From: an uncultured Oscillospiraceae bacterium
Lineage (GTDB): Bacteria > Bacillota > Clostridia > Oscillospirales > Oscillospiraceae
Direction of reading: 5' to 3'
Length of the DNA stretch: 64,000 bases
Assembly: GCA_947584295.1 (NCBI GenBank)
Contig: CANPWM010000002.1
Span: 7,937 to 71,936 of the forward strand
The notes beneath the pieces were generated by a model. That model did not search any database. It was not told where the DNA came from and worked only from the letters and a program-made list of their open reading frames with translations. How positions within the stretch are numbered: position 1 is the first letter of the stretch; every line of letters starts with the position of its first letter. The translations under genes were made by a program, and so were the position numbers. Positions 1 to 64,000 of the stretch are shown one piece after another.

Positions 1-1
1 C

Positions 2-133
2 GAGGTGAAGATGAAGGAGCAGGCCGGGGTCACCAGCCGCTGTATCCCCTTTGAACAGCACCACATCGGCGATGTCTGCCCCGTGTGCGGCAAGCCCGCC
101 CAGCACATGGTCATCTGGGGCATCGCCTACTGA
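2..133 (+). CDS. proS: proline--tRNA ligase, C-terminal fragment (5' end outside window)
   Basis: Open frame from the window edge to TGA at 131-133. The tail RCIPFEQHHIGDVCPVCGKPAQHMVIWGIAY* resembles the Cys-containing, Tyr-terminated C-terminus of archaeal-type ProRS. A hairpin terminator follows. Confidence 0.55.
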   Translation, partial: EVKMKEQAGVTSRCIPFEQHHIGDVCPVCGKPAQHMVIWGIAY

Positions 134-177
134 TCCGCCCCGCAAACCTATGGTAAATTAAATTGATTTTACAGACT

Positions 178-216
178 AAAAGCCTCCATACCCCAAAAGG
201 TATGGAGGCTTTTTTG
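178..216. terminator. bidirectional intrinsic terminator between proS and yabR
   Basis: AAAAGCCTCCATACC-ccaaaa-GGTATGGAGGCTTTTTT: 13-15 bp stem with an A-run upstream and a T-run downstream, between convergent genes. Confidence 0.8.
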
Positions 217-236
217 ATTTTGTTATGGACAGGCGC

Positions 237-680
237 TTATCTTCTTCTCCGATTACTGCCCCGCTCGGATTTGCGCATGGCGTCGGAGATCTTGCCCTCG
301 GAGTCCTTCATGAAGCGTTTGAGCTTGTCCTCAAAGGCGGCGTCCACGGGGCCCTCCGGCGGGACCGCCGCGTAGGGATCCGGCGTGAACTGCGGGGCGG
401 GGCGGGACGGGGCGGCATGGGGCTGTTTGGGACGCGGCTCCGGGCGCGGCTGGGCCTGCTTGATGGACAGATTGATCCTGCCCTGCTCGTCGATGCTCAG
501 TACCTTGACCTGCACCTCCTGGCCCACCGAGACGAAGTCCGCCACGTTGGAAACGAACGTGTTGGCGATCTCAGAGATATACACCAGGCCCGACTTCCCC
601 GGCGCCAGCTGAACGAAAGCGCCGAATTTGGTGATCCCGGTGACCTTGCCGGTCAATACCGCTCCCTTTTGAATGTCCAT
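237..680 (-). CDS. yabR: S1 RNA-binding domain protein (YabR-like)
   Basis: N-terminal S1 fold motif GAVLTGKVTGITKFGAFVQL...GLVYISEI...VGQEVQVKVLSIDEQGRINLSIK. Conserved position after divIC. Confidence 0.8.
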   Translation of the reverse strand: MDIQKGAVLTGKVTGITKFGAFVQLAPGKSGLVYISEIANTFVSNVADFVSVGQEVQVKVLSIDEQGRINLSIKQAQPRPEPRPKQPHAAPSRPAPQFTPDPYAAVPPEGPVDAAFEDKLKRFMKDSEGKISDAMRKSERGSNRRRR

Positions 681-728
681 TCTTTTTCCTCTCTCAAACG
701 GTCTCCCACGAAATGCCTGCTCTCAGGC

Positions 729-1004
729 TCAATCCTCGCTGTCGATGTAGATCTCCTCGTCGGGGTCGATAAAGCCAAGCTTCCGGGCGATGTCGCGGAT
801 AACGTCCTCCTCCGCGCTATGCTCGATGTCATACTGCATACCGTCCACGCTGGCGGCAAGCTGGGCCTCGTAGCTCTTCAGCTCCTCAAGCTCGCTTCGC
901 TTTTGCTTTTCCAGGTCGCTTTGGCCGATCTTCGTCACCAGCGCGTACACCAGCAGGACCGCCAGGACGATCTTCGTAAGTATACCTGTACGTCTTAACC
1001 GCAT
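729..1004 (-). CDS. divIC: septum formation initiator family protein (DivIC/FtsB)
   Basis: 91 aa with one N-terminal TM helix then a coiled coil (EKQKRSELEELKSYEAQL). Synteny yabP-yabQ-divIC-yabR. Confidence 0.8.
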   Translation of the reverse strand: MRLRRTGILTKIVLAVLLVYALVTKIGQSDLEKQKRSELEELKSYEAQLAASVDGMQYDIEHSAEEDVIRDIARKLGFIDPDEEIYIDSED

Positions 1005-1479
1005 CTTCCGTATCCCTCGCTTTGGGCGCGGAGCCGCGCCGTCTTTTGACAGCTATTATTGTAAACCTTTTTTTCGCAGATGAAAAGGCCTTTTTTAAAA
1101 TTCGTCGAAATTTTTTAAAACTTTTTTCCAAAACCCGTATCGGAGCGGCCAAAATGAACAGGATCCGGCCCACGATGCCCGCCAAAAAGGCGCCGAAGGC
1201 CAGGATCAGCGGGCTGACCGTCAAAAAATAGAGGACGGCCCCCAGGGCGGCCATGAGCTGGAGGAAGATCCTCTGCCGCCCGCCCCCGGCGGACAGCCCC
1301 AGGGCAAAGAGCATAAAGGCCGCCGCGATCCAGAATACGGCGTCCGTCACCCAGGTGACGGCCCGGCCCTTCACGCTCCGCCGCAGGATCCGCATCAGGT
1401 CGTAAAGCACCCCCGCAAAGACGCCGCACAGCAGGGCCGCCCCCGCCTCCGCCAGCTGTGAGCTTACGGTCACCTCCAT
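886..1479 (-). CDS. yabQ: spore cortex biosynthesis protein YabQ-like membrane protein
   Basis: Multi-TM N-terminal half, directly after yabP. The basic low-complexity C-terminal tail overlaps divIC by 119 nt, so the 3' extent is uncertain. Confidence 0.6.
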   Translation of the reverse strand: MEVTVSSQLAEAGAALLCGVFAGVLYDLMRILRRSVKGRAVTWVTDAVFWIAAAFMLFALGLSAGGGRQRIFLQLMAALGAVLYFLTVSPLILAFGAFLAGIVGRILFILAAPIRVLEKSFKKFRRILKKAFSSAKKRFTIIAVKRRRGSAPKARDTEDAVKTYRYTYEDRPGGPAGVRAGDEDRPKRPGKAKAKRA

Positions 1480-1482
1480 AGC

Positions 1483-1770
1483 TCACCTGAAAAGCCTGGC
1501 AAAGAAGCCCTCGCCCTTTACCGGCGCGTCCTCGTACTCCAGCGCGTCCACCTGTCCCGTGACCACCACATCGCCGCTGTCCACGCTGAGCTTCTCCATG
1601 TGCAGCTCCTCCCCGTGGACGATCAGCGTCCCCTGGGTCGTCCCCATGACGATCTCCTGCTCGTTGAAGCTCTCCACGTCCGTCACCCCGGACACCAAAA
1701 GCCTCCTGCGGCCCTCCATGCTCAGGCTGTGGGCCGCCTCCGCCATGGGCCGTCTCTCCTCTCCCGCCAT
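1483..1770 (-). CDS. yabP: sporulation protein YabP
   Basis: 95 aa with a YabP-type pattern (LSMEGRRRLLVSGVTDVESFNEQEIVMGTTQGTLIVHGEELHMEKLSVD). The start may be the internal Met 8 codons downstream. Confidence 0.85.
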   Translation of the reverse strand: MAGEERRPMAEAAHSLSMEGRRRLLVSGVTDVESFNEQEIVMGTTQGTLIVHGEELHMEKLSVDSGDVVVTGQVDALEYEDAPVKGEGFFARLFR

Positions 1771-1892
1771 CTGTCTCCCCCTCTCAGGTCGATTCCACAG
1801 GCCCCCGCGCGGCGGCGCGGTTGTCCCGCTTTAAATATACGGCCCGGGCGCTAAGAATATTTGAGAATTTTTATCATTTTTTGGAAAAGGGG

Positions 1893-1921
1893 TTGACAAA
1901 TCCCTCCCGTGGGTGTATATT
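1893..1921 (+). promoter_or_regulatory. sigma-A-type promoter for the M23 peptidase gene
   Basis: TTGACA (1893-1898), 17-bp spacer, TATATT (1916-1921), AT-rich upstream tract. Confidence 0.6.
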
Positions 1922-1959
1922 TCATTTCGTTACCTTTTGTAACCGTTTTGTAACTTCTG

Positions 1960-3054
1960 ATGTTTGGAGAGATTTTCTTGTTTTTCAAAGATCCCCGTGA
2001 AACTGTCCTGAGCCGCGCCAAGGCCCGCCGGGTAAAGCTTTTGGCGGGCATGTCGGCCCTGGGCCTCTGCCTGACGCTGACGGCCCTGACCCCCGCGCCG
2101 GTGTCCGCCACCGCCGTATACCGGACGGCGGAGGCCCCGGAGGAAAGCCCGCTTGTGGAGGCCGTGGCCGTGACGGTGGACGGCGTCCACGCCGTGACGG
2201 TGGACAGCCGTGAGACGGCCCTGGCGCTGCTGGAGGAGATCCGGCGCGGGTACGAGACGCCCCTCACCGAGTCCGCGGCGTTCCGGGAGCGCGTGGAGCT
2301 GCTCCCCTGCCTCACCGAGCCGGAGGGCGTGATGGCCCCGGCGGACGCCAGGGCTTTGCTGGATCCGGAGAACACCGCCTCTCCCGTGGCCCTCACCGTC
2401 CTGACCATGGCCCCGGTGACCCGGGAGGAGGCTGTCCCCTTTGTCACCGAGACGGTGCTGATCCCCGACCAGTATTCCGACGAGACCTCCGTCACCCGCT
2501 CCGGCGTGGACGGGTGGGCGGTGAACACCTACTCCGTCATCTACGAAAACGGGCGGGAGGAGCTGGCCACCCTGACGGACAGCAGGATCGTCACAGAGCC
2601 CGTCAGTGAGATCGTGACCCAGGGCGCTCTGCCCGGCTCCCGGTACGACTCCCGTGGCGTGTATATCTGGCCCACCACCGGCGTCCTCACCAGCAAATTC
2701 GGCAGCAGGAACATCAGCATCGGCTCCTCCAACCACAAGGGCATCGACATCGGCAACGCCGCCGGCACCCCGGTGTGCGCCGCCGACGGGGGCGTGGTGA
2801 TCTTCGCCGGAAAAAACGGCGGCTACGGGAATTTCGTGGCCATACAGCACGACAACGGCGCCGTCACCCACTACGCCCATATGCGGAAGATCTTGGTGGA
2901 GGTGGGCCAGCGCGTGGCCCAGGGCCAGCAGATCGGCGAAATGGGCCGGACAGGCACCGCCACGGGGAACCACCTGCATTTTGAGATCCTCCCCGACGGC
3001 GAGACGCGGGTAGATCCCGTGGGCCTGCTCACCGGCGAGCTGCAGCGGTATTGA
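1960..3054 (+). CDS. M23 family metallopeptidase (secreted, LytM-like)
   Basis: C-terminal HKGIDIG...GNFVAIQHDNGAVTHYAHM...GRTGTATGNHLHFEI motifs and an N-terminal signal/TM segment. The start is uncertain; TTG at 1978 has a better SD. Confidence 0.85.
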   Translation: MFGEIFLFFKDPRETVLSRAKARRVKLLAGMSALGLCLTLTALTPAPVSATAVYRTAEAPEESPLVEAVAVTVDGVHAVTVDSRETALALLEEIRRGYETPLTESAAFRERVELLPCLTEPEGVMAPADARALLDPENTASPVALTVLTMAPVTREEAVPFVTETVLIPDQYSDETSVTRSGVDGWAVNTYSVIYENGREELATLTDSRIVTEPVSEIVTQGALPGSRYDSRGVYIWPTTGVLTSKFGSRNISIGSSNHKGIDIGNAAGTPVCAADGGVVIFAGKNGGYGNFVAIQHDNGAVTHYAHMRKILVEVGQRVAQGQQIGEMGRTGTATGNHLHFEILPDGETRVDPVGLLTGELQRY

Positions 3055-3112
3055 CCGGGCGAACGCTTTGGGGCGTTTCAGAAAAATTCCGGGGAAGTTT
3101 GCGAAAAAAGCC

Positions 3113-3141
3113 TTGACAACGGTTGCAAAATACCCTATAAT
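3113..3141 (+). promoter_or_regulatory. consensus sigma-A promoter for tRNA-Ser
   Basis: TTGACA (3113-3118), exactly 17 bp, TATAAT (3136-3141), about 35 nt upstream of the tRNA. Confidence 0.75.
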
Positions 3142-3176
3142 AGCAAGGCTTGCATAAAGAACCACTCAACCGGAAT

Positions 3177-3269
3177 GGAGAAGTCGCGTAGCCCGGTCGA
3201 GCGCGCACGATTGGAAATCGTGTAGGGGTCAAAAGCTCCTCGAGGGTTCGAATCCCTCCTTCTCCGCCA
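3177..3269 (+). tRNA. tRNA-Ser (anticodon GGA), CCA encoded
   Basis: Acceptor GGAGAAG/CTTCTCC; anticodon stem CACGA/TCGTG with loop TTGGAAA (anticodon GGA); long variable arm; T arm GAGGG-TTCGAAT-CCCTC; discriminator G plus CCA. Confidence 0.9.
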
Positions 3270-3274
3270 AAAAA

Positions 3275-3317
3275 AGCGTTGGAAGTGCTGGAAAGTCAGT
3301 AATTCCAACGCTTTTTC
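3275..3317 (+). terminator. intrinsic terminator after tRNA-Ser
   Basis: AGCGTTGGAA ... TTCCAACGCT stem followed by TTTTT. Confidence 0.75.
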
Positions 3318-3426
3318 ATTTGTTAACGCATGGTGGGAAAAAGCTCGAAATGGTGGGGTTATCGTGTAAAAATCGTGTAGTAGCCGCTCTTTTCTGGAGG
3401 GTTTTTTGAGTGAATAAAGGAGATTA

Positions 3427-3480
3427 TTTCAATCAGAAGGGGAACCCTGACGGTTCCCCTTCCCAACCCTTCCCTCCGAA
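3427..3480 (+). repeat. R1 palindromic repeat, copy 1
   Basis: GAAGGGGAACC-ctgac-GGTTCCCCTTC core plus the conserved tail CCAACCCTTCCCTCCGAA. Matches copies at 4298, 4348 and 24931 (reverse). Confidence 0.85.
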
Positions 3481-3517
3481 AACTGGGACACAGTAAAATA
3501 TTTGTCATGAAAAGCGC

Positions 3518-3546
3518 TTGCTATTGTCCGTACAATCGTGTATAAT
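3518..3546 (+). promoter_or_regulatory. promoter of the relB/parE operon
   Basis: TTGCTA, 17 bp, TATAAT (3541-3546). An AAAGGAG SD lies 8 nt before the ATG at 3577. Confidence 0.6.
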
Positions 3547-3576
3547 ATATATAGGAACTGAAAGGAGCTGCGGAAA

Positions 3577-3882
3577 ATGGCAAAAACGGCAAATCTGTAC
3601 GCGAGGATCGAGCCTGAACTCAAGGAGCAGGCGGAGGAGATCCTTTTGACCCTCGGCATCCCCGCTTCCAACGCCATCACCATGTTTTACAGGCAGATCG
3701 TCCTTCAACGCGGACTGCCCTTTGACGTGAAGCTTCCGGCGAATGTCCCTGCGGATGTGAGCAAGCTCACAGAAACGGAGCTGGACGCAGAGCTTGAGAA
3801 GGGGTATGCCGATGTAAAGGCCGGAAAGACCCGTGACGCCGGGAGCGTCTTTGCGGATATCCGCAGGGACTATGGCATATGA
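3577..3882 (+). CDS. type II antitoxin, RelB/DinJ family
   Basis: N-terminal ribbon-helix-helix pattern ANLYARIEPELKEQAEEILLTLGIPASNAITMFYRQIVLQRGLPF. A 4-nt overlap links it to the downstream toxin gene. Confidence 0.85.
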   Translation: MAKTANLYARIEPELKEQAEEILLTLGIPASNAITMFYRQIVLQRGLPFDVKLPANVPADVSKLTETELDAELEKGYADVKAGKTRDAGSVFADIRRDYGI

Positions 3883-4202
3883 CGTACCGCGTGACGATCT
3901 CCGCCCAGGCTGACGCGGATCTTCGTGGGATATATGAGTATATCGCGTTCAAGCTTCGCTCCATGATCAACACCGTGGGGCAGCTTGAACGATTGGAGAA
4001 GGCCATCCGGGGGCTGGACAAAATGCCGGAGAGGTATGCTCTCTATGGATCGGGCAAATGGGCGAAGAGGGGACTTCGTAAAATGCCGGTGGACAACTAT
4101 CTCGTATTCTACATTCCGGATAACGAGACCCGAACCGTCAATGTCATCCGGGTCATGTACGGCGGGATGGATGTGAAACGGGAGTTGGAAAGCAACACGT
4201 AA
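3879..4202 (+). CDS. type II toxin, ParE/RelE superfamily
   Basis: 107 aa. YRVTISAQADADLRGIYEYI ... YLVFYIPDNETRTVNVIRVMYGGMD is the typical ParE-like layout. Start overlaps the antitoxin stop (ATGA). Confidence 0.85.
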   Translation: MTYRVTISAQADADLRGIYEYIAFKLRSMINTVGQLERLEKAIRGLDKMPERYALYGSGKWAKRGLRKMPVDNYLVFYIPDNETRTVNVIRVMYGGMDVKRELESNT

Positions 4203-4297
4203 GCACAACGAGAAACGCCCTATTGAAAAGTAGGATTTTTAACCACTTACTCCAAAAAATCCAATAGGGCGGGGATTTTTTGGTGGAGAAGGAGACA

Positions 4298-4343
4298 ATT
4301 TCAACCGGAAGGGGAACCCTGATGGTTCCCCTTCCAACCGCCG
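4298..4343 (+). repeat. R1 palindromic repeat, copy 2 (truncated tail)
   Basis: GGAAGGGGAACC-ctgat-GGTTCCCCTTCC, lacking the CCCTTCCYTCCG tail. Confidence 0.8.
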
Positions 4344-4347
4344 CACG

Positions 4348-4414
4348 GCGGCGGGTGATTGAATCGGAAGGGGAACCCTGACGGTTCCCCTTCCAAACCC
4401 TTCCTTCCGAACAT
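4348..4414 (+). repeat. R1 palindromic repeat, copy 3 (full length)
   Basis: GGCGGCGGGTGATTGAATCGGAAGGGGAACCCTGACGGTTCCCCTTCCAAACCCTTCCTTCCGAACA. Nearly identical to the reverse complement of 24931-24994. Confidence 0.85.
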
Positions 4415-4460
4415 ACGGAAGCCTGATTTATTACGCAAATGTTCTGTACGGGCCGGACGC

Positions 4461-4568
4461 GTCGTCGCGGAACCGGCTTCACCTCGCATCCCCGCAGGGC
4501 GGGAACACTCAGGCGCACGGTTCGCTCCTCCTTTCCCCGTCGGGCAACGGCCCGATGGGGCCCCCAAT
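4461..4568 (+). repeat. R2 structured repeat, copy a (inside an R3 hairpin loop)
   Basis: GTCGTCGCGG-GAACCG...CGGTTC-GCTCCTCCTTTCCCC-hairpin-GGGGCCCCCAAT. Flanked by GGGCCG / CGGCCC, the two arms of an R3 palindrome. Confidence 0.85.
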
Positions 4569-4899
4569 GCGGCCCGCCAAACGAATTACGAAAAAGCCAT
4601 CGTACAATCTTGTAGGGGCCGCCGTCCCCGGCGGCCCGCCGAATTTCCGGCGCATTGCGTATAACGCGCCCATGTATCAAATTCTTGGAATTCTTTCCTA
4701 AATGTCAGTAGAGGCGGGTTCAAAACCCGCCTGCCAAATTCCCGGAAATTTAATTTCATCGCCGTACGGGCCGGACACCCGGCCGGCCCGCCATTCGAAT
4801 GACAATTTCGCCCTCCCAAAAAGGTTGGGGCTACGCCGCGTATTGAAAAAATGTCGGGCCGCCTCTCTTGGCGGCCCCTACATTGGAAATTCGATTCTT

Positions 4900-5499
4900 T
4901 TACATTTTCGCCTCCGCCCCCTGCTTCTCTCCGCCATACAGCATATGCGCTTTTTTCAGGGGCCGCTTCAGGGCCGGATAGAGCAGGGCGGCGCAGACCA
5001 TAGCGATAACACCGTTCACCAGCGTCGTCGGAAGCTTCACCGCCACGGTCTCGGCAATGGAAACCTGCCAGGTAAAGCCGCGCACAAGCACCCCGGACAG
5101 AATATTTTTCGTCACATACAAAAGGCAGTAGGTCAGCGTTCCCCCCAGGCCCGCCAGCCACGTCCTCAGATTTTCCGGTATTATACGAATATGGTGCATG
5201 ATAAGCCCAGCCACAAACGTCATCAGGAACTTGTTGATAAAAGTCATCCAGAAATCCGCCGCCCAGGTGGGATCTGTCAGATCCACAAGAGCGTTGCCCA
5301 GCCCCGCTGCCAGCCCGCCGGTAAGCGGCCCGAAAAGCAGGGCGGAGAGGATACACATGGCGTTGCCCACAGAGAGGGCCGTCCTCCCCAGCGGACTGGG
5401 AATGGGGATACTCACAAACTTTGTCAGCACAAAGATAAGCGCCGCCAACACCGCGGTAAGCGATATATTTCGGATCGTGAAAAACCTTTTCTTTTCCAT
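4900..5499 (-). CDS. ECF transporter S component (substrate unknown)
   Basis: 199 aa with about 6 TM segments. Typical ECF-S features: N-terminal RNISLTAVLAALIFVL, a GNAxxD region, no ATPase domain. No riboswitch recognised upstream. Confidence 0.65.
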   Translation of the reverse strand: MEKKRFFTIRNISLTAVLAALIFVLTKFVSIPIPSPLGRTALSVGNAMCILSALLFGPLTGGLAAGLGNALVDLTDPTWAADFWMTFINKFLMTFVAGLIMHHIRIIPENLRTWLAGLGGTLTYCLLYVTKNILSGVLVRGFTWQVSIAETVAVKLPTTLVNGVIAMVCAALLYPALKRPLKKAHMLYGGEKQGAEAKM

Positions 5500-5632
5500 C
5501 GTCCATAGCTCCTTCCAAGCCTGTTGTCAGGAGCTATTATACAACCGTCTGGTAATATTTAAATAGCCAGAAAAATATTATTTTTTATATCCAGTTTTCC
5601 TTATGTATCGGCAGCCCCCTTTCCCCTCCCCC

Positions 5633-6199
5633 TCACGTCTCATAGGGGCTTTCCAGGGAATAATCCCAGCGTTCCCCGCCGCGAAAGGCGTCCCGGAAAT
5701 AGTTGTGCCTGCCGTCCCCGGCGAACCAGAAATACCCCGCCGGGAGGACGCGGCCCGTGTCGTCAAGGCCGTTTTTCTCGTCGTTCCACCGCTTCAGCAC
5801 GTCCCCCGCCAGGGTGAGGAATTCCTCCTCCAGCGGCGCCCGATCCGGATAGTAAAACTGCCCCGGCGCTGTCACCACCTCCGCGATGGTCTCCCCCTCA
5901 AAGGCCGGACTGTCCAGGCGGTTCAGCACCGTCCAGGCCACGCACGCACGCTCCGTGTCGCTGCCGATGCCCCTGGCCTCCGCCCAGATGAGCCTTGCCA
6001 GCATCTCCACGTCGGCCTGGGTGTAATAGGTCACATAATCGTCGTCTTCCTGCGGGGGCTTGTCCACCGGCTCCAGACGCGCCTCCTCCGTCAAGGCCAC
6101 AGGGCGGCTGGCGGCTTTTTCATAGCACGTCTTGGCGCAGGCGGGCATGGCGGCCAGCACCATGACCCCGGCGATCAGGCCAAGCAAAACGGTTCTCAT
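5633..6199 (-). CDS. cell wall hydrolase, SleB-like (Hydrolase_2 family)
   Basis: Signal peptide, then LARLIWAEARGIGSDTERACVAWTVLNRL...APGQF, characteristic of spore cortex-lytic SleB-type hydrolase domains. Confidence 0.75.
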   Translation of the reverse strand: MRTVLLGLIAGVMVLAAMPACAKTCYEKAASRPVALTEEARLEPVDKPPQEDDDYVTYYTQADVEMLARLIWAEARGIGSDTERACVAWTVLNRLDSPAFEGETIAEVVTAPGQFYYPDRAPLEEEFLTLAGDVLKRWNDEKNGLDDTGRVLPAGYFWFAGDGRHNYFRDAFRGGERWDYSLESPYET

Positions 6200-6271
6200 C
6201 AGATCACACTCCTTGTCCCAATCCTATGCGGCAGGGCGTGTGAATATTCCTATTATTTTGAAAAAGGGCAT

Positions 6272-6302
6272 CAAAAACGACGGGACAGCATCGGCTGTCC
6301 CG
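6272..6302 (-). terminator. intrinsic terminator of the CBS gene
   Basis: GGGACAGC-cgat-GCTGTCCC on the minus strand, followed by GTCGTTTTTGA. Confidence 0.7.
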
Positions 6303-6330
6303 CCTTCCGCGACGACGAATTATATTAGTA

Positions 6331-6759
6331 TTAGGCTTCGGTAAATTCCTCGTCCAGCGGCGGCAGCTCCCGGCCCGCCAGCTCCGCGATGATCATGCGA
6401 CGGGTGACGATGCCGCACAGCGCCCCCCGGTCGTCCACCACCGGGACGAAATTCTGCTGGAGCGCCGCGTCGATCAGCTTATCCTCGCTGGCCGTGATGG
6501 CGATAGGCGGGCAGAAGTCCCGTCGCATGATCTCCCCCACCGTATGGCGCTCCATCTCCGGCGCGGCGCCGTTCAGCCCGTCGAAATACCGCAGAAAGTC
6601 CCGGTCGTTGACGCACCCGATGAACTTCCCCTCCGGGTCCAGCACCGGTATGGCGGTGTACCCGTGGCGGCGCATCACATCTACGCCCTTGCGGATGGTG
6701 GAGTCGGTCCGCAGGCACACGGTCAGCGCCTTAGGCACCATGATTTTCGCTATGTTCAT
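6331..6759 (-). CDS. CBS domain-containing protein
   Basis: 142 aa with a tandem CBS pair pattern (HGYTAIPVLDPEGKFIGCV ... NFVPVVDDRGALCGIVTRR). Confidence 0.85.
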   Translation of the reverse strand: MNIAKIMVPKALTVCLRTDSTIRKGVDVMRRHGYTAIPVLDPEGKFIGCVNDRDFLRYFDGLNGAAPEMERHTVGEIMRRDFCPPIAITASEDKLIDAALQQNFVPVVDDRGALCGIVTRRMIIAELAGRELPPLDEEFTEA

Positions 6760-6955
6760 ATCGCTTGAACCCCCATGATCCCTGTTTGGATTTGTCTATA
6801 TTGTAACATAAGCCCGGGGCGAATGGGTTAATTTTTTGTGAAGTTTACAAATTGTTCGAAGCTGTGATGCAATTGCGTTTGGTCTTGCGAAAATCGCCCG
6901 GTTGTATTAAAATGTTCCCAGGAACCAAAGCTTCCCCTGAAACGAGGTGTTATCC

Positions 6956-8818
6956 ATGGAGTACAACGCCGGGCGCTGTGACGTGGCCGTTATCGGCGCG
7001 GGTCACGCCGGGATCGAGGCGGCGCTGGCCTCATGCCGGCTGGGGTGCCGGACGGTGATCTTCACCATGAATCTGGACAGCGTGGGCAATATGCCCTGCA
7101 ACCCGGCCATCGGCGGCACGGCCAAGGGGCATCTGGTGCGGGAGCTTTCGTGTCTGGGTGGGCAGATGCCGGTGACGGCGGATCAGGCCTGCATCCAGTA
7201 CCGTATGCTGAACCTGGGCAAAGGCCCCGCCGTCTGGTCCCTGCGGGCCCAGGCGGACAGGCGCGAATACCAGAAGCTCATGAAGGGCGTGCTGGAGCGG
7301 CAGGAGGGCCTGCGGCTCGTCCAGGCGGAGATCGTAGAGATCCGCACGGAAAACGGCGCCGTCAGCGCCGTAGTCACCGCCTCCGGGGCCGTCTGGGCCT
7401 GCCGCGCCGCCGTCGTCTGCACCGGCACCTACCTCCACGGACGCACCGTGGTGGGGGACGTCACCCGGGAGAGCGGCCCCGACGGTATGCACGCCTCCGG
7501 CCCCCTCACCGGCTGTCTGGCGGGCCTGGGCCTCTCCCTCCGGCGGTTCAAGACCGGCACGCCGCCCCGGATCAACGCCAGGAGCGTGGATTTTTCAAAA
7601 ATGGAGCTGCAGCCGGGGGATCCCCGCCCGGAACCCTTCACCTTCGACGGGGAGACCGTGCCGGAAAATAGGGCGGTGTGCTGGCTCACCTACACCAACC
7701 AACGCACCCACCAGATCATCAGGGACAACCTGGCCCGCTCCCCCCTCTACAACGGCGTCATCGACGGCGTGGGGCCCCGCTACTGCCCCTCCATCGAGAC
7801 GAAGATCGTCACCTTCCCGGACAAGCCGCGCCACCAGCTCTTCATCGAACCCATGGGCCTGGGTACGGAGGAGCTGTATATCCAGGGCCTCTCCTCCTCG
7901 CTCCCGGAGGACGTGCAGACGGAGATGGTCCACTCCATTCAGGGCCTTGAACACGCCGAGATCCAGCGGTACGCCTACGCCATCGAGTACGACTGCGTGG
8001 ATCCCACGGAGCTTACCCTGACGCTGGAGGCCCGGCGCGTCCCCGGCCTCTACGGCGCGGGGCAGTTCAACGGCAGCTCCGGCTACGAGGAGGCGGCGGT
8101 GCAGGGCTTCGTGGCCGGGGCCAACGCCGCCCTGAAAATACAGGGCCGGGAGCCGCTGATCCTGGATCGGGCGGGCAGCTACATCGGCACCCTCATCGAC
8201 GACCTGGTGACCCGCGGCACCAACGAACCCTACCGCATGATGACCTCCCGCTCGGAGTACCGCCTGTGTCTGCGGCAGGACAACGCGGATATCCGCCTGT
8301 GCGGCGTCGGCCACGCCCTGGGCCTCATCTCCGATGAGCGGTATCAGCGGGTGCTGGAGAAATATGAAAACGTGGAGCGGGAGACGGCCCGCCTGGAGGC
8401 GGCATACGTCTCCCCCACCCCGGCGCTGAACGATTTCCTGGCCGCCCACGGCCAGCCGCCGGTGTCCACCGGCGTCAGCCTCGCCTCCCTGATCCGGCGG
8501 CCCCAGCTGGACTACGCCTCCACCGCCCCCTTCGACCCCGCCCGCCCCGCCCTGCCGGAGCAGGTGGTACGGGAGGTGGAGATCGGCCTTAAGTACGCCG
8601 GGTACATCGAAAAGCAGACCCGGCAGATCCGGGAATTTCGCCGGCTGGAAGCCAAAAAGCTCCCGCCGGACATCGACTACAACGCCATTCAGGGCCTCCG
8701 GCTGGAGGCACGGCAGAAGCTTGACCGCCTGCGCCCGGACAATCTGGGCCAGGCCACCCGCATCTCCGGCGTGTCCCCCGCCGACGCCGCCGCCCTGATG
8801 GTATACCTCTCCAAATGA
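6956..8818 (+). CDS. mnmG: tRNA uridine 5-carboxymethylaminomethyl modification enzyme MnmG (GidA)
   Basis: FAD motif [16 protein letters not shown], then ...GQINGTxGYEEAA-like [16 protein letters not shown] and C-terminal [19 protein letters not shown] 6956 is preferred over GTG 6947 because the GAGGTG SD is 6 nt upstream. Confidence 0.95.
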
Positions 8819-8851
8819 TCTGTGAAAGTATCTGTGAAAGGAGCCTATGTT

Positions 8852-9616
8852 ATGTGGAACAGCTTTAAAACCGACGCCTACGCCGGTCAGATCGCCGAGA
8901 CCGTGGTGATCCCCGGGCGGCGGAACGTCCCTATCCACGCCTACTGGTCCCGGCCCCTGGGGACGGGAGCCGCCCCCTCCCTGGTGCTGATCCCCCATAT
9001 GCCCGGCTGGGACGAGTGGTGCCGGGAGACCGCCCGCCGCTTTACGGAGCACGGCTACGCCGTCCTCAGCCCCAACATCTACGAGGAGGTGGGCCACGGC
9101 ACGCCTTCGGAGGTAGCCAAAAAGTCCATGGAGCAGGGCGGCGTGCCGGACGGCGACGTGATGGACGACGTGGCCGCTTCCCTGCGCTTTCTGAAGGCCC
9201 AGCCCACGTCCAACGGCAAGGCCGGAGTCATCGGCATGTGTTCCGGCGGGCGGCACACCTTCCTGGCGGCCTGCACCGTCCCGGGCATCGACGCGGCGGT
9301 GGACTGCTGGGGCGGCGGCGTTGTCTGTCCCCCCGACAAGCTGACCCCCGCCCGGCCCGTGGCCCCCATCGACTACGCCCAGGCGCTCCAATGCCCGCTG
9401 CTGGGCATCTTCGGCAACGAGGATCGCAGCCCCGCGCCGGAGGAGGTGGATATCCTGGAGGCCCGCCTGCGGGAACTTCACAAGGACTATGAGTTCCACC
9501 GCTACGACGGGGCAGGACACGGCATCTGGTACTACCACACGCCCATGTACCGGCAGGGGCCGGCCATGGACTCCTTCGACAAGGCCCTGGCGTTTTTGGA
9601 CAGGCGCCTCAAATGA
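8852..9616 (+). CDS. dienelactone hydrolase family protein
   Basis: Alpha/beta hydrolase with the nucleophile elbow GVIGMCSGG and a C-terminal ...YDGAGHG motif. The start is at the ATG after the AAAGGAG SD. Confidence 0.75.
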   Translation: MWNSFKTDAYAGQIAETVVIPGRRNVPIHAYWSRPLGTGAAPSLVLIPHMPGWDEWCRETARRFTEHGYAVLSPNIYEEVGHGTPSEVAKKSMEQGGVPDGDVMDDVAASLRFLKAQPTSNGKAGVIGMCSGGRHTFLAACTVPGIDAAVDCWGGGVVCPPDKLTPARPVAPIDYAQALQCPLLGIFGNEDRSPAPEEVDILEARLRELHKDYEFHRYDGAGHGIWYYHTPMYRQGPAMDSFDKALAFLDRRLK

Positions 9617-10794
9617 GCGGGCCGGAAAAGCGCCCCTTCGCCGTGATGGCCAAGCCCGTAGGCTCCCGGTGCAATATGCGCTGCGCCTACTGCTACTATC
9701 TGGGCAAGGGCAAATACTCCGCCCACGCAAGGCAGACCCGCATGAGCTTCGATCTGCTGGAAAAGCTCATTCGTCAGGCGGTGGCCGCCTCCCCTGGCCC
9801 TGTGGTGTCCTTCACCTGGCACGGCGGGGAACCCACCCTGGCGGGGTTGGATTTCTACAAAAAGGCGGTGGAGCTTCAGCGGAAGGCCCTCCCCGCCGGG
9901 TGGACGGCCCTGAACAACCTGCAAACCAACGGCCTTCTGCTCAGCGACGCCTGGTGCGCCTTCTTGAAGGAGAGCCGCTTCGACGTGGGCCTCTCCGTGG
10001 ACGGCTCCCAGGCCGTCCACGACAAAAACCGCCGGGATCTGGGGGGCGCGCCCACCTTTCAGCGGGTGCGGGCCGCCGCCGCGCGGCTGAAGCGTCACGG
10101 TATCGAGCCGGATCTTCTCTGCACCGTCAACGCCGAGAGCCAGGAGCGGCCCTTAGAGGTCTACCGCGCCCTCCGGGCGCTGGGCAGCTCGTGGATACAG
10201 TTTATCCCCATCGTGGCCCGGGGGCCGGACGGGGCCGTAACGCCGGAATCCGTCTCCCCGGAGGGGTACGGCAGGTTCCTTAACGCCTGCTTTGACCAGT
10301 GGGTGGCCCACGACCTGGGCCGGGTGGACGTACAGCTCTTCGCCGAGGCCGCCCGGGTGCTGGCGGGGGGCGAGGCGTCCCTCTGCACCCAGCGGCCTGA
10401 CTGCGGCCGGGTGCCGGTGGTGGAGGAGGACGGGGCGGTGTACGCCTGCGACCACTTCGTAGACCCGGCCCACCGGCTGGGCTTCCTCTCCGCCGCGAGG
10501 CTGGAGAGCCTTGCCAACGGCGACCGGCAGACGGCCTTTGGCGGGGAAAAGGGCCGCCTCACCGCCCAGTGCCGCCGCTGTCCGCACCTTACGCTGTGCA
10601 ACGGCGGCTGTCCCAAGGATCGCTTCGCCCTGTCCGTGGACGGCGAGCCGGGCCAGCACTATCTCTGCCCCGGCATGGCGGCCTTTTTTGACCACGCCGC
10701 GCCCAGCCTCCGGCAGATGGCGGCGCTGAGCCGCCGGGGCCTGGGGCCGGAGGAGATCATGAACGAGATGAAAAAACAGGAGGAAAAGCTATGA
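9613..10794 (+). CDS. anaerobic sulfatase-maturating enzyme-type radical SAM/SPASM protein
   Basis: CxxxCxxC (CNMRCAYCYY), WHGGEPTLAG, LQTNG, and C-terminal SPASM cysteines (CDHF..., CRRCPHLTLCNGGCPKDR). Start overlaps the upstream stop (ATGA). Confidence 0.8.
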   Translation: MSGPEKRPFAVMAKPVGSRCNMRCAYCYYLGKGKYSAHARQTRMSFDLLEKLIRQAVAASPGPVVSFTWHGGEPTLAGLDFYKKAVELQRKALPAGWTALNNLQTNGLLLSDAWCAFLKESRFDVGLSVDGSQAVHDKNRRDLGGAPTFQRVRAAAARLKRHGIEPDLLCTVNAESQERPLEVYRALRALGSSWIQFIPIVARGPDGAVTPESVSPEGYGRFLNACFDQWVAHDLGRVDVQLFAEAARVLAGGEASLCTQRPDCGRVPVVEEDGAVYACDHFVDPAHRLGFLSAARLESLANGDRQTAFGGEKGRLTAQCRRCPHLTLCNGGCPKDRFALSVDGEPGQHYLCPGMAAFFDHAAPSLRQMAALSRRGLGPEEIMNEMKKQEEKL

Positions 10795-11525
10795 TAAAGA
10801 CCGTCGTCCTTGCCGCCGGTAAGGGGACAAGGCTGGCCCAGGAGGGCATCGACCAGCCCAAGGCCATGCGTCTGGCCCTGGGAAAGCCCCTGTTGGGGTG
10901 GGTGTTGGACGCCCTGCCCACGGGGAAAAGCGACACCGTGCTGGTGGTGGGCTACAAGAAGGAGTACATTCTGGAGGCCTTCCCGGAGTACCCCCACGCC
11001 GAGCAGACCCAGCAGCTTGGCACCGGCCACGCCGTGATGTGCGCCGTTCCGGCCCTGGGAGATTACCGGGGGGACGTGCTTATCTGCTGCGGGGATATGC
11101 CCCTGGTGCGGCCCGAGACTTACAGGGCCTTGGTGGAGGAACACCAAAAAAGCGGCGCCGTCTGCACGGTGCTGTCCGGCGTCTCCGAGGAGCCGCTGCC
11201 CTTCGGGCGGGTGATCCGGGACGAAAACGGCGATTTTGACCGCATCGTGGAGGACCGGGACTGCACCCCGGCGGAAAAGGCCTGCCGGGAGCTGAACTCC
11301 GGGATCCTGGCGGTGGACTTTCGGAAGATGGTCTCCGCCCTTTCGGAGCTGCGCACCGACAACGCCCAGGGGGAGTATTACCTCACCGACCTGCCCCGGA
11401 TCCTCAAGGAGCGCGGGGAGAAGGTGGCCGTCTGCGCCCGGAACATGGGCGAGGAGCTGATCGGCGTGAATACCCCCGCCCAGCTTGCCCAGGTGGAGGG
11501 CCTTTTAAGGGCGCGCTCGCGCTGA
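10791..11525 (+). CDS. sugar-phosphate nucleotidyltransferase (GlmU N-terminal-like, no acetyltransferase domain)
   Basis: VVLAAGKGTRL P-loop-like signature, QLGTGHAV, CGDMPL, EYYLTD. Start overlaps the upstream stop. Confidence 0.75.
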   Translation: MIKTVVLAAGKGTRLAQEGIDQPKAMRLALGKPLLGWVLDALPTGKSDTVLVVGYKKEYILEAFPEYPHAEQTQQLGTGHAVMCAVPALGDYRGDVLICCGDMPLVRPETYRALVEEHQKSGAVCTVLSGVSEEPLPFGRVIRDENGDFDRIVEDRDCTPAEKACRELNSGILAVDFRKMVSALSELRTDNAQGEYYLTDLPRILKERGEKVAVCARNMGEELIGVNTPAQLAQVEGLLRARSR

Positions 11526-11564
11526 GCCGGCTCGTCGCCCGCCCTTTTCCCTTTCGGTATACGC

Positions 11565-11593
11565 ATTATACCATAAGCTATTTTTATTGTCAA
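11565..11593 (-). promoter_or_regulatory. near-consensus sigma-A promoter (copy D), antisense to the nucleotidyltransferase gene
   Basis: Minus strand reads AAAAAATAATTATTTTTTTGAAAAAAGTA-CTTGACA-17 bp-TGGTATAAT. The predicted TSS is about 33 nt beyond the stop codon at 11525, pointing into the gene. Confidence 0.6.
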
Positions 11594-11652
11594 GTACTTT
11601 TTTCAAAAAAATAATTATTTTTTAGCTTTATTTATTTTGCCCCATTTTTTAC

Positions 11653-11681
11653 TTGACAAGGCGGGGGCAGTCTGCTATAAT
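11653..11681 (+). promoter_or_regulatory. consensus sigma-A promoter of the TPP riboswitch-thiT unit
   Basis: TTGACA (11653-11658), 17 bp, TGC-TATAAT (11676-11681), AT-rich UP region. Confidence 0.8.
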
Positions 11682-11687
11682 CTCATC

Positions 11688-11838
<151 letters not shown>

Positions 11839-11852
11839 GGAGGTACAGAAAA

Positions 11853-12425
11853 ATGAACAACAAGCGTGTAAAAATGCTGGTGGAGGGCGCGATCATGGTG
11901 GCTCTGGCGGTGCTGCTGGACTACCTGGCGTTTTATCATCTGCCTGACGGCGGCTCTATCACCCTGAAGCTCCTGCCCATCGTGTTCTTCGCCGTGCGCT
12001 ACGGCTGCGGCTGGGGCGCTCTGGCGGGCTTTGTCTTTGGGGCCCTCAACTACATAAGCGGAAACGGCGTGTCCATCGACTGGACCACCATCATCTGCGA
12101 CTACTTCCTGGCCTTCACCCTTCTGGGCTTCGGCGCGGGCCTTTTCAAAAAGGTCAAGCTGGGCGGCGTCTGGGGCTCCCTGGTGGGCGGCCTTCTGATG
12201 TTCGCCTCCAGCTATCTGGTGGGCGTGTTCGTCTGGGCGCGGAACCTGTCGGCGGCGGACCCCTGGGACTTCCTGGGCATCACCTTCACCAACCCCTGGT
12301 TCTACTCCTTCATCTACAACATCACCTGGGCCGGCCCCTGCATCGTCCTGGCCGCCGTGGTGTTCGTCCTGTTCTATCAGATCAAGCCCGTGGCCAAGTA
12401 TCTGAATGGCACAGATTTAAAATAA
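11853..12425 (+). CDS. thiT: thiamine transporter ThiT (ECF S component)
   Basis: 190-aa multi-TM protein immediately downstream of the TPP riboswitch. GGAGG SD 8 nt upstream of ATG 11853; the longer ORF from 11790 would run through the riboswitch terminator. Confidence 0.85.
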   Translation: MNNKRVKMLVEGAIMVALAVLLDYLAFYHLPDGGSITLKLLPIVFFAVRYGCGWGALAGFVFGALNYISGNGVSIDWTTIICDYFLAFTLLGFGAGLFKKVKLGGVWGSLVGGLLMFASSYLVGVFVWARNLSAADPWDFLGITFTNPWFYSFIYNITWAGPCIVLAAVVFVLFYQIKPVAKYLNGTDLK

Positions 12426-12454
12426 GACCGTTCCTGTTCTTTTCTTCCCTTGTC

Positions 12455-12496
12455 AACCGGGTCGGCTCCGATATGGAGCCGACCCGGTTTATTTTC
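12455..12496 (+). terminator. intrinsic terminator of thiT
   Basis: AACCGGGTCGGCTCC-gatat-GGAGCCGACCCGGTT followed by TATTTTC. Confidence 0.85.
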
Positions 12497-12625
12497 TAAA
12501 GAGTTTTGCAACGTCTCAACAAACGGGAATTTGTTGTTGATACCATTCATTGTGTTATTAACTTGACTATATAAGAAAAGACCAATATAATGGAATCACC
12601 AAGCGTTTTGAAAAGAAGGCCGGCT

Positions 12626-13408
12626 ATGATTCGCACCTATGAGACCGATCACTATGTATTCCATTATCTAAAGGACAGTTTGGCGGAGCGTGACATTCCG
12701 CAAATCGCGGAGGGTCAGGAGCGATGCTTTGACAGGATATGTGAGCTACTCAATATTGCGTATTCCAAAAAAATTGGATATTGGTTCTACAATTCGCCGC
12801 AGCTTCTTGGAAACGCCTTCTTTGACGGGGCTTTGTGCAACGGCGTATCCATTACGGACGCGCATGATGACGACATCGGCAAAGTCGTCTCGTTAAGCGG
12901 AGAAAAAGAGGACAGCTTTGTGGTAGAACCTTACTCGATCCATGCCGTCTATGGGGAGAGAATCAAATGCATCGGGCCGCATGAGGATACCCACCTTATA
13001 GCGGCGCAGCTTTTTGAGCCATCTTCCGCCTTTTTGTGCGAGGGGCTTGCGATGATGATAGATGGAAGCTGGTGGGGGATCAAGAACAAGCTTTGGGCCA
13101 GATATTACAAAGAAACAGGGGAATTTGTTCCGATCCCTGAGCTCATAAATTGCTCCGAGGAGGAGTTTTATGGGCTGGAGGGCAGGATAACATATCCCGT
13201 CGCGGGCGCGTGGACAGAATATATGTTTCTAACCTTCGGCAAGGAAAAATATATGCGGTTCTATTGCGGCAATGGAACATCGCAAATGGCGACGGCTATC
13301 TTCGGAAAATCCCTGCCGCAAATCTGTCGGGAGTTTGAGGCGTGGTTATCTGAGCTTCCTTTTTCAGAGGAACAGCGCCGGAAAATCGAGAAAAGAATAG
13401 GCAAATAG
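12626..13408 (+). CDS. hypothetical zinc metallopeptidase-like protein (HExxH...E, Peptidase_MA-like)
   Basis: HEDTH at the centre with EGLA 19 residues downstream (gluzincin pattern). Lies in a visibly AT-richer island. Start chosen at the Met with an AAGAAGG SD; the alternative is 12590. Confidence 0.55.
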   Translation: MIRTYETDHYVFHYLKDSLAERDIPQIAEGQERCFDRICELLNIAYSKKIGYWFYNSPQLLGNAFFDGALCNGVSITDAHDDDIGKVVSLSGEKEDSFVVEPYSIHAVYGERIKCIGPHEDTHLIAAQLFEPSSAFLCEGLAMMIDGSWWGIKNKLWARYYKETGEFVPIPELINCSEEEFYGLEGRITYPVAGAWTEYMFLTFGKEKYMRFYCGNGTSQMATAIFGKSLPQICREFEAWLSELPFSEEQRRKIEKRIGK

Positions 13409-13548
13409 AAAACGCTCCGGCAATCGGAGCGTGAGACTGTCGAAAAAGGCCGCTGGCCTTTTCCGACAAAGGGGAACGTGCGGGATTTTTTCCGACGTAC
13501 ATGCCGCCGGAAAAAACGTCAAATTTGAGTTTCTTGACAAGCTGAACT

Positions 13549-13582
13549 GTGCCGGGTTCACAATGGACCCGGCACGGTTTTC
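13549..13582 (+). terminator. intrinsic terminator
   Basis: GTGCCGGGT-tcacaatgg-ACCCGGCAC followed by GGTTTTC. Confidence 0.6.
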
Positions 13583-13607
13583 TATGCCTGTTCTATTCTG
13601 AAATGTC

Positions 13608-14054
13608 TCACTGGCCCCAGAGGGAACGGCCCAGGCGGCGGTAGAGCCTGGAGAACACAGCCTCCAGGAAGGCCCTGGGGGTGGGGCGGCCGCCGGGGAA
13701 GGCCCTGCGGAGGGCGTCGGGCGGGCAATTTTTCATCATGGAGGCGATGACCGCCTCCACCCGCTCCCCTACCTGGGCCTCCGTCAAGCCCAGACGCCGG
13801 GCGACCACGGGGTAGGCCCGCTCCGGGTCAAGGCCGGAAAGCTCCGGGCGGGAGGCCATAGCCACCATGGCCTCCGTGACGCACCGGCGGCCCGGCAGAT
13901 AGTCCGCCACCCCCAGCTCCCGCAGGGCGGCGCGGGTCTCCCGGGGGATCTCCGGGCTTGGCGTTGTGGGGACGGCGGACACCAGCGCCCGGGCCATCTG
14001 CTCGTCGTCCGGCTCCACGGGCGTTATCCGCCAATCCCGTTTCTCCTCCGTCAT
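13608..14054 (-). CDS. hypothetical protein, Spo0A C-terminal (Spo0A_C)-like DNA-binding domain
   Basis: 148 aa. ALRELGV...YL..A......P........YP.VA...G.T...VER.I layout resembles the Spo0A effector domain without a receiver domain. ATG overlaps the MATE stop (ATGA). Confidence 0.4.
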   Translation of the reverse strand: MTEEKRDWRITPVEPDDEQMARALVSAVPTTPSPEIPRETRAALRELGVADYLPGRRCVTEAMVAMASRPELSGLDPERAYPVVARRLGLTEAQVGERVEAVIASMMKNCPPDALRRAFPGGRPTPRAFLEAVFSRLYRRLGRSLWGQ

Positions 14055-15466
14055 GGGCGCGCCCCCCTTCTCCTCTCCCGGAAGGCCGGCAGGGCCGCCG
14101 CCCCCAGGGTGGTGACGGGGCGGATCCACCTGCCGGAGTAGAGGTGGATCTGCATCAGCACATAGCGGGCAGGCTCGTCGCAGTAGCAAAAGAGGAACAC
14201 CGCCCAATAGGGCAGGCGGAACACGAAGCCCGACAGCAGCACGGCGGGTACCACCAGGATATACATGGCGGCGATCTCCAGCACCGTGCCGGTGACGGCG
14301 TCGCCGGAGGCCCGGTAGGTGTCGTTCATGATCCAGTTGCCCATGCGGATCAGGGCCACGAACACATAGATGGTGAGGAACCTGGCGCCGGCCTCATAGG
14401 ACGCGCCGGACAGGCCCATGGCGGTGAGGATAGGCCGCCGCAGGCCCAGGATCCCCAGCCCCACGGCGAAGAGGATCCCGCTGCACAAATACACCAGCCG
14501 CTTGGCCCGCTGGTAGGCCGTCTCCAGCTCCCCGGCCCCCACGCATTTGCCCACCAACACCGACGCCGCCGAGGAGAACCCGGCGAAAAAGCCCAAAATC
14601 AGGCCCTCCAGGGTGCGGAACACCGCCAGGCCGTTGATGACGGCCTCCGGCTGGCGGCCCAGGGTGACGTTGATGACCATGTTGCCCACGCCCAAAAACA
14701 GCTCGTTGGCGATGATGGGAAAGCACTTCACGAAAAAGTTCCTGGCGTGGCCCCGGGTCCAGCGGAAATGGGCGCGGATATGGAAAAGGTAGGGGTAGCC
14801 CTTCAGCTTGGCCATACCGTAGATGGCCGCCACATTCACCGCCGCCGCGACGGCGGTGGCCAGGGCCGCGCCCCGGATCCCCATGGCCGGCGCGCCCAAA
14901 TGGCCGAAGATGAACACCCAGTTCAAAAAGATATTGGCGGCCACGGAGGCCACCGAGGCGATCATGGGGATCCGCACCCGTTCCGTGGCCCGCAGCAGGG
15001 CGCTCATGGCCATGGAGCAGACCTGCAGGGGGTAGGCGAAGCCCACCAGGGCCAGATAGCGCGTGCCGATGGCCTGAATGGCGGTCTTGTCCGTATACAG
15101 CCCCATCACAAAGCCCGGGGCCAGGACGGCCAGGGCGCAGAAGATCAGGGAAACGGCCATCATGCACACCCAGGTCATGCCGTAGCTGCGGTCGATGCCG
15201 TCGTCCTCCCTGGCGCCCCAGTACTGGGCGAAAAACAGCATACCGCCGCCCACAAAGCCCCAGTAGCAGGAGAACATCAGGGAGGAAAACTGGGCGCACA
15301 GGCCCAGCGCCCCTACGGAGTTCTCCCCCAGGGGCGCCACCATCATGGTGTCCACCATGGACGCGGTGGTGGTCAGCAGATTCTGCACCGCCACGGGAAG
15401 GCCCACCGCCGCCAGGGATCGGAGAAACTCCCGCCAGGGAAAGGCCGGTTTTTTGAGAAGCGTCAT
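14051..15466 (-). CDS. MATE family efflux transporter
   Basis: 471 aa, 12 TM, N-terminal LLKKPAFPWREFLRSLAAVGLPVAVQNLLTT typical of MatE. Confidence 0.9.
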   Translation of the reverse strand: MTLLKKPAFPWREFLRSLAAVGLPVAVQNLLTTTASMVDTMMVAPLGENSVGALGLCAQFSSLMFSCYWGFVGGGMLFFAQYWGAREDDGIDRSYGMTWVCMMAVSLIFCALAVLAPGFVMGLYTDKTAIQAIGTRYLALVGFAYPLQVCSMAMSALLRATERVRIPMIASVASVAANIFLNWVFIFGHLGAPAMGIRGAALATAVAAAVNVAAIYGMAKLKGYPYLFHIRAHFRWTRGHARNFFVKCFPIIANELFLGVGNMVINVTLGRQPEAVINGLAVFRTLEGLILGFFAGFSSAASVLVGKCVGAGELETAYQRAKRLVYLCSGILFAVGLGILGLRRPILTAMGLSGASYEAGARFLTIYVFVALIRMGNWIMNDTYRASGDAVTGTVLEIAAMYILVVPAVLLSGFVFRLPYWAVFLFCYCDEPARYVLMQIHLYSGRWIRPVTTLGAAALPAFRERRRGARP

Positions 15467-15562
15467 AAAAGCTCCCTTTTCGCAAAAAATGAAAAGATGA
15501 GTTGATTATAGCCCCATCGCCGGGGAAAATCAACAGGGGCAAGCCCTGTTTGTCAAAACGGT

Positions 15563-15592
15563 CAAAAACAGGGCCTCCCGTGGGAGGCCCTG
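15563..15592 (-). terminator. intrinsic terminator of gpmI
   Basis: Minus strand CAGGGCCTCCC-acg-GGAGGCCCTG followed by TTTTTGAC. Confidence 0.8.
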
Positions 15593-15627
15593 CCAGTTTG
15601 TTAAAGATTGGCGCTCACGGCGCTGGC

Positions 15628-17154
15628 TCAATGCTCGATGAGGCTCTTGCCGGTCATCTCGGCGGGCTGGTCGATGCCCATCAGCTCCAGCATGGTGGGG
15701 CAGATGTCCGCCAGGCGGCCGTTGTGGAGCTTCATGCCCTCGGGCGCGCCCACGATGAAGAAGGGCACGGGGTTGGTGGTGTGGGCGGTGTGGGGCTCGC
15801 CGTCCTCGGCGATCATCTTGTCGGCGTTGCCGTGGTCGGCGGTGATGAGGCACACGCCGCCGGCCCGCGTCACGGCGTCCACCACCTTGCCAACGCACTC
15901 GTCCACGGTCTCCACGGCCTTGACGGCGGCGTCAAACACGCCGGTGTGGCCCACCATGTCGCAGTTGGCGAAGTTGAGGATGATGGCGTCGTACTTGCCG
16001 GTCTCGATGCGTTTGACGCACTCGTCCGCCACCTTTCGGGCGCTCATCTCCGGGATCAGGTCGTAGGTGGGGAACTCCTTGGGGGACGGGATCAGGGCCC
16101 GATCCTCGCCGTCGTAGACCTGCTCGGTGCCGCCGTTGAAGAAGAAGGTCACATGGGCGTACTTCTCCGTCTCGGCGATGCGCAGCTGCTTCATGCCCCG
16201 CTGGGCCAAAATCTCGCCGAAGGTGTTCTTCAGATCCTCGGGCGGGAAGGCCACGGTGACGTTGGGCATGGTGGCGTCGTACTGGGTGGTGCAGACGTAT
16301 TTGACGGGGAAGAAGCCCTTTTTGCGCTCAAAGCCCTTGAAGTCGGGATCCACGAAGGTGCGGGTGATCTCCCGGGCGCGGTCAGGCCGGAAGTTGGTAA
16401 AGATGATGGAGTCGCCGGGCTTGACGGTGCCCTCCGGGGCGCAGACCGTGGGAACTACGAACTCGTCGGTCACACCGGCGTCGTAGCTTGATTGCATGGT
16501 GTGGACGGGGTCAAGGTCGATGTTGCCCTCGCCGCAGACCATGGCGTTGTAGGCCTTCTCCACCCGATCCCAGCGGTTGTCCCGGTCCATGGCGTAAAAG
16601 CGCCCGGCGATGGTGGCGATCTTGCCTACGCCGATCTGGGCGCATTTGGCGACGCACTCCTCGATATACTCCTTGCCGGAGGAGGGGGGGACGTCGCGGC
16701 CGTCCATGAAGCAGTGGATATAGACTTTTGAGAGGCCGCGGCGCTTGGCCATCTCCAGGAAGGCCCAGGTGTGGGTGTTGTGGCTGTGGACGCCGCCGGG
16801 GGACATGAGGCCCATCAGGTGCAAAGCGCCGCCGGAGGCCTTGGCCGCGTCCATGGCGGCGATATACTCAGGGTTTTCAAAGAAGCTGCCGTCCCGGACG
16901 GCCACGGTGATGCGCAGAAGGCTCTGGTAGACGATCCTCCCGGCGCCGATGTTGGTGTGGCCCACCTCGGAGTTGCCCATCTGGCCGTCGGGCAGGCCCA
17001 CGTCCTCGCCGCTGGCCTGGAGCTGGCAGATGGGGCTGGCGGCGATGAGCCTGTCCAGATTGGGCCGCTTGGCGGCGGCGATGGCGTTGATCTTGGGATC
17101 CGGCTTGTCGATGCCGAAGCCGTCCATGATGATAAGGGTCACGGGTCTTTTCAT
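15628..17154 (-). CDS. gpmI: 2,3-bisphosphoglycerate-independent phosphoglycerate mutase
   Basis: 508 aa. LIIMDGFG, MGNSEVGHTNIGAGR and ITADHGNA motifs. Confidence 0.95.
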   Translation of the reverse strand: MKRPVTLIIMDGFGIDKPDPKINAIAAAKRPNLDRLIAASPICQLQASGEDVGLPDGQMGNSEVGHTNIGAGRIVYQSLLRITVAVRDGSFFENPEYIAAMDAAKASGGALHLMGLMSPGGVHSHNTHTWAFLEMAKRRGLSKVYIHCFMDGRDVPPSSGKEYIEECVAKCAQIGVGKIATIAGRFYAMDRDNRWDRVEKAYNAMVCGEGNIDLDPVHTMQSSYDAGVTDEFVVPTVCAPEGTVKPGDSIIFTNFRPDRAREITRTFVDPDFKGFERKKGFFPVKYVCTTQYDATMPNVTVAFPPEDLKNTFGEILAQRGMKQLRIAETEKYAHVTFFFNGGTEQVYDGEDRALIPSPKEFPTYDLIPEMSARKVADECVKRIETGKYDAIILNFANCDMVGHTGVFDAAVKAVETVDECVGKVVDAVTRAGGVCLITADHGNADKMIAEDGEPHTAHTTNPVPFFIVGAPEGMKLHNGRLADICPTMLELMGIDQPAEMTGKSLIEH

Positions 17155-17184
17155 GAAGTTACCTCCATTTCAATTTATAGAGGA

Positions 17185-17208
17185 GGGGCCGCCGCGGGCG
17201 GCGGCCCC
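17185..17208. repeat. R3-type GC palindrome in the tpiA-gpmI spacer
   Basis: GGGGCCGCCG-cggg-CGGCGGCCCC, the same arm sequence as the R3 unit at 4612-4640. Confidence 0.6.
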
Positions 17209-17218
17209 CAAAAAAGCG

Positions 17219-17992
17219 TTATTCCTGGTTGGCGGCGTTGATGATGGCGGCGAACTTCTCGGGGACAAGGGAGGCCCCGCCGATGAGGCCGCCGTCGATA
17301 TCCGGCTGGGCGAGAAGCTCGTAGGCGTTCTTCTCGTTCATGGAGCCGCCGTAGAGAATGGTGGTGGCGCGGGCGGTGCGGGCCCCGTAGAGGCCGCGAA
17401 TGATGGAGCGAATGGTGCGGTTCACCTCGTTTGCCTGCTCGGCGGTGGCGGTGTTGCCGGTGCCGATGGCCCAGATGGGTTCGTAGGCGATGACCACGCG
17501 CCGGATCTGCTCCTCGGTGACCCCGGCCAGGGCGGCGCGGACCTGGTAGTTGATCAGCGCCTCGGTGAGTCCCAGCTCCCTCTGCCTGGCGCTCTCGCCC
17601 ACGCAGACGATGGGCTGGAGGCCCAGCTCCAGGGCGGCCTTGACCTTTTCGTTGACGGTAAGATCTGTCTCGCCAAAATACTGACGGCGCTCGGAGTGGC
17701 CGATGATGACATACTTGACCTTCAGATCCCGGAGCATCTCGCCGGACACCTCGCCGGTGTACGCCCCCTTGGGGTGTTCGCTCATGTTCTGCGCGCCGAC
17801 GGAGATCCGGGCCTCCTTCAGATATTTCATGCCCAGGGGCAGATCCACAAAGGGGGCGCAGATGACGGTCTCGCACCAGCGGGCGCGGGGAACCAGGGTC
17901 TTCATCTCCTCCGCGAACGCGCGGATCTCGGAGGGGAGCTTGTTCATCTTGAAGTTGCCGGCGATGACGGTCTTGCGGTATTTTCTGTTCAT
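17219..17992 (-). CDS. tpiA: triose-phosphate isomerase
   Basis: 257 aa. IAGNFKMN, GAQN, IIGHSERR, AYEPIWAIGTG motifs. Confidence 0.95.
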   Translation of the reverse strand: MNRKYRKTVIAGNFKMNKLPSEIRAFAEEMKTLVPRARWCETVICAPFVDLPLGMKYLKEARISVGAQNMSEHPKGAYTGEVSGEMLRDLKVKYVIIGHSERRQYFGETDLTVNEKVKAALELGLQPIVCVGESARQRELGLTEALINYQVRAALAGVTEEQIRRVVIAYEPIWAIGTGNTATAEQANEVNRTIRSIIRGLYGARTARATTILYGGSMNEKNAYELLAQPDIDGGLIGGASLVPEKFAAIINAANQE

Positions 17993-18009
17993 GACGCTCT
18001 GCCCTCTCC

Positions 18010-19293
18010 TTATTTGTCGAGTAAGCAGGCTACGCCGGGAAGCTCCTTGCCCTCGAGGAACTCAAGGGAGGCGCCGCCGCCGGTGGAGATGTGGGTGATC
18101 TTGTCGGCAAAGCCAAGCTGCTCGCAGGCCGCCGCGCTGTCGCCGCCGCCCACGATGGAGATGCAGTCGGACTCGGCCAGGGCCTTCGCCACGGCGATGG
18201 TACCGGCGGCCAGGGTGGGATTCTCAAAGACGCCCATGGGGCCGTTCCAGACGACGGTCTTGGCCTCCATGACGGCCTGGGCGAAGATCTCGCGGGTCTT
18301 TTCGCCGATGTCCAGGCCCATCTTGTCGGCGGGAATGGCGTCGGAGGCCACGGTCTCCACGGCCACGGGGCCGTCGATGGGGTCGGGGAAGGAGGCGGCC
18401 ACCACGGTGTCCACGGGCAGGAGCAGCTTGACGCCGCGCTCCTGGGCCTTGGCCATCATGTCCTTGCAGTAGTCCAGCTTGTCGGTGTCCAGAAGGCTGG
18501 TGCCGACGGAATAGCCCTTGGCCGCCATGAAGGTATAGGCCATGCCGCCGCCGATGATGAGCGTATCGACCTTCTCAAGAAGATTGGAGATGACATTGAG
18601 CTTATCGGAGACCTTGGCGCCGCCCAGAATGGCCACGAAGGGGCGGTCAGGATTGGCGAGGGCCTTGCCCATGACGCCCAGCTCCTTCTCGATGAGGAAG
18701 CCGGAGACGGCGGGCAGATAGGCGGCGACGCCGGCGGTGGAGGCGTGGGCGCGATGGACAGCGCCGAAGGCATCGGAGACATAGACGCCGTTCTCACCGG
18801 CCAGGGCGGCCAGCTTCTTTACAAATTCGGGGTCGTTCTTGGTCTCACCCTTCTCAAAACGGGTGTTCTGGAGGAGCATGATCTGGCCGCCCTTCAGCGC
18901 GGCGGCCTTGGCCTGGGCGTCGGGGCCGACAACGTCACCGGCCAGGATCACGTCCTGACCCAGAAGCTCGGCAAGGCGCTTGGCCACAGGCTCCATGCAC
19001 AGGGCCTCCAGGGATTTGCGCCACTTGGCCTCGGTCAGCTCCTCGGGGGCCTTGCCCTTCTCGGCCTGCTTCTTGGCCCACTTGTCAAAGCTGGGTTCGG
19101 GCTTGCCCAGGTGGCTGCAGGCGATGACGGCGCAGCCCTGCTCCAGCAGATACTTGATGGTGGGGACGGCGGCCACGATGCGCTTGTCGCTGGTGATGAC
19201 GCCGGCTTTCAGGGGAACGTTGAAGTCGCAGCGAAGGAGGACCTTCTTGCCTGCCAGGTCGATGTCACGGACCGATTTCTTGTTGTAGTTCAT
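18010..19293 (-). CDS. pgk: phosphoglycerate kinase
   Basis: 427 aa. [20 protein letters not shown]-like [24 protein letters not shown]. Carries an extra segment of about 25-30 residues after HLGKP. Confidence 0.95.
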
Positions 19294-19345
19294 GTCAATA
19301 CTCCAATCCTAAAAATTATTTTAAACCCATAAAGGGATACTGCGC

Positions 19346-19453
19346 GTCGTCCTCGCGCGAGCCGCTTTACCTCGCCCTCCCTGACGGTCGGGTTCAGGCG
19401 CAGGCTCGGCTCGTCCTCTCCCCACCGGGCAACGGCCCGGCGGGGGCCCCATT
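19346..19453 (+). repeat. R2 structured repeat, copy c
   Basis: GTCGTCCTCGCG-CGAGCCG...CGGCTCG-TCCTCTCCCC-ACCGGGCaacgGCCCGGCGGGGGCCCC, in the trmL-pgk spacer. Confidence 0.8.
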
Positions 19454-19476
19454 TTTGCGAACCACTTTACCCCCGG

Positions 19477-19968
19477 TCACCGGGCCATGCTGCCGGTGCC
19501 GGAAAGCTCCGGGAACCCCTGCTGGCGCAGGGCCTCGTAGCACAAAACGGCCACGGAATTGGCAAGGTTGAGGCTCCTGGCGTCCTCCCGCATGGGGATA
19601 CGGACGCACTTATCCCGGTAACGCTCCCGGAAAAACGCGGGCAGTCCCGCCGTCTCCTTGCCGAAAACCAGCCAGCACCCGTCCTGATAGGCGGCCTCGT
19701 GATAGGCCCTGGGGGCCTTGGTGGTGGCAAGCCACAGGTCGTCCCCGCCGTGCCGTTGGAGGAACTCGTCCAGGTTCTCATAGACCGTGATATCCACCAT
19801 GGGCCAGTAGTCCAGGCCCGCCCGCTTCACAGCCCTGTCGGAGATGTCGAAGCCCAGGGGCCGCACCAGATGCAGGCGCGAACGGGTGGCGGCGCAGGTG
19901 CGGGCGATGTTGCCGCAATTCTGGGGGATCTCCGGCTCCACCAGCACGATGTTGACCAATTGACTCAC
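19477..19968 (-). CDS. trmL: tRNA (cytidine/uridine-2'-O-)-methyltransferase TrmL (SpoU family)
   Basis: 163 aa. IVLVEPEIPQNCGNIARTC, LVFGKETAGLP, SLNLANSVAVLCYEALRQ. Confidence 0.85.
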   Translation of the reverse strand: MSQLVNIVLVEPEIPQNCGNIARTCAATRSRLHLVRPLGFDISDRAVKRAGLDYWPMVDITVYENLDEFLQRHGGDDLWLATTKAPRAYHEAAYQDGCWLVFGKETAGLPAFFRERYRDKCVRIPMREDARSLNLANSVAVLCYEALRQQGFPELSGTGSMAR

Positions 19969-20099
19969 CTCTTGCCATCGAACTTATTTTATAACTTCCC
20001 GCGGGAGTTTTCAATATAAATCGTTAAAAAACTCGCAAACTTTTTCACTTTTGGCCTTTTGGCGAAAGTAAGGCCGAAATCGGCGATTTGTTTTGGGAG

Positions 20100-20440
20100 G
20101 TTCCGCGCATATTTCACCGCTCCCGGCGGCCCACCCGGCAAATTTCGTATAACGCACCCGTAGGGGCGGCCGTCCCCGGCCGCCCGTCCCGGTTGATCTC
20201 CGGGCTGTCAATCATCGGGGGACGGGTCGCATTGGGGCCCCCATCGGGCCGCTGCCCGGTGGGGAGAGGAGGAGCGAACCTGGCGCGTGAGCGTTCCCGC
20301 CGCGCGGGGACGCGAGGTTAAGCCGGTTCCGCGACGACGCCGGCGACCCCTACGGGGTTGTACGGCACCTCTTCGGAAAAGCGACGACGCGGGGCAGCCG
20401 GTGTCCGGCACGTCCCGCGTCATTTGCGATATTGTCGTTA
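20100..20440. repeat. mosaic of GC-rich palindromic units (block Z; R3+R2)
   Basis: An intact R3 hairpin at 20160-20189 and an R3 hairpin split by R2 (arms 20217-20230 and 20339-20353). The linkers CGTATAACGC and CCGATGATTGAC are shared with block X. Confidence 0.8.
20231..20338 (-). repeat. R2 structured repeat, copy b (inside an R3 hairpin loop)
   Basis: Its reverse complement aligns along the full length of copy a. Flanked by GGGTCGC / GCGACCC arms. Confidence 0.85.
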
Positions 20441-20460
20441 TGCTCTCCAGGGCCGCGGGC

Positions 20461-21015
20461 TTACTCCTGCTTGCCGTTCAGCGCGTCAACGGCGGCGTCG
20501 AACTCACGCTTGGCCTCGCTGGCGGCCTCCTCGGCGGCGTTGGCGGCCTCCTGGGCGGTCTGCTCCACGGTATGCTCGATCTCGTCCACCACCTGCCCGG
20601 CGGGCGCGTCGGCGGGTTCGCCGGTGACCTCCGTCTCCGGCTTCTCTTGGGCGGAGAGGCTCTCGATCTCGGCCTGCTTGGCCTCGATGGACTCTAAGAC
20701 CGACTCGATAGCGGCGGCGGTCTCGGCGAAGTCGGGATCGGTATGACCGGCGTACTTCTCATAGTAGAGCTTGCCAAGCTCGGTGTACTTCTCCTTCAGG
20801 CCGCCGCGGGCGGCGGCGATCTCCGCGTTGAGCTTGGCCTTCTTGCCGGTGGTCTGGGCCTTTCCCGCCACGTCCTTGGCCGCGTCTGAGACCTTCCCGG
20901 CCACGTCGCGGGCGGTGTCTCCGGCCTTCCCGGCCACGTCCTTGGCCAGTCCCACGGCCTTGCCGGCGGCCTGGTTCAATTTTTCCTTCAGGTCATCAAA
21001 ATTAAAGCTTGCCAT
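20461..21015 (-). CDS. hypothetical protein with KDVAGKA repeats and an acidic C-terminal half
   Basis: Start set at MASFNFDDLKEKL, with a GGAGG SD 7 nt upstream. Starting the ORF at 21153 would overlap the lgt 3' end. No recognisable catalytic motif. Confidence 0.55.
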   Translation of the reverse strand: MASFNFDDLKEKLNQAAGKAVGLAKDVAGKAGDTARDVAGKVSDAAKDVAGKAQTTGKKAKLNAEIAAARGGLKEKYTELGKLYYEKYAGHTDPDFAETAAAIESVLESIEAKQAEIESLSAQEKPETEVTGEPADAPAGQVVDEIEHTVEQTAQEAANAAEEAASEAKREFDAAVDALNGKQE

Positions 21016-21136
21016 CAGTTTTACCTCCATTTGATTTTCTTGATTTGTTTTGAGTGTCAGCGTTCTGTTAAACGAGACGGCCCTGCGCGTTCTCAACAGC
21101 TCCCGCAGGGGTTCCAGCGCCTCGTCAAGCTCCTGT

Positions 21137-22156
21137 TCATTCATGGGCGTCACCGCTCCCGTCCCCGGAAGTCTCCTCCGGCGCCGCGCCGTCCTCCGCC
21201 GGGGCCTCCGGGGCCTCGTCCGCCTCCCGCTCCCCCGTCTCCGGGGCGGCAGGGGCGCTCTCCGATGCCGGGGCGCTCTCCGTATCTTCCGCCTCCGCGG
21301 CCGCGGCGGCCTTCTGGCGGTTTACGAACATCTTCTCCGGGTCCGGGCGGCGAATGAATCTATTATACAGCAAAAGGGCCGCAGATGCAAGGAAAAGAAT
21401 GAAGGACACCAGCTGGCTGACGCGGATACCCGTGTTGAAGAGGTAGAGGCTGTCGGTGCGCAGGCCCTCGATGAACATTCTCCCGAAGCCGTACCAGCAC
21501 AGATACCACAAAAACACCTGCCCGTCGTACCGGCGGTGTTTTTTGGAGAAAAAGTGCATCAGCGTGAAACCGATGAGGTTCCACAGGGACTCGTAGAGGA
21601 AGGTGGGGTGGACGGCGTAGGCGGTGCCGTCGGGGAGGGTCAGCACCATGCGGCAGAAGATGTCCGTCTGATAGCCGAAGGCCTCCCGGTTCATGAAGTT
21701 CCCCCACCGGCCCAGGGTCTGGCCGATGATAAAGCCGAAAAACACCATGTCCAAAAAGGCGGGAATGGACAGCTTCTTCCACACGCAGTAGATGACCAGG
21801 GCCAAAATCGCCCCGGCGATGACGCCGTACATCCCTATGCCCCCCTGCCAGATATACAGGACGGAGATGGGGTCGTCGGCGAAAAGATCCCAGTGGAACA
21901 GGCAGAAATAGATCCGCGCGCCGATGATGGCCAGGGGGACGCCCAGAATGATCACGTCAAAGACGTTGTCCGGCGTCAGGCCGAACTCCTTGGAGCGCCT
22001 GGCGCAGTACAGCACCGCCAGCAAAAAGCCCGTGGCGATGATGATGCCGTACCAGTGGACGGTCAGCGGGCCGATATGGATCACGGGCGAGGGATCAATG
22101 GACCAGTCCCCCAGCATGGGGAAGGAGATGGAAGCTTCCGGGTAGGCTGTTTTCAT
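21137..22156 (-). CDS. lgt: prolipoprotein diacylglyceryl transferase
   Basis: HWYGIIIATG..., GARIYF, GRWGNFMNREAFG signature. Has an Ala/Pro/Glu-rich C-terminal extension of about 70 aa. Confidence 0.9.
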   Translation of the reverse strand: MKTAYPEASISFPMLGDWSIDPSPVIHIGPLTVHWYGIIIATGFLLAVLYCARRSKEFGLTPDNVFDVIILGVPLAIIGARIYFCLFHWDLFADDPISVLYIWQGGIGMYGVIAGAILALVIYCVWKKLSIPAFLDMVFFGFIIGQTLGRWGNFMNREAFGYQTDIFCRMVLTLPDGTAYAVHPTFLYESLWNLIGFTLMHFFSKKHRRYDGQVFLWYLCWYGFGRMFIEGLRTDSLYLFNTGIRVSQLVSFILFLASAALLLYNRFIRRPDPEKMFVNRQKAAAAAEAEDTESAPASESAPAAPETGEREADEAPEAPAEDGAAPEETSGDGSGDAHE

Positions 22157-22162
22157 GTGGTC

Positions 22163-23440
22163 TTAACCTTTCTTTCTGATGATGGAGATAGCGCATCTGT
22201 CCACGGTCATATACTCGGCCAGGAAGGCCCTGACGTCCTCCGCCGTCACCGCGTTCAGCACCTCCACGGTGTCAAAATAATCATAGCCGGAAAAGCCTCC
22301 GGCGGCCACGTTGTAGCAGATGTTCTCAAAGGAACCGGCGGAACGCAGGGCCGACCCCAGGGCGGTCTTTTTCCGGCGGGCGAAGAAGGCCGGGTCGATG
22401 CCCCGGGCGGCCAGATCCGCCGCCGTCTCCAGCACCCGCATACACACGTATTCCGGCTTCTGGGTCTCCCCGCCAAAGGAGAGCTGGGAGTACCCGGCGG
22501 TATTCTCAAAGTCGTAGCCGAAGGTCTCGTTGATGGCCCCGGCGTCGTAAAGCTCCCGGTAGAGGGGGGAGGCGGTGCCTAAGAGCGTGGACAGCGCCAG
22601 GGTGGCGGTCAGCTCGAATTTCACGCTCTCCCGGCCCAGAAGCCCGCTCTTCGTCTTGGCCCCCGCCAGGAAAAGGGGCGCGCCCACGTCCATGGCCCGC
22701 TGGCCGCTCATTTTCAGGGGCAGCGGCCCCTCGGGCTTCTCCGGGACGCGCACCGGCAGGGGGGCGAAGGTCTCCGGCATCAGCTCCTCCGCCGTCTCCA
22801 GCACCCGCCTGGGATCCTGGTCGCCCACCACCACCAGGGCCATGTTCCGGGGGGTGTAAAAGGCCCTGTGGGCGGAGCGGAGCGTCTGGGCGGTGATGGC
22901 CGCGATGCTCTCCTCCGTCCCGGCCACGCCCTCCCGGAGCGCCGGGGCGGCGTAGAGGCACCGCAGAAGCGCGTAGTAGACGGCGTCCTCCGGGTCGTCC
23001 TCCATCATGCGGATCTCCTGGGCGATGATGGCCCGTTCCCGGTCCATACCCTCGTCGGTGAAATAGGGGGTGGAGACGAATTGCAGCAAAAGCCGGAGAT
23101 TTTCAAAAAACGAATCCGTACACTCAAAGTGATAGGCCGTCATATCCGGCGAGGTGAAGGCGTTGGCGTTGGCCCCCCGCTGGGAGAGGGTGGTCAGGGC
23201 GTTGGCCTGGCCCTCCACCTCAAAGAGCCTGTGTTCCACAAAATGGGCCGTCCCGGCGGGGGTGGAGAACCGCTCCCCGGAGAGGGTGAATTCCCTGTCC
23301 GCGCCGCCGTAGTTGACGGCCAGGAACGCCATGGACTTGCGAAAGCCGGGCTTCGGCACCACCGTCACCCGCAGGCCCGACCGGGTCTCGGCGGTGAAGG
23401 CCGTCTCCCCCACCAGGGCGTATTCCTTCTTTTTAAGCAT
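22163..23440 (-). CDS. M16 family zinc peptidase (active subunit, HxxEH)
   Basis: HFVEH zinc motif near the N-terminus; 425 aa with the pitrilysin-like two-domain size. Confidence 0.85.
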   Translation of the reverse strand: MLKKKEYALVGETAFTAETRSGLRVTVVPKPGFRKSMAFLAVNYGGADREFTLSGERFSTPAGTAHFVEHRLFEVEGQANALTTLSQRGANANAFTSPDMTAYHFECTDSFFENLRLLLQFVSTPYFTDEGMDRERAIIAQEIRMMEDDPEDAVYYALLRCLYAAPALREGVAGTEESIAAITAQTLRSAHRAFYTPRNMALVVVGDQDPRRVLETAEELMPETFAPLPVRVPEKPEGPLPLKMSGQRAMDVGAPLFLAGAKTKSGLLGRESVKFELTATLALSTLLGTASPLYRELYDAGAINETFGYDFENTAGYSQLSFGGETQKPEYVCMRVLETAADLAARGIDPAFFARRKKTALGSALRSAGSFENICYNVAAGGFSGYDYFDTVEVLNAVTAEDVRAFLAEYMTVDRCAISIIRKKG

Positions 23441-24773
23441 CTGCGTCCGCCTCCGCCGTGAGAAAATAGGTGTGGGTGAGCTTAGCCTCCGACGCTATGG
23501 CGGCCACGTCCTCCGCCGTGACAAGCTGGCAGAGGGCGGCAAACTCCTCCGGGCCGGGGCGGCTGCCCAGAATCGCCCTGTCGAGGTAGAGCCCCTCCAG
23601 TCCCATCGGCTCGTCCAGGCAGGCCAGCAGGGAGCTTATAACGCCCCGCTTGGCGGCCTCCAGCTCCCAGGGCTCGATAAAGCCGTTGGCCAGGGAGGCA
23701 AGCTGGGCCAGGATCTCGCTGTGGGCCTCCTCAAACTTGTCCGGGTCGATCCCGGCGGAGACGAACAGCGCCCCCTTGTTCCTGTCCACGGTGGAACCGG
23801 CGTAATAGCACAGGGCCAGCCGCTCCCGGACGTTGAGAAAGAGCCGGGAGGTAGCGGAACCCCCGAAAAGGGCGTTGAACACCGCCAGGGCGGCGTAGCG
23901 CGGCTCCTCCTGGCCGTCCCGGTCCAGCCTAAAGCCCATCTCCAGCCGCCCCTGGGTCACGTCCATGGTCTCCCTGATGATCTTCTCCTTCACGTCCCCG
24001 AAGCCCGCGCGCACCTGGGTGGTGGGCATGGCAAACGTCCCCGTCCGGGGCAGGGAGGCCAGGGCCTCCCGCAGTACCCGCGCCACGCGCTCAGGCTCCT
24101 CCGCGCCGCAGTAGAAAAGCTCCAGCGGGGCCGTGGCGATCAGCTCTTTGTAATATTTCGTCAGCGCGTAGGGGGAGATATTGGCGGCGTCCGCCAGGGT
24201 GCCCAGCTTGCTGACGCCGTAGCTCTCGCCCCGGAACATGGCCTCCACCAGCCGCAGGGAGGCGTAGGAGCGTTTGTCGTTGATCTCGGCGTTGATGTCG
24301 TCTATAAGGTTCTGCCGCTCGGAGCGCACATAGTCACCCCGCAGCCGCCCGCCCCGGGTGGCCGGGGTCAGCAGCAGCTCCCCCAGAAGGCACGCCGTCC
24401 CGGAGAGGATATCGGGCCTGCCCGGCAGGAAGGCCGCGTCGGGGAAGTCGGCGCAGAAGCCCAGCGCCGCCACCTCGCCCCGCTTGCGAATGGCCGGTTC
24501 GATCCGCGCCCCGTAAAGCTCGTCCATGGCGGCGGCCAGGGACTCGCTGTCGGGACACCGGGCCGTCCCTCGGCGCAGGACATAGGGCAGGACGGCGTTC
24601 AGGGACGCCGTCTTTTTCGTGTGGGGGGCCAGGAGTGTGGCGGACAGACAGCCGGTCTTGAACCGGTCGTCCCACACCGCCGTGAGCCTGACGCCCCGCG
24701 TCAGCGGTATCTCAAATACGCCCTTCAACGCCTCACCCCCTGTAAAATGCCGATATATAGTACAGTGTATCAT
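23433..24773 (-). CDS. M16 family peptidase-like protein (no HxxEH seen; probable non-catalytic partner)
   Basis: Same size class and overlaps the downstream M16 gene by 8 nt. A TTG at 24728 with an AGGGGG SD is a plausible alternative start. Confidence 0.75.
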   Translation of the reverse strand: MIHCTIYRHFTGGEALKGVFEIPLTRGVRLTAVWDDRFKTGCLSATLLAPHTKKTASLNAVLPYVLRRGTARCPDSESLAAAMDELYGARIEPAIRKRGEVAALGFCADFPDAAFLPGRPDILSGTACLLGELLLTPATRGGRLRGDYVRSERQNLIDDINAEINDKRSYASLRLVEAMFRGESYGVSKLGTLADAANISPYALTKYYKELIATAPLELFYCGAEEPERVARVLREALASLPRTGTFAMPTTQVRAGFGDVKEKIIRETMDVTQGRLEMGFRLDRDGQEEPRYAALAVFNALFGGSATSRLFLNVRERLALCYYAGSTVDRNKGALFVSAGIDPDKFEEAHSEILAQLASLANGFIEPWELEAAKRGVISSLLACLDEPMGLEGLYLDRAILGSRPGPEEFAALCQLVTAEDVAAIASEAKLTHTYFLTAEADADA

Positions 24774-24779
24774 ATTTAT

Positions 24780-25345
24780 ACGGAAAAAACAATAGATTTG
24801 CGGAAATTCTCCGCCGCCTCCGGCGGCGGAGAATACAACCTAATGGAAAGGTTTTCCCGAAATGCGGCGGGCCGGCCGGGTGTCCGGCCCGTACAGAACA
24901 TTATTCGGATAAAAAACAGTTCCCGTATGAGCGGAGGGAAGGGTTTGGAAGGGGAACCGTCAGGGTTCCCCTTCTGATTCAATCACCCGCCGCCATACGA
25001 AACATCTCCCCCCATATCTTTTCGCTTCCCCCAACGTAAAATTTATCCGTACGGGCCGGACACCCGGCCGGCCCGCCTATCGAATTACAAAAAAACCATC
25101 GTATAACGCCGTACGGGCCGCCGCCCACGGCGGCCCATGGCACCATCGAATTTCGCAACAACCCATTATTATGCTTCCGTAGGGGTCGCCCTCCCGGGCG
25201 ACCCGTCCACCGATGATTGACCACCCGGAGGTTCACCGGGACGGGCCGCCCGGGAGGGTGGCCCCTACGGCGGTTAAATTAAATTTCCCATAATTCGTTT
25301 GTCGGGGCGGCCGTCCCCGGCCGCCCCGCCCGCCGAACCTCCGGG
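24780..25345. repeat. mosaic of GC-rich palindromic units (block X; R1+R3, no R2)
   Basis: R3 hairpins at about 24866-24894 (reverse), 25049-25077, 25111-25136, 25179-25208, 25241-25268 (reverse) and 25301-25330, plus R1 at 24931-24994. Collinear with parts of blocks Y and Z. Confidence 0.8.
24931..24994 (-). repeat. R1 palindromic repeat, copy 4
   Basis: The reverse complement reads GGCGGCGGGTGATTGAATCAGAAGGGGAACCCTGACGGTTCCCCTTCCAAACCCTTCCCTCCGC. Confidence 0.85.
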
Positions 25346-25400
25346 CTGTATGTTCTCAAACCTTTCCCTCTCCCCCGGCATATACTGTCCTGAGAACAAC

Positions 25401-25433
25401 GGCGTTCCCCCCAGGGAGAACGCCGCATTTTTT
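25401..25433 (+). promoter_or_regulatory. terminator-like hairpin in the asnB leader (possible attenuator)
   Basis: GGCGTTCCCC-cca-GGGAGAACGCC followed by GCATTTTTT, ending 7 nt before the GGAGG SD of asnB. TGTTCTCA (25351) and TGAGAACA (25391) could form an alternative pairing. Confidence 0.4.
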
Positions 25434-25446
25434 GGAGGTATCGTCT

Positions 25447-27264
25447 ATGTGTGGGATCGCTGGACAGATCGGCGGGGAGATCCAGCCGCTTCTGTCTGTT
25501 TTCGGGGATATGCAGGCCTCGCTCTCCCGGCGGGGGCCGGATCAGCGGGGAATGGCGCTGTCGGACACGGCGGCGCTGATCCACGCCCGGCTGGCGGTGA
25601 TGGATCCGGAGAACGGGCGGCAGCCCATGGTCTACGGCCCCTTCACCCTCCTCTACAACGGGGAGCTTTACAACACGCCGGAGCTGCGCCGGGAGCTGAC
25701 GGCCCTGGGCCACGGCTTTGAGACGCGCTCGGATACGGAGGTGCTGCTCCACGCCTTCGCCCAGTGGGGCGAGGGGGCGGTGGATAAGCTCAACGGCATC
25801 TATGCCTTTGCGGTGTGGGACGCCCAGCGCCGCCGGGTCTTTCTCTGCCGGGATCGTATGGGCGTCAAGCCCCTTTTCTACGCCCGCCGCCGGGGGGCGC
25901 TGCTGTTCGCCTCGGAGCTGAAGGCCCTGCTGCGCCACCCCTGGGTGGAGCCGGAGGTCACCCGCCAGGGGCTGGCGGAGCTTCTGCTGTTGGGGCCGGG
26001 CCGGGTGCCGGGGAGCGGCGTATTCAAGGACATTTTTGAGCTTCTCCCCGGCCAGTGCGGCTTCTTTGAGCCGGACACCGGCGCGCTGACCCTCCGCCGG
26101 TACTGGCGCCTCACCGACGCGCCCTGCCAGGACACCTTCCCCCAAGCGGCGGAGAAGGTGCGGGCGCTGGTGACCGACGCCATCACCCGCCAGCTTGTGT
26201 CCGACGTGCCGCTGTGTACCTTCCTGTCCGGGGGGCTGGACTCCTCCCTGATCTCCGCCGTGGCCGACGGGGAATACGTCCGGGCGGGCCGCAGTCTGGA
26301 CACGGTCTCGGTGGACTATTTGGACAACGCCCGGTATTTCAGGGCCGGGAAATTCCAGCCCACAGCGGATCCCGCCTTCATTGAGATCATGGCCAATTTC
26401 CTCCACGGCCGCCACCACCTGATCACCCTGGACACCCCGGAGCTGGTGTCCGCGCTCTACGAGGCCGTGGAGGCCCGGGATCTGCCGGGCATGGCGGACG
26501 TAGACTCCTCCCTCCTCCTCTTCTGCCGGGAGATCAAAAAGCTGGCCACCGTGGCCGTCTCCGGGGAGTGCGCCGACGAGATCTTCGGCGGCTACCCCTG
26601 GTACCGGGATCCCACGATCCGGGAGCGGGAGGGCTTCCCCTGGGCCCAGTCCACGGCCTGGCGGGCCTCCTTCGTAAAGGACGGCGTGCTGGACGTGGAA
26701 CCCGGCGAATTTGTGGACTACTATTACCGCAAGACCTGCCGGGAGAGCGATATTCTCCCCGGCACAAGCCCCCTGGAAACCCGCATGAAGCAGATGATGA
26801 ACCTGAACGTGGACTGGTTCATGCAGACGCTTTTAGACCGCAAGGACCGCATGAGCATGTGGTCCAGCCTGGAGGTGCGCGTCCCCTTCTGCGACCACCG
26901 CATCGCGGAGTATCTCTACACCGTCCCCTGGGCGTACAAGGATCACGGCGGGGTGGAAAAGGGCCTTCTGCGGGAGGCCATGCGGGGCGTACTGCCGGAG
27001 GAGGTCCTCTGGCGCAAGAAAAGCCCCTACCCCAAGACCCACAACCCGGCCTACCTCCAGGCGGTGAACCGGGAGCTGGAGGCGGTCATCGCGGACAGGA
27101 GCCAGCCCCTCCACGACCTTGTCCGGGAGGACGCGCTGCGGGCGCTGATGGTCTCCGACCGGGCCGTTCCCTGGTACGGCCAGCTGATGACCACCCCCCA
27201 GACCGTGGCCTGGTTCTTGCAGCTCAACCACTGGCTGAAAACATACAAGGTGAAAATCCTCTGA
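25447..27264 (+). CDS. asnB: asparagine synthase (glutamine-hydrolysing)
   Basis: Starts MCGIAG (the Ntn Cys2 nucleophile requires this start). SGGLDSS PP-loop motif. Confidence 0.9.
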   Translation: MCGIAGQIGGEIQPLLSVFGDMQASLSRRGPDQRGMALSDTAALIHARLAVMDPENGRQPMVYGPFTLLYNGELYNTPELRRELTALGHGFETRSDTEVLLHAFAQWGEGAVDKLNGIYAFAVWDAQRRRVFLCRDRMGVKPLFYARRRGALLFASELKALLRHPWVEPEVTRQGLAELLLLGPGRVPGSGVFKDIFELLPGQCGFFEPDTGALTLRRYWRLTDAPCQDTFPQAAEKVRALVTDAITRQLVSDVPLCTFLSGGLDSSLISAVADGEYVRAGRSLDTVSVDYLDNARYFRAGKFQPTADPAFIEIMANFLHGRHHLITLDTPELVSALYEAVEARDLPGMADVDSSLLLFCREIKKLATVAVSGECADEIFGGYPWYRDPTIREREGFPWAQSTAWRASFVKDGVLDVEPGEFVDYYYRKTCRESDILPGTSPLETRMKQMMNLNVDWFMQTLLDRKDRMSMWSSLEVRVPFCDHRIAEYLYTVPWAYKDHGGVEKGLLREAMRGVLPEEVLWRKKSPYPKTHNPAYLQAVNRELEAVIADRSQPLHDLVREDALRALMVSDRAVPWYGQLMTTPQTVAWFLQLNHWLKTYKVKIL

Positions 27265-27318
27265 AAAGCCGAAATGCCGCGGCTCCCCTTTCCGGGGAGC
27301 CGCGGGGCCGCGTAAAGG

Positions 27319-27352
27319 AAAGCGGATATCCGAAAGGAATATCCGCTTTGCC
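27319..27352 (+). terminator. hairpin terminator between asnB and trkH
   Basis: GCGGATATCC-gaaa-GGAATATCCGC followed by TTTGCCGTTTGTTT. A second GC hairpin without a T-run lies at 27276-27305. Confidence 0.6.
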
Positions 27353-27393
27353 GTTTGTTTACAAAAAATTAATTATTTTTATAATATTTTTAC

Positions 27394-27422
27394 TTGACAT
27401 ATGGGGGAGCGTATGGTATAAT
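27394..27422 (+). promoter_or_regulatory. near-consensus sigma-A promoter (copy A), antisense to trkH
   Basis: ACAAAAAATTAATTATTTTTATAATATTTTTA-CTTGACA-17 bp-TGGTATAAT. The predicted TSS is about 26 nt outside the trkH stop (27455), pointing into trkH. 39/41 identity of UP+-35 with copy B. Confidence 0.6.
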
Positions 27423-27454
27423 CCAAAGCGTAGGGGGAAGTGCGCCTATCGGGG

Positions 27455-28894
27455 TCACTTCCGCCAGGTGGCGGGGCGGAGCATCAGCAGCAGAGGGAAG
27501 ATCTCCAGGCGTCCGGCCAGCATATCGAACATCAGCACCAGCTTTGACAGGGCCGAGTAGTCGCCGAAGTTCCCGGAGGGCCCCACCAGGCTCAGGCCGG
27601 GGCCGATGTTGTTCAGGGTAGCGGCCACGGCGGAAAAGTTGGTGGTGAAGTCGAAGTTATCTATGCTGATGATGAGCATGGAGCCGAAAAACACGGCGAT
27701 ATACGCCAGGAGCCAGCTGTTGACCGAGTGGATCATGCGGCTCTCCAGCGCCTTGCCGTCCAGGCGCACCACGGTGACGGAGCGGGGGTGGATCATGCGC
27801 CGCAGCTCCCTGCCGATGCTCTTGAAGTACATCAGCACCCGGCTGACCTTGATGCCGCCGCCGGTGGAACCGGCGCAGGCACCCACGAACATAAGGCAGA
27901 TGAGGACCGTCTTGGAGAAGGTGGGCCACAGGTCAAAATCCACGCTGGTGAAGCCCGTGGTGGTCATGATGGAGGAACACTGGAAGGCGGCGTGGAGAAG
28001 GGCGTAGCCCGGATCCGCGCCCCCCTGGGCCATCAGGTTCACCGTCACCAGGGCCATGGCCGCCAGGAAGATCAGCAGGTACCCCCGCACCTCCTCCATA
28101 GCCAGGGCGGAGCGGAACTTGCGGATCAGCAGGAAGAAGTAGAAGTTGAAATTGACGCCGAAGGCGAACATGAACACCGTCACCACGATCTGGACGAAGG
28201 GGGAGTAGCTGGCGAAGGAATCGTTGAGGATACCGAAGCCGCCGGTACCGGCGGTGCCGAAGGAGACGCACAGGGCGGAGAAGAGATCCAGCTTCCCTAT
28301 AAGGAGGATCCCCACCTCCAGGAGCGTCATGCCCAGGTAGATGCCGTAGAGGTACACGGCGGTCCTCTGGAGCCGCGGCACCAGCTTGCCCACGCTGGGG
28401 CCGGGGGACTCGGCGCGCATGATGAGGATACTCTGGCCGCCGGCCATGGGCAGCAGGGCCAGCAGGAACACCAAAACGCCCATGCCGCCGATCCAGTGGG
28501 TGAAGCTGCGCCAGAAAAGGAGCGAGCGGGGCATGGCCTCCACGTCGGAGAGGATAGACGCGCCGGTGGTGGTAAAGCCGGACACCACCTCGAAAAGCGC
28601 GTCCACAAAGCGGGGGATACACCCGGAGATGAAAAAGGGCAGCGCCCCGGCCAGGGACAGGAAGATCCACGAAAGCGCCGTGGCCACAAAGCCCTCCCGG
28701 GCGTAAAACGCCTGATTTTTCGGCCTTTTCGCGGCCATTGCCACCCCCGGCAGGGCCGTGGCGGCGATGGCGATCAGGTAGTCCAAGGCGTAAGGCTCGC
28801 CGTAGCCCAGGCACAGGCCCAGGGGGATCAGCAGAAAGGCCGCCTCGATGCACAGCACCCAGCCCACCAGCCAGCGGATAAAGGAATAGTTCAT
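27455..28894 (-). CDS. trkH: TrkH/KtrB family potassium uptake membrane protein
   Basis: 479 aa, multi-TM, with repeated selectivity-filter-like TTTGF/GTAGTGGFG/STGGGIK segments. Confidence 0.9.
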   Translation of the reverse strand: MNYSFIRWLVGWVLCIEAAFLLIPLGLCLGYGEPYALDYLIAIAATALPGVAMAAKRPKNQAFYAREGFVATALSWIFLSLAGALPFFISGCIPRFVDALFEVVSGFTTTGASILSDVEAMPRSLLFWRSFTHWIGGMGVLVFLLALLPMAGGQSILIMRAESPGPSVGKLVPRLQRTAVYLYGIYLGMTLLEVGILLIGKLDLFSALCVSFGTAGTGGFGILNDSFASYSPFVQIVVTVFMFAFGVNFNFYFFLLIRKFRSALAMEEVRGYLLIFLAAMALVTVNLMAQGGADPGYALLHAAFQCSSIMTTTGFTSVDFDLWPTFSKTVLICLMFVGACAGSTGGGIKVSRVLMYFKSIGRELRRMIHPRSVTVVRLDGKALESRMIHSVNSWLLAYIAVFFGSMLIISIDNFDFTTNFSAVAATLNNIGPGLSLVGPSGNFGDYSALSKLVLMFDMLAGRLEIFPLLLMLRPATWRK

Positions 28895-28907
28895 AGCTCT
28901 CTCCGCC

Positions 28908-30278
28908 TCACTTCAGGATATCGTTGATGGACTGGAGCTTCCGGGCGGTGGTGACCAGCACCACGGTGTCGCCCTGGCGGATCTGGTCGTTGCCGCGGGG
29001 AATGATGAGCTGGCCGCCCCGGTAGATACAGCAGATCAGCAGGTCGGGGATCATGCGGGGGCGCAGCTCGGAGAGGGGGACGTTGGTAACGGCGCTGTCG
29101 GCGTTGATGTGGAATTCCAGCGCCTCCACGCGCCTGCCCGCCAGGTAGTAGAGGGACTCGATGTTGCTGGAGTCGGAGGAGTTGGACATGGCCCGCACAT
29201 ACCGGAGTATGCTGTACGCCGTGATCTCCTTGGGGTTGATGATGCTCCCTACGGGCAGCTCCTCGGTGACCTCGGTGAAGCCGAAGGTGGACACCTTGGT
29301 GATGGCCCGGACCTGGGAGATCTTCTTGGCGTACAGGGCCAGGAGGATATTCTCCTCGTCCATATCCGTCAGCGGCACGAACACGTCCTCGCCGGTGATG
29401 CCCTCCTCCAGCAGCAGCTGGCGGTCGATGGCGTCGCCGCAGATGATCTCCGCCCCGGGCAGCTGGGCGGAGAGGCCCTCGCACACGGCCCTATTCTTCT
29501 CGATGATCTTCACCCGGCTGCCGGAGGCCAGCAGCATATCCGCCAGGTAGTAGCCCGTCCTGCCCCCACCGATGATCATGACGTTCCGGGTGGGCCTGGT
29601 CTGGAAGCCCAGGCGCTTGAAGAGCGTCGCCATCTCCCGGGGCGGGGTGATGATGTAGATCCTGTCCCCGGCCTTCAGGACGGTGTCGCCGCGGGGGATC
29701 TCCACCTCACGGGTGCGGCCCCGCTCCAGGATACAGATCAGCGTCCCCTTAGATATCTTCCCGGGGAAGTCCATCACCTTGATATTGTCCGCCGGGGAAC
29801 CCTCGGGTATGATGATCTCGATCATATTCACCCGGCCCTTGGCAAAGGACTCGTGGGTTTGGGCGCCGGGGATCTGGATAAGGTCGAAGATCTCCCCGGC
29901 GGTGGCGGACTCGGGGTTTATGGCCATGGACAGGCCCAGCTCGTCCTTGAGCAGATTGATCTCCCGGTAGTAGACGGGGTTGCGCACGCGGGCGATGGTC
30001 TGACAGCCGGAGAGCTTCTTGGCCATAAGACAGCACAGCATATTGACCTCGTCCTGGTCGGTGACGGCGATCAGCAGATGGGCGGAGGCGATGCCCGCCT
30101 CCTCCAGTATCTCATGGGAGACACCGTTGCCGGCGATGCCCTGCACGTCTATCTTTTCCAGGGCGGAGTTGAGCCTTTCGGCGTTGGTGTCGATGAGGGT
30201 GATCTGATGCCCCTCGGCGTTGAGATTGTCCGCCAGCGAATAGCCCACGCCGCCGGCCCCCACAATGATGATGTTCAA
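28908..30278 (-). CDS. trkA: Trk system potassium uptake protein TrkA (tandem RCK)
   Basis: Two Rossmann motifs (IIIVGAGGVGYSLA and IIGGGRTGYYLA). TTG start at 30278 with an AGGAGG SD 8 nt upstream; the longer ORF to 30587 has no homology-like N-terminus. Confidence 0.85.
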   Translation of the reverse strand: MNIIIVGAGGVGYSLADNLNAEGHQITLIDTNAERLNSALEKIDVQGIAGNGVSHEILEEAGIASAHLLIAVTDQDEVNMLCCLMAKKLSGCQTIARVRNPVYYREINLLKDELGLSMAINPESATAGEIFDLIQIPGAQTHESFAKGRVNMIEIIIPEGSPADNIKVMDFPGKISKGTLICILERGRTREVEIPRGDTVLKAGDRIYIITPPREMATLFKRLGFQTRPTRNVMIIGGGRTGYYLADMLLASGSRVKIIEKNRAVCEGLSAQLPGAEIICGDAIDRQLLLEEGITGEDVFVPLTDMDEENILLALYAKKISQVRAITKVSTFGFTEVTEELPVGSIINPKEITAYSILRYVRAMSNSSDSSNIESLYYLAGRRVEALEFHINADSAVTNVPLSELRPRMIPDLLICCIYRGGQLIIPRGNDQIRQGDTVVLVTTARKLQSINDILK

Positions 30279-30408
30279 GGACGGTTCCTCCTGAAACGCA
30301 CATTTTTCTATTTTGCATTGTAGCACAAAGCAAAAATATTTCAACCCTTGACGCCGGTTTTTGCGGGTGTAAAATACAAATGATACAGGTACGCGGGGAG
30401 GCGCGATC

Positions 30409-31089
30409 ATGCGGTACGACAATATCCGGGCGGGCGTTTTTCTCAGCCGCCCCAACCGATTCATCGCCCATGTGGACGTGGACGGGCGCACGGAGGTCTG
30501 CCACGTCAAAAATACGGGCCGCTGCCGGGAGCTGCTTGTCCCCGGGGCCGCCGTGTGGCTGACGGAGAGCGCCAACAGCGCCCGCAAGACCCGCTATGAC
30601 CTGGTGGCCGTCCAAAAGGGCGAACGGCTCATCAACATGGACGCCGCCGCCCCCAACCGGGTCTTTGGGGAGTACCTGGCCGCCGGTCTCCTGCTCCCCT
30701 CCCCCACCCTCATAAGGCCGGAGACGCGCTTCGGGGACTCCCGGCTGGACTTCTACGTGGAAAACGGCGAGTCCCGCGCCTTCTGCGAGGTCAAGGGCGT
30801 GACCCTGGAGCGGGACGGCGCCGCCCTTTTCCCGGACGCGCCCACCGAACGCGGCGTCCGGCACCTGGGGGAGCTTGCCCGGTGCGTGGAGGCCGGCTTT
30901 TCCGCCTGGGCCGTCTTTGTGATCCAGATGGAGGGCGTAGACTATTTCGCCCCCAACCGGGAGACCCACCCCGCCTTCGCCGACGCCTTACGGGCCGCCC
31001 GGGACGCCGGCGTACACCTCCTGGCCCTGGATTGCCGCGTCACCCCGGACAGCCTTACCGCCCGGAAGCAGGTGGAGATCCGCCTGTGA
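30409..31089 (+). CDS. sfsA: sugar fermentation stimulation protein SfsA
   Basis: 226 aa. RPNRFIAHVDVDGR...CHVKNTGRCRELL and FCEVKGVTL pattern. Confidence 0.9.
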   Translation: MRYDNIRAGVFLSRPNRFIAHVDVDGRTEVCHVKNTGRCRELLVPGAAVWLTESANSARKTRYDLVAVQKGERLINMDAAAPNRVFGEYLAAGLLLPSPTLIRPETRFGDSRLDFYVENGESRAFCEVKGVTLERDGAALFPDAPTERGVRHLGELARCVEAGFSAWAVFVIQMEGVDYFAPNRETHPAFADALRAARDAGVHLLALDCRVTPDSLTARKQVEIRL

Positions 31090-31245
31090 CACGCCCCTCC
31101 CCGGGCCGGAAAAAACTTTTTCCTCGTCAAAAAATTATCAATTCTTTCCATTTTGTCACATTTTGAGCAGATTTTCCTGCGAAAAAACGGAGAAAAAGTC
31201 CGTTTTTGGCGTCTTTTGCGGTCAAAATGTTTCTTACAGGGTAAA

Positions 31246-31294
31246 CCCCTGTATATTGTGTTATGCCAAATGTCAAAAACACAATATATGCTGT
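31246..31294 (+). promoter_or_regulatory. tandem NrdR boxes
   Basis: Box 1 CCCCTGTATATTGTGT (31246-31261) and box 2 ACACAATATATGCTGT (31279-31294) both fit the acaCwAtATaTwGtgt palindrome. Centres are about 33 bp apart, just upstream of the nrdD promoter. Confidence 0.75.
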
Positions 31295-31301
31295 TTCGCT
31301 C

Positions 31302-31330
31302 TTGACAACCCCCCCAAACCGTGATATAGT
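31302..31330 (+). promoter_or_regulatory. sigma-A promoter of nrdD
   Basis: TTGACA (31302-31307), 17 bp, TGA-TATAGT (31325-31330). Confidence 0.7.
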
Positions 31331-31455
31331 TTATCGTACGCCGGTCTTGGAAAGGGCCGGATCGCACCACGTCAAGGGCCGGATCGCATCACGCTGCTGC
31401 CTCCGCCCGCGCGGGGCGGAGACAGGATAACCACCTAACAAAAGGGGAGACAGAT

Positions 31456-33654
31456 ATGAAGATCATCAAGCGAAACGGCGCGGAGATGGATTTTGACATC
31501 AAGAAGATCGAGAACGCCATCAGCAAGGCCAATATGTCCGTGGAGGAGTCGTCCCGCATGACGCCCCTCCAGATCCGGCGCATATCCGAGTCCGTGGCCC
31601 TGGACTGCGAAAACATGGGCCGAAGCCCCTCCGTGGAGGAGATACAGGATCTGGTGGAGAAGCAGATCATGGCCCACGGGGCCTTTGAGGTGGCCAAGAA
31701 CTACATCACCTACCGCTACACCAGGAGCCTGGTGCGCCAGAGCAACACCACCGACGAGAAGATCCTCTCCCTCATCGAGTGCTGCAACGAGGAGGCCAAG
31801 CAGGAGAACTCCAACAAGAACCCCGTGGTCAACTCCACCCAGCGCGACTACATGGCCGGTGAGGTCAGCCGCGACCTCTCCGAGCGCATCCTTCTCCCCC
31901 GGGACATCGTGGAGGCCCACGAGGCCGGGATCATTCACTTCCACGACACCGACTATTACGCTCAGCATATGCACAACTGCGACCTGGTGAACCTGGAGGA
32001 TATGCTCCAGAACGGCACCGTCATCACCGGCACCCTTATCGAGCGTCCCCACAGCTTCTCCACCGCCTGCAACATCGCCACGCAGATCATCGCCCAGGTG
32101 GCCTCCAACCAGTACGGCGGCCAGTCCATCTCCCTTACGCATCTGGCCCCCTTTGTGGACGTGAGCCGCCGGAAGATCCGCAAGGTGGTGGAAAACGAGC
32201 TGGTGACTCTGGGCGTCAACCCCGAAGAGGATAAGATCCAGAAGATCGTGGAGGACAGGCTCCTGGAGGAGATCCGCCGGGGCGTCCAGACTATCCAGTA
32301 CCAGGTGGTCACCCTGCTCACCACCAACGGGCAGGCCCCCTTCGTCACCGTGTTCATGTATCTGGGCGAGGCCCGCTCTGAGCGGGAGCGGGAGGATCTG
32401 GCCCTGATCATCAGGGAGGTCCTGCTCCAGCGCTACGAGGGCACCAAGAACGAGGACGGCGTATGGGTCACCCCCGCCTTCCCCAAGCTCATCTACGTTC
32501 TGGAGGAGGACAACATCACCGAGGGATCCCGGTATTGGGAGCTTACAAAGCTGGCGGCCAAATGCACCGCCCGCCGCATGGTCCCCGACTACATCAGCGA
32601 GAAGAAGATGCTGGAGCTTAAAGGCGACGTCTACACCTGCATGGGCTGCCGCTCCTTCCTGACCCCCGACCGCTTCACCGACGCGGGCGTGGGCAACATC
32701 GCCAACGCCGGAAACTACGAGCCGGGCAAGCACAAATACTACGGCCGTTTCAACCAGGGCGTGGTCACCATCAATCTCCCCGACGTGGCCCTCTCCTCCG
32801 GCGGCAATATGGACAAGTTCTGGAGCATCTTTGAGGAGCGCCTGGAGCTGTGCCACCGGGCCCTGCGGTGCCGTCACGAGCGGCTTCTGGGCACCCCCTC
32901 CGACGTGGCCCCCATTCTCTGGCAGCACGGCGCCCTGGCCCGCCTGGAAAAAGGCGAACCCATCGACAGGCTCCTCTACGGCGGCTACTCCACTATCTCC
33001 TTGGGCTACGCCGGTCTTTATGAGTGTGTCAAGTACATGACCGGCAGATCCCACACCGACCCGGAGGCCACCCCCTTCGCCCTGGCGGTGATGCAGAAGA
33101 TGAACGACAAGTGCAAGGAGTGGAAGACGGCGGAGAACATCGACTACTCCCTCTACGGCACGCCCCTGGAGTCCACCACCTACAAGTTCGCCAAGTGCCT
33201 CCAGCGCCGCTTCGGCATCATCGAGGGCATCACCGACAAGGGCTACATCACCAACTCCTACCACGTCCACGTCACCGAGCAGATCGACGCTTTCACCAAG
33301 CTCAAATTCGAGTCCGAGTTCCAGGCCCTCTCCCCCGGCGGCGCCATCAGCTACGTGGAGGTGCCGGATATGCAGAACAACCTGGAGGCCGTTTTGCAGG
33401 TGATGCGGTTCATCTACGACAACATCATCTACGCCGAGCTGAACACCAAGTCCGACTACTGCCAGTGCTGCGGCTGGGACGGCGAGATCGACATCGTGGA
33501 GGAGGACGGCAAGCTCATCTGGAAATGCCCCAAGTGCGGCAACACCGACCAGAACAAGATGAACGTGGCCCGGCGCACCTGCGGCTACATCGGCACCCAG
33601 TTCTGGAACCAGGGCCGGACCCAGGAGATCAGAGACCGGGTACTCCACCTTTAA
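31456..33654 (+). CDS. nrdD: anaerobic ribonucleoside-triphosphate reductase
   Basis: 732 aa. N-terminal ATP-cone (MKIIKRNGAEMDFDIKKI), C-terminal Zn ribbon CQCCGW...CPKCG and glycyl radical motif RTCGYIG. Confidence 0.95.
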   Translation: MKIIKRNGAEMDFDIKKIENAISKANMSVEESSRMTPLQIRRISESVALDCENMGRSPSVEEIQDLVEKQIMAHGAFEVAKNYITYRYTRSLVRQSNTTDEKILSLIECCNEEAKQENSNKNPVVNSTQRDYMAGEVSRDLSERILLPRDIVEAHEAGIIHFHDTDYYAQHMHNCDLVNLEDMLQNGTVITGTLIERPHSFSTACNIATQIIAQVASNQYGGQSISLTHLAPFVDVSRRKIRKVVENELVTLGVNPEEDKIQKIVEDRLLEEIRRGVQTIQYQVVTLLTTNGQAPFVTVFMYLGEARSEREREDLALIIREVLLQRYEGTKNEDGVWVTPAFPKLIYVLEEDNITEGSRYWELTKLAAKCTARRMVPDYISEKKMLELKGDVYTCMGCRSFLTPDRFTDAGVGNIANAGNYEPGKHKYYGRFNQGVVTINLPDVALSSGGNMDKFWSIFEERLELCHRALRCRHERLLGTPSDVAPILWQHGALARLEKGEPIDRLLYGGYSTISLGYAGLYECVKYMTGRSHTDPEATPFALAVMQKMNDKCKEWKTAENIDYSLYGTPLESTTYKFAKCLQRRFGIIEGITDKGYITNSYHVHVTEQIDAFTKLKFESEFQALSPGGAISYVEVPDMQNNLEAVLQVMRFIYDNIIYAELNTKSDYCQCCGWDGEIDIVEEDGKLIWKCPKCGNTDQNKMNVARRTCGYIGTQFWNQGRTQEIRDRVLHL

Positions 33655-33913
33655 TACTAATATCTAATTAAAATAAGACATTCGCGCCGGTCTTTTTTCG
33701 TCCTCGCACGAGCCGCTTAACCTCGGGCTGCAAGTATTCGCCCTCAGGCGCTGGCTCGGCTCGGCCTCTCCCCATCGGGCAGCGGCCCGATGGGGGCCCC
33801 GGATACTGCGTCAGCCGCCTTGGGAATACATACAGTATTCCCTGCGGTGTCTTCCTTGCCTGACACGAAAAATCCTCGCCGCTCGGTGTCTCCTTTTAAA
33901 TAGATATTAGTAT
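33654..33913. mobile_element. MITE-like 260-bp insertion between nrdD and nrdG
   Basis: Terminal inverted repeats ATACTAATATCTAATTAAAA (33654-33673) and TTTTAAATAGATATTAGTAT (33894-33913) match 19/20. The interior holds an R2 copy and a GGGAATAC-atac-AGTATTCCC hairpin; no ORF. Confidence 0.65.
33699..33800 (+). repeat. R2 structured repeat, copy d
   Basis: CGTCCTCGCA-CGAGCCG...CGGCTCG-GCCTCTCCCC-ATCGGGCagcgGCCCGATGGGGGCCCC. Confidence 0.8.
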
Positions 33914-33922
33914 CAAACTAAC

Positions 33923-33956
33923 CGTTCCCGGGGCGCAAGTCCCGGGAAACGTTTTA
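33923..33956 (+). terminator. intrinsic terminator/attenuator between nrdD and nrdG
   Basis: CGTTCCCGGG-gcgcaagt-CCCGGGAAACG followed by TTTT. Confidence 0.65.
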
Positions 33957-34061
33957 AAAAACAAAATCGAAGCCCAGCGCAGCGGGTTCGATTTTGAGAG
34001 GAGGAATGAACACAGCGCCTGAGCCGTCACGCCCGCGCGGCGGCGAGGCAAAGCGTGTTCA

Positions 34062-34604
34062 ATGACGACGATGAATTATGGTGAGATCAAAAACTGCGAC
34101 ATTGCCAACGGTCAGGGGGTGCGGGTGACGCTCTTTGTCTCCGGCTGTACCAACCACTGCCAGGGGTGCTTCCAGCCCCAGACCTGGGATTTTGACTTCG
34201 GCAGGCCCTTCACCCGGGAGGCGGAGGATCAGCTGATGGAGATGCTGGCCCCCGGCTACATCAACGGCCTGACGCTCCTGGGCGGCGAGCCTATGGAGCC
34301 GTCCAATCAGCGGGCGCTGCTGCCCTTTGTCCGCCGCGTCCGGGAAACCTACCCGGACAAGACCGTGTGGTGCTACTCCGGCTTCACCTTAGAGGAGCTT
34401 CGCACCGACGGCTCCCACCCCCGGTGCGAGGCGACGGACGAGCTGCTCTCCCTTATCGACGTCCTGGTGGACGGCAAGTTCGTCCTGGCCCAGAAGGACA
34501 TCTCCCTGCGCTTTCGCGGCTCCCGGAACCAGCGGATCATCGCCCTGCCCAAGACGCTGAAAACAGGCCGGATCTGCCTGTGGGACGACCATCTGGGCAA
34601 ATAA
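34062..34604 (+). CDS. nrdG: anaerobic ribonucleoside-triphosphate reductase activating protein
   Basis: DIANGQGVRVTLFVSGCTNHCQGCFQPQTW radical SAM cluster motif; 180 aa. Confidence 0.9.
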   Translation: MTTMNYGEIKNCDIANGQGVRVTLFVSGCTNHCQGCFQPQTWDFDFGRPFTREAEDQLMEMLAPGYINGLTLLGGEPMEPSNQRALLPFVRRVRETYPDKTVWCYSGFTLEELRTDGSHPRCEATDELLSLIDVLVDGKFVLAQKDISLRFRGSRNQRIIALPKTLKTGRICLWDDHLGK

Positions 34605-34629
34605 CGGCCCCCGCAGCAAACAATTTTCT

Positions 34630-35688
34630 TTAAACATGTCCCAATTCCCTTTTGTGTTCCCGGAGTATCTGAGCCATACCTGGGGTGTATATTTATCCAG
34701 CGGTGTGTAAAACATTTTCCCGCTATCATAATTGCTGACGGGTGATAATGCAAAATACACTGCCGCCTCAATTTAATGAAGTCGGGGTTACATGATAACT
34801 GGATCTACAAGGTACACAATATATGGTCGTCAGACTATGTATAGAAGTGCGCCCTTTAGTTCCAAAATGGTTTTTACAACGTCTCAACAAGCAAGAATTT
34901 ATCTGCCAGAACGGAAATGGGAAAAGGCCAGGATCCCCACGGGAAGGAAATAAGCACACCAGCATTCCAGCGCGATGACGCCGCCCACGCTTGTTCTCCC
35001 GTCAGCCATAGAACTGAACACACCCGTCATGGGCATGATAAAACAGCCAAAGAAGAAAATGCCGTGGATGATCATCAAGCGTCTCAACCATTGATCCACA
35101 CGATTGTGCCCACGTATGGTCAGCCCAAAAAAGAATGTCGACAGCGCCATCATGCCATAGCCCAGCAGGTCATAGCTGAACATCAGCCCGCCTCTGGAAT
35201 AATCCAGCAGCTTTACAGCCTGGTCTGTCATCGTGTCAAGCCGGACAGTTGTCGTCTGCGCGAAATACACCAGCAGGACAAATACGGCGTAGATGACGGC
35301 GAAGGCCATACCCGCTTTTGCCGCAACCTGATGCTCTGCATCGCTTTCACGGCTGAATCCCGCTGCCATCATCACATACCCGATGGCAAGCAGCATACAC
35401 ACAAAATAGCTTCCGAAGTCAAAAGGAATCAGCATGCAGATGGCAAACAGAAGAACTGAAAAGACGACGATCAAAGATCCTGCTTTCGCAATGCTGCGAT
35501 CCATCATGCTCCCTCCCTAAATCAGAAATTTGTCGAGCAGTCGCCCACGTCGATATTTAATATTATACTACCCAAATGTGAAGAAGTCTACCACTCATCA
35601 GGTGGAAGTGATGGGGTTTTATTCACGCTGATTGATAACAATTCGCGATTTTAGCTGGGAACACAAAGTCGAATTGGGACTTAAACAT
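34630..35688. mobile_element. mobile insertion cassette-like element (TIR + 8-bp TSD, single passenger gene, no transposase)
   Basis: Direct repeat TTAAACAT at 34630-34637 and 35681-35688. Imperfect inverted repeats GTCCCAATTCCCTTTTGTGTTCCC (34638-34661) and GGGAACACAAAGTCGAATTGGGAC (35657-35680) match 21/24. The interior is visibly AT-richer than its flanks. Confidence 0.75.
34899..35507 (-). CDS. hypothetical integral membrane protein (about 6 TM), passenger of the cassette
   Basis: 202 aa, hydrophobic throughout, GGGAGGGAG SD before the ATG. No motif recognised. Confidence 0.6.
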   Translation of the reverse strand: MMDRSIAKAGSLIVVFSVLLFAICMLIPFDFGSYFVCMLLAIGYVMMAAGFSRESDAEHQVAAKAGMAFAVIYAVFVLLVYFAQTTTVRLDTMTDQAVKLLDYSRGGLMFSYDLLGYGMMALSTFFFGLTIRGHNRVDQWLRRLMIIHGIFFFGCFIMPMTGVFSSMADGRTSVGGVIALECWCAYFLPVGILAFSHFRSGR

Positions 35689-35693
35689 AAGCG

Positions 35694-35727
35694 GCCCCCG
35701 TGACCTGCCGTCACGGGGGCGTTTTTA
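35694..35727 (+). terminator. intrinsic terminator (bidirectional context)
   Basis: GCCCCCGTGAC-ctgcc-GTCACGGGGGC followed by GTTTTTA. Lies immediately next to the cassette target site. Confidence 0.75.
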
Positions 35728-36531
35728 TTCATTTGTTTTCTCCGGGGGCGTCTCCTTGGGCTTCGCGGCCGAAAGCAGGCTCATCAGATCCAGGGCGGTA
35801 TACACCGCGTAAAGGGCCAGCGGCACCCGCATGGCCAGGGGCGCGGGATCCGCCGCGGCCACCGGCAGGAGGAACACCGCCACGGAGCTTAAAAGGAGCG
35901 TCCCCGTGATATTCCGCCGACCAAAGGCGTACCCGGCGCGGCTGAAGGCGCTGAAGCACCCGAAGGCCAGGGCCAGACAGCGGAAGCAGTAGTCCAGCAA
36001 AATCGGGTTCCCGGCGTTCTCCCGGTACCAGCCCACCATCCAGTAACAGCACAGCAGCGCCGGGGCGATGCTCCCGGGCCGCAGATACGGCGAGTCCTTG
36101 CGGGTGTAGGAGGTGCAGGCCATCACGGTCATTCCAAAGCCCGTCAGCCCCAGCAGGAGGACAAAGGGCCACCTGGCGCTGTTCTCCATGCCCATGATCG
36201 CCACGCCGCGCCGCATCAGCAGCAGGGCGCAGAACATGACCACAATGCCCATCAGGGCCTTGGCGGCAAAGTGGATATAGCCCTCCACGGGAATGGCCCG
36301 GCGGAAGCTTCCCCCCGCCTCATAGTCCCTGGCCGCCAGGCACATGGCCACGGCGATGGCCAGGGCCAGAAAGCCCAGCATATACAGCGCCACCGTAGCC
36401 GCCGCCCAGGGCCGGGGAAGGCCAGCGGGGTCGTAGGCCGTCTCCAGTTGAACGTGTCTCACAAAGGCCCCCAGGCCCCCCAACAGCAGCACCGCTATGG
36501 GGGCGAACCGTATTTTTCGCATATTCCGCAC
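35725..36531 (-). CDS. hypothetical integral membrane protein (7-8 TM)
   Basis: 268 aa with GC-rich codon usage like the host. No recognisable motif. Confidence 0.6.
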   Translation of the reverse strand: MRNMRKIRFAPIAVLLLGGLGAFVRHVQLETAYDPAGLPRPWAAATVALYMLGFLALAIAVAMCLAARDYEAGGSFRRAIPVEGYIHFAAKALMGIVVMFCALLLMRRGVAIMGMENSARWPFVLLLGLTGFGMTVMACTSYTRKDSPYLRPGSIAPALLCCYWMVGWYRENAGNPILLDYCFRCLALAFGCFSAFSRAGYAFGRRNITGTLLLSSVAVFLLPVAAADPAPLAMRVPLALYAVYTALDLMSLLSAAKPKETPPEKTNE

Positions 36532-36643
36532 CTGCTCTCAATAGTAATAAAAGCGGACGGACAAGCACCGTCTTATAGCTCCTGTCACCTTACCATTTTA
36601 CATCAGTCACACGCGTCAAGTCAAGCCAAATGGAGGTAATACC

Positions 36644-37663
36644 GTGAAAGTTATCGCCGTTATTTCCGTGATCCTGGTGCTTTTTGCCCTGATTTTCCCC
36701 ATCGCCGCCTGCTGGGACAGCGCCGGGCCGTCCGGCGGCCCCCAGCCCCCCGACGCCCCCGCCGGGGACGGCGGGGACTCCCTTTTCTACGTCCCCCCGG
36801 CAAAGCCCCAGGCCGTCCGGGACACCGAGACGCAGATAAAGCTCCTGGTGGACGGCCAGATCCGGCAGATCTCCGTCCATGACTACCTCACCGGGGCCGT
36901 GGCCGCGGAGATGCCCGTCTCCTTCGCGCCGGAGGCCCTGAAGGCCCAGGCCGTGGCGCTGAGGACGTATCTGGCCCGCAAGCTCCTGCACCCCTCCTCG
37001 GCCCACCCGGAGGCGGATATCTGCGCCGACTCCGGCTGCTGCGCCGCCTGGAGGGGCGAGGATCAGCTCCGGGAGAAGTGGGGCGATGACTTCGAGGCCA
37101 ACAGCGCCCGGATCGCCGCCGCCGTGGAGGACACCGACGGCATGATCCTCAGCTACGGCGGCGAGCCGATCCTGGCGGTGTTCCACTCCTCCTCCGCCGG
37201 GCGGACGGAGGACGCCCAGGCGGTGTGGCTCAGCGCCCTGCCCTATCTTGTCAGCGTGGAAAGCCCGGAAAGCGCCGAGACGGTGCCAGATTACGTGGTC
37301 TCCGCCGCCTTCACGCCGGAGGAATTTTGCGATACCGTCACCGCCGCCCACCCGGAGGCGTCCTTTTCCGATCAGCCGGAGACGTGGATCGCCGACCCCG
37401 TCCTGACCGCCTCGGGGCGGCTGGATCACGTGACGGTAGGCGGCGTCACCCTGACGGGCCGGGAGATCCGCTCCCTTTTCGGCCTGCGCAGTACCGCCGT
37501 CACCTTCGACGTCACGCCGGAGGCGGTGACCGTCACCTCCACCGGCTACGGCCACGGCGTGGGCATGAGCCAGTACGGCGCCCAGACCATGGCCCTGCGG
37601 GGCGACAGCTTCCAGGACATTCTGGCGGCCTACTACCCCGGCGCGGAGCTGGTCGCCCCCTGA
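36644..37663 (+). CDS. spoIID: stage II sporulation protein D (SpoIID/LytB lytic transglycosylase)
   Basis: GTG start with a GGAGGT SD and a signal anchor. YLTGAVAAEMP, EALKAQAVALRTY, SSSAGRTED, GYGHGVGMSQYGA motifs. Confidence 0.9.
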   Translation: MKVIAVISVILVLFALIFPIAACWDSAGPSGGPQPPDAPAGDGGDSLFYVPPAKPQAVRDTETQIKLLVDGQIRQISVHDYLTGAVAAEMPVSFAPEALKAQAVALRTYLARKLLHPSSAHPEADICADSGCCAAWRGEDQLREKWGDDFEANSARIAAAVEDTDGMILSYGGEPILAVFHSSSAGRTEDAQAVWLSALPYLVSVESPESAETVPDYVVSAAFTPEEFCDTVTAAHPEASFSDQPETWIADPVLTASGRLDHVTVGGVTLTGREIRSLFGLRSTAVTFDVTPEAVTVTSTGYGHGVGMSQYGAQTMALRGDSFQDILAAYYPGAELVAP

Positions 37664-37667
37664 GTGG

Positions 37668-38858
37668 TCAAAGCACCGCCGGACTTGTGGCCCACTCCGC
37701 ACCGCCCCGGCGCTCCGCGGGATTTTGAAAGGTCAGGGCGTAAATATCCCCCGCCCGGGCCTCCAGGGCAAAGACAGCCCCGGCGCTCTCCGGCAGGAGT
37801 TTGGCGGCGGCGGGCTTTGTGATCAGGGGCAGGTGCGTCCTGGCCTTGATCTCCCGCAGGGCCTCCCGGCCCCGCTCCCCCAGGGCCAGCACCCGCAGAT
37901 AGGGCGGCTCGCCCGTCTGCGCCTCCGCCGTGATCCCCAAAAGCGCCGCCAGAACCATGCGCCGCAGGCGGGCGTAGGCGTAACGCTTCGTCTTGACCCC
38001 GTCCAGCACCGCCTTGACCGTCGTCTCCGTGGCGGCGAAGCGGGCCAGCCGCGTCCACAAGCCCTCCCCCGCGTCCGGCAGGCGCTGATACGCCTCCGGC
38101 GTCATGGTGCGCAGGGTCAGCATCATCATGGCGTCCAGCCGCTCCGGGTCCGGCGTCCGGCCCGCCTCCAGCTCCCGCCGCAGAAGCTCTGCCGCCTCGG
38201 GGGGCATGAACCTGGCGTACTCCCCGCCCGAGGCGGCCAGGGCGCGGATATGGGAGGCCCCGGCCCAGTCCCCCCGGGATTCGCCGTCGTGTCCGGCGAA
38301 GGCCCTCTCCACCGGCAGGGCCGTCATGGCCGAACCCCGCCGCTCCATGGCCTTCAAATACTCCACCGCCAGAATGTTGTTGGGCTCTCTCAGCAGCAGG
38401 GCGTCCTCCCCCGCAAGCTTCGCCGCCGCCCGCTCCCGGGCCGCCGCGTAGGAGATCCCCGTGGCCAGTCCGGCGCGGACAAGCTCATCGCACTCCGGGG
38501 TCAGCAGGAGCCGCGCAAGGCCCCGCAGCCGCTGGGGATCGGGACACTCCGCCCCGAAGGAGATGCAGTCCGCCCCCAGGCCGTCCAACAGCGCCACGCC
38601 CCCGGCGGCGAACCGCTGGGCGGAGGCCACGGCCCAGGGGACAGGCAGCTCCAGCACCAGATCCGCCCCGCCCCCGGCGGCCATAGCGGCCCTGACGTGC
38701 TTGGACACCAGCGCCGGTTCCCCCCGCTGGACGAAATTCCCCCCCATGACGCACACCAGGGCGCAGTCCTCCCCGGAAAGCTCCCTGGCCTTTTTGAGCT
38801 GGAGGGCGTGGCCGGAGTGGAAGGGGTTATATTCGCAGATGACGCCGGTGATTTTCAT
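37668..38858 (-). CDS. tmcAL: tRNA(Met) cytidine acetate ligase TmcAL (YlbM/DUF795 nucleotidyltransferase)
   Basis: N-terminal GVICEYNPFHSGHALQL (HxGH-type); about 396 aa. Confidence 0.75.
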   Translation of the reverse strand: MKITGVICEYNPFHSGHALQLKKARELSGEDCALVCVMGGNFVQRGEPALVSKHVRAAMAAGGGADLVLELPVPWAVASAQRFAAGGVALLDGLGADCISFGAECPDPQRLRGLARLLLTPECDELVRAGLATGISYAAARERAAAKLAGEDALLLREPNNILAVEYLKAMERRGSAMTALPVERAFAGHDGESRGDWAGASHIRALAASGGEYARFMPPEAAELLRRELEAGRTPDPERLDAMMMLTLRTMTPEAYQRLPDAGEGLWTRLARFAATETTVKAVLDGVKTKRYAYARLRRMVLAALLGITAEAQTGEPPYLRVLALGERGREALREIKARTHLPLITKPAAAKLLPESAGAVFALEARAGDIYALTFQNPAERRGGAEWATSPAVL

Positions 38859-38964
38859 AAAATTTCCCTCAGAAATAAAAAAGTGTTGTCTAAATCGGAA
38901 AGATGTATTAAAATAGACTTAGTATAGCCCCGCGACAATAATTTTACAAGGGAGTATAAGTCAT

Positions 38965-40158
38965 ATGAAAATTCTTGTTATCAACGCAGGCTCCTCGTCC
39001 TTGAAGTATCAGCTCATGGACTCCGACTCCGGCCAGGTCTACGCCAAGGGCCTGTGCGAGCGCATCGGCATCGACGGGCGCCTCACCCACAAGGTACCGG
39101 GCCGTGACGACGTGAAGGACGACATTCCCATGCCCACCCATAACGAGGCCATCAAGGCCGTCATGGACGCGCTGGTTGACCCGGTGAAGGGCGTTATCAA
39201 GTCCACCGACGAGATCGACGCGGTGGGCCACCGTGTCGTCCACGGCGGCGCGGAGTTCGCCGCCAGCTGCGTCATCGACGACAACGTTATCGCCGCCATC
39301 GAGCGGTGCATTCCCTTCGGGCCGCTCCACAACCCCGCCAACCTCATGGGTATCCGGGCCTGCATGGAGGCCATGCCCGGCAAAAAGCAGGTGGCCGTCT
39401 TCGACACCGCCTTCCACCAGACCATGCCCCCCAAGGCGTACATCTACGCCCTGCCCTATGAGTACTACGAGAAGGACGGCGTGCGCCGCTACGGCTTCCA
39501 CGGCACCAGCCACAAGTACATCGCCGGTCAGGCCCTCCGGGCCCTGGGCAAAGAGGGCCACCCCGAGGGGACAAAGATCATCTCCTGCCACCTGGGCAAC
39601 GGCTCCTCCCTGGCCGCCATCGTGGACGGCAAGGTGGTGGACACCTCCATGGGCCTGGGGCCTCTTGCCGGGTTCCCCATGGGTACCCGCTCCGGCGACA
39701 TCGACCCCACCATCATGGAGTATCTCATGGGCCGCTACGGCTGGGACATCAAGGAGATGCTGAATGTCCTCAACAAGAAGTCCGGCGTCCTGGGTATCTC
39801 CGGCGTCAGCTCTGACTTCCGCGACCTGTCCGCCGCCGCCAAGGAGGGCAACCAGCGCGCCGCCCTGGCCCTGGACAAGTTCGCCTATGAGGTGAAGAAA
39901 TACATCGGCGCGTATGCCGCCGCCATGGGCGGCGTAGATGCCATCGTCTTTACCGCAGGCGTGGGCGAGAACGACGCGGATATGCGTATGCGCATCGCCT
40001 CCGGCCTTGAGTACATGGGCGTCAAGATCTGCCCCCACTGCAACGCCACCCGGGGCAAGGAGGAGATCTCCGCCGCCGATTCCAAGGTCAAGGTGTTCGT
40101 TATCCCCACCAACGAGGAGCTTATGATCGCCATGGACACCGCCGAGCTTTGCAAATGA
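38965..40158 (+). CDS. ackA: acetate kinase
   Basis: MKILVINAGSSSLKYQL, VGHRVVHGG, FDTAFHQTMP, GFHGTSH, EELMIA motifs. Confidence 0.95.
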   Translation: MKILVINAGSSSLKYQLMDSDSGQVYAKGLCERIGIDGRLTHKVPGRDDVKDDIPMPTHNEAIKAVMDALVDPVKGVIKSTDEIDAVGHRVVHGGAEFAASCVIDDNVIAAIERCIPFGPLHNPANLMGIRACMEAMPGKKQVAVFDTAFHQTMPPKAYIYALPYEYYEKDGVRRYGFHGTSHKYIAGQALRALGKEGHPEGTKIISCHLGNGSSLAAIVDGKVVDTSMGLGPLAGFPMGTRSGDIDPTIMEYLMGRYGWDIKEMLNVLNKKSGVLGISGVSSDFRDLSAAAKEGNQRAALALDKFAYEVKKYIGAYAAAMGGVDAIVFTAGVGENDADMRMRIASGLEYMGVKICPHCNATRGKEEISAADSKVKVFVIPTNEELMIAMDTAELCK

Positions 40159-40208
40159 TCGGGAAAAGGCCCTGGGCCATTCTCTCTCATTAAAACACGT
40201 TTTAAAAA

Positions 40209-40269
40209 GGGGCCGGAAGCTTCTCCGGCCCCTTTTTTCAGGCCGCCGGGTTCTCCGGCGGCCTTTTTT
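40209..40269 (+). terminator. two tandem intrinsic terminators (first is bidirectional) between ackA and the M16C gene
   Basis: AAAAA-GGGGCCGGA...TCCGGCCCC-TTTTTT and GGCCGCCGG-gttct-CCGGCGGCC-TTTTTT. Confidence 0.85.
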
Positions 40270-40293
40270 CCGGCGTGGGGAACGCCGGGGCCG

Positions 40294-43188
40294 TTACTGA
40301 ATGTTCTCCACCACGGCCAGCTTCTCCCCGCAGGCGTCCAGCACCGGCTGAGCGCCCACGACGCAGACGGAGGCGGTGTCGGACAGCTTGTCCAGGGTGT
40401 CGGCAAAGGCCAGCAGCTCCTCCGGCGTGGCGTGGAGTACCTGGGCGCGCAGGCGGCTCAGATCCGCCTGGCTCCGGCCCGTGAAGTGACGGTCGGCGTT
40501 GCGTCTCAGCTCCTGGCGCGGGGTGGTGATGGGTTCCATGCTCCCGATGGTGGAGATGATGAATTTATCCAGCTTCTCCCCGGAGGAGACGAAGTCCCGC
40601 AGGGCCTGGCCGCACTGAACGAAGGCGTCCAGGCTCCCGGCGCAGTGGGGGTCGCGGAAGCTGGAGAAGCCCACCACTCCCCCAAAGCCCACCTGCATAT
40701 TGGCGCCGTAAGCGCCGCCCTTGACGCGGACGTTGTTCCACAGGTGATCCAGAGTCAGGATATTGGAGGCCACCTCCATCGCGCCGGAGTACTCCGCCCC
40801 GGCGTCGGAGAGGCGCAGGGCGCGGCCGGCAAAGCCGATGGCGGCGGGAATGGCGAAGCCCTCGGCCCCGTGGCTGTCGGCGGTGTAAACGGCGGGCGCG
40901 CCCTTCTCCCCGTAGGGGAACATACCGATCACGTCCTGGAGCCACTTCTCCTCCGGCTGGCCGCTGACGGACAGGGTCAGGCGGGAGCGGACAAGGAGCT
41001 TTTTGCGCAGGGCGTCGAACCCGGCCAGAAGCGCGTCCCGGCGCTCCTCAAACTCCCTCTCCGTCCTCTGGAGGAACCGAAGCTGCCCGATGCCGCTCAT
41101 GGCGTCGTTCAGGGCCGCCGAGGGGAACAGCGCGGAGGCGGCCCTGGTGAGGGCCACGACGTTTCCGGCGTTCATGGCCCTCTGCTCCAGGGCGATGCGC
41201 CCCTGGCGGAGAATGTTATAAACGGCGGCGGGGTCGTTGAAATCGGTGGTGAACAGGATCTCCCGGACAAGCCGGAGTGCCTCCTCCTTCCGCTCAGGCA
41301 GCATTGCCAGGGAGACGGTGAACACCGGCGTCGCCTTGCCCTCCCGGCTGGGATATACCGAGCTTTCCACGGTAAAGCGCCCGATCTTCTCCCGGATCAG
41401 GGTGGCCGTCTCCAGGGCGGAGTGCTTCTCCGTGGCAAGATTGCCAAAGAGGGCGCAGATGGCCGGGAGCCGCGTCAGCTCCGCCGGGGTCAGGTCGTCG
41501 GCGGTGAAGTGCATATCCAGATAGACGATACCGCCCGTCTCCACGTCGGTGCGCAGAAGGGGTACGCCCTTGAATTCCCCTTTGGAATAGGGCTTTTCCG
41601 GCGCCGTCTCGGGGATATCCGACAGGGCCAGCATGGGCAGGCTGGCCAGGGCCTCCGGGCTGTCGCTCTGGGACTGGTGGCGGCGAAGCTGGCCGAATTC
41701 CTGAATGACCGTCTCCGTCTGCTCCTGTGTCCAGCTCTTTTTGACGGCCTCCAACTGGGCCTTGTTCCGGGCCTCCCGCTCCTGGCCCACCGTGTTGGAG
41801 GGCAGCAGCACCACCCTGGCGGTGTGGGGATTGGCAAGGAACACCTCCTCCAGCAGCTTTTCAAACCAGCCCTCGTCGATCTTACGCCGCAGGGAGGCGT
41901 ACACCTGCCCGGTGCAGAGGTTCTGGGCCGGGTCGCCGCCGTAGAGCCAGGATTCCAGGCTCGCCATGGCGAAAATAAGGCCCCTGGGCATACGCCCGAA
42001 GTCCTTCTCGCGGTTGGCGAACTCCACCTGGTTCAAAATGGCGTTCAGCTCCTTGTGGTCAAGGCCCCCGGCCTGCTGGCGCAGTACCTCATAGACCGTC
42101 TCCACAAGCTGATCCTTCTTGGCAAGGCTGGTGTTCCTGGCGGCCAGGAACAGGAAGTTCTGCTGGATCCCGTCATAGGCGTGGATCTCCACGTCCTGGG
42201 CCAGCCCCTTCTCCAGCAGGGCTTTTTTCAGGGGCGACTCGTTGGTGCCGCACAGCACCCGCGCCAGCACCGAGCAGGCGGCGGCCCGCTCCGGCTCGTC
42301 GAACCGGCCGGTGACCCAGCCCTCGCCCACCAGCACCTTGTCCGTGCCGTCCTCGCCGGGGCCGATCTCATAGGCCGCGGTGATCTCGCCGGGGTGTACG
42401 GGCTTCTGCAGGGGGATATCCGCGTCCACCTGGATGCGGTCGTAGGCGGACAGGTAGGAGTCCAGCTTTGCCAGCACCGCGTCGATGTCCATCTCGCCGT
42501 CCAGGAAGATATAGGCGTTGGAGGGGCTGTAATAGCGGCGGTGGTTCTCCAGGTACTTCTCATAGGTCAGCTCCGGGATATGCTCCGGGTGGCCGCCGGA
42601 CTCAAAGCCGTAGCAGTTGTCCGGGAACAGGGCGCGGCCCAGCTCATAGGACAGCACCTCGTCCGGGTCGCCGAACGCGCCCTTCATCTCGTTGTAGACC
42701 ACGCCGTTGCGGGTAAGCTCCCCCTCCGGGCTTTCCAGCTCGTAGTGCCAGCCCTCCTGTAAAAAGGCCATGGGCTTCTCCACGGACAGGGGGTGCAGCA
42801 CCGCGTCCATATACACGTCGATCAGATTCAAAAAGTCCTGGTCGTTCCGGCTGGACAGGGGATAGATGGTCTTGTCCGGGAAGGTCATGGCGTTGAGGAA
42901 GGTCTGGAGGGAGCTTTTGATCAGCTCCACAAAGGGTTCCCGCACGGGATACTTATGGCTGCCGCACAGCACGGAATGTTCCAGGATATGGAATACGCCC
43001 GTGTCGTCGGAGGGAATGGTCTTGAAGCCGATGGAGAAGGTCTTGTTGTCGTCGGGCCGCTCCAGCCACACAAGGTCGGCCCCGTTCTTCACATACTCCA
43101 TGCGGTGCAAGGTGGCTTTCAGCTCGGGAAGCTCCTGGGAGTACCGGGCCTCAAAGCCGTGCAGTTTCGTGCCTTTTTCAAGATTCAT
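40294..43188 (-). CDS. M16C family metalloprotease (PreP/presequence-protease-like)
   Basis: 964 aa. HILEHSVLCGS (HxxEH) near the N-terminus; size and layout match pitrilysin subfamily C. Confidence 0.85.
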   Translation of the reverse strand: MNLEKGTKLHGFEARYSQELPELKATLHRMEYVKNGADLVWLERPDDNKTFSIGFKTIPSDDTGVFHILEHSVLCGSHKYPVREPFVELIKSSLQTFLNAMTFPDKTIYPLSSRNDQDFLNLIDVYMDAVLHPLSVEKPMAFLQEGWHYELESPEGELTRNGVVYNEMKGAFGDPDEVLSYELGRALFPDNCYGFESGGHPEHIPELTYEKYLENHRRYYSPSNAYIFLDGEMDIDAVLAKLDSYLSAYDRIQVDADIPLQKPVHPGEITAAYEIGPGEDGTDKVLVGEGWVTGRFDEPERAAACSVLARVLCGTNESPLKKALLEKGLAQDVEIHAYDGIQQNFLFLAARNTSLAKKDQLVETVYEVLRQQAGGLDHKELNAILNQVEFANREKDFGRMPRGLIFAMASLESWLYGGDPAQNLCTGQVYASLRRKIDEGWFEKLLEEVFLANPHTARVVLLPSNTVGQEREARNKAQLEAVKKSWTQEQTETVIQEFGQLRRHQSQSDSPEALASLPMLALSDIPETAPEKPYSKGEFKGVPLLRTDVETGGIVYLDMHFTADDLTPAELTRLPAICALFGNLATEKHSALETATLIREKIGRFTVESSVYPSREGKATPVFTVSLAMLPERKEEALRLVREILFTTDFNDPAAVYNILRQGRIALEQRAMNAGNVVALTRAASALFPSAALNDAMSGIGQLRFLQRTEREFEERRDALLAGFDALRKKLLVRSRLTLSVSGQPEEKWLQDVIGMFPYGEKGAPAVYTADSHGAEGFAIPAAIGFAGRALRLSDAGAEYSGAMEVASNILTLDHLWNNVRVKGGAYGANMQVGFGGVVGFSSFRDPHCAGSLDAFVQCGQALRDFVSSGEKLDKFIISTIGSMEPITTPRQELRRNADRHFTGRSQADLSRLRAQVLHATPEELLAFADTLDKLSDTASVCVVGAQPVLDACGEKLAVVENIQ

Positions 43189-45661
43189 GGGTCTCGTCCT
43201 TTCCTGTTATTTCCTTGCCGGCCTCCGCGCTCTCCTCCGCTGTGGGAGCGCCGCCGGGAATGATCTCAAATTCCGCGAAATCCGCCAGGGCGGAGTAAAG
43301 CTCCTGCCGGGGATCCCCCTTGGGGGCCGCCGGAGGCTCCCGCGCCGGGGCCTGGGCGGCGGGGACGGGACTCTCCGCGCTCCGGGATCCCCCCGTGTCC
43401 GTATCTCCCTCAGGATCGTTCCCCTCCCCGCTTTGGGGGGCGGGGGCGGCGGCCGCGTCCTGAACGCCGCTCTCCAGAAGCCTTCTCAGCTCCTGATTGG
43501 CCCGGGCGGCCATGCGCCTGACCCGTACCATGTTGTCCCGCAGGCCCTCCACCAGCTCGTCCCGGTGGGTGACCATCACATCTACGGCCTCCAGCACCTT
43601 CTCCACGTCCATTTCCGCGATGGACTCCACCAGGGGCAGCCTCAGCATCTGGGCGCAGCTTTTCACCTTGGGGTCGTAGTCGAAGCCCAGGGTGGGCGTG
43701 CAGGTGCAGGCGGCGAAGATCAGGGCGTGCAGGCGCATAGCCAAGGCCAGGCGGCCCTCCCCGATGATGCCCATCACGTCCAGGGGCGTATAGCCGCCGG
43801 GGAGGACGGTGGCCGGGGAGCGCATGGCCTCCTTCACGTCCCAGCACACCGGCTCGTCCAGCTTGGGCTGCATGGGAATGAGAATGATCTTGAAGCCGTA
43901 ATGCTCATAGATGCCGTCGCACAGGGCGGCGAAACGGTCGATGTAGTCCGGCGCGCCGCTGATGGGCCGCACCGCCACGGTGACGAAGGGCCCCTCCACG
44001 CCGATGATGGAAAGCTCCCGCTGGGCCGCCGTGTGGCTGGGCTCCGGCATATTGTATACGGGGTCGGCGCTCTCGATAAGATCCGGCCTTGTAACGCCCA
44101 TATCCCGCAGCTCCGCCACCGAGTCCGGGTCCCGCAGCACCACGCTGTCCGCCAGCTCCACGATCTTCCGCACCCGCCGCCGGTTGGCCGGCTTGCGCAG
44201 CGGCCCCACGCCGTTGGCGTACAGCATGGTCTTTTTCCCCATCTTGTGGGCCAGCCAGAGAATGGACAGGTAGTAGAGCAGGGAGCGGGTGGAGGTGTTG
44301 TCCTGCAGCAGACTCCCGCCGCCGGAGACCAGCAGCTCGCACCGGCGGAGCGTCCGCCAGACGGCCAGGGGGGAGAACCGCTGGACCGCCCTGCAATCGT
44401 GCTTCTCCTGGGTGAAGGCGGGATTCTTGGAAAAGACCACGATCTCGATCTCCGGGTCGATGCCGTGGATCGCCTGACACAGCGACTCTAAAATCGCCTC
44501 GTCGCCGAAGTTATTGAAGCCGTAATAGCCGCTCAGGGCCACCCGCCGGGGCAGGCAGGCCCTGGCGTAGACCTCCAGGGCGTCGGCGGCCATGCGGCTG
44601 ACACTGTAATTTTGGCACACCACCTGCCGCCCGTAGGCGGCCAGCCGCTCATAGGCCGGCCCCTCCAGGGTCAGCGCCGTGGTCACGTCGTCCAGCAGGG
44701 CCTGGCGGGTAATGGCGGGCATACCCCGGCAGCAGAAGTTGGTGTCCACCCCCTCCTGGAGCTTCTCCTCGTCAAAGAGGCCCATGTACCCCTCGTTACC
44801 GGCCAGCACCACGGGCCGCCCCGTGGCCATAGCCTCCAGAGCCGCCCGGGAGACGCCCACAAACACGTCCCCGGCGGCGCAGACCTCGTTGATATCCGTG
44901 CGCGACCCGGTGAAGATCAGGCACCTGTACCCCAGCTTCAGATTGATCTCGTCGGCCCGGTGGGACATCTCCTGATAACGCTGGCCGTCCCCGGCGATGA
45001 GGATCCGCGCCCCCGGCACCCGCTGTGCCAGGGTGGGGGCGATCTCCAAAAGCGTCTCCGCCGCCATGGCTCGCTCCTCGTCCAGCCTGCTGACGTGGAC
45101 GGCCACCGGCGCGTCCGGGGGGATATTGAACGCCGCGCGCACCCGCTCCCCGGAGACCTCCGGGGAGAATTTTTCCGTGTCGATGCCGTTGATGGTGACG
45201 GTGATCCTGTCCCGGGCCACCTTGTAGTTGTCCGTCAGGTACTTCACGATGTCGTCGGAGACGGCGATGGTCCTGTCGCCCCAGTTGGTCAGGTGCCGCA
45301 GGACAAGACCCGGCTCAAAGACCCAGTGGGCGGTGGTGACCAGGGGGAAGCCCATGAACTTTTGGAGGATCCCGCACACAAAGGCGGGGATACGGGCGTG
45401 GGCGTGGACGATGTCGGGCCGCTCCCGCTTGATCTCCCGCCGCGCGATCCACAGCCCCCGCGCCATGGCGAAGGGGTTGCGGGTGTGGAGCGGCGCCTTG
45501 ACGTGGCGTATCCCGCTCTTTTCCAGCTCGGAGACATAGACGCCCCCGTTGGACAGCACCACCACCTCATGGCCCTGCCGCACAAGCTCCCGGGAGAGCT
45601 CTACGATATGGGTCTCCGCGCCGCCGATATCCAGGCCCATGGAGGCCATCAGAATCTTCAT
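43178..45661 (-). CDS. fusion protein: GT4 glycosyltransferase (N) + polysaccharide pyruvyl transferase CsaB-like (C) + low-complexity tail
   Basis: N-terminal MKILMASMGLDIGGAETHIVEL (GT4). The central RRVALSGYYGFNNFGDEAILESL and following region resemble the CsaB/PS_pyruv_trans family. Pro/Ala/Glu-rich C-terminus. Confidence 0.75.
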   Translation of the reverse strand: MKILMASMGLDIGGAETHIVELSRELVRQGHEVVVLSNGGVYVSELEKSGIRHVKAPLHTRNPFAMARGLWIARREIKRERPDIVHAHARIPAFVCGILQKFMGFPLVTTAHWVFEPGLVLRHLTNWGDRTIAVSDDIVKYLTDNYKVARDRITVTINGIDTEKFSPEVSGERVRAAFNIPPDAPVAVHVSRLDEERAMAAETLLEIAPTLAQRVPGARILIAGDGQRYQEMSHRADEINLKLGYRCLIFTGSRTDINEVCAAGDVFVGVSRAALEAMATGRPVVLAGNEGYMGLFDEEKLQEGVDTNFCCRGMPAITRQALLDDVTTALTLEGPAYERLAAYGRQVVCQNYSVSRMAADALEVYARACLPRRVALSGYYGFNNFGDEAILESLCQAIHGIDPEIEIVVFSKNPAFTQEKHDCRAVQRFSPLAVWRTLRRCELLVSGGGSLLQDNTSTRSLLYYLSILWLAHKMGKKTMLYANGVGPLRKPANRRRVRKIVELADSVVLRDPDSVAELRDMGVTRPDLIESADPVYNMPEPSHTAAQRELSIIGVEGPFVTVAVRPISGAPDYIDRFAALCDGIYEHYGFKIILIPMQPKLDEPVCWDVKEAMRSPATVLPGGYTPLDVMGIIGEGRLALAMRLHALIFAACTCTPTLGFDYDPKVKSCAQMLRLPLVESIAEMDVEKVLEAVDVMVTHRDELVEGLRDNMVRVRRMAARANQELRRLLESGVQDAAAAPAPQSGEGNDPEGDTDTGGSRSAESPVPAAQAPAREPPAAPKGDPRQELYSALADFAEFEIIPGGAPTAEESAEAGKEITGKDETHES

Positions 45662-46167
45662 GGATTGCTCCTCTCATCTACGTCCCAGATGACCCCCGTT
45701 GTGGAGACGTATTTTGTAGTAAAAGCGACCTGTCCGTTGACTCCCAGCTCAAAAGTCCTCCCCGCGTAATATCTGTCCCCATTGATGGAGCCGTCGGCCT
45801 TGACGGTGAGAATGACCTCCACATACCCCTCCGCCGTCATGTTCCTCACCTGGCCGTCCGTGGTGGATACGGCCACCGTGGCGGGGCTTATCTTGATATC
45901 CTCGATAACGCCCATGTCCTCGCCGCTGTCCGACCAGAGCCTGTCCTTCACCCGGAAGGCGTTGGCGGTGAACTCCCGCACCTTTTCCAGCCGGATCTGA
46001 TAGGTCACCGGCACGAAATTGTCGTCAGACACGTCGGCCTCGCCGCCGGAGAAGAAGCGCATATACGCCATCACCAGCAGGGCCGCCACCAGCAGCACCG
46101 CCAGAATGTCCACGGCGCTGATAACGCCGAAAAGCCTGCCGCGCTCGTCGATAAGCTTCCTTTTCAC
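45658..46167 (-). CDS. DUF4330-like membrane-anchored protein
   Basis: N-terminal IDERGRLFGVISAVDILAVLLVAALLV anchor, then a beta-rich domain. A paralogous neighbour lies upstream. Confidence 0.55.
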   Translation of the reverse strand: MKRKLIDERGRLFGVISAVDILAVLLVAALLVMAYMRFFSGGEADVSDDNFVPVTYQIRLEKVREFTANAFRVKDRLWSDSGEDMGVIEDIKISPATVAVSTTDGQVRNMTAEGYVEVILTVKADGSINGDRYYAGRTFELGVNGQVAFTTKYVSTTGVIWDVDERSNP

Positions 46168-46679
46168 TGCGCTTCACCCCTCTCTATCCCGATGATGTAC
46201 CCCTGGGCGTTCAGGCCCGGGATCCGCGCGTTCACCGGCAGGCCCACCTTGATGACGTAGCCGCCGTCCACGATGATGTCCGTCTCCGTCTCGGCGGCCT
46301 CCGCCGTGATCACCACCGTGGCCGTCTCCTGGCCCGGCACAGGCGCCGAGGCCACCACGTCCCGGGTCTCGTCGTTGACGTCCCGGACCGTGGGGGCCAC
46401 GGTGACGGATTCCACCGTCCCAAGGCTGTACTTCTTGATCTTGTCCACCACCGGCGCGCCGGGCTTTATCCGGGCGGCGGCCCCGTTCTGGATCCCCGTC
46501 AGCTCGATGGTGTAGCGCACCTGGATCCTGGTCTGGTTCTCCCCGGTCAACGCGCCGGAGGTGTTCTTGTCCCGGCTCAGAAAGAGCGCCGCCCCGATGA
46601 GGATCGCCAGCAGGATAAGCGCCAGGTCAAAGAGGTTGAATATCCTGGGCAGTCCCTTTTTCTTTTTATTTTCTTCCAT
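46164..46679 (-). CDS. DUF4330-like membrane-anchored protein
   Basis: Start at MEENKKKKGLPRIFNLFDLALILLAIL (GGAGG SD 6 nt upstream). Same architecture as the downstream paralogue. Confidence 0.55.
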   Translation of the reverse strand: MEENKKKKGLPRIFNLFDLALILLAILIGAALFLSRDKNTSGALTGENQTRIQVRYTIELTGIQNGAAARIKPGAPVVDKIKKYSLGTVESVTVAPTVRDVNDETRDVVASAPVPGQETATVVITAEAAETETDIIVDGGYVIKVGLPVNARIPGLNAQGYIIGIERGEAQ

Positions 46680-47793
46680 GCCGTGCCTCCAAAGTCTTTC
46701 GGTAGATCTCCTCGATCCGTCCGGCGAAGATCTCGCCGGTGAACCTGTTTTCATATTCCCTCCTGGCCCCCAGGCCCAGCCGCTCCCGCAGGGCCGGGTC
46801 GTCCGCCAGGGTCTTTATCCTCTCCGCCAGGGCCTCCACGTCCCGGGTCTTGTAGAGAAGCCCGCTGACGCCGTCGCTGACCTGATAGGGGTTGCCGCCG
46901 TAGTCGGAGGCGATGACCGGCACCCCCATGGAGAACCCCTCCAGCATCGCCATACTGGAGGCCTCCGTCCCCCAGGAGGCGTTCACCTGCACGTCCAGCA
47001 CGCTGAGTACCGGGGCCACGTCGGACTGGAACCCCAGGAAAACCACCCGGTTCGTCAGGCCCAGCTCCGCCGTCCGCCTTTTGACCTGCTCCTCATAGGA
47101 GCCTGTCCCGGCCACCAGGAGCTTCAGGCGCGGTTCTTCCGGCAGGAGTCTTGCCATGGCCTCCAAAATATCCGTGTGGCCCTTGTAGTCCTCGATCCTG
47201 GCCACGATGCCCATGACGAAGTCCGTATGGGCGACGCCGTACCGCGCCCGGAAGGCGGCGCAGGCCTCGGGGGAGAGCCGCTTCACCGGCTCCACGCCGT
47301 TCATCATGATCTCGATCATGCGGGGAGAAACGCCCGCGTCGGTAAGGTTCTCCGCCGCCGCCGGGGAGACGGCGATGATGGCGTCGGCGTAATGCTCGTT
47401 CAAAAGCTTATTGGCCCACCGGCCGGGGCCTTTTTTCATGTAGGGCTTCACCGGGAAGGCCGAATGGCGGGTGAAGATCACCGTCTTCCCGCACTGTCTC
47501 CCGGCGATGCGCCCGGTCAGGGAGCCGTGGGTGTGGACGATGTCCGGATCCACCTCCCGGATAAGCCGTTTCAGGATCCCCAGGGACGGCAGATCCAGCG
47601 ACTTGTCGGCGATGCCGTCCACCTCATGGACAACGGCGCCCCCGGCCAGCAGCGGCTCTATCAAAAGGCTCCCCCGGGGGACGGCCGCGTGGGTCTCAAA
47701 GCTTGTCCTGTCGGCGTATTTCAGATAGTTGAGAAGCACCCGCCCCGCCCCGCCGATGTTGGTGTCGGAGATGATGTTCAGTACACGGATCAT
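46666..47793 (-). CDS. GT4 family glycosyltransferase
   Basis: Start MIRVLNIISDTNIGGAGR overlaps the upstream stop (ATGA). C-terminal E-x7-E-type region (SWGTEASSMAMLEGFSMGVPVIASDYGG). Confidence 0.85.
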   Translation of the reverse strand: MIRVLNIISDTNIGGAGRVLLNYLKYADRTSFETHAAVPRGSLLIEPLLAGGAVVHEVDGIADKSLDLPSLGILKRLIREVDPDIVHTHGSLTGRIAGRQCGKTVIFTRHSAFPVKPYMKKGPGRWANKLLNEHYADAIIAVSPAAAENLTDAGVSPRMIEIMMNGVEPVKRLSPEACAAFRARYGVAHTDFVMGIVARIEDYKGHTDILEAMARLLPEEPRLKLLVAGTGSYEEQVKRRTAELGLTNRVVFLGFQSDVAPVLSVLDVQVNASWGTEASSMAMLEGFSMGVPVIASDYGGNPYQVSDGVSGLLYKTRDVEALAERIKTLADDPALRERLGLGARREYENRFTGEIFAGRIEEIYRKTLEARHGRK

Positions 47794-49208
47794 TCCCTGG
47801 CCTCCTTTGTCACAAGGGCGTAGAGCGCCGCGGCGGCGCCCACCACCGTCCAGAACATCAGCACCACCCGGAAGTTGTAAAAGGAGTGATCCGTCATGCT
47901 CTGGGCCGCGAAGCCCGCGCCGGCCGCCATCAGCGCCGCCGCCTGCACCTTTGTCCGTTTGTCTCCGGCCGCCGTCATGGTCCGGCCCAGGCACAGGGCC
48001 GCCGAGCAGAAGCTCCCCAGCAGGGCGAAGATGCCCAGGATCCCGTTTTCACAGAAGGTCTGCAAAAAGAGGTTGTGGGAGTGGGGGGCAAAGACGGCGT
48101 TGAAGCTGTAATGGGGGTAGATGGCCTGAAAGGCCGGGACGCCCGTGCCGAAGCCGCTGAGCCAGTAGTCCTTCAGCATATTGAGACACGCCATCCAGAT
48201 GTATACCCGGTAGGAGGTGGAGCTGTCGGCCATGTTCCCCACGCTCATGAGCCGCGCCATGATGGAGTCCGGCAGGATCGCCAGCAGGCCCACGGCGGCC
48301 ACAAGCCCCAGGGGGATAAAGCGCCTGTCCATCAGCACCAGGAACAGCGCCGCGCCGATGGCCAGCCCCAGCCAGCCGCCCCGGGACCAGGTGAGAACGA
48401 GGCACAGGAGCATCACGGCGGCCCCCAGCCCGGAGGCCAGCTTCCCCAGGCGGCTCCTGGCGGTGTAGATCCCCGCCGCGGCCAGGGGAATGACCAGCAG
48501 AAGATATTCGCTGAGTACGTTGGGGTTTTCCAGCGTGGACCAGACCCGCAGGGTGATGTCGGAGAACTCCACCTCGTCTATCCACACCAGGTTCCCCTCC
48601 ACGCCCAGGGCCGCCTGGAGGACGCCCCCCAGGGCCACCAGCGAGCCGGAGGCCACCATAAGCCCCAGGAGCCTGTCCAGCTCCCGCCGCTCCCGGCACA
48701 CGTCCGGGACGGTCAGGGCGAACAGGGTGAACGCCGCCACCAGAAGGCCCGTGCGCATACTCTCCAGCACCGTCACCGAGAGGAACGTTGACCCCAGCTC
48801 CACCCCGGCGAACAGGAGGATCCACTTTGTCAGGGGCGTGTAGACCGCCGTCCGCTCCCGCTCTTTGCCGTAGACCAGAAAGAGCGAGCCAAAGGCCAAA
48901 AGCGTCAGGGCCAGCACCGCCATGGTGGGCAGGATCGGCCCCCAGAACACCGCCAGGGCCACCCAGAAGAAGGCCCGCTGGGTGACGGAACCCTCCAGCG
49001 CCCGGTCAAGCCTTACCGCCTCAAAGCCCCGGCAAAGGCCCCTGTGGGCCTTGCGGGCCAGGGCGGCCAGAATGCCCGTGCCGCCCCGGGGCGCGCTGGG
49101 GGGCGTGAACAGGCGGGCCAGGAAGCTTTTTTGCCACTGACGGTCGATCCACGCGGCCGCGGCCGTCAGGAGCCGGTAGAGGAGGCTCCCCTCTAAGATC
49201 CGTTTCAT
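47790..49208 (-). CDS. O-antigen ligase/polymerase-like membrane protein (Wzy_C family)
   Basis: 472 aa, at least 10 TM, with a central loop carrying WSRGGW typical of O-antigen ligase-like proteins. Confidence 0.75.
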   Translation of the reverse strand: MKRILEGSLLYRLLTAAAAWIDRQWQKSFLARLFTPPSAPRGGTGILAALARKAHRGLCRGFEAVRLDRALEGSVTQRAFFWVALAVFWGPILPTMAVLALTLLAFGSLFLVYGKERERTAVYTPLTKWILLFAGVELGSTFLSVTVLESMRTGLLVAAFTLFALTVPDVCRERRELDRLLGLMVASGSLVALGGVLQAALGVEGNLVWIDEVEFSDITLRVWSTLENPNVLSEYLLLVIPLAAAGIYTARSRLGKLASGLGAAVMLLCLVLTWSRGGWLGLAIGAALFLVLMDRRFIPLGLVAAVGLLAILPDSIMARLMSVGNMADSSTSYRVYIWMACLNMLKDYWLSGFGTGVPAFQAIYPHYSFNAVFAPHSHNLFLQTFCENGILGIFALLGSFCSAALCLGRTMTAAGDKRTKVQAAALMAAGAGFAAQSMTDHSFYNFRVVLMFWTVVGAAAALYALVTKEARE

Positions 49209-50758
49209 TGGCTCTCCCCCCTTCCCAGTTTGTCTTTTATCAGTCTGACGGCGCCCCTGGCCTCGTCGGTCCTCAACAGCACCGCCAGGACGCCGTATAC
49301 CGCCGCGCCCACGGCCACCGGCAGCAGGAGCGTAAGGAGCTTCCCCGCGCGCCCGTCCACGGCCCGGAGCGTCCCGTAGGCCGCCCCGGCCATCAGTCCG
49401 GCGCTGAGAAGCTGTTTTGCGAAATTCACGAAAAACGCCCGGTCAAAAAAGCCCATGTTCCGCTTTTTCATGGGGACGGCCAGCACCAGGGCGCTGAGGG
49501 TGAAGGCCACGGCGGAGGCGATGGCGATGCCCGCCACGTCCAGCCGGGGGGCCAGGAGCATACTCAAAAGGATATTGGCCGCAATGGAGACGACCCCGGA
49601 GAGCAGGGGGATCACCCCCGACTGGCCGGCGAAATACGCCCGGGACAGCACGAACTGCGCCGCGTACCCCACCATGCCCAGGCTCATATACCGCAGCGCC
49701 CGGGAGGTGATGCCGATGGAGAAGTCGTCAAACCGCCCTCCCCCGTAGATGAAGGCCACCACGGGCCTTGCCATGACGAAAAGCCCCGCCGTCATGGGGA
49801 TCACCACAAAGAGGGTTATCCCCAGGGCCGAGCGCAGCGTCTCCCGCATCTTCTCCGGGCCGCCGGAGGCGTTCTCCCGGGAGAGCCGGGGGAAAATGTA
49901 GTTGGCCAGCTGTATCACGAAGATACCGGCGATGACGGTGTAGAGGTTGAAGGCGTACTCGATGGCCGCCACCCCCGCCCCGCCGAAGAGCCGGGAGCCG
50001 AAGCGGGAGTTGATGGTCTGGTTGATGGGCAGCACCCAGGTGCTGACCATCACGGGCAGCAGGAGCTTGCCCACCTTGCGCATCTCCGGGTTGCGCAGGG
50101 ACAGGGAGGGGTAAAAGCGAAAGCCCTTTTTGACCAGGGACGGCACCTGCACCAAGGCCTGAATGACCCAGGAGATAAGGAACGCCACCGCCAGGCCGTA
50201 GATGCCGAACCGCCGGTTGAGGGTGAAATAATAGGCGATGATGAACACGTTGGAGATGAGGCTGATGGCCGCCGGGACGTTGAACTCGTCCAGGGACTGC
50301 AGGATCCCCACAAAGGAGTAGGCCACCCCGGCGAACAGCACCATGGGCATCATGATCCTGGTGAGGGACGTACACAGCGCCGCCGTGGCCTCGTCGTAGC
50401 CATCGGCAAAGAGCCACGTCAGCGGCCCGGCAAACACCGTCCCCAGCGCCGTCATCAGGGCGCACAAAACGCACATGGCGGTCATGAAATTCCCGGCAAA
50501 GCGCATGGCGTCCTTTTTGCCGCGTTTGGCCATCACCTCCCCCATCACCGGGATCAGGCACGCGCCGATGGCGGAGGAAAACACCGTGTCGAAAAACACC
50601 CGGGGGATCCGGGAGGCAGTGAGGAACGCGTTGGCCTCCATGCCGCTGCCGTAATTGACCGTCAGCATACGGTCACGCACCAGCCCCAGGAGCTTTCCCG
50701 CGAAGGTGATGGCCACCATCAGGCCCACCGTCCCCACGGCCCCCTTCTTCTTTTCCAA
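49205..50758 (-). CDS. murJ: lipid II flippase MurJ
   Basis: 517 aa. N-terminal ITFAGKLLGLVRDRMLTVNYGSGMEANAFLTASRIPRVFFD matches the MurJ/MviN signature. Confidence 0.9.
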   Translation of the reverse strand: MEKKKGAVGTVGLMVAITFAGKLLGLVRDRMLTVNYGSGMEANAFLTASRIPRVFFDTVFSSAIGACLIPVMGEVMAKRGKKDAMRFAGNFMTAMCVLCALMTALGTVFAGPLTWLFADGYDEATAALCTSLTRIMMPMVLFAGVAYSFVGILQSLDEFNVPAAISLISNVFIIAYYFTLNRRFGIYGLAVAFLISWVIQALVQVPSLVKKGFRFYPSLSLRNPEMRKVGKLLLPVMVSTWVLPINQTINSRFGSRLFGGAGVAAIEYAFNLYTVIAGIFVIQLANYIFPRLSRENASGGPEKMRETLRSALGITLFVVIPMTAGLFVMARPVVAFIYGGGRFDDFSIGITSRALRYMSLGMVGYAAQFVLSRAYFAGQSGVIPLLSGVVSIAANILLSMLLAPRLDVAGIAIASAVAFTLSALVLAVPMKKRNMGFFDRAFFVNFAKQLLSAGLMAGAAYGTLRAVDGRAGKLLTLLLPVAVGAAVYGVLAVLLRTDEARGAVRLIKDKLGRGESQ

Positions 50759-50912
50759 CGCCTCTCACCTCTGTTTCTGCTCCGCTTAGCCGCGAACATT
50801 CTGAACCAATTTTATATTTTAGCACATCTTGCGTAAAATATCAACCACAATACACCATATTGTATAGGGTTTCTCCGTGAATATTTTGTGAATGGCCCCC
50901 GCCTTGGCGCTC

Positions 50913-50941
50913 TTGAAAAACCGGGCGGATTCTGGTATGAT
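50913..50941 (+). promoter_or_regulatory. sigma-A promoter of obg
   Basis: TTGAAA, 17 bp, TGG-TATGAT. Confidence 0.65.
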
Positions 50942-50982
50942 AAGGGCCATAGAACGAACCATTTGAAAAAGGAAGAATCGTT

Positions 50983-52257
50983 ATGTTTGTAGACAAGGCA
51001 GCCATTGAGATAAAGGCCGGCAAGGGGGGCAACGGGGCCGTCGCCTTCCACCGGGAGAAATACATCGCGGCGGGAGGCCCCGACGGGGGCGACGGCGGCG
51101 ACGGCGGCGATGTGGTGCTGATCCCCGACGCCAATATGTCCACCCTGATGGACTTCCGCTACAAGCGCAAATACGCCGCCGGGAACGGCATGGACGGCGC
51201 TGGCAAGCGGTGCAGCGGCAAGCGGGGGGAGGATCTGGTGATCCGGGTACCCGTAGGCACCGTTGTGCGGGACAGGGCCACCGGCGCCGTCATGGCGGAT
51301 ATGTCCGCCTGCCAGCGCTTTGTGGCCGCCAAAGGCGGCTCCGGCGGCTGGGGCAACGCCCATTTCGCCACCCCCACCCGCCAGGCCCCCCGCTTTGCCA
51401 AGGCGGGCCTGCCCGGCCAGGAGCGGGAGATCGTGCTGGAGCTGAAGCTCTTAGCCGACGTGGGGCTGGTGGGCTTTCCCAACGTGGGCAAATCCACCCT
51501 GCTGTCGGTGGTCTCCCGGGCGAGGCCCAAGATCGCCGACTACCACTTCACCACCCTTTTTCCCAACCTGGGGGTGGTGTACGCCGGGGAGGGCCGCAGC
51601 TTCGTGATGGCGGATATCCCCGGCATCATCGAGGGGGCCAGCGAGGGCGCGGGCCTTGGCCACGACTTTCTGCGGCACATCGACAGGTGCCGCCTGATCG
51701 TCCATGTGGTGGACGCCTCGGGCCGGGAGGGCCGCGACCCGGCGGAGGATTTTGACATCATCAACCGGGAACTCAAGGAGTACTCCCCCGTCCTGGCCTC
51801 CCGGCCCATGCTGGTGGCCGCCAACAAGTGCGACCTGCTGGACGGGGAGTCCCGGGCGCGGCTGGAGCGGCTGGAGAAGCGCGTCAAGGAGGCCGGTATG
51901 GCCTTCTTCCAGATCTCCGCCGCCGCCCATCAGGGGACGGAGGAGCTGACCCGGGCCATCGCCTACCGGCTCACGGAGCTGCCCCCCATCGCCACCTTCG
52001 CCCCGGACTATGTGGAGCCGGAGGCCCCGGCGGAGCTGCCCGACCCGGAGATCAACCGGGAGGACGGCGTCTGGTACGTGGACGGCGGCTGGGTGGAACG
52101 GCTGGTGGAGAACGTGAACTTCGGGGACTATGAGTCCCGTATGTATTTTGACCGCACCCTGCGGGAGCGGGGCGTCTTTGACCGCCTGGAGGCCCTGGGC
52201 GTCAGCGAGGGCGACACCGTCAGCGTCTGCGGCATCGCCTTTGAGTACCGCCGTTGA
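50983..52257 (+). CDS. obg: GTPase Obg/CgtA
   Basis: MFVDKAAIEIKAGKGGNGAVAFHREKY Obg fold, G1 GFPNVGKST, G3 DIPG, G4 NKCD, C-terminal OCT domain. Confidence 0.95.
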   Translation: MFVDKAAIEIKAGKGGNGAVAFHREKYIAAGGPDGGDGGDGGDVVLIPDANMSTLMDFRYKRKYAAGNGMDGAGKRCSGKRGEDLVIRVPVGTVVRDRATGAVMADMSACQRFVAAKGGSGGWGNAHFATPTRQAPRFAKAGLPGQEREIVLELKLLADVGLVGFPNVGKSTLLSVVSRARPKIADYHFTTLFPNLGVVYAGEGRSFVMADIPGIIEGASEGAGLGHDFLRHIDRCRLIVHVVDASGREGRDPAEDFDIINRELKEYSPVLASRPMLVAANKCDLLDGESRARLERLEKRVKEAGMAFFQISAAAHQGTEELTRAIAYRLTELPPIATFAPDYVEPEAPAELPDPEINREDGVWYVDGGWVERLVENVNFGDYESRMYFDRTLRERGVFDRLEALGVSEGDTVSVCGIAFEYRR

Positions 52258-52340
52258 CCCGAAAAAGGCCGCGCCTCCCCGGCCCGGTGCCAAAAAGGCC
52301 CCGCGCTATAAGCTGACGCGGATTCGGCTCCCGTCAGCTA

Positions 52341-52369
52341 TTGACAATTCCTGTTTAAAAGGCTAAAAT
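52341..52369 (+). promoter_or_regulatory. sigma-A promoter of the xpaC-telA cluster
   Basis: TTGACA, 17 bp, TAAAAT. Confidence 0.65.
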
Positions 52370-52419
52370 AGTGAATAAGTATATCCGCTCAAAGGGGGTG
52401 CGTCCTTCTGAAAAAGACC

Positions 52420-53055
52420 GTGAAAGTCCCTTCCGCCGTGCCGTTTTATGGGACGGCGGCTGTGTGCGCGCTGTGGTGCCTCCTTTTGCCCCTCTATAAG
52501 CTGTGGCATCTTCTGGTGTTCCTGGCCGCGCTCCTGGGGACGTATTTTCTGCTGAAAAAGCTCTTCCCCGGCACGGAGAAGGTCATTGACGTGCCTGAGC
52601 CGGAGCCGGAACCCACCGGGAACCCGGAGGTGGACGCCCTGACCCGGGAGGGAAAGCAGGCCGTGGCGGAGCTTCGCCGCCTGCGCGGCTCCATTCGGGA
52701 GCCGTCTGTCCGCAGCCGGGTCGAGGAGCTTGCGTCCCTGACGGAGAAGATCTTCGCCGACGTGGTGGACGACCCCCAGGACGTGCCGCAGGTGAAGCGG
52801 TTCGCCGGGTATTACCTGCCCACCACCATGAAGCTGCTGAACGCCTACGACCGCATGAGCGGCCAGGGCGCGGGCGACAACGTCAGCGGCACGCTGAAGC
52901 GCATCGAGGATATCCTGGATACCACCGTCGCCGCCTACCGCAAGCAGTACGACGCCCTCTTCGCCAACGAGGCCCTGGATATCGAGACGGATATCACCGT
53001 GCTGGAGTCCATGCTGAAGCGCGAGGGCCTGAGCGGGAAGGATTTTAACGTGTGA
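52420..53055 (+). CDS. xpaC: 5-bromo-4-chloroindolyl phosphate hydrolysis protein XpaC-like
   Basis: Two N-terminal TM helices then a helical domain, placed directly upstream of telA as in the Bacillus xpaC-yaaN pair. GTG start with a weak SD, so the start is uncertain. Confidence 0.65.
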   Translation: MKVPSAVPFYGTAAVCALWCLLLPLYKLWHLLVFLAALLGTYFLLKKLFPGTEKVIDVPEPEPEPTGNPEVDALTREGKQAVAELRRLRGSIREPSVRSRVEELASLTEKIFADVVDDPQDVPQVKRFAGYYLPTTMKLLNAYDRMSGQGAGDNVSGTLKRIEDILDTTVAAYRKQYDALFANEALDIETDITVLESMLKREGLSGKDFNV

Positions 53056-53072
53056 GCCTTTTCACTGTCTGT

Positions 53073-53101
53073 ATTATACCACAGGCGGAAGCAAATGTCA
53101 A
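53073..53101 (-). promoter_or_regulatory. near-consensus sigma-A promoter (copy C), antisense to xpaC
   Basis: Minus strand reads AAAAAATAATAAAAAATAATTAAAATAATG-CTTGACA-17 bp-TGGTATAAT. The predicted TSS is about 11 nt beyond the xpaC stop (53055), pointing into xpaC. Confidence 0.6.
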
Positions 53102-53176
53102 GCATTATTTTAATTATTTTTTATTATTTTTTCAGTCGTCCAAAACGGCTAATCCAAACAGAAAGGCAGAATTGAC

Positions 53177-54349
53177 ATGAACGAGCAGGAATACGTACCC
53201 ACCCTGACCTTCGCCTCCACCCCGGTGACTCCGGCGGATCAGCAGGCGGCCGCCCAGACAGCCGCCGCCCAGGCCGCGGCGGAGCCGGAGGCCCCTGTCG
53301 TCACCGCCACCCAGCACGAGGAGAGCCAGCTCTCCGAGGCGGAGCTGAAGGCGGTGGAGGAGTTCTCCAAGAAGATCGACATCACCGACTCCAACGCCGT
53401 TTTGCAGTACGGCGCGGCCAGCCAGAAGAACATCGCCGACTTCTCCGGCACCACCCTCCAGAACGTCCGCACCAAGGACATGGGCCAGGTGGGCGATATG
53501 CTCTCAGACCTGGTGGTGGAGCTGAAGGGCTTCAACTACGGCGAGGAGGAGAAGAAGGGGCTTTTCGGCATCAAGCGGAAGATGGAGAAGCAGATCGCCT
53601 CCCTGAAGGCCCAGTACGACAAGGCCGAGGGGAACGTGGACAAGATCGCCGGTATGCTGGAGCAGCACCAGATCACCCTGCTGAAAGACGTGGCCACCCT
53701 GGACAAGATGTATGACCTGAACCTGGCCTACTACAAAGAGCTGACCATGTATATCCTGGCCGGTAAGAAAAAGCTGAAGGAATGTGAGGAGGTGGAGCTT
53801 CCCCGCCTCCAGGAGAAGGCCAGGACCTCCGGGCTTCCCGAGGACGCCCAGGCGGTGAACGACTATCAGAACATGATCACCCGCTTTGACAAGAAGCTCC
53901 ACGATCTGGAGCTGACGCGAATGATCTCCGTCCAGATGTCCCCCCAGATCCGCCTTATCCAGAATAACGACACCCTGATGGTGGAAAAGATACAGACGTC
54001 CCTGGTGAACACCATTCCCCTGTGGAAGAGCCAGATGGTGCTGGCCTTGGGCCAGGCCCACTCCCAGCAGGCCATGCAGGCCCAGCGGGAGGTCACCAAC
54101 ATGACCAACGAGCTTCTGAAGAAGAACGCCGAGATGCTGAAGATGGGCTCCGTGGAGATCGCCAAGGAGTCCGAGCGGGGCATCGTGGATATCGAGACGC
54201 TGAAGGCCACCAACCAGTCCCTCATCGAGACGCTGGAGGAGGTGCGCACCATCCAGGTGGAGGGCGCCGCCAAGCGCCGTCAGGCGGAGGCCGAGCTGGG
54301 CAAGATCGAGTCCGACCTGAAGGCCAAGCTCCTGGAGATCAATAAATGA
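53177..54349 (+). CDS. telA: toxic anion resistance protein TelA family
   Basis: 390 aa, all-helical, long coiled segments. Family-typical region DITDSNAVLQYGAASQKNIADFSG... Confidence 0.85.
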   Translation: MNEQEYVPTLTFASTPVTPADQQAAAQTAAAQAAAEPEAPVVTATQHEESQLSEAELKAVEEFSKKIDITDSNAVLQYGAASQKNIADFSGTTLQNVRTKDMGQVGDMLSDLVVELKGFNYGEEEKKGLFGIKRKMEKQIASLKAQYDKAEGNVDKIAGMLEQHQITLLKDVATLDKMYDLNLAYYKELTMYILAGKKKLKECEEVELPRLQEKARTSGLPEDAQAVNDYQNMITRFDKKLHDLELTRMISVQMSPQIRLIQNNDTLMVEKIQTSLVNTIPLWKSQMVLALGQAHSQQAMQAQREVTNMTNELLKKNAEMLKMGSVEIAKESERGIVDIETLKATNQSLIETLEEVRTIQVEGAAKRRQAEAELGKIESDLKAKLLEINK

Positions 54350-54945
54350 GCGCCGCCCAGGCAAAGGCGACCCACCCCATCCCGGAGGGCGCCGCCCTTC
54401 TCAAAAACCGCCGCTTCGCCGCCGGCATCTTGGCGGCGGCGGTGATCCTCGGCGTCCCGCTGGGCTCCGCCAGGAGCCTCCGGCACGCCGTCAACCGGGT
54501 GGAGAAGCAGTTCTTCACCGGCGTGGAGGGCCGCGGAGCCATCGCCGACTACCTGAAGGACGCCGTTGACGCCGCCCTGGGCCTTGTGACCGTGGGCGCC
54601 AAATACGACGCCGCCCTGGAGGAGACGGGGGAGCTGCGGTTTGACCGGTCCTGCCTCCTGGACGCCATGGAGGGGAAGAATGTCGCCGAATACGCCGCCG
54701 CCAACGCCCTGGTGGTCAAGTCCTTCGGGGCGCTGAAGGATAAGCTCTGGAGCCTGGAGCTTTCGGAGCAGGACGCCGCCGACGTGGAGTACTACGCCAA
54801 CCAGTTCGAGGGCGCCCAGGGGGCCGTCAGCCACGCCGGGTACAACGAGGCGGTGGAGGAATTTACGGAAAAGACCTATGACCGGTTCCCGGCCAGCCTG
54901 TTCGCCGGGCTTTTGGGCGTGGAAGCGCCCGAAAAGTTTGAGTAA
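54346..54945 (+). CDS. hypothetical membrane-anchored protein
   Basis: One N-terminal TM then a helical domain. Start overlaps the telA stop (ATGA). No LemA signature seen. Confidence 0.55.
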   Translation: MSAAQAKATHPIPEGAALLKNRRFAAGILAAAVILGVPLGSARSLRHAVNRVEKQFFTGVEGRGAIADYLKDAVDAALGLVTVGAKYDAALEETGELRFDRSCLLDAMEGKNVAEYAAANALVVKSFGALKDKLWSLELSEQDAADVEYYANQFEGAQGAVSHAGYNEAVEEFTEKTYDRFPASLFAGLLGVEAPEKFE

Positions 54946-54958
54946 TGAGGTGTATGCC

Positions 54959-55912
54959 TTGAAAAAAGCATTTTCCCTGGCGCTTCTCCTGTTTATGTGC
55001 CTGTGCCTTACCGTCCCCGCCCTGGGGCTGACCCAGGGGGAGAGCTTCTACGTCACCGACGAGACGGGTTCCCTGAGCCGGGACACCGTCGATGAGGTGG
55101 CGCGGCTCAACGAGGCGCTGGAGGAGAACTATCAGGCCCACGTCGTGGTGGCCTTTGTGGACTATTTCGGCGACGTGTACGCCGACGAGTACGCCGTGAG
55201 CCTTTATAACGAGTGGAGCCTCTCCCCCCGGGGCATGCTGCTGGTGGTCTCCCCCAAGGAGGGCCGGGGCGGCATGACGGTGGGTTCGGAGATCACGGAC
55301 GCCTTCACCGCCGACGACATCAACAGCTACCTTGACCGATATTTCTGGGACGACTTTGACAAGGGGAAATATGACAAGGCCGTGACAAAGCTGGTGGAGA
55401 AGCTCTCCGGGTGGTATGAGGACTACTACGGCCCCGTCTCCGGCGGCAGTCAGGCCCAAACCGGCGGAAGCTCCGCCTCCGGGGCGCTGGCGGGCCTGGG
55501 CCTTCTGGGCGTTATCCTGGGCTTTATCACCAGGAACCTTTTCATCATTCTGATCTTCGTGGCCATCATCGTGCTGATCGTCCTGGCGGACAGGCGGCGG
55601 TACCGGGGCTATTACAGATCCATCGGAATGCCGATCCCCCGGTATTACCCCTGGTATATGTTCACCGCCCGCCCCTACCGGGCCTACCGGCGGCCCAGGC
55701 CCGCGCGGCCTCCCACGCCGCCCCCCGGCGGCGGGTACAGGCCCCCCGCAAGACCGGCCTCCCGCCCCGCGCCCAGGCCCTCGCGTCCCTCCCGCCCCAG
55801 CGGCGGCGGACACTCCGGCGGCAGCTTCGGGGGCCGCGGCGGCAGCTCCGGCGGCTTCGGCGGACACTCCGGCGGCGGCCGCAGCGGCGGCAGCTTCGGC
55901 GGCAGACGGTAA
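54959..55912 (+). CDS. TPM domain-containing protein with C-terminal TM and Gly/Arg/Pro-rich tail
   Basis: TTG start (GAGGTG SD 8 nt upstream) gives the signal peptide MKKAFSLALLLFMCLCL. TPM-like YVTDETGSLS...VVVAFVDY...GMLLVVS. Tail GGGHSGGSFGGRGGSSGGFGG. Confidence 0.7.
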   Translation: MKKAFSLALLLFMCLCLTVPALGLTQGESFYVTDETGSLSRDTVDEVARLNEALEENYQAHVVVAFVDYFGDVYADEYAVSLYNEWSLSPRGMLLVVSPKEGRGGMTVGSEITDAFTADDINSYLDRYFWDDFDKGKYDKAVTKLVEKLSGWYEDYYGPVSGGSQAQTGGSSASGALAGLGLLGVILGFITRNLFIILIFVAIIVLIVLADRRRYRGYYRSIGMPIPRYYPWYMFTARPYRAYRRPRPARPPTPPPGGGYRPPARPASRPAPRPSRPSRPSGGGHSGGSFGGRGGSSGGFGGHSGGGRSGGSFGGRR

Positions 55913-55940
55913 AAAATTGAGGAAAAAGATAACAAAATCG

Positions 55941-55976
55941 AGAGGACAGGAAGAACCGTTCCTGTCCTCTTTTTTA
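55941..55976 (+). terminator. intrinsic terminator after the TPM gene
   Basis: GAGGACAGG-aagaaccgtt-CCTGTCCTC followed by TTTTTT. Confidence 0.8.
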
Positions 55977-56021
55977 ATGTCAAATGTCAAGTTTAATGTC
56001 GGGGGCCGAACCGGCGCCGTC

Positions 56022-56636
56022 TTATGACTCCTTCAGCTCCTGGTCGGTGTCCAGGATAAAGTGGTCGCAGCCGTTGATGACGGTGGTGGTGCGGTAGCGG
56101 CTGACCTGGGGGATATTGACGCCGTAGCTGCGGTGGATATGGCCGTGGATAAAATACCGGGGCCGGTATTTTTCGATCAGCTCCTGAAAGCACTCAAAGC
56201 CCCGGTGGGACAGGGTGTCGAAGTCGTTGAACCCCCGGATAGGGGCGTGGGCCACGATCATGTCCACCCCGCCGGCGCGGCGGAGCTTCCAGCGCAGCTT
56301 GTTGATGCGCTTCTCCATCTGGCGCTCGTTATACATGCTCCTGCCGGTCTTGTTGTATCGGTAGGAGCCGCCCAGGCCCAGGATCCGCAGGCCGTTGACG
56401 GTAATGATCTTGTCCTCCAGGCACTCGCACCCCTCCGGGGGCTTGTCGATGAGGGCGTCGTCGTGGTTGCCCCGCACGTACAGCAGGGGACAGTGGGCCA
56501 TGGTCACCAAAAATTCCAGGTAGTTGTGGCTCAGATCCCCGCAGGAGAGGATAAGGTCGAACTCGTCCAGCTTTCCGGGGCGGTAATAGTCGTAGTAGAC
56601 CGGCGCGGGATCGTCGGATACCACCAGTATCTTCAT
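56022..56636 (-). CDS. metallophosphoesterase (calcineurin-like)
   Basis: MKILVVSDD, SCGDL, VRGNHDD, VAHAP, HGHIH motifs. Confidence 0.8.
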   Translation of the reverse strand: MKILVVSDDPAPVYYDYYRPGKLDEFDLILSCGDLSHNYLEFLVTMAHCPLLYVRGNHDDALIDKPPEGCECLEDKIITVNGLRILGLGGSYRYNKTGRSMYNERQMEKRINKLRWKLRRAGGVDMIVAHAPIRGFNDFDTLSHRGFECFQELIEKYRPRYFIHGHIHRSYGVNIPQVSRYRTTTVINGCDHFILDTDQELKES

Positions 56637-56637
56637 A

Positions 56638-58584
56638 TCACGCTTCCCCTCCGGCTTCCTTCTCCGGCTTTTTGGCGCTCTCCACGCCGACGCTCTCCAC
56701 GGTGGCCTTGCCGGTGGGGGAAAGCTCCTCATAGACGGGGATCCGCCCCTCCACGTTCTCCACCAGGTAGTCCATGGCGGCGATCTCCTCCATCTCCAGG
56801 GGCTTTCCGGCCTCGCCAACGGCGGAGCCGCCCTGGATATGGATGGGGCCGATGAAGGGATCCACGATCCACCGGGAGATCCCGGCCCGCATATATCCCG
56901 CCAGCCGCCGGGTGCTTTCCGGCACCTCGTCGGTGAGCATCACGTCCACCGCCCCGGCGGACATGCCCCAGTAGTAGTTGATGGCCTTGCTGGAGCTCTC
57001 ATATTCCGCCTGGAGGGTACCGTTGAACACCTGGCGCAGCAGGCCCTCGTAGTAGACGCCCCAGTTCCAGATGGGGGCGGCGATGAGCTTTTTCGTGTCG
57101 CCGTTTATGTAGGAGAGGCCCAGGGCCTGGCCCGGCTCGTAGAGGCGGGCGTTGTCCATGGAGCTGATGAGGGTGATGCCGTTTTTCGTAAGCCTGGACA
57201 TGGCGGCGCTCCGTCCGCCCACGCTGGACCACTCCAGTTGGACCCTGGCGCGGGGATTGACCATGCGGGCGCCCAGGGCGAAGGCATTGATGCCGGCGAT
57301 CTGCCCGAAGATGGGGTAATCGCACACGTAGCCGATCCGCCCGTTCTCCGCCAGCGCCCCGGCCACCGCGCCGATGATGAATTTGGCCTCGTACATCCGG
57401 GCGTAATAGGTGCGCACATAGCGGTGGGACTTGTTGATGGAGCAGTTCATGATCAGCTTGTCGGGGTTCTCCACCGCCGCCCGCAGGGAGGCGGGCAACA
57501 GCACCGGGGAGGTGGTGAAGATCACGTCGCACAGCTCCTTCACCGCCTGGTCGATGGTCTCCTGGGGGCCCACGTCCATAGCGTTGAAGTAGGAGACAGT
57601 CTCGATCCTGTCCCCGAAGCGTTTCTCCACGTGCTGGCGGCCCTGCTCGTGGCCGTAGGTCCAGCCGGAGGTGACGGGATCCTTGTCGTGGACGAAGCCC
57701 ACCTTCAGCCCCCGGACGGCGTTGGTGGTGATGATGACCTTGGACAAGAGGCCGCCCTTGGGTTCCATGGGGGCGGGCTTCAGCTCGATAGGCTCCTTCT
57801 CCTGCTGGAGCATCAGCTCCTCCCACAGCTTGGACACGGACTTTTTCAGCTCCGCCGGCCCCTGCTCGCACAGATCCGCGAAGGAGTAGACCTTCATATA
57901 CGCCAAAAGGGCGTCGCCCACGGCGGAGGGGGGCATGGCCTTCCCGGCCCTGTCCTCAAAGGCCTCCCGGAAATAGTGGTAGACCGTGGAGAATTTGCGC
58001 CGCTCATCTTCCGTCCAGTATTCCTCCGGCTCCCGGCCCAGGAGCTTTAATATCTCCTTGTAGCTGCCCTTTTTGGTGAATTCCAGATAGTTCACCTTAG
58101 TGTATTTGTAAAAGTCCAGATATTCGTAATAGATATCCGTCTCGATGCCCGTCCCCCGCTCCGGCAATACCCGGGTCACGTCGGCCTGGATACTCACCGC
58201 GCCGAAGAATTTGAGGACGCTGACCCGCTTGTTGCCCTCCTGGACGTAGTAGCGGTTCATATACTCGTAGACCTTGATGGGATCCCGGATCCCGTCCCGC
58301 AGGTGGCTCTCGCACAGGGCGATCCACTTACCGGCAAACTCGCTGGTCTCGGACAGCACCGGCATGAAGTTCCTGGCGAAGCTGTTGGTGCGGCCGCGGG
58401 TCTTGGTACCCACGATGAATTCCACGGGAATGGACTCGATCCCCAGCTTCATGCCCAGGTTCACCCGCTCGTCGGCCACAAAATCGTCCAGCACCGGCAG
58501 GACGGGGCTGATGCCCTTGGCTACGCAGGCCCGGTATTCCTTCTGGCCAAGCTTCATAGCCTCTCTGTAATACTGATCTGACAT
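56638..58584 (-). CDS. fusion protein: ParB/Srx-like N-terminal domain + BMP (basic membrane protein/PnrA-like) periplasmic-binding-fold domain, no signal peptide
   Basis: N-terminal PIKVYEYMNRYYVQEGNKRVSVLKFFG resembles the ParB/sulfiredoxin core. The C-terminal 340 aa (KVGFVHDK...GWTYGHEQG...IGYVCDYPIFGQIAGINAFALGA) resemble the Bmp family. AAGGAG SD before ATG 58584. Confidence 0.65.
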   Translation of the reverse strand: MSDQYYREAMKLGQKEYRACVAKGISPVLPVLDDFVADERVNLGMKLGIESIPVEFIVGTKTRGRTNSFARNFMPVLSETSEFAGKWIALCESHLRDGIRDPIKVYEYMNRYYVQEGNKRVSVLKFFGAVSIQADVTRVLPERGTGIETDIYYEYLDFYKYTKVNYLEFTKKGSYKEILKLLGREPEEYWTEDERRKFSTVYHYFREAFEDRAGKAMPPSAVGDALLAYMKVYSFADLCEQGPAELKKSVSKLWEELMLQQEKEPIELKPAPMEPKGGLLSKVIITTNAVRGLKVGFVHDKDPVTSGWTYGHEQGRQHVEKRFGDRIETVSYFNAMDVGPQETIDQAVKELCDVIFTTSPVLLPASLRAAVENPDKLIMNCSINKSHRYVRTYYARMYEAKFIIGAVAGALAENGRIGYVCDYPIFGQIAGINAFALGARMVNPRARVQLEWSSVGGRSAAMSRLTKNGITLISSMDNARLYEPGQALGLSYINGDTKKLIAAPIWNWGVYYEGLLRQVFNGTLQAEYESSSKAINYYWGMSAGAVDVMLTDEVPESTRRLAGYMRAGISRWIVDPFIGPIHIQGGSAVGEAGKPLEMEEIAAMDYLVENVEGRIPVYEELSPTGKATVESVGVESAKKPEKEAGGEA

Positions 58585-58686
58585 GGGAAAACTCCTTTTC
58601 GCTGTTGTCAGCGCCATTTTATCACGGAAAGGGACGGGGCGCAAGACGGCTCCTCCGTCGGGCGCTTTTTCGCGCGGCCCGGGGCG

Positions 58687-59886
58687 TTATTTCTCCAGCC
58701 TGTCCCTGACGGCGCGGATAAATCCGGCGGTGGTGACCTTCTTCACGTCGGGGTCGGGGCAGAGCAGGGCCAGGTCGCCGGTCATGGTTCCGGCGTTGAT
58801 GGTGTCCAGAACGGCCCGCTCCAGCTTTTGCGCGAAGTCCGAAAGCGCCCGGTTGCCGTCCAGCTCCCCGCGCTTGTTGAGGGCGCCGGACCAGGCGAAG
58901 ATGGTGGCTACGGGGTTGGTGGAGGTCTGCTCGCCCTTTAAGTACCTGTAATAGTGCCGGGTGACGGTGCCGTGGGCGGCCTCATACTCAAAGTTCCCGT
59001 CGGGGGACACCAGCACCGAGGTCATCATGGCCAAAGAGCCGAAGGCGGTGGACACCATGTCGCTCATCACGTCGCCGTCGTAGTTCTTGCAGGCCCAGAT
59101 GAACCCGCCCTTGCTGCGTATGACCCGGGCCACCGCGTCGTCAATGAGGGTGTAGAAATACTCGATCCCGGCGGCCTTGAATTTCTCCGCGTACTCCGCG
59201 TCGAAGATGCGCTGGAAGATGAATTTGAAGGTCTGGTCGTACTGCTTGGAGATGGTGTCCTTGGTGGAGAACCAGAGATCCTGCCGGGTGGACAGGGCGT
59301 ACTCAAAGCAGCTCCGGGCGAAAGCCTCGATGGAGCTGTCCTTATTGAACATGGACTGCAAGACCCCGGGACACTCGTAGTCGTACACCGTCTGGCGGAA
59401 GCTTGCGCCGTCCTCGCCGGTGAAGAGAAGCTCCGCCCGGCCCGGGCCGGGGACACGGTACTCCGTGGCCTTGTAGACGTCGCCGTAGGCGTGGCGGGCG
59501 ATGGTGATGGGGGCCTGCCAGGTGTTCACCACCGGCTTTATGCGGCTCGTCATGATGGGGGCGCGGAAAACCGTGCCGTCCAGGGCCGCCCTGATGGTGG
59601 CGTTGGGGCTTTTCCACATCTCGTGGAGCTTATACTCCTCCACCCGCTGGGCGTTGGGGGTGATGGTGGCGCATTTGACGGCCACATGGAGCCTCTTGGC
59701 GGCCTCGGCGGCCTCCACCGTCACCCGGTCGCCTGTGGCGTCCCGGTGGGGCAGGCCCAGGTCGTAATATTCCGTGTTCAGCTCCACAAAGGGGGAGAGA
59801 AGCTGATCCTTGATCTCCTGCCAGATGATCCTGGTCATCTCGTCCCCGTCCATCTCCACGATGGGGTTCATGTTAATTTTAGACAT
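58687..59886 (-). CDS. icd: NADP-dependent isocitrate dehydrogenase (about 400-aa IDH1-like type)
   Basis: NPIVEMDGDEMTRIIW, KCATITP, SPNATIRA and RHYYRYLKGE motifs of the eukaryotic-like homodimeric IDH subfamily. Confidence 0.95.
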   Translation of the reverse strand: MSKINMNPIVEMDGDEMTRIIWQEIKDQLLSPFVELNTEYYDLGLPHRDATGDRVTVEAAEAAKRLHVAVKCATITPNAQRVEEYKLHEMWKSPNATIRAALDGTVFRAPIMTSRIKPVVNTWQAPITIARHAYGDVYKATEYRVPGPGRAELLFTGEDGASFRQTVYDYECPGVLQSMFNKDSSIEAFARSCFEYALSTRQDLWFSTKDTISKQYDQTFKFIFQRIFDAEYAEKFKAAGIEYFYTLIDDAVARVIRSKGGFIWACKNYDGDVMSDMVSTAFGSLAMMTSVLVSPDGNFEYEAAHGTVTRHYYRYLKGEQTSTNPVATIFAWSGALNKRGELDGNRALSDFAQKLERAVLDTINAGTMTGDLALLCPDPDVKKVTTAGFIRAVRDRLEK

Positions 59887-59907
59887 ACTTTTTACCTCAC
59901 TTCAAAT

Positions 59908-60014
59908 TTTGGGGCCCCCGCGCGATCATGATCGCGTGGGGAAAGGAGGAGCGAAGTCAGCGAGTGAGCCGCGCCGTGAGCGGCACGGGGAGCTATCGCG
60001 ACTTCCGCGACGAC
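59908..60014 (-). repeat. R2 structured repeat, copy e (overlaps the acn 3' end)
   Basis: The reverse complement reads GTCGTCGCGG-AAGTC...GACTT-CGCTCCTCCTTTCCCC-ACGCGATCatGATCGCGCGGGGGCCCCAAAAT. The first 22 nt encode the last 7 codons and the stop of acn. Confidence 0.8.
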
Positions 60015-62227
60015 GCATACCAGTTCATGAGGCAGCCCTCAAGAATAATTTCACGTTCTTTTTGCGTAAGCTCCGGGAGCTTCAGGGTGATGTCCGTCAC
60101 CCGGCCGCCGGAGAGGGCCTTGGCGGGGATCTCCCGCGCGCCGGACTCCACGGCCTTTTTCACGCCGGGGACGTAGATAAGGTCGCCGGGTTCAAAGGGG
60201 AAATCGGCGTCCCCGTCGATGTTGAAGGGCAGCATGCCCCAGTTGATGCAGTTGGAGCGGTAACGCTTGGTGGCGTACTCATAGCAGATGTTGGCCCCGC
60301 CGCCCAGCACCCGCTGGCAGGAGGCCGCCTGCTCCCGGGCGGAGCCGTCGCCGGGGCGGTTGGCGAAGATGGCGGAGGCCAGGGCGGTGTTCTCCACGTC
60401 CGTGACGCCCAGCTTCTCGAAGGCGGCCAGCAGCGCCCCGTCCGGGGCCTTGCTCCCCCGCTCCCGAATGGCGTTGGCCCGGCCCACATAGGCCGGATCC
60501 CGGCGGGAGAGGGCGAAGGTGGCCAGCTTCAGGGGGTTGGAGCGGTAGCTGGAGGTGTCGCCGGAGGGGATCAGCTCGTCGGTGGTGGTCACCGGGTCCC
60601 GGAGGACGCTGGCCAGCTCCAGGACGATATTCTCCTTCAGGGCCGGAATGGCGGGCCATTCGGTGATGTTGGGGCCAAGGCGCAGCTCCTCCTCCGGGTG
60701 GGGGTCGCCAAAGCCGTTATAGACGCGTTTATCGTAGGCGCTCCTGTCGTACCGGCGCTCTACCGGGGCGGGGGGCGTGTAGTCGATCTCGTCCGCGCCG
60801 GTGAGTACGCCGCCGTTTCGCGCCGTGGCGGCGATGGAGCGGGCGTCCATCAGGGCCACGCAGGAGAGCTGTCCCTCCGCCGGTTTCGACCCCTCCCGGT
60901 TGGGGAAGTTGCGGGTGCAGTGGCGGATAGAGAGGCCGCTGTTCACCGGCACGTCCCCCGCGCCGAAGCAGGGGCCGCAGAAGCAGGGCTTGAACACCGC
61001 CCCCATGGCGGTGAGGCGCTGGGTCACGCCGTTGTTCATCAGCTCCATGGCCACGGGCAGGCTGGGCGGGTAGACCGTCAGGCCGAAATATCCCGCGCCG
61101 ATGCCGCCGGAGGCCAGAATGGCCGCGGCCTCGGCGATGTTGTCGTACATACCGCCGGAGCATCCGGCGATAACGCCCTGATCCACGTAGAGCCGGCCGT
61201 TTTTGACCTTGCTCACCAGATCCAGCTTCACCTTGCCCTTGAACTTCCCCTGGGCGGACTTCTCCGTTTCCCGGAGGATATCGGTGAGGTTGGCCTTCAG
61301 CTCCCGAATGGTGTACGCCTCGCTGGGGTGGAAGGGCAGGGCGATCATAGGCTCCACCGTGGAGAGGTCGATCTCCACGCAGGCGTCGTAATAGGCCCCC
61401 TCCCCCGGCTCCAGCTTCTTATAGTCCCCGGGCCGCCCGTGGACGCGGTAATATTCCTCCACCCTGCTGTCCGTCTGCCAGATGGAGCTTAAACAGGCCG
61501 TCTCGGTGGTCATCACGTCGATGCCGATGCGGAAATCCATGGGCAGGCTCTCGAGGCCGGGGCCGGCGAACTCCAGGACGGAGTTGAGGACGAAATTGTT
61601 CTTGTACGTGGCGCCGCACAGGGCGATGGCCACGTCCTGGGGGCCTACGCCCCTTCGGGGCGCGCCGGTGAGATACACCAGCACCGTCCGGGGATAGGCC
61701 ACGTCGTAGGTGGCCTCCAAAAGCTGCTTGACGATCTCCGGGCCGCCCTCGCCCACGCCCATGGTACCCAGCGCGCCGTAGCGGGTGTGGCTGTCGGAGC
61801 CTAAGATCATTTTGCCGCACCCGGCCAGCTCCTCCCGGGCGTACTGGTGGATAACGGCGAAGGAGGGGGGTACGAAAATACCGCCGTATTTCCGGGCCGC
61901 CGAAAGGCCGAAGGCGTGGTCGTCGGCGTTGATGGTGCCGCCTACGGCGCACAGGCTGTTGTGGCAGTTGGTCATGACGTAGGGCACCGGGAACCGCTGA
62001 AGGCCGCTGCCCTTGGCCGTCTGAAGGATACCCACATAGGTGATGTCGTGGGAGATGAGACTGTCGAAGGCGATACGCAGGTTTTTCCCGTCCGTCCCTT
62101 TGTCATGGGCGGACAAAATGGCGTGGGCGATAGTCTTTTTCCGCCCCGCCTCCGGGTCCTGCCCGGGCGCTTCAAAGACGGGCCTGCCGCCCAGATAATA
62201 GGTTCCCTTGTCGTGTAATGTGACCAT
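59993..62227 (-). CDS. acn: aconitate hydratase (monomeric Fe-S hydro-lyase)
   Basis: 744 aa. GSDSHT, CGPCFG and NREGS-type motifs. The C-terminal 7 residues (ASSRKSR) are read from repeat sequence. Confidence 0.9.
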   Translation of the reverse strand: MVTLHDKGTYYLGGRPVFEAPGQDPEAGRKKTIAHAILSAHDKGTDGKNLRIAFDSLISHDITYVGILQTAKGSGLQRFPVPYVMTNCHNSLCAVGGTINADDHAFGLSAARKYGGIFVPPSFAVIHQYAREELAGCGKMILGSDSHTRYGALGTMGVGEGGPEIVKQLLEATYDVAYPRTVLVYLTGAPRRGVGPQDVAIALCGATYKNNFVLNSVLEFAGPGLESLPMDFRIGIDVMTTETACLSSIWQTDSRVEEYYRVHGRPGDYKKLEPGEGAYYDACVEIDLSTVEPMIALPFHPSEAYTIRELKANLTDILRETEKSAQGKFKGKVKLDLVSKVKNGRLYVDQGVIAGCSGGMYDNIAEAAAILASGGIGAGYFGLTVYPPSLPVAMELMNNGVTQRLTAMGAVFKPCFCGPCFGAGDVPVNSGLSIRHCTRNFPNREGSKPAEGQLSCVALMDARSIAATARNGGVLTGADEIDYTPPAPVERRYDRSAYDKRVYNGFGDPHPEEELRLGPNITEWPAIPALKENIVLELASVLRDPVTTTDELIPSGDTSSYRSNPLKLATFALSRRDPAYVGRANAIRERGSKAPDGALLAAFEKLGVTDVENTALASAIFANRPGDGSAREQAASCQRVLGGGANICYEYATKRYRSNCINWGMLPFNIDGDADFPFEPGDLIYVPGVKKAVESGAREIPAKALSGGRVTDITLKLPELTQKEREIILEGCLMNWYASSRKSR

Positions 62228-62369
62228 GTCATCACCTCATCAATGTATATACGGAAAGTATACCAGCTTTTCGCCGGTGTTTCAATACCTCCGCTTTGTT
62301 TGTTTGCATAAAAGTTCCCGCCGATTCTCTCCCCGGTTTTGGTCAAAGATGAATTTCTGTATATAAAAC

Positions 62370-62398
62370 TTGCAATTTTTCCTATGGGGGATTATAAT
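62370..62398 (+). promoter_or_regulatory. sigma-A promoter of citrate synthase
   Basis: TTGCAA, 17 bp, TATAAT (62393-62398). Confidence 0.6.
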
Positions 62399-62443
62399 AA
62401 ATCCTGTATCACGGGGATATTCCCCGGCTGTAACCCTCGGAAA

Positions 62444-63823
62444 ATGAAAGAAGGAGTCATTTTGGATTCAAAATTGACAGCTTCGCGGGAATACGCGGAT
62501 CTGATAACCGGCAACCTTATGAACCACTACCGTATCCCCGGCTCCGCCTATGATGAGAACGTCAAGCGGGGGCTTCGGAACGCCGACGGCTCCGGCGTCA
62601 TCGCGGGCGTCTCCAAGATCGGCTCCGTTCGCGGCTACTACATCGAGGACGGCCAGCGCGTCCCCCACGAGGGCAAGCTTTTCTACCGGGGCTATGACGT
62701 GGAGGACATCGTCAACGCCCACCGCAGGGCGGACACCTTCGGCTATGAGGAGGTGGCCTATCTGCTGCTGTGCGGCTCCCTGCCCACCCAGGCCCAGCAG
62801 GAGCAGTTCGTGGAGATCCTCTCCGCCGCCAAGGCCCTGCCCGACGGCTTTTTTGAGAACGAGCTGATGAAGCGGCCCAGCCCCAACATCATGAACGCCA
62901 TCTCCCGGGCGGTGGTGAGCCTGTACGCCTACGACGACAACCCCGACGACACCTCCGTGGTGAACGTCCTCCGGCAGTCCATCGAGCTGATCGCCCGTAT
63001 GCCCACCATCGTGGCCCACACCTACGCCATGAAGCGGCATTATTACGACGGGGCGTCCCTCTATATCCACAACCCCAAATCCGACCTGACCCTGGCGGAG
63101 AACTTCCTGCGGCTGGCCCGACGGGACAAGAGCTACACCGACAAGGAGGCAAAGCTCTTAGACTGCCTGATGATGCTCCACGCCGAACACTCCGGCGGCA
63201 ACAACTCCACCTTCGTCTGCCGCGCCGTCACCTCCACCGGGGCCGACACCTACGGCGCTATTGCCGCCGCCATCAACTCCCTGAAGGGCCCCCTCCACGG
63301 CGGCGCCAACGAGGCTGTCATGCACATGGTGGCGGATATCCTGGCCCACGTCAAAGATCCCCGGGACGACGACGAGGTGGGCGCGTATCTGGATAAGATC
63401 CTGGACGGCAAGGCCAATGACCGCTCCGGCAAGCTCTACGGCCTGGGCCACGCCGTCTATACCGTCTCCGACCCCCGCGCCGTCACCATCAAGGAGCTGA
63501 TCGCCGAGATGGCCGAGACAAAGGGGTACAGCGACGAGTTCCTGATCGCCGAGCGGGTGGAGCGCCTGGGCGTCTCCAAGCTCATGGCCCGCAAGGGCAA
63601 GTCCATGCCTATCCCCGCCAATGTGGATCTCTACTCCGGCATCGTCTATAAGATGCTGGGGATCCCGGAGGATCTGTATACCCCCCTCTTTGCCGTCTCC
63701 CGGATCTCCGGCTGGTGCGCCCACCGGCTGGAGGAGCTGATCACCTCCGGCCGGATCATGCGCCCCGCCTACCGCTCCGCCGCCACCCGGCAGAAATATA
63801 TCCCCATCGGCGAACGCAGGTAA
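62444..63823 (+). CDS. gltA: citrate synthase
   Basis: LLCGSLPT, MLHAEHSGGNNSTF, GPLHGGANE, YGLGHAVY motifs. The in-frame TTG at 62462 has the better SD (GAAGGAG), so the start is uncertain by 6 codons. Confidence 0.9.
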   Translation: MKEGVILDSKLTASREYADLITGNLMNHYRIPGSAYDENVKRGLRNADGSGVIAGVSKIGSVRGYYIEDGQRVPHEGKLFYRGYDVEDIVNAHRRADTFGYEEVAYLLLCGSLPTQAQQEQFVEILSAAKALPDGFFENELMKRPSPNIMNAISRAVVSLYAYDDNPDDTSVVNVLRQSIELIARMPTIVAHTYAMKRHYYDGASLYIHNPKSDLTLAENFLRLARRDKSYTDKEAKLLDCLMMLHAEHSGGNNSTFVCRAVTSTGADTYGAIAAAINSLKGPLHGGANEAVMHMVADILAHVKDPRDDDEVGAYLDKILDGKANDRSGKLYGLGHAVYTVSDPRAVTIKELIAEMAETKGYSDEFLIAERVERLGVSKLMARKGKSMPIPANVDLYSGIVYKMLGIPEDLYTPLFAVSRISGWCAHRLEELITSGRIMRPAYRSAATRQKYIPIGERR

Positions 63824-63873
63824 CAGTTGACCAGAGAGGCCCGAAAAACGGGCTTCCCTCCTACGCAGTTTGG

Positions 63874-63902
63874 ATTATACCACAAGGGTGCTTATTTGTC
63901 AA
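63874..63902 (-). promoter_or_regulatory. near-consensus sigma-A promoter (copy B), antisense to citrate synthase
   Basis: Minus strand reads CACAAAAAATTAATTATTTTTATTATATTTTTA-CTTGACA-17 bp-TGGTATAAT-CCAAACTGCGTAGGAGGGAAG. The predicted TSS is about 44 nt beyond the gltA stop, pointing into gltA. Confidence 0.6.
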
Positions 63903-63948
63903 GTAAAAATATAATAAAAATAATTAATTTTTTGTGAACAACGGGCGA

Positions 63949-63982
63949 GAGCCGCCGGGTGATCCGGCGGCTCCGCTTTTTT
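63949..63982 (+). terminator. intrinsic terminator (probable end of the gltA transcript)
   Basis: GAGCCGCCGG-gtgat-CCGGCGGCTC followed by CGCTTTTTT. It lies beyond the antisense promoter, so the sense 3' UTR would span that promoter. Confidence 0.75.
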
Positions 63983-64000
63983 CGCCACATTTTACAAAAT

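Follow-up and report, generated by a model that had tools for sequence, protein, structure and literature searches.

R2, a repeat of about 100-108 nt, is best read as a non-coding interspersed repeat family of uncultured gut Oscillospiraceae that behaves as a non-autonomous mobile module, is selected for its structure and integrates at unpaired or broken DNA, a reading to which we assign a probability of roughly 0.55. It was analysed in a 64,000-nt stretch of contig CANPWM010000002.1 (assembly GCA_947584295.1, uncultured Oscillospiraceae), referred to as the window, and all coordinates are window-relative. Selection on the fold would act while R2 is being copied rather than where a copy sits, the intermediate would be single-stranded DNA or RNA handled by a putative trans-acting enzyme, and integration would take place at hairpin tips and gene ends, leaving no target duplication and small target deletions. 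Afterwards, homologous exchange would both homogenise and shuffle the copies. An initial annotation had proposed a mobile non-autonomous element that targets hairpin loops; the gain and loss of R2 as a block, its enrichment at hairpin apices and its lack of an open reading frame (ORF) agree with this. Copies b, e and f stand alone, with no carrier.

Copies, boundaries and distribution of R2

The R2 copies of the window and the repeats that carry or resemble their sites are as follows.

4446-4458, plus strand: left arm GTACGGGCCGGAC of the REP-like hairpin around copy a; found uninterrupted at 4764-4792, 24866-24894 (minus) and 25049-25077
4459-4568, plus strand: R2 copy a, in the pyrimidine-rich orientation, the probable folding strand being the opposite one; covariance-model match 4461-4565, 90.9 bits
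4569-4578, plus strand: copy-a hairpin, right arm GCGGCCCGCC; the next flank, AAACGAATTACGAAAAAGCCATCGTA, matches that after 25077
4764-4792, plus strand: another uninterrupted version of the copy-a hairpin
19346-19453, plus strand: R2 copy b, between trmL and pgk (both minus); 99 bits with the covariance model
20231-20340, minus strand: R2 copy c, nested in a GTAG-headed REP-like hairpin; 87.2 bits
24866-24894, minus strand: uninterrupted hairpin cited in the initial annotation; left-flank mosaic in common with 4342-4458 in the alignment
25049-25077, plus strand: best uninterrupted ('empty') paralogue of the copy-a hairpin, GTACGGGCCGGACACCCGGCCGGCCCGCC; both flanks homologous to the filled site
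33655-33912, plus strand: MITE of 258 bp carrying copy d; terminal inverted repeats (TIRs) TACTAATATCTAATTAAAA and TTTTAAATAGATATTAGTA, flanks TAA (the nrdD stop codon) and TCA
33698-33800, plus strand: R2 copy d, an internal module of the MITE; 104.8 bits
33957-34071, minus strand: R2 copy f, the purine-rich strand of which is the nrdG mRNA leader; covariance-model match 33957-34069, 59.9 bits
59908-60016, minus strand: R2 copy e, between the aconitase and isocitrate dehydrogenase genes; 92.6 bits with the covariance model

All five copies that had been described before (a to e) were recovered at the same places, with a mean column identity of 79% in alignment and scores of 87-105 bits against a covariance model built from 75 copies, and the core motif TCANNCGCN7GCTCNNCCTNTCCCC occurs five times where 0.18 occurrences are expected. 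The same model found a sixth, diverged copy (f, E = 1e-12) that was absent from the earlier list, bringing the density to six per 64 kb window. A covariance-model search of 0.8 Mb of related DNA returned at least 112 copies from at least 18 Oscillospiraceae MAG species, a census taken among the matches listed, nearly all of which come from one rabbit-gut MAG set. R2 is found in both orientations and in many unrelated contexts, and also in tandem arrays, one of them of 4 × 121 nt.

The repeat is a discrete unit with conserved boundaries, (T/G)C-GTCGTCGC … GGGGNCCCC. The shared ends and the CU-rich tract noted previously were borne out, with a conserved 5' end that is 1-2 nt longer than had been claimed: position -1 is C in 77 of 79 copies and position -2 is T in 52 of 79, and these bases behave as part of R2. 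There is no ORF within it; a small ORF or leader peptide was ruled out by 1-nt indels between copies and by the ATG of copy f, which is ACG in the orthologue on contig L126. Spacers holding R2 are more often convergent (26 copies) than divergent (9; p = 0.006), most copies lying in convergent or 3' regions, and relative to the direction of flanking genes, used on these MAG contigs as a proxy for replication direction, 24 copies are sense and 21 antisense (p = 0.77); these p-values are nominal because the copies share ancestry and are not phylogenetically independent.

Conserved fold and compensatory changes

Alignment of many copies shows strong covariation and a predicted fold of three parts maintained by compensatory changes, in which P1 is a long-range helix, P2 a 3' hairpin and the third part an inner hairpin. 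Across the 112 listed copies, 96.6% of cells are paired, compared with 76.1% after shuffling (a value as high as the real one was reached in 0 of 500 shuffles) and 36-46%, or about 43%, with slid partners. Doubly changed (double-compensated) cells number 513 against 150 expected, and both sides have changed in 19 of 27 pairs. The compensatory changes that had been proposed for P1 are real, although two copy labels had been swapped: GAACCG/CGGTTC belongs to the copies at 4461 (a) and 20231 (c), GAGCC/GGCTC to those at 19346 (b) and 33699 (d), and GAAGTC/GACTTC to the one at 59908 (e). In copy f, P1 is GAACAC/GTGTTC, the closing pair has changed from GC/GC to AT/AT and P2 is an AT-based stem. 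The recurrent mismatch claimed for P2 also holds, since the position concerned is A.C in 51, A-T in 38, G-C in 11 and G.T in 1 of 107 distinct copies on the pyrimidine-rich strand.

The stems differ even between copies of one genome, and it is the helices that vary and the non-Watson-Crick segments that are conserved. The three helical modules have moreover been reshuffled among copies, with 22 P1×P2 quartets in which all four combinations occur.

The structural asymmetry behind the strand specificity suggested earlier is present, but it points to the strand opposite the one written, and the purine-rich strand appears to be the one that folds. The A.C of P2 becomes G·U on this complement, and the inner apex reads G(CUUG)C in 26 copies on the complement as against 2 on the pyrimidine-rich strand. 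Columns 4 and 149 covary (G-C in 83 copies, C-G in 13) and lie between YY/YY positions that do not vary and that read GA/AG on the complement. Computed folding favours the complement by 4-10 kcal/mol. On the purine-rich strand, the CU-rich tract and the GTCGTCGC end would not be free single strands but would pair as a zipper, GGAGGAGC/GCGACGAC, in which G-C pairs are probably interleaved with tandem G·A pairs. In the main helices, G·U is nearly absent whichever strand is read (12 and 29 cells, for 2314 Watson-Crick cells), so that an RNA and a DNA intermediate are indistinguishable. The choice of strand depends on a few asymmetric features, namely the mismatch in P2, the CUUG apex and the G·A zipper, and not on wobble counts in the main helices.

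Gain and loss of R2 at orthologous sites

Presence and absence at orthologous sites, both within and between species, show R2 being gained and lost as a block, as judged from the aligned spacers. One series lies between trmL and pgk, where copy b is absent from a strain contig with an identical Pgk (L113, 100%), which has a 46-nt TAGAG-rich filler instead, and where a contig from a species with 96% Pgk identity (L083) carries a different R2 subfamily; the site has three alleles (none, a short form and a long form). Copy c is likewise absent from the orthologous spacer of L083. Copy e has persisted at its site in L063, where the aconitase is 83% identical; the helices are intact and the inner hairpin shows compensatory changes. 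Such persistence in two species could mean a function in situ rather than selfish survival. The aconitase ORF terminates inside this copy (…SSRKSR*). Copy a has the same spacing in four near-identical strains, and look-ups around copies a and e returned only strains with identical spacing; exact-protein look-ups with TrmL, RelE, Icd and NrdD gave no other contigs.

Hairpins are a recurrent setting of these insertions. Flanking inverted repeats of at least 6 bp accompany 28% of R2 copies, compared with 8% when flanks are mismatched, and three hairpin families (REP-like, Y and Z) carry R2 at the apex and also occur empty. The Y loop measures 11 nt when empty and 111 nt when filled, the Z loop 21-34 nt and 111-126 nt, respectively, and 55 empty REP-like hairpins were found in the loci and the window. 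Copy a was confirmed to lie between two hairpin arms (GTACGGGCCGGAC and GCGGCCCGCC), as had been described for 4436-4600. The accompanying claim of a filled and an empty site stands insofar as uninterrupted paralogues of the hairpin exist, but the comparison does not yield a clean empty site: 9 nt, made up of the 8-nt loop ACACCCGG and the 3' arm's first base, have been exchanged for ACGC-R2-AATG plus G, and the target is replaced, not simply interrupted. Copy c is similarly enclosed by GGGTCGC (20224-20230) and GCGACCC (20343-20349), with an empty version of its hairpin, GTAGGGGTCGCCCTCCCGGGCGACCC, at 25179-25205.

The junctions lack the usual marks of transposition. Direct repeats at the R2 junctions were not above the mismatched-flank control (0.15 versus 0.11 for k = 4; 0.04 versus 0.04 for k = 5), no TIRs beyond control were found, GTCGTCGC and GGGGNCCCC not being inverted repeats of each other, and no conserved target or core lies beside R2, where the outside flank positions are near-random and the flanks fall into at least six unrelated classes. 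Insertions are accompanied by the loss of 5-20 nt of target, which is unlike the outcome of HUH or DDE transposition. Target bases had been replaced in every filled/empty comparison, none of the insertions compared being recent enough for an exact empty site, so that R2 could owe part of its spread to recombination or to repair-mediated capture.

R2 in the nrdG leader and the case for a functional RNA

Copy f is present in L126 (NrdG 90% identical) and absent from L122 and L124 (NrdG 83-88%), where a normal Shine-Dalgarno (SD) sequence, GTGAGGGAA, precedes the ATG. In two species, copy f has replaced the ribosome-binding region of nrdG together with its native SD. The start codon (AUG or GUG) lies exactly at the 3' foot of P1, with the partner strand changed in compensation, and the sole GGAGG of the leader is about 75 nt upstream of the start. 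The P1 domain may loop out these roughly 75 nt, which would leave about 4-5 nt between the SD and the AUG or GUG, although pairing of these bases with one another is likewise predicted and would occlude them. A hairpin brings a remote Shine-Dalgarno sequence up to the start codon in split ribosome-binding sites such as that of phage T4 gene 38; the likeness concerns the leader formed by copy f, applies to 2-3 of the 112 listed copies and is drawn from the sequence alone. Under the more speculative proposal of a new class of element, discussed below, the GGAGG beside a helix that loops out could also make R2 a portable split ribosome-binding site, as in the apparent case of nrdG. A general role of this kind was ruled out, as only 3 of the 112 listed copies adjoin a gene start.

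These features bear on the possibility that R2 is a functional RNA selected by the host, with the purine strand acting as a leader that presents or sequesters the SD (in translation control or as an mRNA stabiliser), the other strand acting as an anti-SD RNA, and other repeats carrying it about. The G·U, CUUG tetraloops and tandem G·A pairs of the purine strand are typical of RNA, copy e has been conserved across species with compensatory changes, the native SD of nrdG has been replaced in two species by a copy with the start codon at the foot of P1, and in L038 a second gene starts flush with the end of R2. However, R2 shows no orientation preference relative to flanking genes, most copies lie in convergent or 3' regions, only 3 of 112 adjoin a gene start, and the main helices are nearly devoid of G·U. 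Conserved promoters or terminators are likewise missing (of 83 copies, only about 7 show a T-run after P2), the flanks are unrelated between copies, and R2 is polymorphic between near-identical strains. We therefore regard a host-selected RNA as unlikely. Two narrower forms were rejected: an independent anti-SD sRNA gene on the pyrimidine-rich strand, given the absence of a conserved promoter, the unrelated flanks, the scarcity of T-runs and the lack of orientation bias, and a cis-regulatory leader, riboswitch or sRNA gene, for which neither orientation (24:21) nor position (3 of 112 at a start codon) is fixed. On the mobile-module reading, effects on the host are occasional side products of insertion, such as a new C-terminus and stop codon for aconitase, a central metabolic enzyme, and a replacement ribosome-binding region for nrdG, which is needed for anaerobic dNTP synthesis. 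The nrdG leader is a natural setting in which to study how translation starts across a looped-out structure.

R2 as a possible passenger of other repeats

The MITE that carries copy d immediately follows nrdD and has 19-bp TIRs and 3-bp TNA direct repeats; in 13 of 15 other copies the two direct repeats match exactly. The element measures 258 bp with R2 and 159 bp in the R2-less versions of other genomes, and it is absent from the orthologous nrdD-nrdG spacers of L126, L122 and L124. Tested as a MITE, R2 itself has neither TIRs nor a duplication of fixed length, whereas the carrier at 33655-33912 has both.

Such carriers raise the question of whether R2 has any mobility of its own, or whether a few ancient captures by chance, in a MITE and several hairpin repeats, were spread by transposition of the carriers and by gene conversion, for example when a break at a hairpin tip is repaired from an R2-bearing paralogue. 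The R2-bearing MITE does transpose as a unit (TIRs, TNA duplications, unrelated flanks), composites of R2 with REP-like, Y and Z hairpins recur in several species, modules have been recombined among copies, and filled loops are replaced rather than interrupted, which speaks for carriage and conversion. However, at least six unrelated carrier contexts, together with the solo copies b, e and f, would each need a separate entry of the same bounded block, both orientations of R2 occur within the same type of carrier, and the trmL-pgk site has its three alleles. Spread by carriers only is thus improbable.

Relationship to known repeats and mobile elements

The initial annotation had tentatively likened R2 to PATEs derived from IS200/IS605, and the reading considered here is that R2 is such a deletion derivative, mobilised as single-stranded DNA by a Y1 HUH TnpA or a RAYT encoded elsewhere. 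PATEs, like R2, are without TIRs, target-site duplications (TSDs) and ORFs and have subterminal structure with an asymmetric mismatch, and R2 has structured domains near both ends and a conserved asymmetric mismatch in P2. The genomes are also rich in GTAG/GTAC-headed REP-like palindromes, in which R2 is often nested, and palindromes of this type are associated with RAYTs in other bacteria (PMC2817692, PMC3333891). However, the ends of IS200/IS605 carry similar hairpins, while those of R2 are unrelated in sequence and shape, one being the 11-bp hairpin P2 and the other a multi-helix domain of about 65 nt (zipper, P1 and inner hairpin) with no sequence in common. The stems covary freely even within one genome, so that one protein could not read them by sequence, and variable helices with conserved non-Watson-Crick segments are the opposite of what is expected for a hairpin read by one TnpA. 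In addition, R2 has no conserved tetra- or pentanucleotide target beside it and no orientation bias relative to flanking genes, the proxy for replication direction or strand bias, target bases are lost at its insertions, and a crude screen covering the window and 0.9 Mb of related loci revealed no HUH-like ORF. The PATE label is accordingly unsupported, given the absence of TIRs, TSDs and a conserved target, of any gene-direction bias and of a nearby transposase, and this origin is highly doubtful.

REP, BIME and REPIN sequences resemble R2 in being short, abundant, extragenic and hairpin-forming, in lying mostly at the 3' ends of genes and in forming mosaic clusters (PMC1525189, PMC2817692, PMC3333891, PMC3116915). 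In contrast to REPs, which are imperfect palindromes of 20-40 nt, R2 is 3-4 times longer, is not a simple palindrome and has no GTAG-type head of its own, although a head of this type is present on the hairpins around copies a and c; R2 is a guest rather than a host. REP hairpins are known landing sites of mobile DNA, among them IS1397/ISKpn1 and the IS110-family elements ISPpu9/ISPpu10 and IS621 (PMC1525189, PMC2817692, PMC3333891, PMC3116915). The known insertion sequences that invade REPs have a transposase gene and a fixed insertion point, whereas R2 is ORF-less and has several unrelated hairpin hosts. The ssr9 module of ISPpu9 (IS110) in Pseudomonas putida is a non-coding RNA gene that excises as a minicircle, uses the transposase of the IS in trans, lands in REPs and has been described as a selfish passenger mobilised in trans (PMC12288879). 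Like R2, it is small, structured, ORF-less and without TIRs, and is found solo or attached to mobile units, in REPs. It differs in having A'/B' boxes in common with its IS, one conserved target and an AG core (PMC12288879), while the flanks of R2 are unconserved and hold no core.

R2 can also be set against the older families of interspersed repeats. ERIC/IRU, BOX (boxA-B-C), RUP and Correia/NEMIS are about 100-150 nt long, occur in tens to hundreds of intergenic copies in either orientation, have strong predicted folds and modular or nested variants, and owe their spread to a trans-acting transposase or have long left it unexplained. Correia and RUP elements possess TIRs as well as TSDs, and ERIC forms a single long imperfect palindrome. 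Judged by these general descriptions, R2 differs in being without TIRs, TSDs or a single palindrome, in having several helices and conserved non-Watson-Crick segments, and in having no known sequence similarity to them.

As had been noted before, the window holds no transposase: a Pfam scan of 42 window ORFs gave neither a transposase nor an integrase, for four of the remaining seven ORFs there are precomputed Pfam families on strain contigs, and three (trmL, nrdD and nrdG) were identified by sequence only. All-versus-all clustering of 580 ORFs from 111 loci yielded housekeeping families only, with no recurrent transposase near R2. No partner IS with R2-like ends was seen among the 111 loci, and the crude motif screen of the window and 0.9 Mb of related loci gave no Y1/HUH candidate and no REP-flanked ORF. 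Rfam 15 had no match to R2 at the gathering threshold across the whole window, nor at E ≤ 10 for 19250-20450, which holds two copies. BLAST searches of plasmid and phage collections gave no match, 2.9 M viral contigs no pattern match, and full-text literature searches (organism and repeat terms, sequence strings) nothing relevant; nor was R2 found in the first 200 supplementary files that accompany a catalogue of structured RNAs from the human microbiome. R2 is thus a previously undescribed family with respect to the collections and literature searched.

Whether R2 goes further and represents a new class of bacterial mobile element is a more speculative proposal, which we would not expect to hold but take seriously. 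Such an element, of about 105 nt, would be ORF-less and without TIRs or TSDs and would be copied by way of a folded, purine-rich single strand, in which two variable helices accompany a (GGA)n/(GAC)n G·A zipper. It would integrate at the unpaired tips of extruded hairpins and at gene ends in a manner unlike that of DDE, HUH and IS110 elements. A retro- or repair-coupled route is conceivable.

Implications for Oscillospiraceae genomes

R2 is an unusually well-supported structure-constrained repeat, yet is without the hallmarks of known transposition chemistries, and its copying machinery could reveal a new route of mobilisation or a further role for an existing enzyme, for example a RAYT, an IS110-type recombinase or a reverse transcriptase. 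Short interspersed repeats (R2, REP-like sequences, MITEs and other hairpins) make up a sizeable share of the intergenic DNA of these uncultured gut Clostridia, and the R2 covariance model would aid annotation and strain typing of Oscillospiraceae MAGs. Such repeats also break assemblies; for example, contig L113 ends where copy c begins in the window.

The R2 repeat family

R2, a structured repeat of about 105 nt, occurs six times in the window, in both orientations.

4459-4568 (+), R2 copy a
19346-19453 (+), R2 copy b
20231-20340 (-), R2 copy c
33698-33800 (+), R2 copy d
59908-60016 (-), R2 copy e
33957-34071 (-), R2 copy f

The five copies claimed in the initial annotation (a-e) were borne out by alignment (79% mean column identity over ~105 nt), by a core motif from these stretches (five occurrences in the window versus 0.18 expected) and by a covariance model with 75 copies as input, which scored them at 87-105 bits and recovered a sixth, diverged copy (f, 33957-34069 (-), 59.9 bits, E=1e-12). 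When an exact pattern was run against one genome for each prokaryotic species, at least 111 stretches were recovered, and almost all of the matches listed were uncultured Oscillospiraceae MAGs from one rabbit-gut study, with at least 18 different species bins within the first 80 loci. The few matches in other phyla were not confirmed by the covariance model and are attributed to chance. The model identified 112 copies in 0.8 Mb, comprising the window and 99 of the at least 111 listed loci, and a density of six copies per 64 kb implies tens to hundreds in each genome. The suggested Rfam comparison matched no family, either at the gathering threshold or at E<=10; R2 was absent from the plasmid and phage records searched, had no match among 2.9 million viral contigs, and was not found by full-text literature searches or in the part of a microbiome RNA-motif catalogue covered. 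Among the interspersed structured repeats of bacteria, R2 is a family not described before and, in several ways, a new variant.

Covariation and folding strand

RNAalifold and the covariance model gave the same three elements: P1, which is a long-range helix; P2, a 3' hairpin; and an inner hairpin that varies in length, with a short form, a 120-nt form and a 161-nt form that has a 61-nt piece nested in the inner loop. Standard pairs made up 96.6% of cells across 107 distinct copies, compared with 76.1% when partners were shuffled (0 of 500 shuffles reached 96.6%) and 36-46% when partners were slid by 1-3 columns. Both sides had changed in 19 of 27 pairs, giving 513 doubly changed cells against 150 expected, so the compensatory changes proposed from the window are supported by covariation in the wider family. 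The P1 helices reported there are likewise real, with two labels exchanged: the 4461 and 20231 copies carry GAACCG/CGGTTC, and those at 19346 and 33699 carry GAGCC/GGCTC.

Wobbles are nearly absent from the main helices on either strand (12 G·U and 29 A·C versus 2314 Watson-Crick cells). Four asymmetric features point to the purine-rich strand as the folding strand, leaving the original choice of its pyrimidine-rich complement unsupported. First, 51 copies have A·C and one has G·T at the recurrent P2 'mismatch' on the pyrimidine-rich strand, which thus reads as a G·U/G·T wobble on the complement. Second, the commonest inner-hairpin apex is G(CUUG)C, found in 26 copies on the complement versus two on the pyrimidine-rich strand. 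Third, column 4, in the invariant GTCGTCGC end, covaries with column 149, in the likewise invariant GCTCCTCC tract, with 83 copies showing G-C and 13 showing C-G; on the complement, GGAGGAGC lies opposite GCGACGAC, with every third position a G-C pair and the positions between taken by tandem G·A/A·G mismatches. All eight of these mismatch positions are 91-99% conserved, and flank bases -1 C and -2 T continue the zipper pattern in most copies. Fourth, the complement folds with an energy 4-10 kcal/mol better, and its minimum-energy fold uses exactly these isolated G-C pairs. On the strength of the conservation and the one covarying pair, we read the CU-rich tract as one side of a predicted G·A zipper and not as a free anti-Shine-Dalgarno. 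As the copies share descent, p-values computed across them are nominal.

The three helical modules have been reshuffled, with all four combinations present in 22 P1×P2 type quartets, which indicates frequent exchange among copies at conserved segments. Tandem forms also occur: locus L015 carries a 4 × 121 nt array (3294-3774, 97% identity), and in two-unit arrays the inner unit lacks the GTCGTCGC end. Array or nested forms lie at L010 (3662-3862), L033, L036, L039, L040 and L041, while the 3' half is partly duplicated in L010, L017, L080, L095 and L098.

Host elements and insertion sites

R2 occurs within a MITE and at the tips of hairpin repeats from at least three families, each of which is also found without it.

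33655-33912, MITE with copy d inside (terminal inverted repeats 33655-33673 and 33894-33912; flanks TAA 33652-33654 and TCA 33913-33915)
4612-4638, 17182-17208, 20160-20186, 25111-25137, 25179-25205, 25301-25327 and about 59120 (-), REP-like copies in the window, with 55 more in the related loci
3435-3462, 4307-4334, 4366-4393 and 24947-24974, R1 hairpin repeat GGAAGGGGAACCCTGACGGTTCCCCTTCC
L004, L034, L049, L074, L088, L090, L104 and L106, abundant Y family CAGAGGGGGG-ATTTCGATTTC-CCCCCTCTG, with and without apical R2
L005, L025, L027, L045, L063, L088 and L099, abundant Z family, with and without apical R2

The GTAG/GTAC-headed REP-like palindromes include 55 empty examples, and filled ones surround copies a and c. 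Loops of the Y family (CAGAGGGGGG…CCCCCTCTG) measure 11 nt when empty and 111 nt when filled, and those of the Z family (GGGACGGTTCTTT…AAGAACCGTCCC) 21-34 nt and 111-126 nt; a fourth host, with X arms GCAAGTGTGC…GCACACTTGC, was seen filled only. Flanking inverted repeats of at least 6 bp accompany 28% of R2 copies versus 8% with mismatched left and right flanks, and together with the three families found both empty and filled, this supports the proposed liking for hairpin loops. Both orientations are found inside one host family, and the short junctions, GC at one end and AAT/ATT at the opposite one, go with R2, not the host.

At copy a, the empty site originally put forward, 24866-24894 (-), has the left mosaic in common; with both flanks matching, 25049-25077 is the best empty paralogue. 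Uninterrupted paralogues do exist, as claimed, but their loop bases have been replaced in the filled site, not merely interrupted, and target bases are partly replaced in every filled/empty pair (REP-like hairpin, MITE, nrdG leader and pgk spacer).

The MITE, 258 bp long, is inserted at the nrdD stop codon and is bounded by AT-rich terminal inverted repeats of 19 bp, with TNA target duplications of 3 bp. Many copies occur, with flanks unrelated from copy to copy, and R2-less 159-bp versions in related genomes differ from the ~258-bp form by exactly the R2 block. A TNA duplication of this length is reminiscent of some groups in the IS5 family; an autonomous partner was not seen.

The REP-like family has the form GTA(G/C)GGG(C/T)CGCC-N6-GGCG(G/A)CCC, and its GTAG head is typical of RAYT-associated REPs; no RAYT gene was seen. 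Its copies often cluster with other repeats (4290-4830, 20140-20360 and 24860-25350). The R1 hairpin belongs to a mosaic unit of ~75 nt, with 92% identity between 4342-4418 and 24923-24999.

Gain and loss at orthologous sites

R2 is neither an ancient fixed spacer nor uniformly young, and the presence/absence differences sought at orthologous sites were found. For example, three contigs encode a Pgk identical to that of the window and two of them carry copy b in the trmL-pgk spacer. In the third, L113 (TrmL 99.4% identical; about 756-852 versus window 19294-19476), a low-complexity, TAGAG/TAGTG-rich stretch of 46 nt stands in place of copy b together with flank sequence of about 28 nt. L083 is from another species (Pgk 96%); there a different R2 subfamily, with every helix different, occupies the copy-b spot, and copy c is missing from the orthologous spacer, where the adjacent 165 nt align well. 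Contig L113 ends where copy c begins in the window, which suggests that R2 breaks short-read assemblies.

Similarly, the nrdD-nrdG spacer is 55 nt in species with 88% and 83% identical NrdG, which have neither copy d nor copy f, and consists of a hairpin, GTGAGGGAA as Shine-Dalgarno and the ATG. A species with 90% identical NrdG has copy f and no MITE, and the window has both. Copy e is kept at the aconitase 3' end in a species with 83% identical aconitase (L063), with two inner-hairpin base pairs changed on both sides and the remaining spacer unalignable. Copy a is unchanged among four near-identical strains, a comparison that is uninformative on gain or loss.

Effects on neighbouring genes

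The aconitase ORF (59993-62227 (-)) extends into copy e by 21 nt (window 59993-60016), and R2 supplies the final six residues, SSRKSR, together with the stop codon, as it also does in L063. Copy f (33957-34071 (-)) replaces the native Shine-Dalgarno region of nrdG, which starts at 34062 or 34071. In a comparison of nrdG spacers (L122, L124 and L126), species without copy f have GTGAGGGAA 4-5 nt upstream of the ATG, whereas the two with it have no Shine-Dalgarno near the start, their only GGAGG being R2-borne, about 75 nt upstream. Their new start codon, which is AUG in the window and GUG in L126, coincides with the 3' foot of P1, where the partner strand has changed to compensate (GC/GC to AU/AU or AC/GU). 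With P1 looped out, the gap between Shine-Dalgarno and start would be about 4-5 nt, and the leader may form a putative split ribosome-binding site, which would concern 2-3 of the 112 copies. A comparable split site is that of phage T4 gene 38.

Mode of spread

A non-autonomous, structure-dependent mobile module fits the observations best. The initial view of R2 as mobile and non-autonomous is supported, with block-wise gain and loss at the b, c, d and f sites. As the initial annotation stated, the window has no transposase: Pfam identified neither a transposase nor an integrase among the 42 ORFs scanned, and of the remaining ORFs, pgk, relB, relE, aconitase and icd have Pfam families on record for identical or near-identical strain-contig products, and trmL, nrdD and nrdG were identified by sequence. 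The content is housekeeping DNA of a sporulating Firmicute.

R2 lies sense and antisense to neighbouring genes without preference (24 versus 21), and is clearly more frequent in convergent spacers (26) than in divergent ones (9). A host RNA function exerted in situ seems less likely, as the copies show no bias relative to transcription. This lack of bias and the strand-specific fold lead us to place selection for the structure at the copying step, where a mobile R2 would fold on single-stranded DNA or as an RNA intermediate. R2 has no terminal inverted repeats, target duplication at its junctions is not above control, and no conserved target motif was found. The preference for hairpin tips and gene ends, the lack of duplications and the small target losses suggest that integration would occur into unpaired or broken DNA, a pattern that does not resemble canonical DDE, HUH or IS110 chemistry. 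The closest documented parallel in behaviour comes from ISPpu9, whose ssr9 module, a small-RNA unit without an ORF, rides on an IS110 transposase and inserts in REPs (PMC12288879). Unlike R2, the ssr9 system has conserved boxes at its ends and uses one conserved target.

That R2 is purely a passenger, spread by transposition of its carriers and gene conversion, also seems less likely. The IS200/IS605-derived PATE label is unsupported, as two defining features, similar end hairpins and a conserved target, failed. For a third, strand bias, the proxy used was flanking-gene direction, at 24 co-oriented versus 21 anti-oriented copies. No protein family recurs beside R2 in the at least 111 loci, and a crude HUH screen of these loci was empty.

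Other features of the window

A tRNA of 90 nt with a long variable arm (3177-3266 (+), 54.4 bits) is probably tRNA-Ser(GGA), judging by its anticodon loop, UUGGAAA, and is closely followed by a relB/relE-type toxin-antitoxin pair (3577-4202). A TPP riboswitch at 11683-11790 (+) scores 58.8 bits, above the Rfam gathering score, and immediately precedes a gene for a thiamine transporter (11790-12425, Pfam Thia_YuaJ). Short in-frame tandem repeats occur at 20857-20967 (33-nt period, within ORF 20461-21153, which has no Pfam match) and, GGC-rich, at 55804-55909 (within ORF 55684-55983). In this genome of 63% G+C, AT-rich stretches of ~60-80 nt with TTGTCAAGTA/TTGACA-like boxes lie upstream of unrelated genes and may represent a shared promoter/operator module or another repeat family.

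27350-27427 and 63869-63946, AT-rich stretches, inverted, 83%
11565-11623 and 63874-63932, AT-rich stretches, direct, 73%

Follow-up and report, generated by a model that had tools for sequence, protein, structure and literature searches.

The element R2b, at positions 20234-20340, is probably (we put this at roughly 60%) a copy of a non-autonomous mobile structured repeat of about 105 nt, R2, inserted into a REPIN-like REP doublet, R3, within the loop of one of its palindromes. The window (the whole stretch of DNA analysed, 64,000 nt from an uncultured Oscillospiraceae bacterium) also contains an intact paralogue of that doublet, Block X. Comparison of the two supports the view that they are collinear apart from R2b, which adds a segment to the loop of one REP, and the same pattern, in a different type of REP, is supported for a second copy, R2a.

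The split hairpin and its intact paralogue

The interrupted loci and the intact palindromes are as follows.

R2b, 20234..20340, plus strand (the better-folding G-strand, GGGGCCCCC...GCGACGACGC): inserted repeat, found by pattern and covariance model match (74.2 bits, E 7e-18)
Left part of the split REP, 20341..20353, minus strand: GTAGGGGTCGCCG, made up of a GTAG head, the ascending arm GGGTCGC and a single base of the loop
Rest of the host REPIN-like doublet, 20160..20233, minus strand: AAT, descending arm GCGACCC, spacer and second inverted REP
Block X, 25177..25270, plus strand: the host's intact paralogue, an inverted REP doublet forming one long hairpin (REPIN-like)
R2a, 4459..4565, minus strand (G-strand on minus): second inserted copy (79.5 bits), splitting a GTAC-type REP, 4446-4458 / 4569-4578
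Intact GTAG REP unit, 4612..4638, plus strand: example from repeat family D2
Other intact REP units: 4764 (plus), 4881 (minus), 24894 (minus), 25049 (plus), 25111 (plus) and 25301 (plus)

Read on the minus strand, the R2b locus runs GTAGGGGTCGCCG (20353-20341), GC plus the R2b core (20340-20234), AAT (20233-20231) and GCGACCCGTCC (20230-20220), beyond which come a spacer and the second inverted palindrome of the REP doublet, to CCCCTAC at 20160 (on the plus strand, this second REP reads GTAGGGGCGGCCGTCCCCGGCCGCCC from 20160). Block X presents the same order, GTAGGGGTCGCC-CTCCCG-GGCGACCCGTCC..., with only CTCCCG between the arms, and its positions 25179-25190 are identical to the left part of the split REP (20341..20353). 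An alignment of the locus to Block X (25177-25270), made after taking out the 105-nt core of R2b (20234-20340), extends across about 112 nt and contains two gaps of one nucleotide each, the mismatches lying mostly in the hairpin loop. The preliminary description had held that R2b splits a REP hairpin whose intact counterpart lies elsewhere in the window, with flanks collinear apart from the R2 sequence in the loop, and the alignment bears this out. Its figure of 108 nt for the insert needs trimming: an extra segment does occupy the loop, but it measures about 105-107 nt, with a left boundary that includes the 'GC'. A separate repeat search recovers both the flank match of the R2b locus (I4, 73 nt, 85%) and the R2a/R2b pair (I1, 131 nt, 85%). 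The arrangement is identical in an independent metagenome assembly of the same strain from another sample (L321), so the R2b locus is not an assembly artefact.

The other filled site first described, that of R2a, holds up as well. Here a palindrome headed by GTAC is likewise split, R2a separating GTACGGGCCGGAC from GCGGCCCGCC, and intact copies of GTACGGGCCGGACACCCGGCCGGCCCGCC lie at 4764, 25049 and, on the minus strand, 24894. Two of the window's five full R2 copies thus sit in REP loops, for which a rough calculation, taking loops to make up about 55 nt of the roughly 6 kb between genes, puts the chance near 1e-3.

The defining traits of GTAG-tagged REPs and of REPIN doublets have been described (PMC3733652, PMC3116915). 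By these traits R3 is a GTAG-tagged REP of the ordinary sort, and Block X an inverted doublet of REPIN-like form; tag, palindrome and inverted-doublet traits make the host ordinary in all but its Clostridia setting. The window contains 11 palindromic units, every one with a conserved tag at one end (GTAG, GTAC or GTCG), each about 27 nt long and folding at -17 to -26 kcal/mol. They form three clusters, all intergenic: at about 4440-4900, 3' of the gene for an ECF riboflavin-transporter S component and beside a relB/parE pair; at 20160-20353, between a 230-aa ORF and the SpoU methylase gene; and at 24860-25330, between an M16 peptidase gene and asparagine synthase. The units are therefore extragenic, multi-copy, G+C-rich imperfect palindromes within the 20-40 nt range. 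In Block X, arms of 32 nt that are 91% complementary (repeat I15) pair the inverted doublet into one long hairpin, with a minimum free energy of -81.5 kcal/mol for 104 nt. The likeness of R3 to REP/REPIN-RAYT systems (PMC3733652, PMC3116915, PMC2817692, PMC3333891) extends to the GTAG or GTAC head, the G+C-rich imperfect palindrome of about 27 nt, the extragenic and clustered occurrence and, in Block X, the inverted doublet that makes one long hairpin. REPs and REPINs have been reported mostly in Proteobacteria, whereas the R3 host is a Clostridia chromosome. R2 differs from a REP in being four times longer and in not being a simple palindrome.

Mobile DNA inside REP palindromes is known from REP-targeting insertion sequences (IS110-family ISPpu9/ISPpu10, ISPa11, ISPsy8) and from the ssr9 sRNA module, which hitch-hikes into REPs (PMC1525189, PMC12288879); ssr9 resembles R2 further in being a small non-coding module without a transposase of its own. 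The REP-targeting insertion sequences are sequence-specific for one REP, whereas R2 occurs in many unrelated hairpins and in sites that are not hairpins, and no IS110-type gene was seen beside any R2 copy. Since REP insertions and the spread of an RNA module are documented in Pseudomonas, the nesting itself is a known kind of event; it is the inserted R2 family that appears to be new.

The R2 family and its fold

A pattern drawn from R2a and R2b, which share 87% column identity, finds five copies in the window, and a later covariance model adds a sixth, R2f. The preliminary description's count of two falls short of the five full copies and one divergent copy present. The remaining copies are these.

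R2c, 19347..19450, minus strand: 77.6 bits; in the spoU-pgk spacer, with the G-strand sense to both genes
R2d, 33698..33800, minus strand: 75 bits; 3' of nrdD
R2e, 59911..60016, plus strand: 83.9 bits; overlaps the 3' end of an aconitase-family ORF
R2f, 33981..34073, plus strand: 39.4 bits, E 9e-9; divergent, with a degenerate first hairpin

The G-strand is the strand reading 5' GGGGNCCCC ... GCGACGACGA 3', and can be written 5' GGGGNCCCC-hairpin-GGGG-A-(GA-G)3C ... GC(GA-C)2GA 3'. Its fold consists of a short, unpaired GGGG tail, a hairpin with a stem running from CCCC to GGGG, and a second, longer hairpin whose tip varies. At the base of this longer hairpin are three tandem 5'-GA-3'/5'-GA-3' mismatches with a G-C pair between them (GA-G-GA-G-GA-GC ... 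GC-GA-C-GA-C-GA). Across 100 copies the three tandem units are GA/GA in 92, 83 and 69, and the exceptions are mostly two Watson-Crick pairs changed together (GC/GC, GA/TC). This unit-wise exchange of tandem G.A for Watson-Crick pairs is the behaviour expected of a real helix.

Across 100 non-identical copies, 14 of the 19 pairs called by RNAalifold carry compensatory double changes. Standard pairs fill 94.9% of the pair cells of the G-strand, and G.U outnumbers A.C by 122 to 16. Mean folding energies are -54.2 kcal/mol for the G-strand vs -43.1 for its complement (p = 4.5e-18); the G-strand is the more stable of the two in 98 of 100 copies and, in an independent viral set, in 93 of 93. With RNA parameters the strand asymmetry is much larger than with DNA parameters, under which single-sequence energies are barely beyond those of shuffled sequences (z from -1.1 to -3.7). 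Given such weak single-sequence scores, the case for structure rests on covariation and not on energy. R2 copies keep one architecture via compensatory changes, and only the G-strand folds well. A fold so unusual, and covarying so strongly, offers a concrete handle for finding the enzyme that mobilises it.

By pattern search the family occupies at least 120 loci in a species-level genome collection, in genomes of Oscillospiraceae/Clostridia, and at least 120 contigs of IMG/VR; each copy at an orthologous site is counted separately, so that some counts exceed the number of independent events. Among the genome matches listed, most are named Oscillospiraceae, Lawsonibacter, Pseudoflavonifractor, Oscillibacter or unclassified Clostridia, and a few bear Bacteroidota names (Paludibacteraceae, Alloprevotella, Alistipes). 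Some loci are tandem arrays of two or three units (L064, L032, L054), and in some metagenome-assembled genomes (MAGs) R2 is embedded in larger recurring composites (e.g. L007/L044/L045 and L003/L019/L087).

Small interspersed repeats shape the intergenic regions of bacteria, and they are well described in a few phyla only. R2 is an abundant family in dominant bacteria of the human and animal gut and in their phages, and we found no description of it. Rfam 15, applied to the whole window at gathering score, identifies a TPP riboswitch and tRNA and nothing at R2, and permissive scans of copies a to f (E up to 10) for a known RNA family return nothing above chance. Annotated phage and plasmid collections yield no blastn match to R2, three long consensus strings have no occurrence in the searchable literature, and a literature search found no paper linking REPs or MITEs with Oscillospiraceae.

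Several known repeats invite comparison. The palindromic elements of Rickettsia are likewise structured, multi-copy sequences of about 100-150 nt that lie between genes and in frame within them, and they have no known transposase. ERIC and RU elements (PMC2759123) fit the same description: about 100-150 nt, structured, multi-copy, intergenic and in-frame, with no known transposase. R2 resembles both groups in these features, in-frame sites being probable for a few phage genes only. It differs from all of them in not being a single long palindrome (it has instead two hairpins and a GGA/GAC tandem-G.A helix), in its taxon, and in how sharply it prefers one set distance from start codons. Classical MITEs, among them Correia, RUP and the BOX-type pneumococcal elements (PMC3049150, PMC3184786), share with R2 their short length, non-coding nature, high copy number, intergenic location and ability to alter neighboring gene ends, but they are defined by terminal inverted repeats and target duplication, and R2, when tested, proved to be without both.

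Borders, target sites and strain variation

The preliminary description had also read the GC found on either side of R2 as a possible 2-bp target duplication, or else as the mark of a preferred target. Compilation of junctions from 197 non-redundant copies lends support to neither. Duplications of 2-6 nt were sought at 36 offset combinations each (180 in total), and the best of them give 1-5 matches, which is noise level. The base before GTCGTCGC (position -1) is C in 195 of the 197 copies, and at position -2 there is a T in 148, a G in 28 and an A in 19. Together, positions -1 and -2 make up, on the folding strand, the third, outermost tandem G.A unit of the basal helix, which means that the left 'GC' belongs to R2, contrary to its first placement; the right-hand 'GC' is the first two bases of the descending arm of the REP. 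The other flank of R2 (5' of the G-strand) is a loose A/T-rich stretch of 3-4 nt, AWY. Neither end adjoins a fixed 4-5-nt target, and R2 has no terminal inverted repeats, its ends (TCGTCGTCGC... and ...GGGGNCCCC) not being complementary.

As for R3 as a specific target, none of 195 copies outside this genome splits a GTAG palindrome. In the larger sample, then, GTAG arms are not general, but part of the original idea survives in altered form, in that chromosomal copies are enriched in assorted hairpin loops. Perfect stems (at least 6 bp, within 8-10 nt of both junctions) flank 18 of 104 chromosomal copies vs 2.6 +/- 1.5 in shuffled flank pairs, an excess of about sevenfold; 0 of 200 shuffles reach 18, and a looser stem test agrees. 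The null here is made of randomly re-paired flanks, and the base rate of hairpins in intergenic DNA lies outside the model. The stems are of unrelated sequence, and the general tendency is therefore toward loops of assorted hairpins in chromosomes, not toward R3 arms. Copies on phage contigs show no enrichment (2 of 93 vs 1.5 expected), and for this reason the association with hairpins may reflect survival in places rich in hairpins rather than site of entry.

One such hairpin, palindrome H of related MAGs, is instructive. Its loop holds R2 in forward orientation in three loci (L006, L027, L112), is empty in a second copy in L027, and holds R2 reversed between the same loop flanks in L016. Empty, forward and reverse states of one palindrome are hard to explain except by separate insertions. 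They bear directly on a reading in which there was no insertion: the form with R2 would be ancestral or recombinational, and the intact REPs would be deletion derivatives, or R2 and its arms would have been copied as a composite. R2a and R2b do share three flanking bases (AAT) and similar arms (GCGRCCCG), R2 does occur within the larger recurring composites mentioned above, and the TCG...CTC found in the loop of the empty H copy might be the scar of a deletion. Deletion leaves opposite orientations between unchanged H loop flanks unexplained, however, and 195 of 197 copies are without GTAG arms. The window alone holds nine intact REP units, and the two filled hosts are of differing REP type (GTAG, GTAC) while R2a and R2b differ at about 13% of positions. 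We consider this reading very improbable, and prefer insertion of a mobile repeat.

The genes spoU and pgk are adjacent in about 70 of 80 metagenome loci retrieved (SpoU identity 67-80%; the SpoU protein of the window itself is not on record). Their spacers range from 12 to 229 nt, and R2 has no match between the two genes in any of the 80 orthologous loci. Three contigs encode a PGK identical to that of the window. Two of these match the window exactly, and the third (L322, same species) has R2c and its immediate flanks replaced by an unrelated stretch of 46 nt, and the region of the REPIN and R2b replaced by a different repeat. R2c and the block of REPIN plus R2b are thus strain-variable, and R2 copies come and go from strain to strain and from species to species. 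No clean pair of filled and empty sites was found for R2b, the sole same-species variant (L322) being a replacement and not a precise absence, and the 80 metagenome spoU loci show no upstream synteny with the R2b site. Every same-species contig found has R2a, R2d and R2f at unaltered sites, and two loci, L028 and L090, carry R2d copies at the identical position.

Proposed means of spread and a possible role at the RNA level

In the explanation we favor, mobility of R2 would depend on its conserved single-strand fold, recognised by a trans-acting enzyme that is not linked to the copies; the fold would be kept on one strand as needed for propagation. Entry would be favored into unpaired DNA, for example the loops of extruded or replication-exposed hairpins, and the self-folding repeat would then keep the two sides of its insertion site close together. 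Such folding would explain the survival of copies in stems and in ribosome-binding sites. R2 is in fact tolerated in hairpin loops, in spacers between Shine-Dalgarno sequence and ATG (in sense orientation only), at gene 3' ends and, apparently, in frame in a few phage genes. The lack of inverted repeats and of a duplication, taken with the asymmetry of the strands, suggests a mechanism that is site-specific or works on single strands; HUH/Y1, IS110-like and RNA-intermediate routes are candidates.

The neighborhoods of the copies were searched for a candidate enzyme. Among 1,255 neighboring ORFs no transposase or reverse transcriptase recurs beside R2; the annotatable clusters are phage structural and replication genes and large serine recombinases. 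An autonomous parent was also sought, and about 1.9 Mb of fetched loci contain no copy with its ends split by a gene. No transposase adjoins the half-elements in L080 and L109, whose neighbors are mobilisation genes and a gene for a membrane protein.

A narrower form of the mobile-repeat explanation makes R2 a miniature derivative of an HUH/Y1 transposon (IS200/IS605- or RAYT-like), mobilised as folded single-stranded DNA at replication forks. Besides lacking inverted repeats and a duplication, R2 bears hairpins at its two ends or close to them and is strongly asymmetric between strands, and its sense bias (see below) would fit a preference for the lagging-strand template if genes are mostly co-oriented with replication. 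The genome is also rich in GTAG REPs, which are substrates of RAYT enzymes (PMC3333891, PMC2817692). Measured against PATEs, the miniatures derived from IS200/IS605, R2 shares the subterminal hairpins, the lack of inverted repeats and duplication, and the strand asymmetry, but does not have the fixed 4-5-nt 5' target matched by an internal guide: no fixed target is seen at either end, the 5' flank being the loose AWY, and the flank bases do not covary with internal 'guide' positions. A search for IS608-type covariation of guide and target, flank against interior, gave no signal above subfamily structure. In IS608-type ends the hairpin does not reach the very end of the element, whereas the right-hand hairpin of R2 does, and neither a Y1 transposase nor a TnpB gene recurs beside the copies. 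In this specific form the proposal seems to us distinctly unlikely.

The placement of R2 relative to genes raises a different possibility. In 27 of 197 copies (19 of 95 viral, 8 of 104 chromosomal) the G-strand end ...GCGACGAC is followed by an ATG at a spacing of exactly 3 nt; other offsets have about 0-9, with a background of about 3 per offset. Most of these +3 ATGs open long ORFs of unrelated genes, such as an ORF with a MurG-like N-terminus (judged by eye) and a DUF2800 nuclease gene. In many such copies the gene's own Shine-Dalgarno sequence lies 4-6 nt upstream of the 5' end of R2, which places R2 inside the spacer between the Shine-Dalgarno sequence and the ATG. Within 15 nt of R2 there are 32 gene starts on the side of the G-strand vs 3 on the other strand. 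The G-strand is sense vs antisense to both flanking genes at 29 vs 17 chromosomal sites and at 36 vs 15 sites on viral contigs (p = 0.0046), by heuristic gene calls. Within the window, the G-strand end GACGACG of R2f runs straight into the nrdG ATG at 34071.

These observations suggest that R2 might be primarily a functional RNA module acting on mRNA in the G-sense, with its spread secondary and with selection on RNA function explaining both the fold and the positions of copies. It could be a portable folded ribosome-binding region, holding GGAGGAG in a weak G.A helix beside the AUG, or else an mRNA stabiliser or processing site. Both the sense bias and the start codons at +3, with adjacent gene starts almost only in the G-sense, speak for such a role, as do the abutment of R2f on the nrdG start codon, the excess of G.U over A.C (122 to 16) and the larger strand asymmetry under RNA parameters. 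Single-stranded DNA, however, tolerates G.T pairs and tandem G.A as well, so that strand asymmetry is no proof of RNA. Moreover, about a third of the copies between co-directional genes are antisense (in the window R2b, R2d and R2e are antisense to their neighbors) and others have neighbors that converge or diverge. Beyond its borders R2 has no conserved promoter or terminator, and relatives do without R2 in orthologous spacers down to 12-40 nt. As the primary explanation an RNA function is possible, if on balance unlikely; action at the RNA level, as a ribosome-binding region that is portable or regulated, is compatible with mobility of R2, and is a serious alternative.

Two known cases approach this arrangement. 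MIRUs are tandem minisatellites with overlapping stop and start codons, and phage T4 gene 38 has a non-mobile hairpin of about 20 nt between its Shine-Dalgarno sequence and AUG. Like MIRUs, R2 can be intercistronic, in sense orientation and touching a start codon, and it forms occasional tandem arrays (L064, L032, L054); like the T4 gene 38 hairpin, it is a folded insert between Shine-Dalgarno sequence and AUG. It is unlike them in that MIRUs are tandem minisatellites and the T4 hairpin is short and non-mobile. The placement of R2 is a testable case of a mobile element sitting inside a ribosome-binding site without killing the gene, or supplying such a site.

More speculatively, R2 might represent a new mobile class defined by its (GGA)n/(GAC)n tandem-G.A single-strand fold, with the fold serving as both mobilisation handle and G-sense RNA module. 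We hold this to be improbable; were it true, R2 could live inside ribosome-binding sites, hairpin stems and coding regions, acting as a translation-initiation region, portable or switchable, or else as RNA to be removed or bypassed.

R2 was also considered as a protein-coding element, a possibility rejected, as far as the family in general goes, on account of a conserved in-frame TGA in subfamily 1 and peptides that are not conserved. The GAC-GAC frame is open in 66 of 101 copies, and the other two frames in 46 and 45. A few phage ORFs stay open through R2 in either orientation (L220/L228, L227, L281); among frames that span R2 no single one is preferred, and most look spurious. R2 may contribute to contig breaks in MAGs of carrier taxa, and it explains spurious extensions of gene ends in annotation. 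For example, the last codons and the stop of the aconitase-family ORF in this window come from R2e.

R2 between ribosome-binding sites and start codons

Window 33981-34073, plus strand: R2f, a sixth and divergent copy of the R2 repeat, with a degenerate first hairpin

The end of R2f on its G-strand (the better-folding strand), GACGACG, directly abuts the ATG of nrdG, the anaerobic ribonucleotide reductase activase gene that starts at window 34071, and no ordinary Shine-Dalgarno motif can be seen between the two. Start codons were counted around 197 R2 copies, among the matches listed, from genome-collection loci L001-L120 and IMG/VR contigs L201-L320. An ATG falls exactly 3 nt past the G-strand end in 27 of the 197; because the Shine-Dalgarno motif of the downstream gene then sits 4-6 nt 5' of the element, R2 is located within the spacers that separate these motifs from their start codons. 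This placement is nearly confined to the G-sense: gene starts within 15 nt of R2 number 32 in that orientation vs. 3 in the opposite one.

Window 33650-33680 and 33887-33917, between nrdD and nrdG: A+T-rich inverted repeats of 31 nt, 87% complementary

The repeats bound a 268-bp segment that holds another R2 copy, R2d, and a further hairpin (GGGAATAC...GTATTCCC), a layout that resembles that of an invertible or mobile segment.

Repeats in coding sequences, and tandem arrays

Window 59993-62227, minus strand: aconitase-family ORF that reads into R2e
Window 20461-21153, minus strand: 230-aa ORF with three internal 33-nt tandem repeats at 20857-20967

R2e supplies the stop codon and the last eight codons of the aconitase-family ORF (overlap at window 59993-60016), and the annotated C-terminus is therefore repeat-derived. 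Two homologous phage ORFs on IMG/VR contigs (L220 and L228) carry R2 at an identical position, C-strand, open in frame, adding about 35 residues to the protein (VL..S.S...PQAA...CGLPGTP). The tandem repeats of the 230-aa ORF specify a repeated AGKA..D.AKDV-like motif; this ORF has no Pfam match.

L064 1376-1703, L032 3658-3862 and L054 about 3294-3500: head-to-tail R2 arrays

These three arrays have a period of 99-109 nt, and in their internal units the basal helix of the long hairpin is truncated in its outer tandem-G.A part.

Other repeat families and the spoU-upstream site

Window 3428-3480, 4300-4352, 4359-4411 and 24932-24982 (the last on the minus strand): third repeat family, with a unit of about 50 nt
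Window 11565-11623, 27350-27427 and 63869-63946: A+T-rich block of about 60-80 nt containing TTGTCAAGTA, three copies, one inverted

The core hairpin of the third family is GGAAGGGGAACC-CTGA-GGTTCCCCTTCC, and its copies lie on the flanks of a relB/parE toxin-antitoxin pair and adjoin the clusters of REP palindromes. The A+T-rich blocks, 73-83% identical to one another, look like a shared promoter region; one copy lies just 5' of a TPP riboswitch (window 11683-11790).

Repeats of different kinds seem to have a hot spot in the intergenic site upstream of spoU. Another recurrent palindrome, GGGYAATTTTCTCTGAATTTCGCAAAATTCAGAGAAAATTRCCC, occupies this site in L322 (1-140), which comes from a second strain of this species; the palindrome also adjoins R2 in L027 (about 5480-5560), a MAG from rabbit gut.

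Follow-up and report, generated by a model that had tools for sequence, protein, structure and literature searches.

A full-consensus promoter that lies just past the stop codon of trkH and is directed back into that gene raises the question of what such an element does at a gene 3′ end, and of why it recurs elsewhere in the same DNA. Both were addressed with the window, i.e., the whole 64,000-nt stretch of DNA analysed, and with related loci from other assemblies.

Two copies of one promoter module

The module at trkH, designated copy A, was located between asnB and trkH, with the following features.

27357-27432, plus strand: copy A, whole module
27357-27399, plus strand: upstream block GTTTACAAAAAATTAATTATTTTTATAATATTTTTACTTGACA, a UP-like A/T-rich tract with the -35
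27394-27399, plus strand: -35 element TTGACA
27400-27413, plus strand: 14-nt spacer TATGGGGGAGCGTA
27414-27432, plus strand: extended -10 and discriminator TGGTATAATCCAAAGCGTA, with TATAAT at 27417-27422
27433-27465, plus strand: hairpin GGGGGAAGTG/CACTTCCGCC (inverted repeat, fold) at the 5′ end of the predicted antisense RNA
27319-27349, both strands: hairpin AAAGCGGATAT/ATATCCGCTTT, an inverted repeat with T-rich tails on each strand
27455-28894, minus strand: trkH (Pfam TrkH match), the gene faced by copy A
28908-30587, minus strand: trkA, past trkH

The consensus promoter that a sequence-only reading had described here was borne out: TTGACA and TATAAT were separated by a 17-bp spacer that included TGG, and the site scored 12/12 with TG in the promoter scan. 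From spacing only, transcription is predicted to start at about 27428-27430; approximately 26 nt away is the stop codon of trkH (27455-27457), which is overlapped by the hairpin at 27433-27465. The same reading had placed the trkH stop at 27455 and a hairpin beyond the promoter, and both positions were correct; this hairpin (27319-27349) adjoins the upstream edge of copy A and is probably a bidirectional terminator for asnB (plus strand) and trkH (minus strand). Two further promoter-like sites were present in the upstream block of copy A: a weaker one in tandem, TTTACA-16-TATAAT (27358-27385), and one on the reverse strand, ATGTCA-17-AATAAT (27400-27372). Copy A is also found between asnB and trkH in a close relative, L034. 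The 35-aa GTG ORF downstream of copy A (27440-27547) was rejected because its start is in or too near the promoter and the ORF is absent from L034.

The second copy, copy B, was found near the end of the window.

63939-63862, minus strand: copy B, whole module
63939-63897, minus strand: upstream block, GTTCAC to TTGACA, with the -35 TTGACA at 63902-63897
63896-63862, minus strand: spacer (63896-63883) followed by TGGTATAATCCAAACTGCGTA, with TATAAT at 63879-63874
62339-63823, plus strand: citrate synthase gene, faced by copy B, stop codon at 63821-63823
63949-63982, plus strand: strong intrinsic terminator, GAGCCGCCGG..CCGGCGGCTC (stem 63949-63973) followed by TTTTTT

Copy B likewise scored 12/12 with TG (minus strand), and its predicted antisense start, about 63867, is approximately 44 nt from the stop of citrate synthase (453 aa by the start called in another assembly). 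Copy B had been described as unlinked to copy A, which is right in that the locus is a different one but not simply so, since copy B sits between citrate synthase and glpK, upstream of the strong terminator; extension of the locus by L041 placed the beginning of glpK (plus strand) just past the window end, after the glpK promoter. As the plus-strand terminator lies beyond copy B, this copy would be inside the citrate synthase 3′ UTR, and since copies A and B each stand between the stop of the faced gene and a same-strand hairpin/T-run, both are probably within the 3′ UTR of that gene. A 38-aa ORF downstream of copy B was discarded for starting in or too near the promoter and having no counterpart in L034.

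The claimed near-identity of the two copies held by hand count (39/41 through the UP tract and -35); over the block from GTTYAC to TTGACA 42 of 44 positions were identical, and over the 14-nt spacer 5 of 14. The 37-mer AAAAAATTAATTATTTTTATWATATTTTTACTTGACA occurred exactly twice in the window, versus 0.00 expected from shuffles, and shuffles of the A and B regions yielded about 0.3 promoter-like sites. As stated in that reading, TGGTATAATCCAAA was the same in both copies, as was the beginning of the predicted transcript, GCGTAGGGGGAAG in A and GCGTAGGAGGGAAG in B, apart from a 1-nt indel.

Anatomy and conservation of the promoter family

Searching with a 25-nt pattern gave 14 further copies, which were confined to four MAGs of uncultured Oscillospiraceae from the rabbit gut, and the upstream 19 nt and the downstream -10 block were conserved in every match although they lay outside the pattern. 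The module is thus repeated, as had been proposed, with at least 17 canonical copies in at least six related genomes, a small sample in which the pattern search supplied most copies. All 17 possessed TTGACA-17-TATAAT or TATACT, with TGG or TGA before the -10, and TGTG or TATG in many. Members have an A/T-rich block of 44 nt whose last six bases are TTGACA, then a 14-nt spacer that is constant in length but variable in sequence, an extended -10 of consensus TRTGRTATAMT, and a short conserved discriminator/start region, TCCRAA(GCGTA). The family is sharply bounded on the left, at GTTYAC, and on the right its similarity tails off past about +10. By its -35 and -10 elements, the TG extension and the limits of conservation, the module is classed as a sigma-70/sigma-A-type housekeeping promoter.

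About 10-14 nt following the -10 were common to subgroups of copies (A, B, L015, L022 and L034; L021, L023 and L024), and sequences beyond about +12 were unrelated between copies. Loci L013, L014, L020 and the non-orthologous L018 shared a transcribed segment of about 85 nt, ending GCCGTTTTTT and folding into a long hairpin; in L018, the module and these 85 nt downstream were copied from another locus. After the predicted start no consistent intrinsic terminator was observed, and in most copies, including A and B, none was credible within 400 nt, so that the length of any antisense RNA is undefined. The suggestion of a small family of antisense RNA genes was therefore overstated, with no conserved payload past about 10 nt from the start and no consistent terminator.

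Copies at shared sites were compared between assemblies. At the asnB/trkH site, TrkH of the window and of L034 was 96% identical and third codon positions 81% identical; the block matched at 43/44 positions, the -10 at 8/9 and the spacer at 6/14, and the remaining intergenic DNA was unalignable. L011 and L015 shared 44/44 block positions and 3/14 spacer positions, with third codon positions 70% identical. Across shared-site pairs the block and -10 were about 98-100% identical (43-44/44 and 8-9/9, respectively), with the spacer (3-6/14) and the rest of the intergenic DNA scrambled, a pattern suggesting that purifying selection maintains a functional promoter. Since the spacers differ, recent copying or homogenisation by gene conversion is argued against, and the conservation indicates selection on the promoter elements themselves.

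Three diverged relatives of the module were present in the window.

53073-53132, minus strand: A/T-rich UP tract, TTGACA (53101-53096), 17-bp spacer and TGGTATAAT (53081-53073)
11565-11633, minus strand: TTGACA-17-TGGTATAAT, 12/12 with TG, with the upstream tract AAAAAATAATTATTTTT
11603-11681, plus strand: relative in conventional use (promoter 11653-11681; nhmmer E=1.3e-6)

The relative at 53073-53132 lies between xpaC (52420-53055, plus strand) and telA (53177-54349, plus strand) and faces back into xpaC, its start being predicted about 11 nt away from the stop of that gene. This xpaC-telA cassette was conserved across three species with diverged flanks; it is kept in L044 and L045 and missing from L046, in which 18 nt separate the stop from the next start codon. 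The relative at 11565-11633 is directed at the 3′ end of a gene (10791-11525, plus strand) for a MobA-like nucleotidyltransferase, and that at 11603-11681 is the promoter of a TPP riboswitch (11683-11790) and thiamine transporter gene; the two form a back-to-back promoter pair with a common upstream tract (11565-11681). As to the earlier suggestion of a duplicated or mobile module, mobility has indirect support only: a related cassette has an empty site in one relative, and terminal inverted repeats and target duplications were lacking.

Several other identities were considered. For a MITE or IS-derived repeat of the Correia, ERIC, REPIN, BOX or RUP kind, no flanking inverted or direct repeats common to A and B were detected, only terminator hairpins and A/T self-complementarity within the tract. 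An inverton was rejected, as no inverted repeats flanked A or B and shared-site copies all had the same orientation. With Rfam 15 at the gathering score, the window and 14 loci gave only TPP, tRNA and OLE, none at a module, and a permissive scan of 27200-27800 gave only sub-threshold chance matches. BLAST of the module against phages and plasmids returned chance A/T matches only. The eight viral-contig matches to TTGACA-N14-TGGTATAATCCAAA were all unrelated promoters devoid of the upstream block; a -10/CCAAA match alone is therefore not diagnostic. In JGI metagenome contigs, the nine matches to a proximal-UP plus core pattern were all generic promoters of lower-GC organisms, and the family is thus not represented in that collection. 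Short terminated small RNAs were dismissed for want of a consistent terminator in either the forward or the reverse direction. Pairing between spacer and transcript start was strong in L023 only and not general, and no site for CodY, Rex, ComK, Spo0A or LexA (motifs compared by eye) went past a half-site. No rRNA, tRNA or highly expressed gene was found downstream of the modules.

Placement at gene 3′ ends and candidate functions

The sequence-only reading had proposed that copies be counted and their position relative to gene ends be recorded. In 11 of 13 independent canonical loci the next downstream gene was on the opposite strand, its 3′ end faced by the module, usually 20-55 nt from the predicted start (binomial p = 0.011 against 0.5), and copies at shared sites in different assemblies had the same orientation throughout. 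The bias toward gene 3′ ends on which the sequence-only reading depended was thus observed, an outcome in favour of that reading. The only canonical exceptions, L017 and L019, were ordinary gene promoters; as these and the TPP riboswitch promoter are used conventionally, antisense placement is not obligatory. Among the window promoters scoring 12/12 with TG and possessing an A/T-rich upstream tract, four of five face a gene 3′ end, and weaker window promoters stand conventionally before genes. An excludon was rejected as a general description: past the gene that is faced, a gene on the strand of the module occurs at copy B (aconitase, 1.6 kb downstream) and at L012, but elsewhere the next two genes are mostly both on the opposite strand.

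These observations are consistent with the module being one of a clade-specific set of portable sigma-A promoter cassettes for 3′-end cis-antisense transcription or transcriptional interference, a reading to which we give about even confidence. RNA polymerase would start about 7 nt past the -10 and, in most copies, enter the last codons of the opposite-strand gene (trkH-trkA for A, citrate synthase for B), with the 44-nt block acting as a UP element or operator. A cis-antisense RNA over the mRNA 3′ end and head-on polymerase collisions would result, through which the faced gene may be expressed less or differently, or be insulated from the adjacent gene, while the near-invariant block would let a single factor govern all copies jointly. 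The sequences themselves show the anatomy, the many copies, selection on the promoter elements and the bias in orientation; firing of the promoters, a regulatory effect of their antisense transcription and a common regulator are inferred. More speculatively, and with considerable doubt, the module may be a domesticated, interchangeable antisense part: a consensus promoter carrying the shared 44-nt operator would be positioned directly past the stop codon in dozens of genes of unrelated kinds, even at operon junctions such as xpaC-telA and argR-recN. One regulator bound to the invariant A/T block could dial down or uncouple all these genes by head-on transcription, with strength tuned through the free spacer and the -10 variant (TATAAT or TATACT).

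The faced genes encode or include trkH, citrate synthase, argR, rubrerythrin, lipoproteins, an htrA-like protein and xpaC. That they have no common functional theme, and that it would seem costly for a constitutive consensus promoter to fire into housekeeping genes, are points against the antisense-cassette reading, as are the want of a consistent terminator and the conventional use of L017, L019 and the TPP riboswitch promoter.

Part of the conservation may serve the opposite direction. In L011/L015 (lipoprotein gene) and L024 (recN), the ribosome-binding site of the divergent gene is 12-45 nt from the block, leaving no space for another promoter. The block also contains a reverse site, TTGTCA-17-AATAAT (10/12), and a tandem TTYACA-16-TATNAT, the pair at 11565-11681 is truly back-to-back on a common upstream tract, and near-invariance at almost all 44 block positions exceeds what a UP element is expected to need. 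The A/T block could accordingly be mainly a two-way node: a global DNA-binding protein may use it as an operator, it may promote transcription in both directions, or it may insulate the upstream gene against read-through. The forward promoter would then be its partner and the antisense RNA a by-product. We regard this as rather unlikely, because the invariant elements are the forward ones, the reverse direction in A and B meets only terminator hairpins or the asnB 3′ end and no gene, the reverse -35 has decayed to ATGTCA in copy A and L011, and no credible promoter toward telA was seen when the xpaC-telA cassette was read by eye. A selfish or neutral portable repeat without host function ("putative mobile promoter"), spread by duplication or insertion and surviving where it is least harmful, would account for near-identical copies at many non-homologous loci, the empty xpaC-telA site in L046 and the L018 module that came with its downstream segment from another locus; a MITE-like repeat is also present in intergenic regions of these genomes, and promoter reuse is documented (PMC3575422). 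Such an origin without function is nevertheless unlikely, as terminal inverted repeats, target-site duplications and phage or plasmid homologues are absent, an intact block and -10 beside randomised spacer and flanks fits purifying selection at each site and not the decay of old insertions, and the differing spacers speak against recent copying or gene conversion.

The nucleotides common within subgroups past the -10, and the hairpin segment of L013, L014, L020 and L018, would also be compatible with each copy being the promoter of a small trans-acting RNA with a conserved 5′ seed (e.g., GCGUAGGRGGGAAG). This is very improbable, given that most copies, including A and B, have no forward terminator within that 400-nt range, no Rfam family was matched, the sequences soon become unrelated, and most predicted starts are only 20-55 nt from a coding region.

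Comparison with known systems

Whether bacterial antisense transcription represents noise or regulation is the subject of ongoing debate, and antisense promoters are mostly weak, mutually unrelated and poorly conserved. The present family is the reverse of the usual antisense promoters, being full-consensus, homologous, kept across species at shared sites and strongly biased to gene 3′ ends. In its predicted transcription the cassette resembles the GadY/gadX type, in which a 3′-overlapping cis-antisense RNA arises from a dedicated downstream promoter; GadY/gadX is a single locus with a defined small RNA and not a repeated cassette. In anatomy, the family is similar to rRNA-type strong promoters that have a UP element or curved DNA upstream: both hexamers are full-consensus, the spacer is 17 bp, the -10 has its TG extension, and A/T-rich sequence stretches from about -38 to -74. 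By contrast, the upstream tract of the family shows base-for-base conservation over 38 nt, beyond known UP-element requirements; the UP-element consensus is reportedly that of Estrem and colleagues from 1998. As the hosts are uncultured rabbit-gut Oscillospiraceae, metatranscriptomes or surrogate hosts are needed.

Putative mobile promoters, by definition located upstream of genes (Nijveen, Matus-Garcia & van Passel 2012, PMC3575422), likewise are highly similar promoters at non-homologous loci within and between related genomes. The cassette differs from them in that 11 of 13 loci have it downstream and pointing backwards, only L017, L019 and the TPP relative being placed before genes. Correia, ERIC and REPIN are named in the same work as promoter-bearing repeats; the cassette, in contrast, has no terminal inverted repeats or palindromic body. 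In Clostridium acetobutylicum, which also belongs to the Clostridia, the ubiG-mccBA operon is under the control of a convergent promoter located downstream of it (Andre et al. 2008, PMC2566862). There, as predicted for the cassette, transcription from a downstream promoter yields RNA antisense to the 3′ end; ubiG-mccBA is a single locus with its own S-box leader, whereas the cassette is repeated and interchangeable.

Antisense promoters at 3′ ends repress mainly via polymerase collisions (Brophy & Voigt 2016, PMC4731013), and in both E. coli and B. subtilis antisense transcription starts more often than expected close to terminators (Harden et al. 2020, PMC6978322). The cassette is like these systems in lying just past the stop, next to a terminator and aimed back into the gene, and polymerase collisions and overlapping antisense RNA would be the expected effects. 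It differs in its position between stop codon and terminator instead of beyond the terminator (PMC4731013, PMC6978322), and the sites native to E. coli and B. subtilis are mutually unrelated with weak or atypical -35 elements (PMC6978322), whereas the cassette is full-consensus and exists in multiple homologous copies that are conserved between species. Copy B is similar to an engineered part, the "unidirectional terminator plus antisense promoter" (PMC4731013). If the promoters fire, the family would be a natural counterpart of engineered "3′-end antisense promoter" parts and a clean system for antisense selection, polymerase-collision control and promoter portability.

Sequence and neighbourhood of the two window copies

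The promoter module occurred with identical architecture at 27357-27432 (+; copy A) and 63939-63862 (-; copy B), each consisting of the A/T-rich block GTTYACAAAAAATTAATTATTTTTATWATATTTTTACTTGACA, a 14-nt spacer (5/14 identical between the two), the common -10 element TGGTATAATCCAAA, and a similar start region (GCGTAGGGGGAAG in copy A and GCGTAGGAGGGAAG in copy B). A 37-mer running through the -35 element was found exactly twice in the window versus 0.00 occurrences expected from shuffles, and in the promoter scan both copies scored 12/12 with a TG extension. The close likeness of the two copies noticed in the sequence-only reading was thus correct. Neighbouring features and two further cassettes of the same style, detected by a window-wide promoter scan, were as follows.

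Features near copies A and B, and same-style cassettes
25432-27264 (+), asnB (Pfam)
27319-27349, hairpin with T-rich tails on both strands, adjoining the upstream edge of copy A
27455-28894 (-), trkH (Pfam)
28908-30587 (-), trkA (Pfam)
62339-63823 (+), citrate synthase gene (Pfam)
63949-63973 (+), strong terminator followed by T6, beyond copy B
11565-11633 (-), same-style cassette facing a nucleotidyltransferase gene
53073-53132 (-), same-style cassette between xpaC and telA

Copy A was flanked by the convergent pair asnB and trkH, its predicted start (~27429) being 26 nt away from the trkH stop codon. The window stops shortly beyond copy B; the complete gene order, read from L041, a second assembly of this organism, was citrate synthase (+), a weak hairpin, the module (-), a strong + terminator, the glpK promoter, and glpK (+). 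Each copy was situated between the stop codon of the faced gene, i.e. the opposite-strand gene into whose 3' end it points, and a terminator acting in that gene's direction, and therefore within the probable 3' UTR of that gene, as had been proposed for trkH.

Family members and their orientation

A genome-collection scan with a 25-nt piece of the block as pattern matched 14 loci, all from four uncultured rabbit-gut ('Lapin') Oscillospiraceae MAGs, with nine belonging to one MAG. The 19 nt 5' of the pattern and the -10 block, both outside the pattern, were conserved in every match, and the spacer was invariably 14 nt long with variable sequence. The left edge of the family was sharp at GTTYAC, and similarity on the right petered out ~10-14 nt past the -10. 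Core-promoter patterns retrieved only unrelated promoters from viral and JGI metagenome collections, and phage BLAST, plasmid BLAST, and Rfam gave no matches for the module. With an nhmmer profile of the family, 11603-11682 (+) in the window was recognized as a diverged relative; it is the promoter of a TPP riboswitch and thiamine transporter. In this region (11565-11681), two 12/12 TG-extended promoters stood back to back, ~60 bp apart, with one common A/T-rich upstream tract; the plus-strand promoter feeds the riboswitch (11683-11790) and the transporter gene, and the minus-strand promoter is aimed at the preceding gene (10791-11525), at its 3' end.

Genes were called with a GC3-based caller and checked against Pfam and the gene calls on fetched contigs. 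The sequence-only reading had made its proposal depend on a bias of the copies toward gene 3' ends, and such a bias was found: in a small and partly pattern-selected sample, the next downstream gene was on the opposite strand in 11/13 independent canonical loci (p=0.011 against an unbiased 0.5), and the bias is far more extreme if compared with what ordinary promoters would give. Between predicted start and stop codon lay 20-55 nt in most of the 11 loci, 103-136 nt in two, and 250 nt in L012 because a ~200-nt MITE-like insertion lies between the module and the end of the faced gene. Conventional placement was seen only in L017 (U32 peptidase) and L019 (M23 peptidase). Convergent pairs were not required, since the flanking genes were in tandem at copy B, L011/L015, L024 (argR-recN), and xpaC-telA, where the cassette was aimed back at the upstream gene. 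Among the strongest window promoters (12/12, TG, A/T-rich upstream tract), 4/5 faced a gene's 3' end; those scoring 10-11/12 were conventional, ahead of genes. An ordinary strong promoter unrelated to the module (12/12 without TG, predicted start ~3148) preceded tRNA-Ser(GGA) at 3177-3269 (+).

A second interspersed repeat, a MITE-like nested palindrome starting with CTTGTCAAAAAACTCAAATTCGATATTTTTTCCGGCGRCATGYRCGTCGGAAAAA, ending with GGGCTTTTTCGACAG, and containing a variable internal hairpin module, was observed at 13431-13545 in the window, L012 3170-3360, L022 ~3320-3560, and in L023, L037, and L038. In L037 and L038 it was located downstream of trkH, an intergenic region that it occupies in relatives without copy A. 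At the edge of L024 (1-148, +), Rfam identified the 3' portion of an ornate large extremophilic (OLE) RNA (102 bits), unrelated to the module.

Conservation, constraint, and possible role

Same-site loci in relatives were obtained via TrkH homologues. In the closest relative (L034; TrkH 96% identical, third codon positions 81%), the module was also present between asnB and trkH, with 43/44 identical positions in the block, 8/9 in the -10 and only 6/14 in the spacer, and the rest of the intergenic DNA was unalignable; copy A was absent from relatives with 74-87% TrkH identity. Likewise, L011 and L015, which represent a single locus in two MAG species with 70% identity at third codon positions, shared 44/44 block and 3/14 spacer positions. 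The xpaC-telA cassette, an insert of ~100 nt with an antisense consensus promoter in what is probably an operon (window 53056-53176 versus L046 9982-10001 without it), was kept in two further species (TelA identity 96% and 91%) and missing from a third, L046 (90%), in which the xpaC-telA gap was only 18 nt. Presence in three species and absence from L046 show that the cassette can be gained or lost as a unit.

A promoter under purifying selection classically shows conserved contact elements joined by a spacer that is constant in length and free in sequence. Judged from these alignments, module conservation appears to reflect selection rather than recent copying, and gene conversion is unlikely as the cause of block identity because the spacer differs in every copy. 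In same-site copies, the spacer and other intergenic DNA diverged more than third codon positions (spacer differences of 8/14 at the 81% baseline and 11/14 at the 70% baseline). The -10 variant, TATAAT or TATACT, also differed more than synonymous positions (window/L034 and L011/L015). The excess divergence of spacer and other intergenic DNA may reflect codon bias strongly constraining third positions (GC3 ~0.9) or rapid intergenic turnover; for spacer and -10 alike, selection tuning promoter strength and exchange between copies are possible.

On the reading with the most support, the module would be a working sigma-A promoter cassette that usually serves to start transcription running head-on into the end of its neighbour gene. 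The result would be polymerase collisions, an antisense RNA that overlaps the 3' end, or the two together. That the forward promoter is functional is very probable; whether antisense transcription or interference is its selected role is an even question. Engineered antisense promoters at 3' ends repress the gene, chiefly via collisions (PMC4731013), in E. coli and B. subtilis antisense initiation is enriched close to terminators, with possible selection suggested by the authors (PMC6978322), and a Clostridium operon is regulated by a convergent downstream promoter (PMC2566862). The base-for-base conservation of 38 A/T-rich block positions goes beyond the needs of an UP element. A common DNA-binding regulator could explain the surplus, as could overlapping constraints from tandem (TTYACA-16-TATNAT) and reverse (TTGTCA-17-AATAAT) promoter-like sites inside the block. 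The reverse site bears on a rival reading, that of the block as mainly a two-way regulatory node: L011/L015 and L024 have no room for another promoter before the divergently oriented gene.

Downstream sequences and comparison with known systems

The proposal of a small family of antisense RNA genes was too strong: the module is multi-copy and mostly antisense-facing, but no consistent payload was found past the promoter across copies. Forward-direction intrinsic terminators were missing from most copies, reverse-direction terminators were also missing, and small ORFs downstream of the module were not credible. Copies A and B had only ~14 nt in common past the start, followed by locus-specific hairpins overlapping or adjoining the stop codon of the faced gene. 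A subgroup (L013, L014, L020, and the non-orthologous L018) shared a predicted transcribed segment of ~85 nt ending in GCCGTTTTTT, which folds into a long hairpin with a terminal U-run and could be a discrete small RNA; no Rfam match was obtained. Located directly 3' of the module at L013 2700-2790 (-), L014 1610-1700 (-), L020 815-900 (-), and L018 960-1050 (+), it was ~95% conserved over the four genomes and overlapped the final ~10 codons of a 254-aa gene in three of them. At L023 3290-3340 (-), the spacer was a perfect complement of the initial transcribed bases (AATCGCCTCTGTGG...CCATAGAGGCGATT, then a T-rich tail), and the -10 therefore falls within the loop of a hairpin resembling a terminator, which could terminate the upstream same-strand gene ending 14 nt before the module.

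Tested for membership, the module failed as a MITE/Correia/ERIC-type repeat, as an inverton, as an excludon, and as a member of any Rfam family. In the literature, no description was found of a homologous multi-copy family of full-consensus promoters that is conserved across species and mostly antisense at 3' ends. The nearest known systems are antisense promoters at the 3' ends of genes, whether natural or engineered, cis-antisense systems of a single locus, and the 'putative mobile promoters' (PMC3575422).
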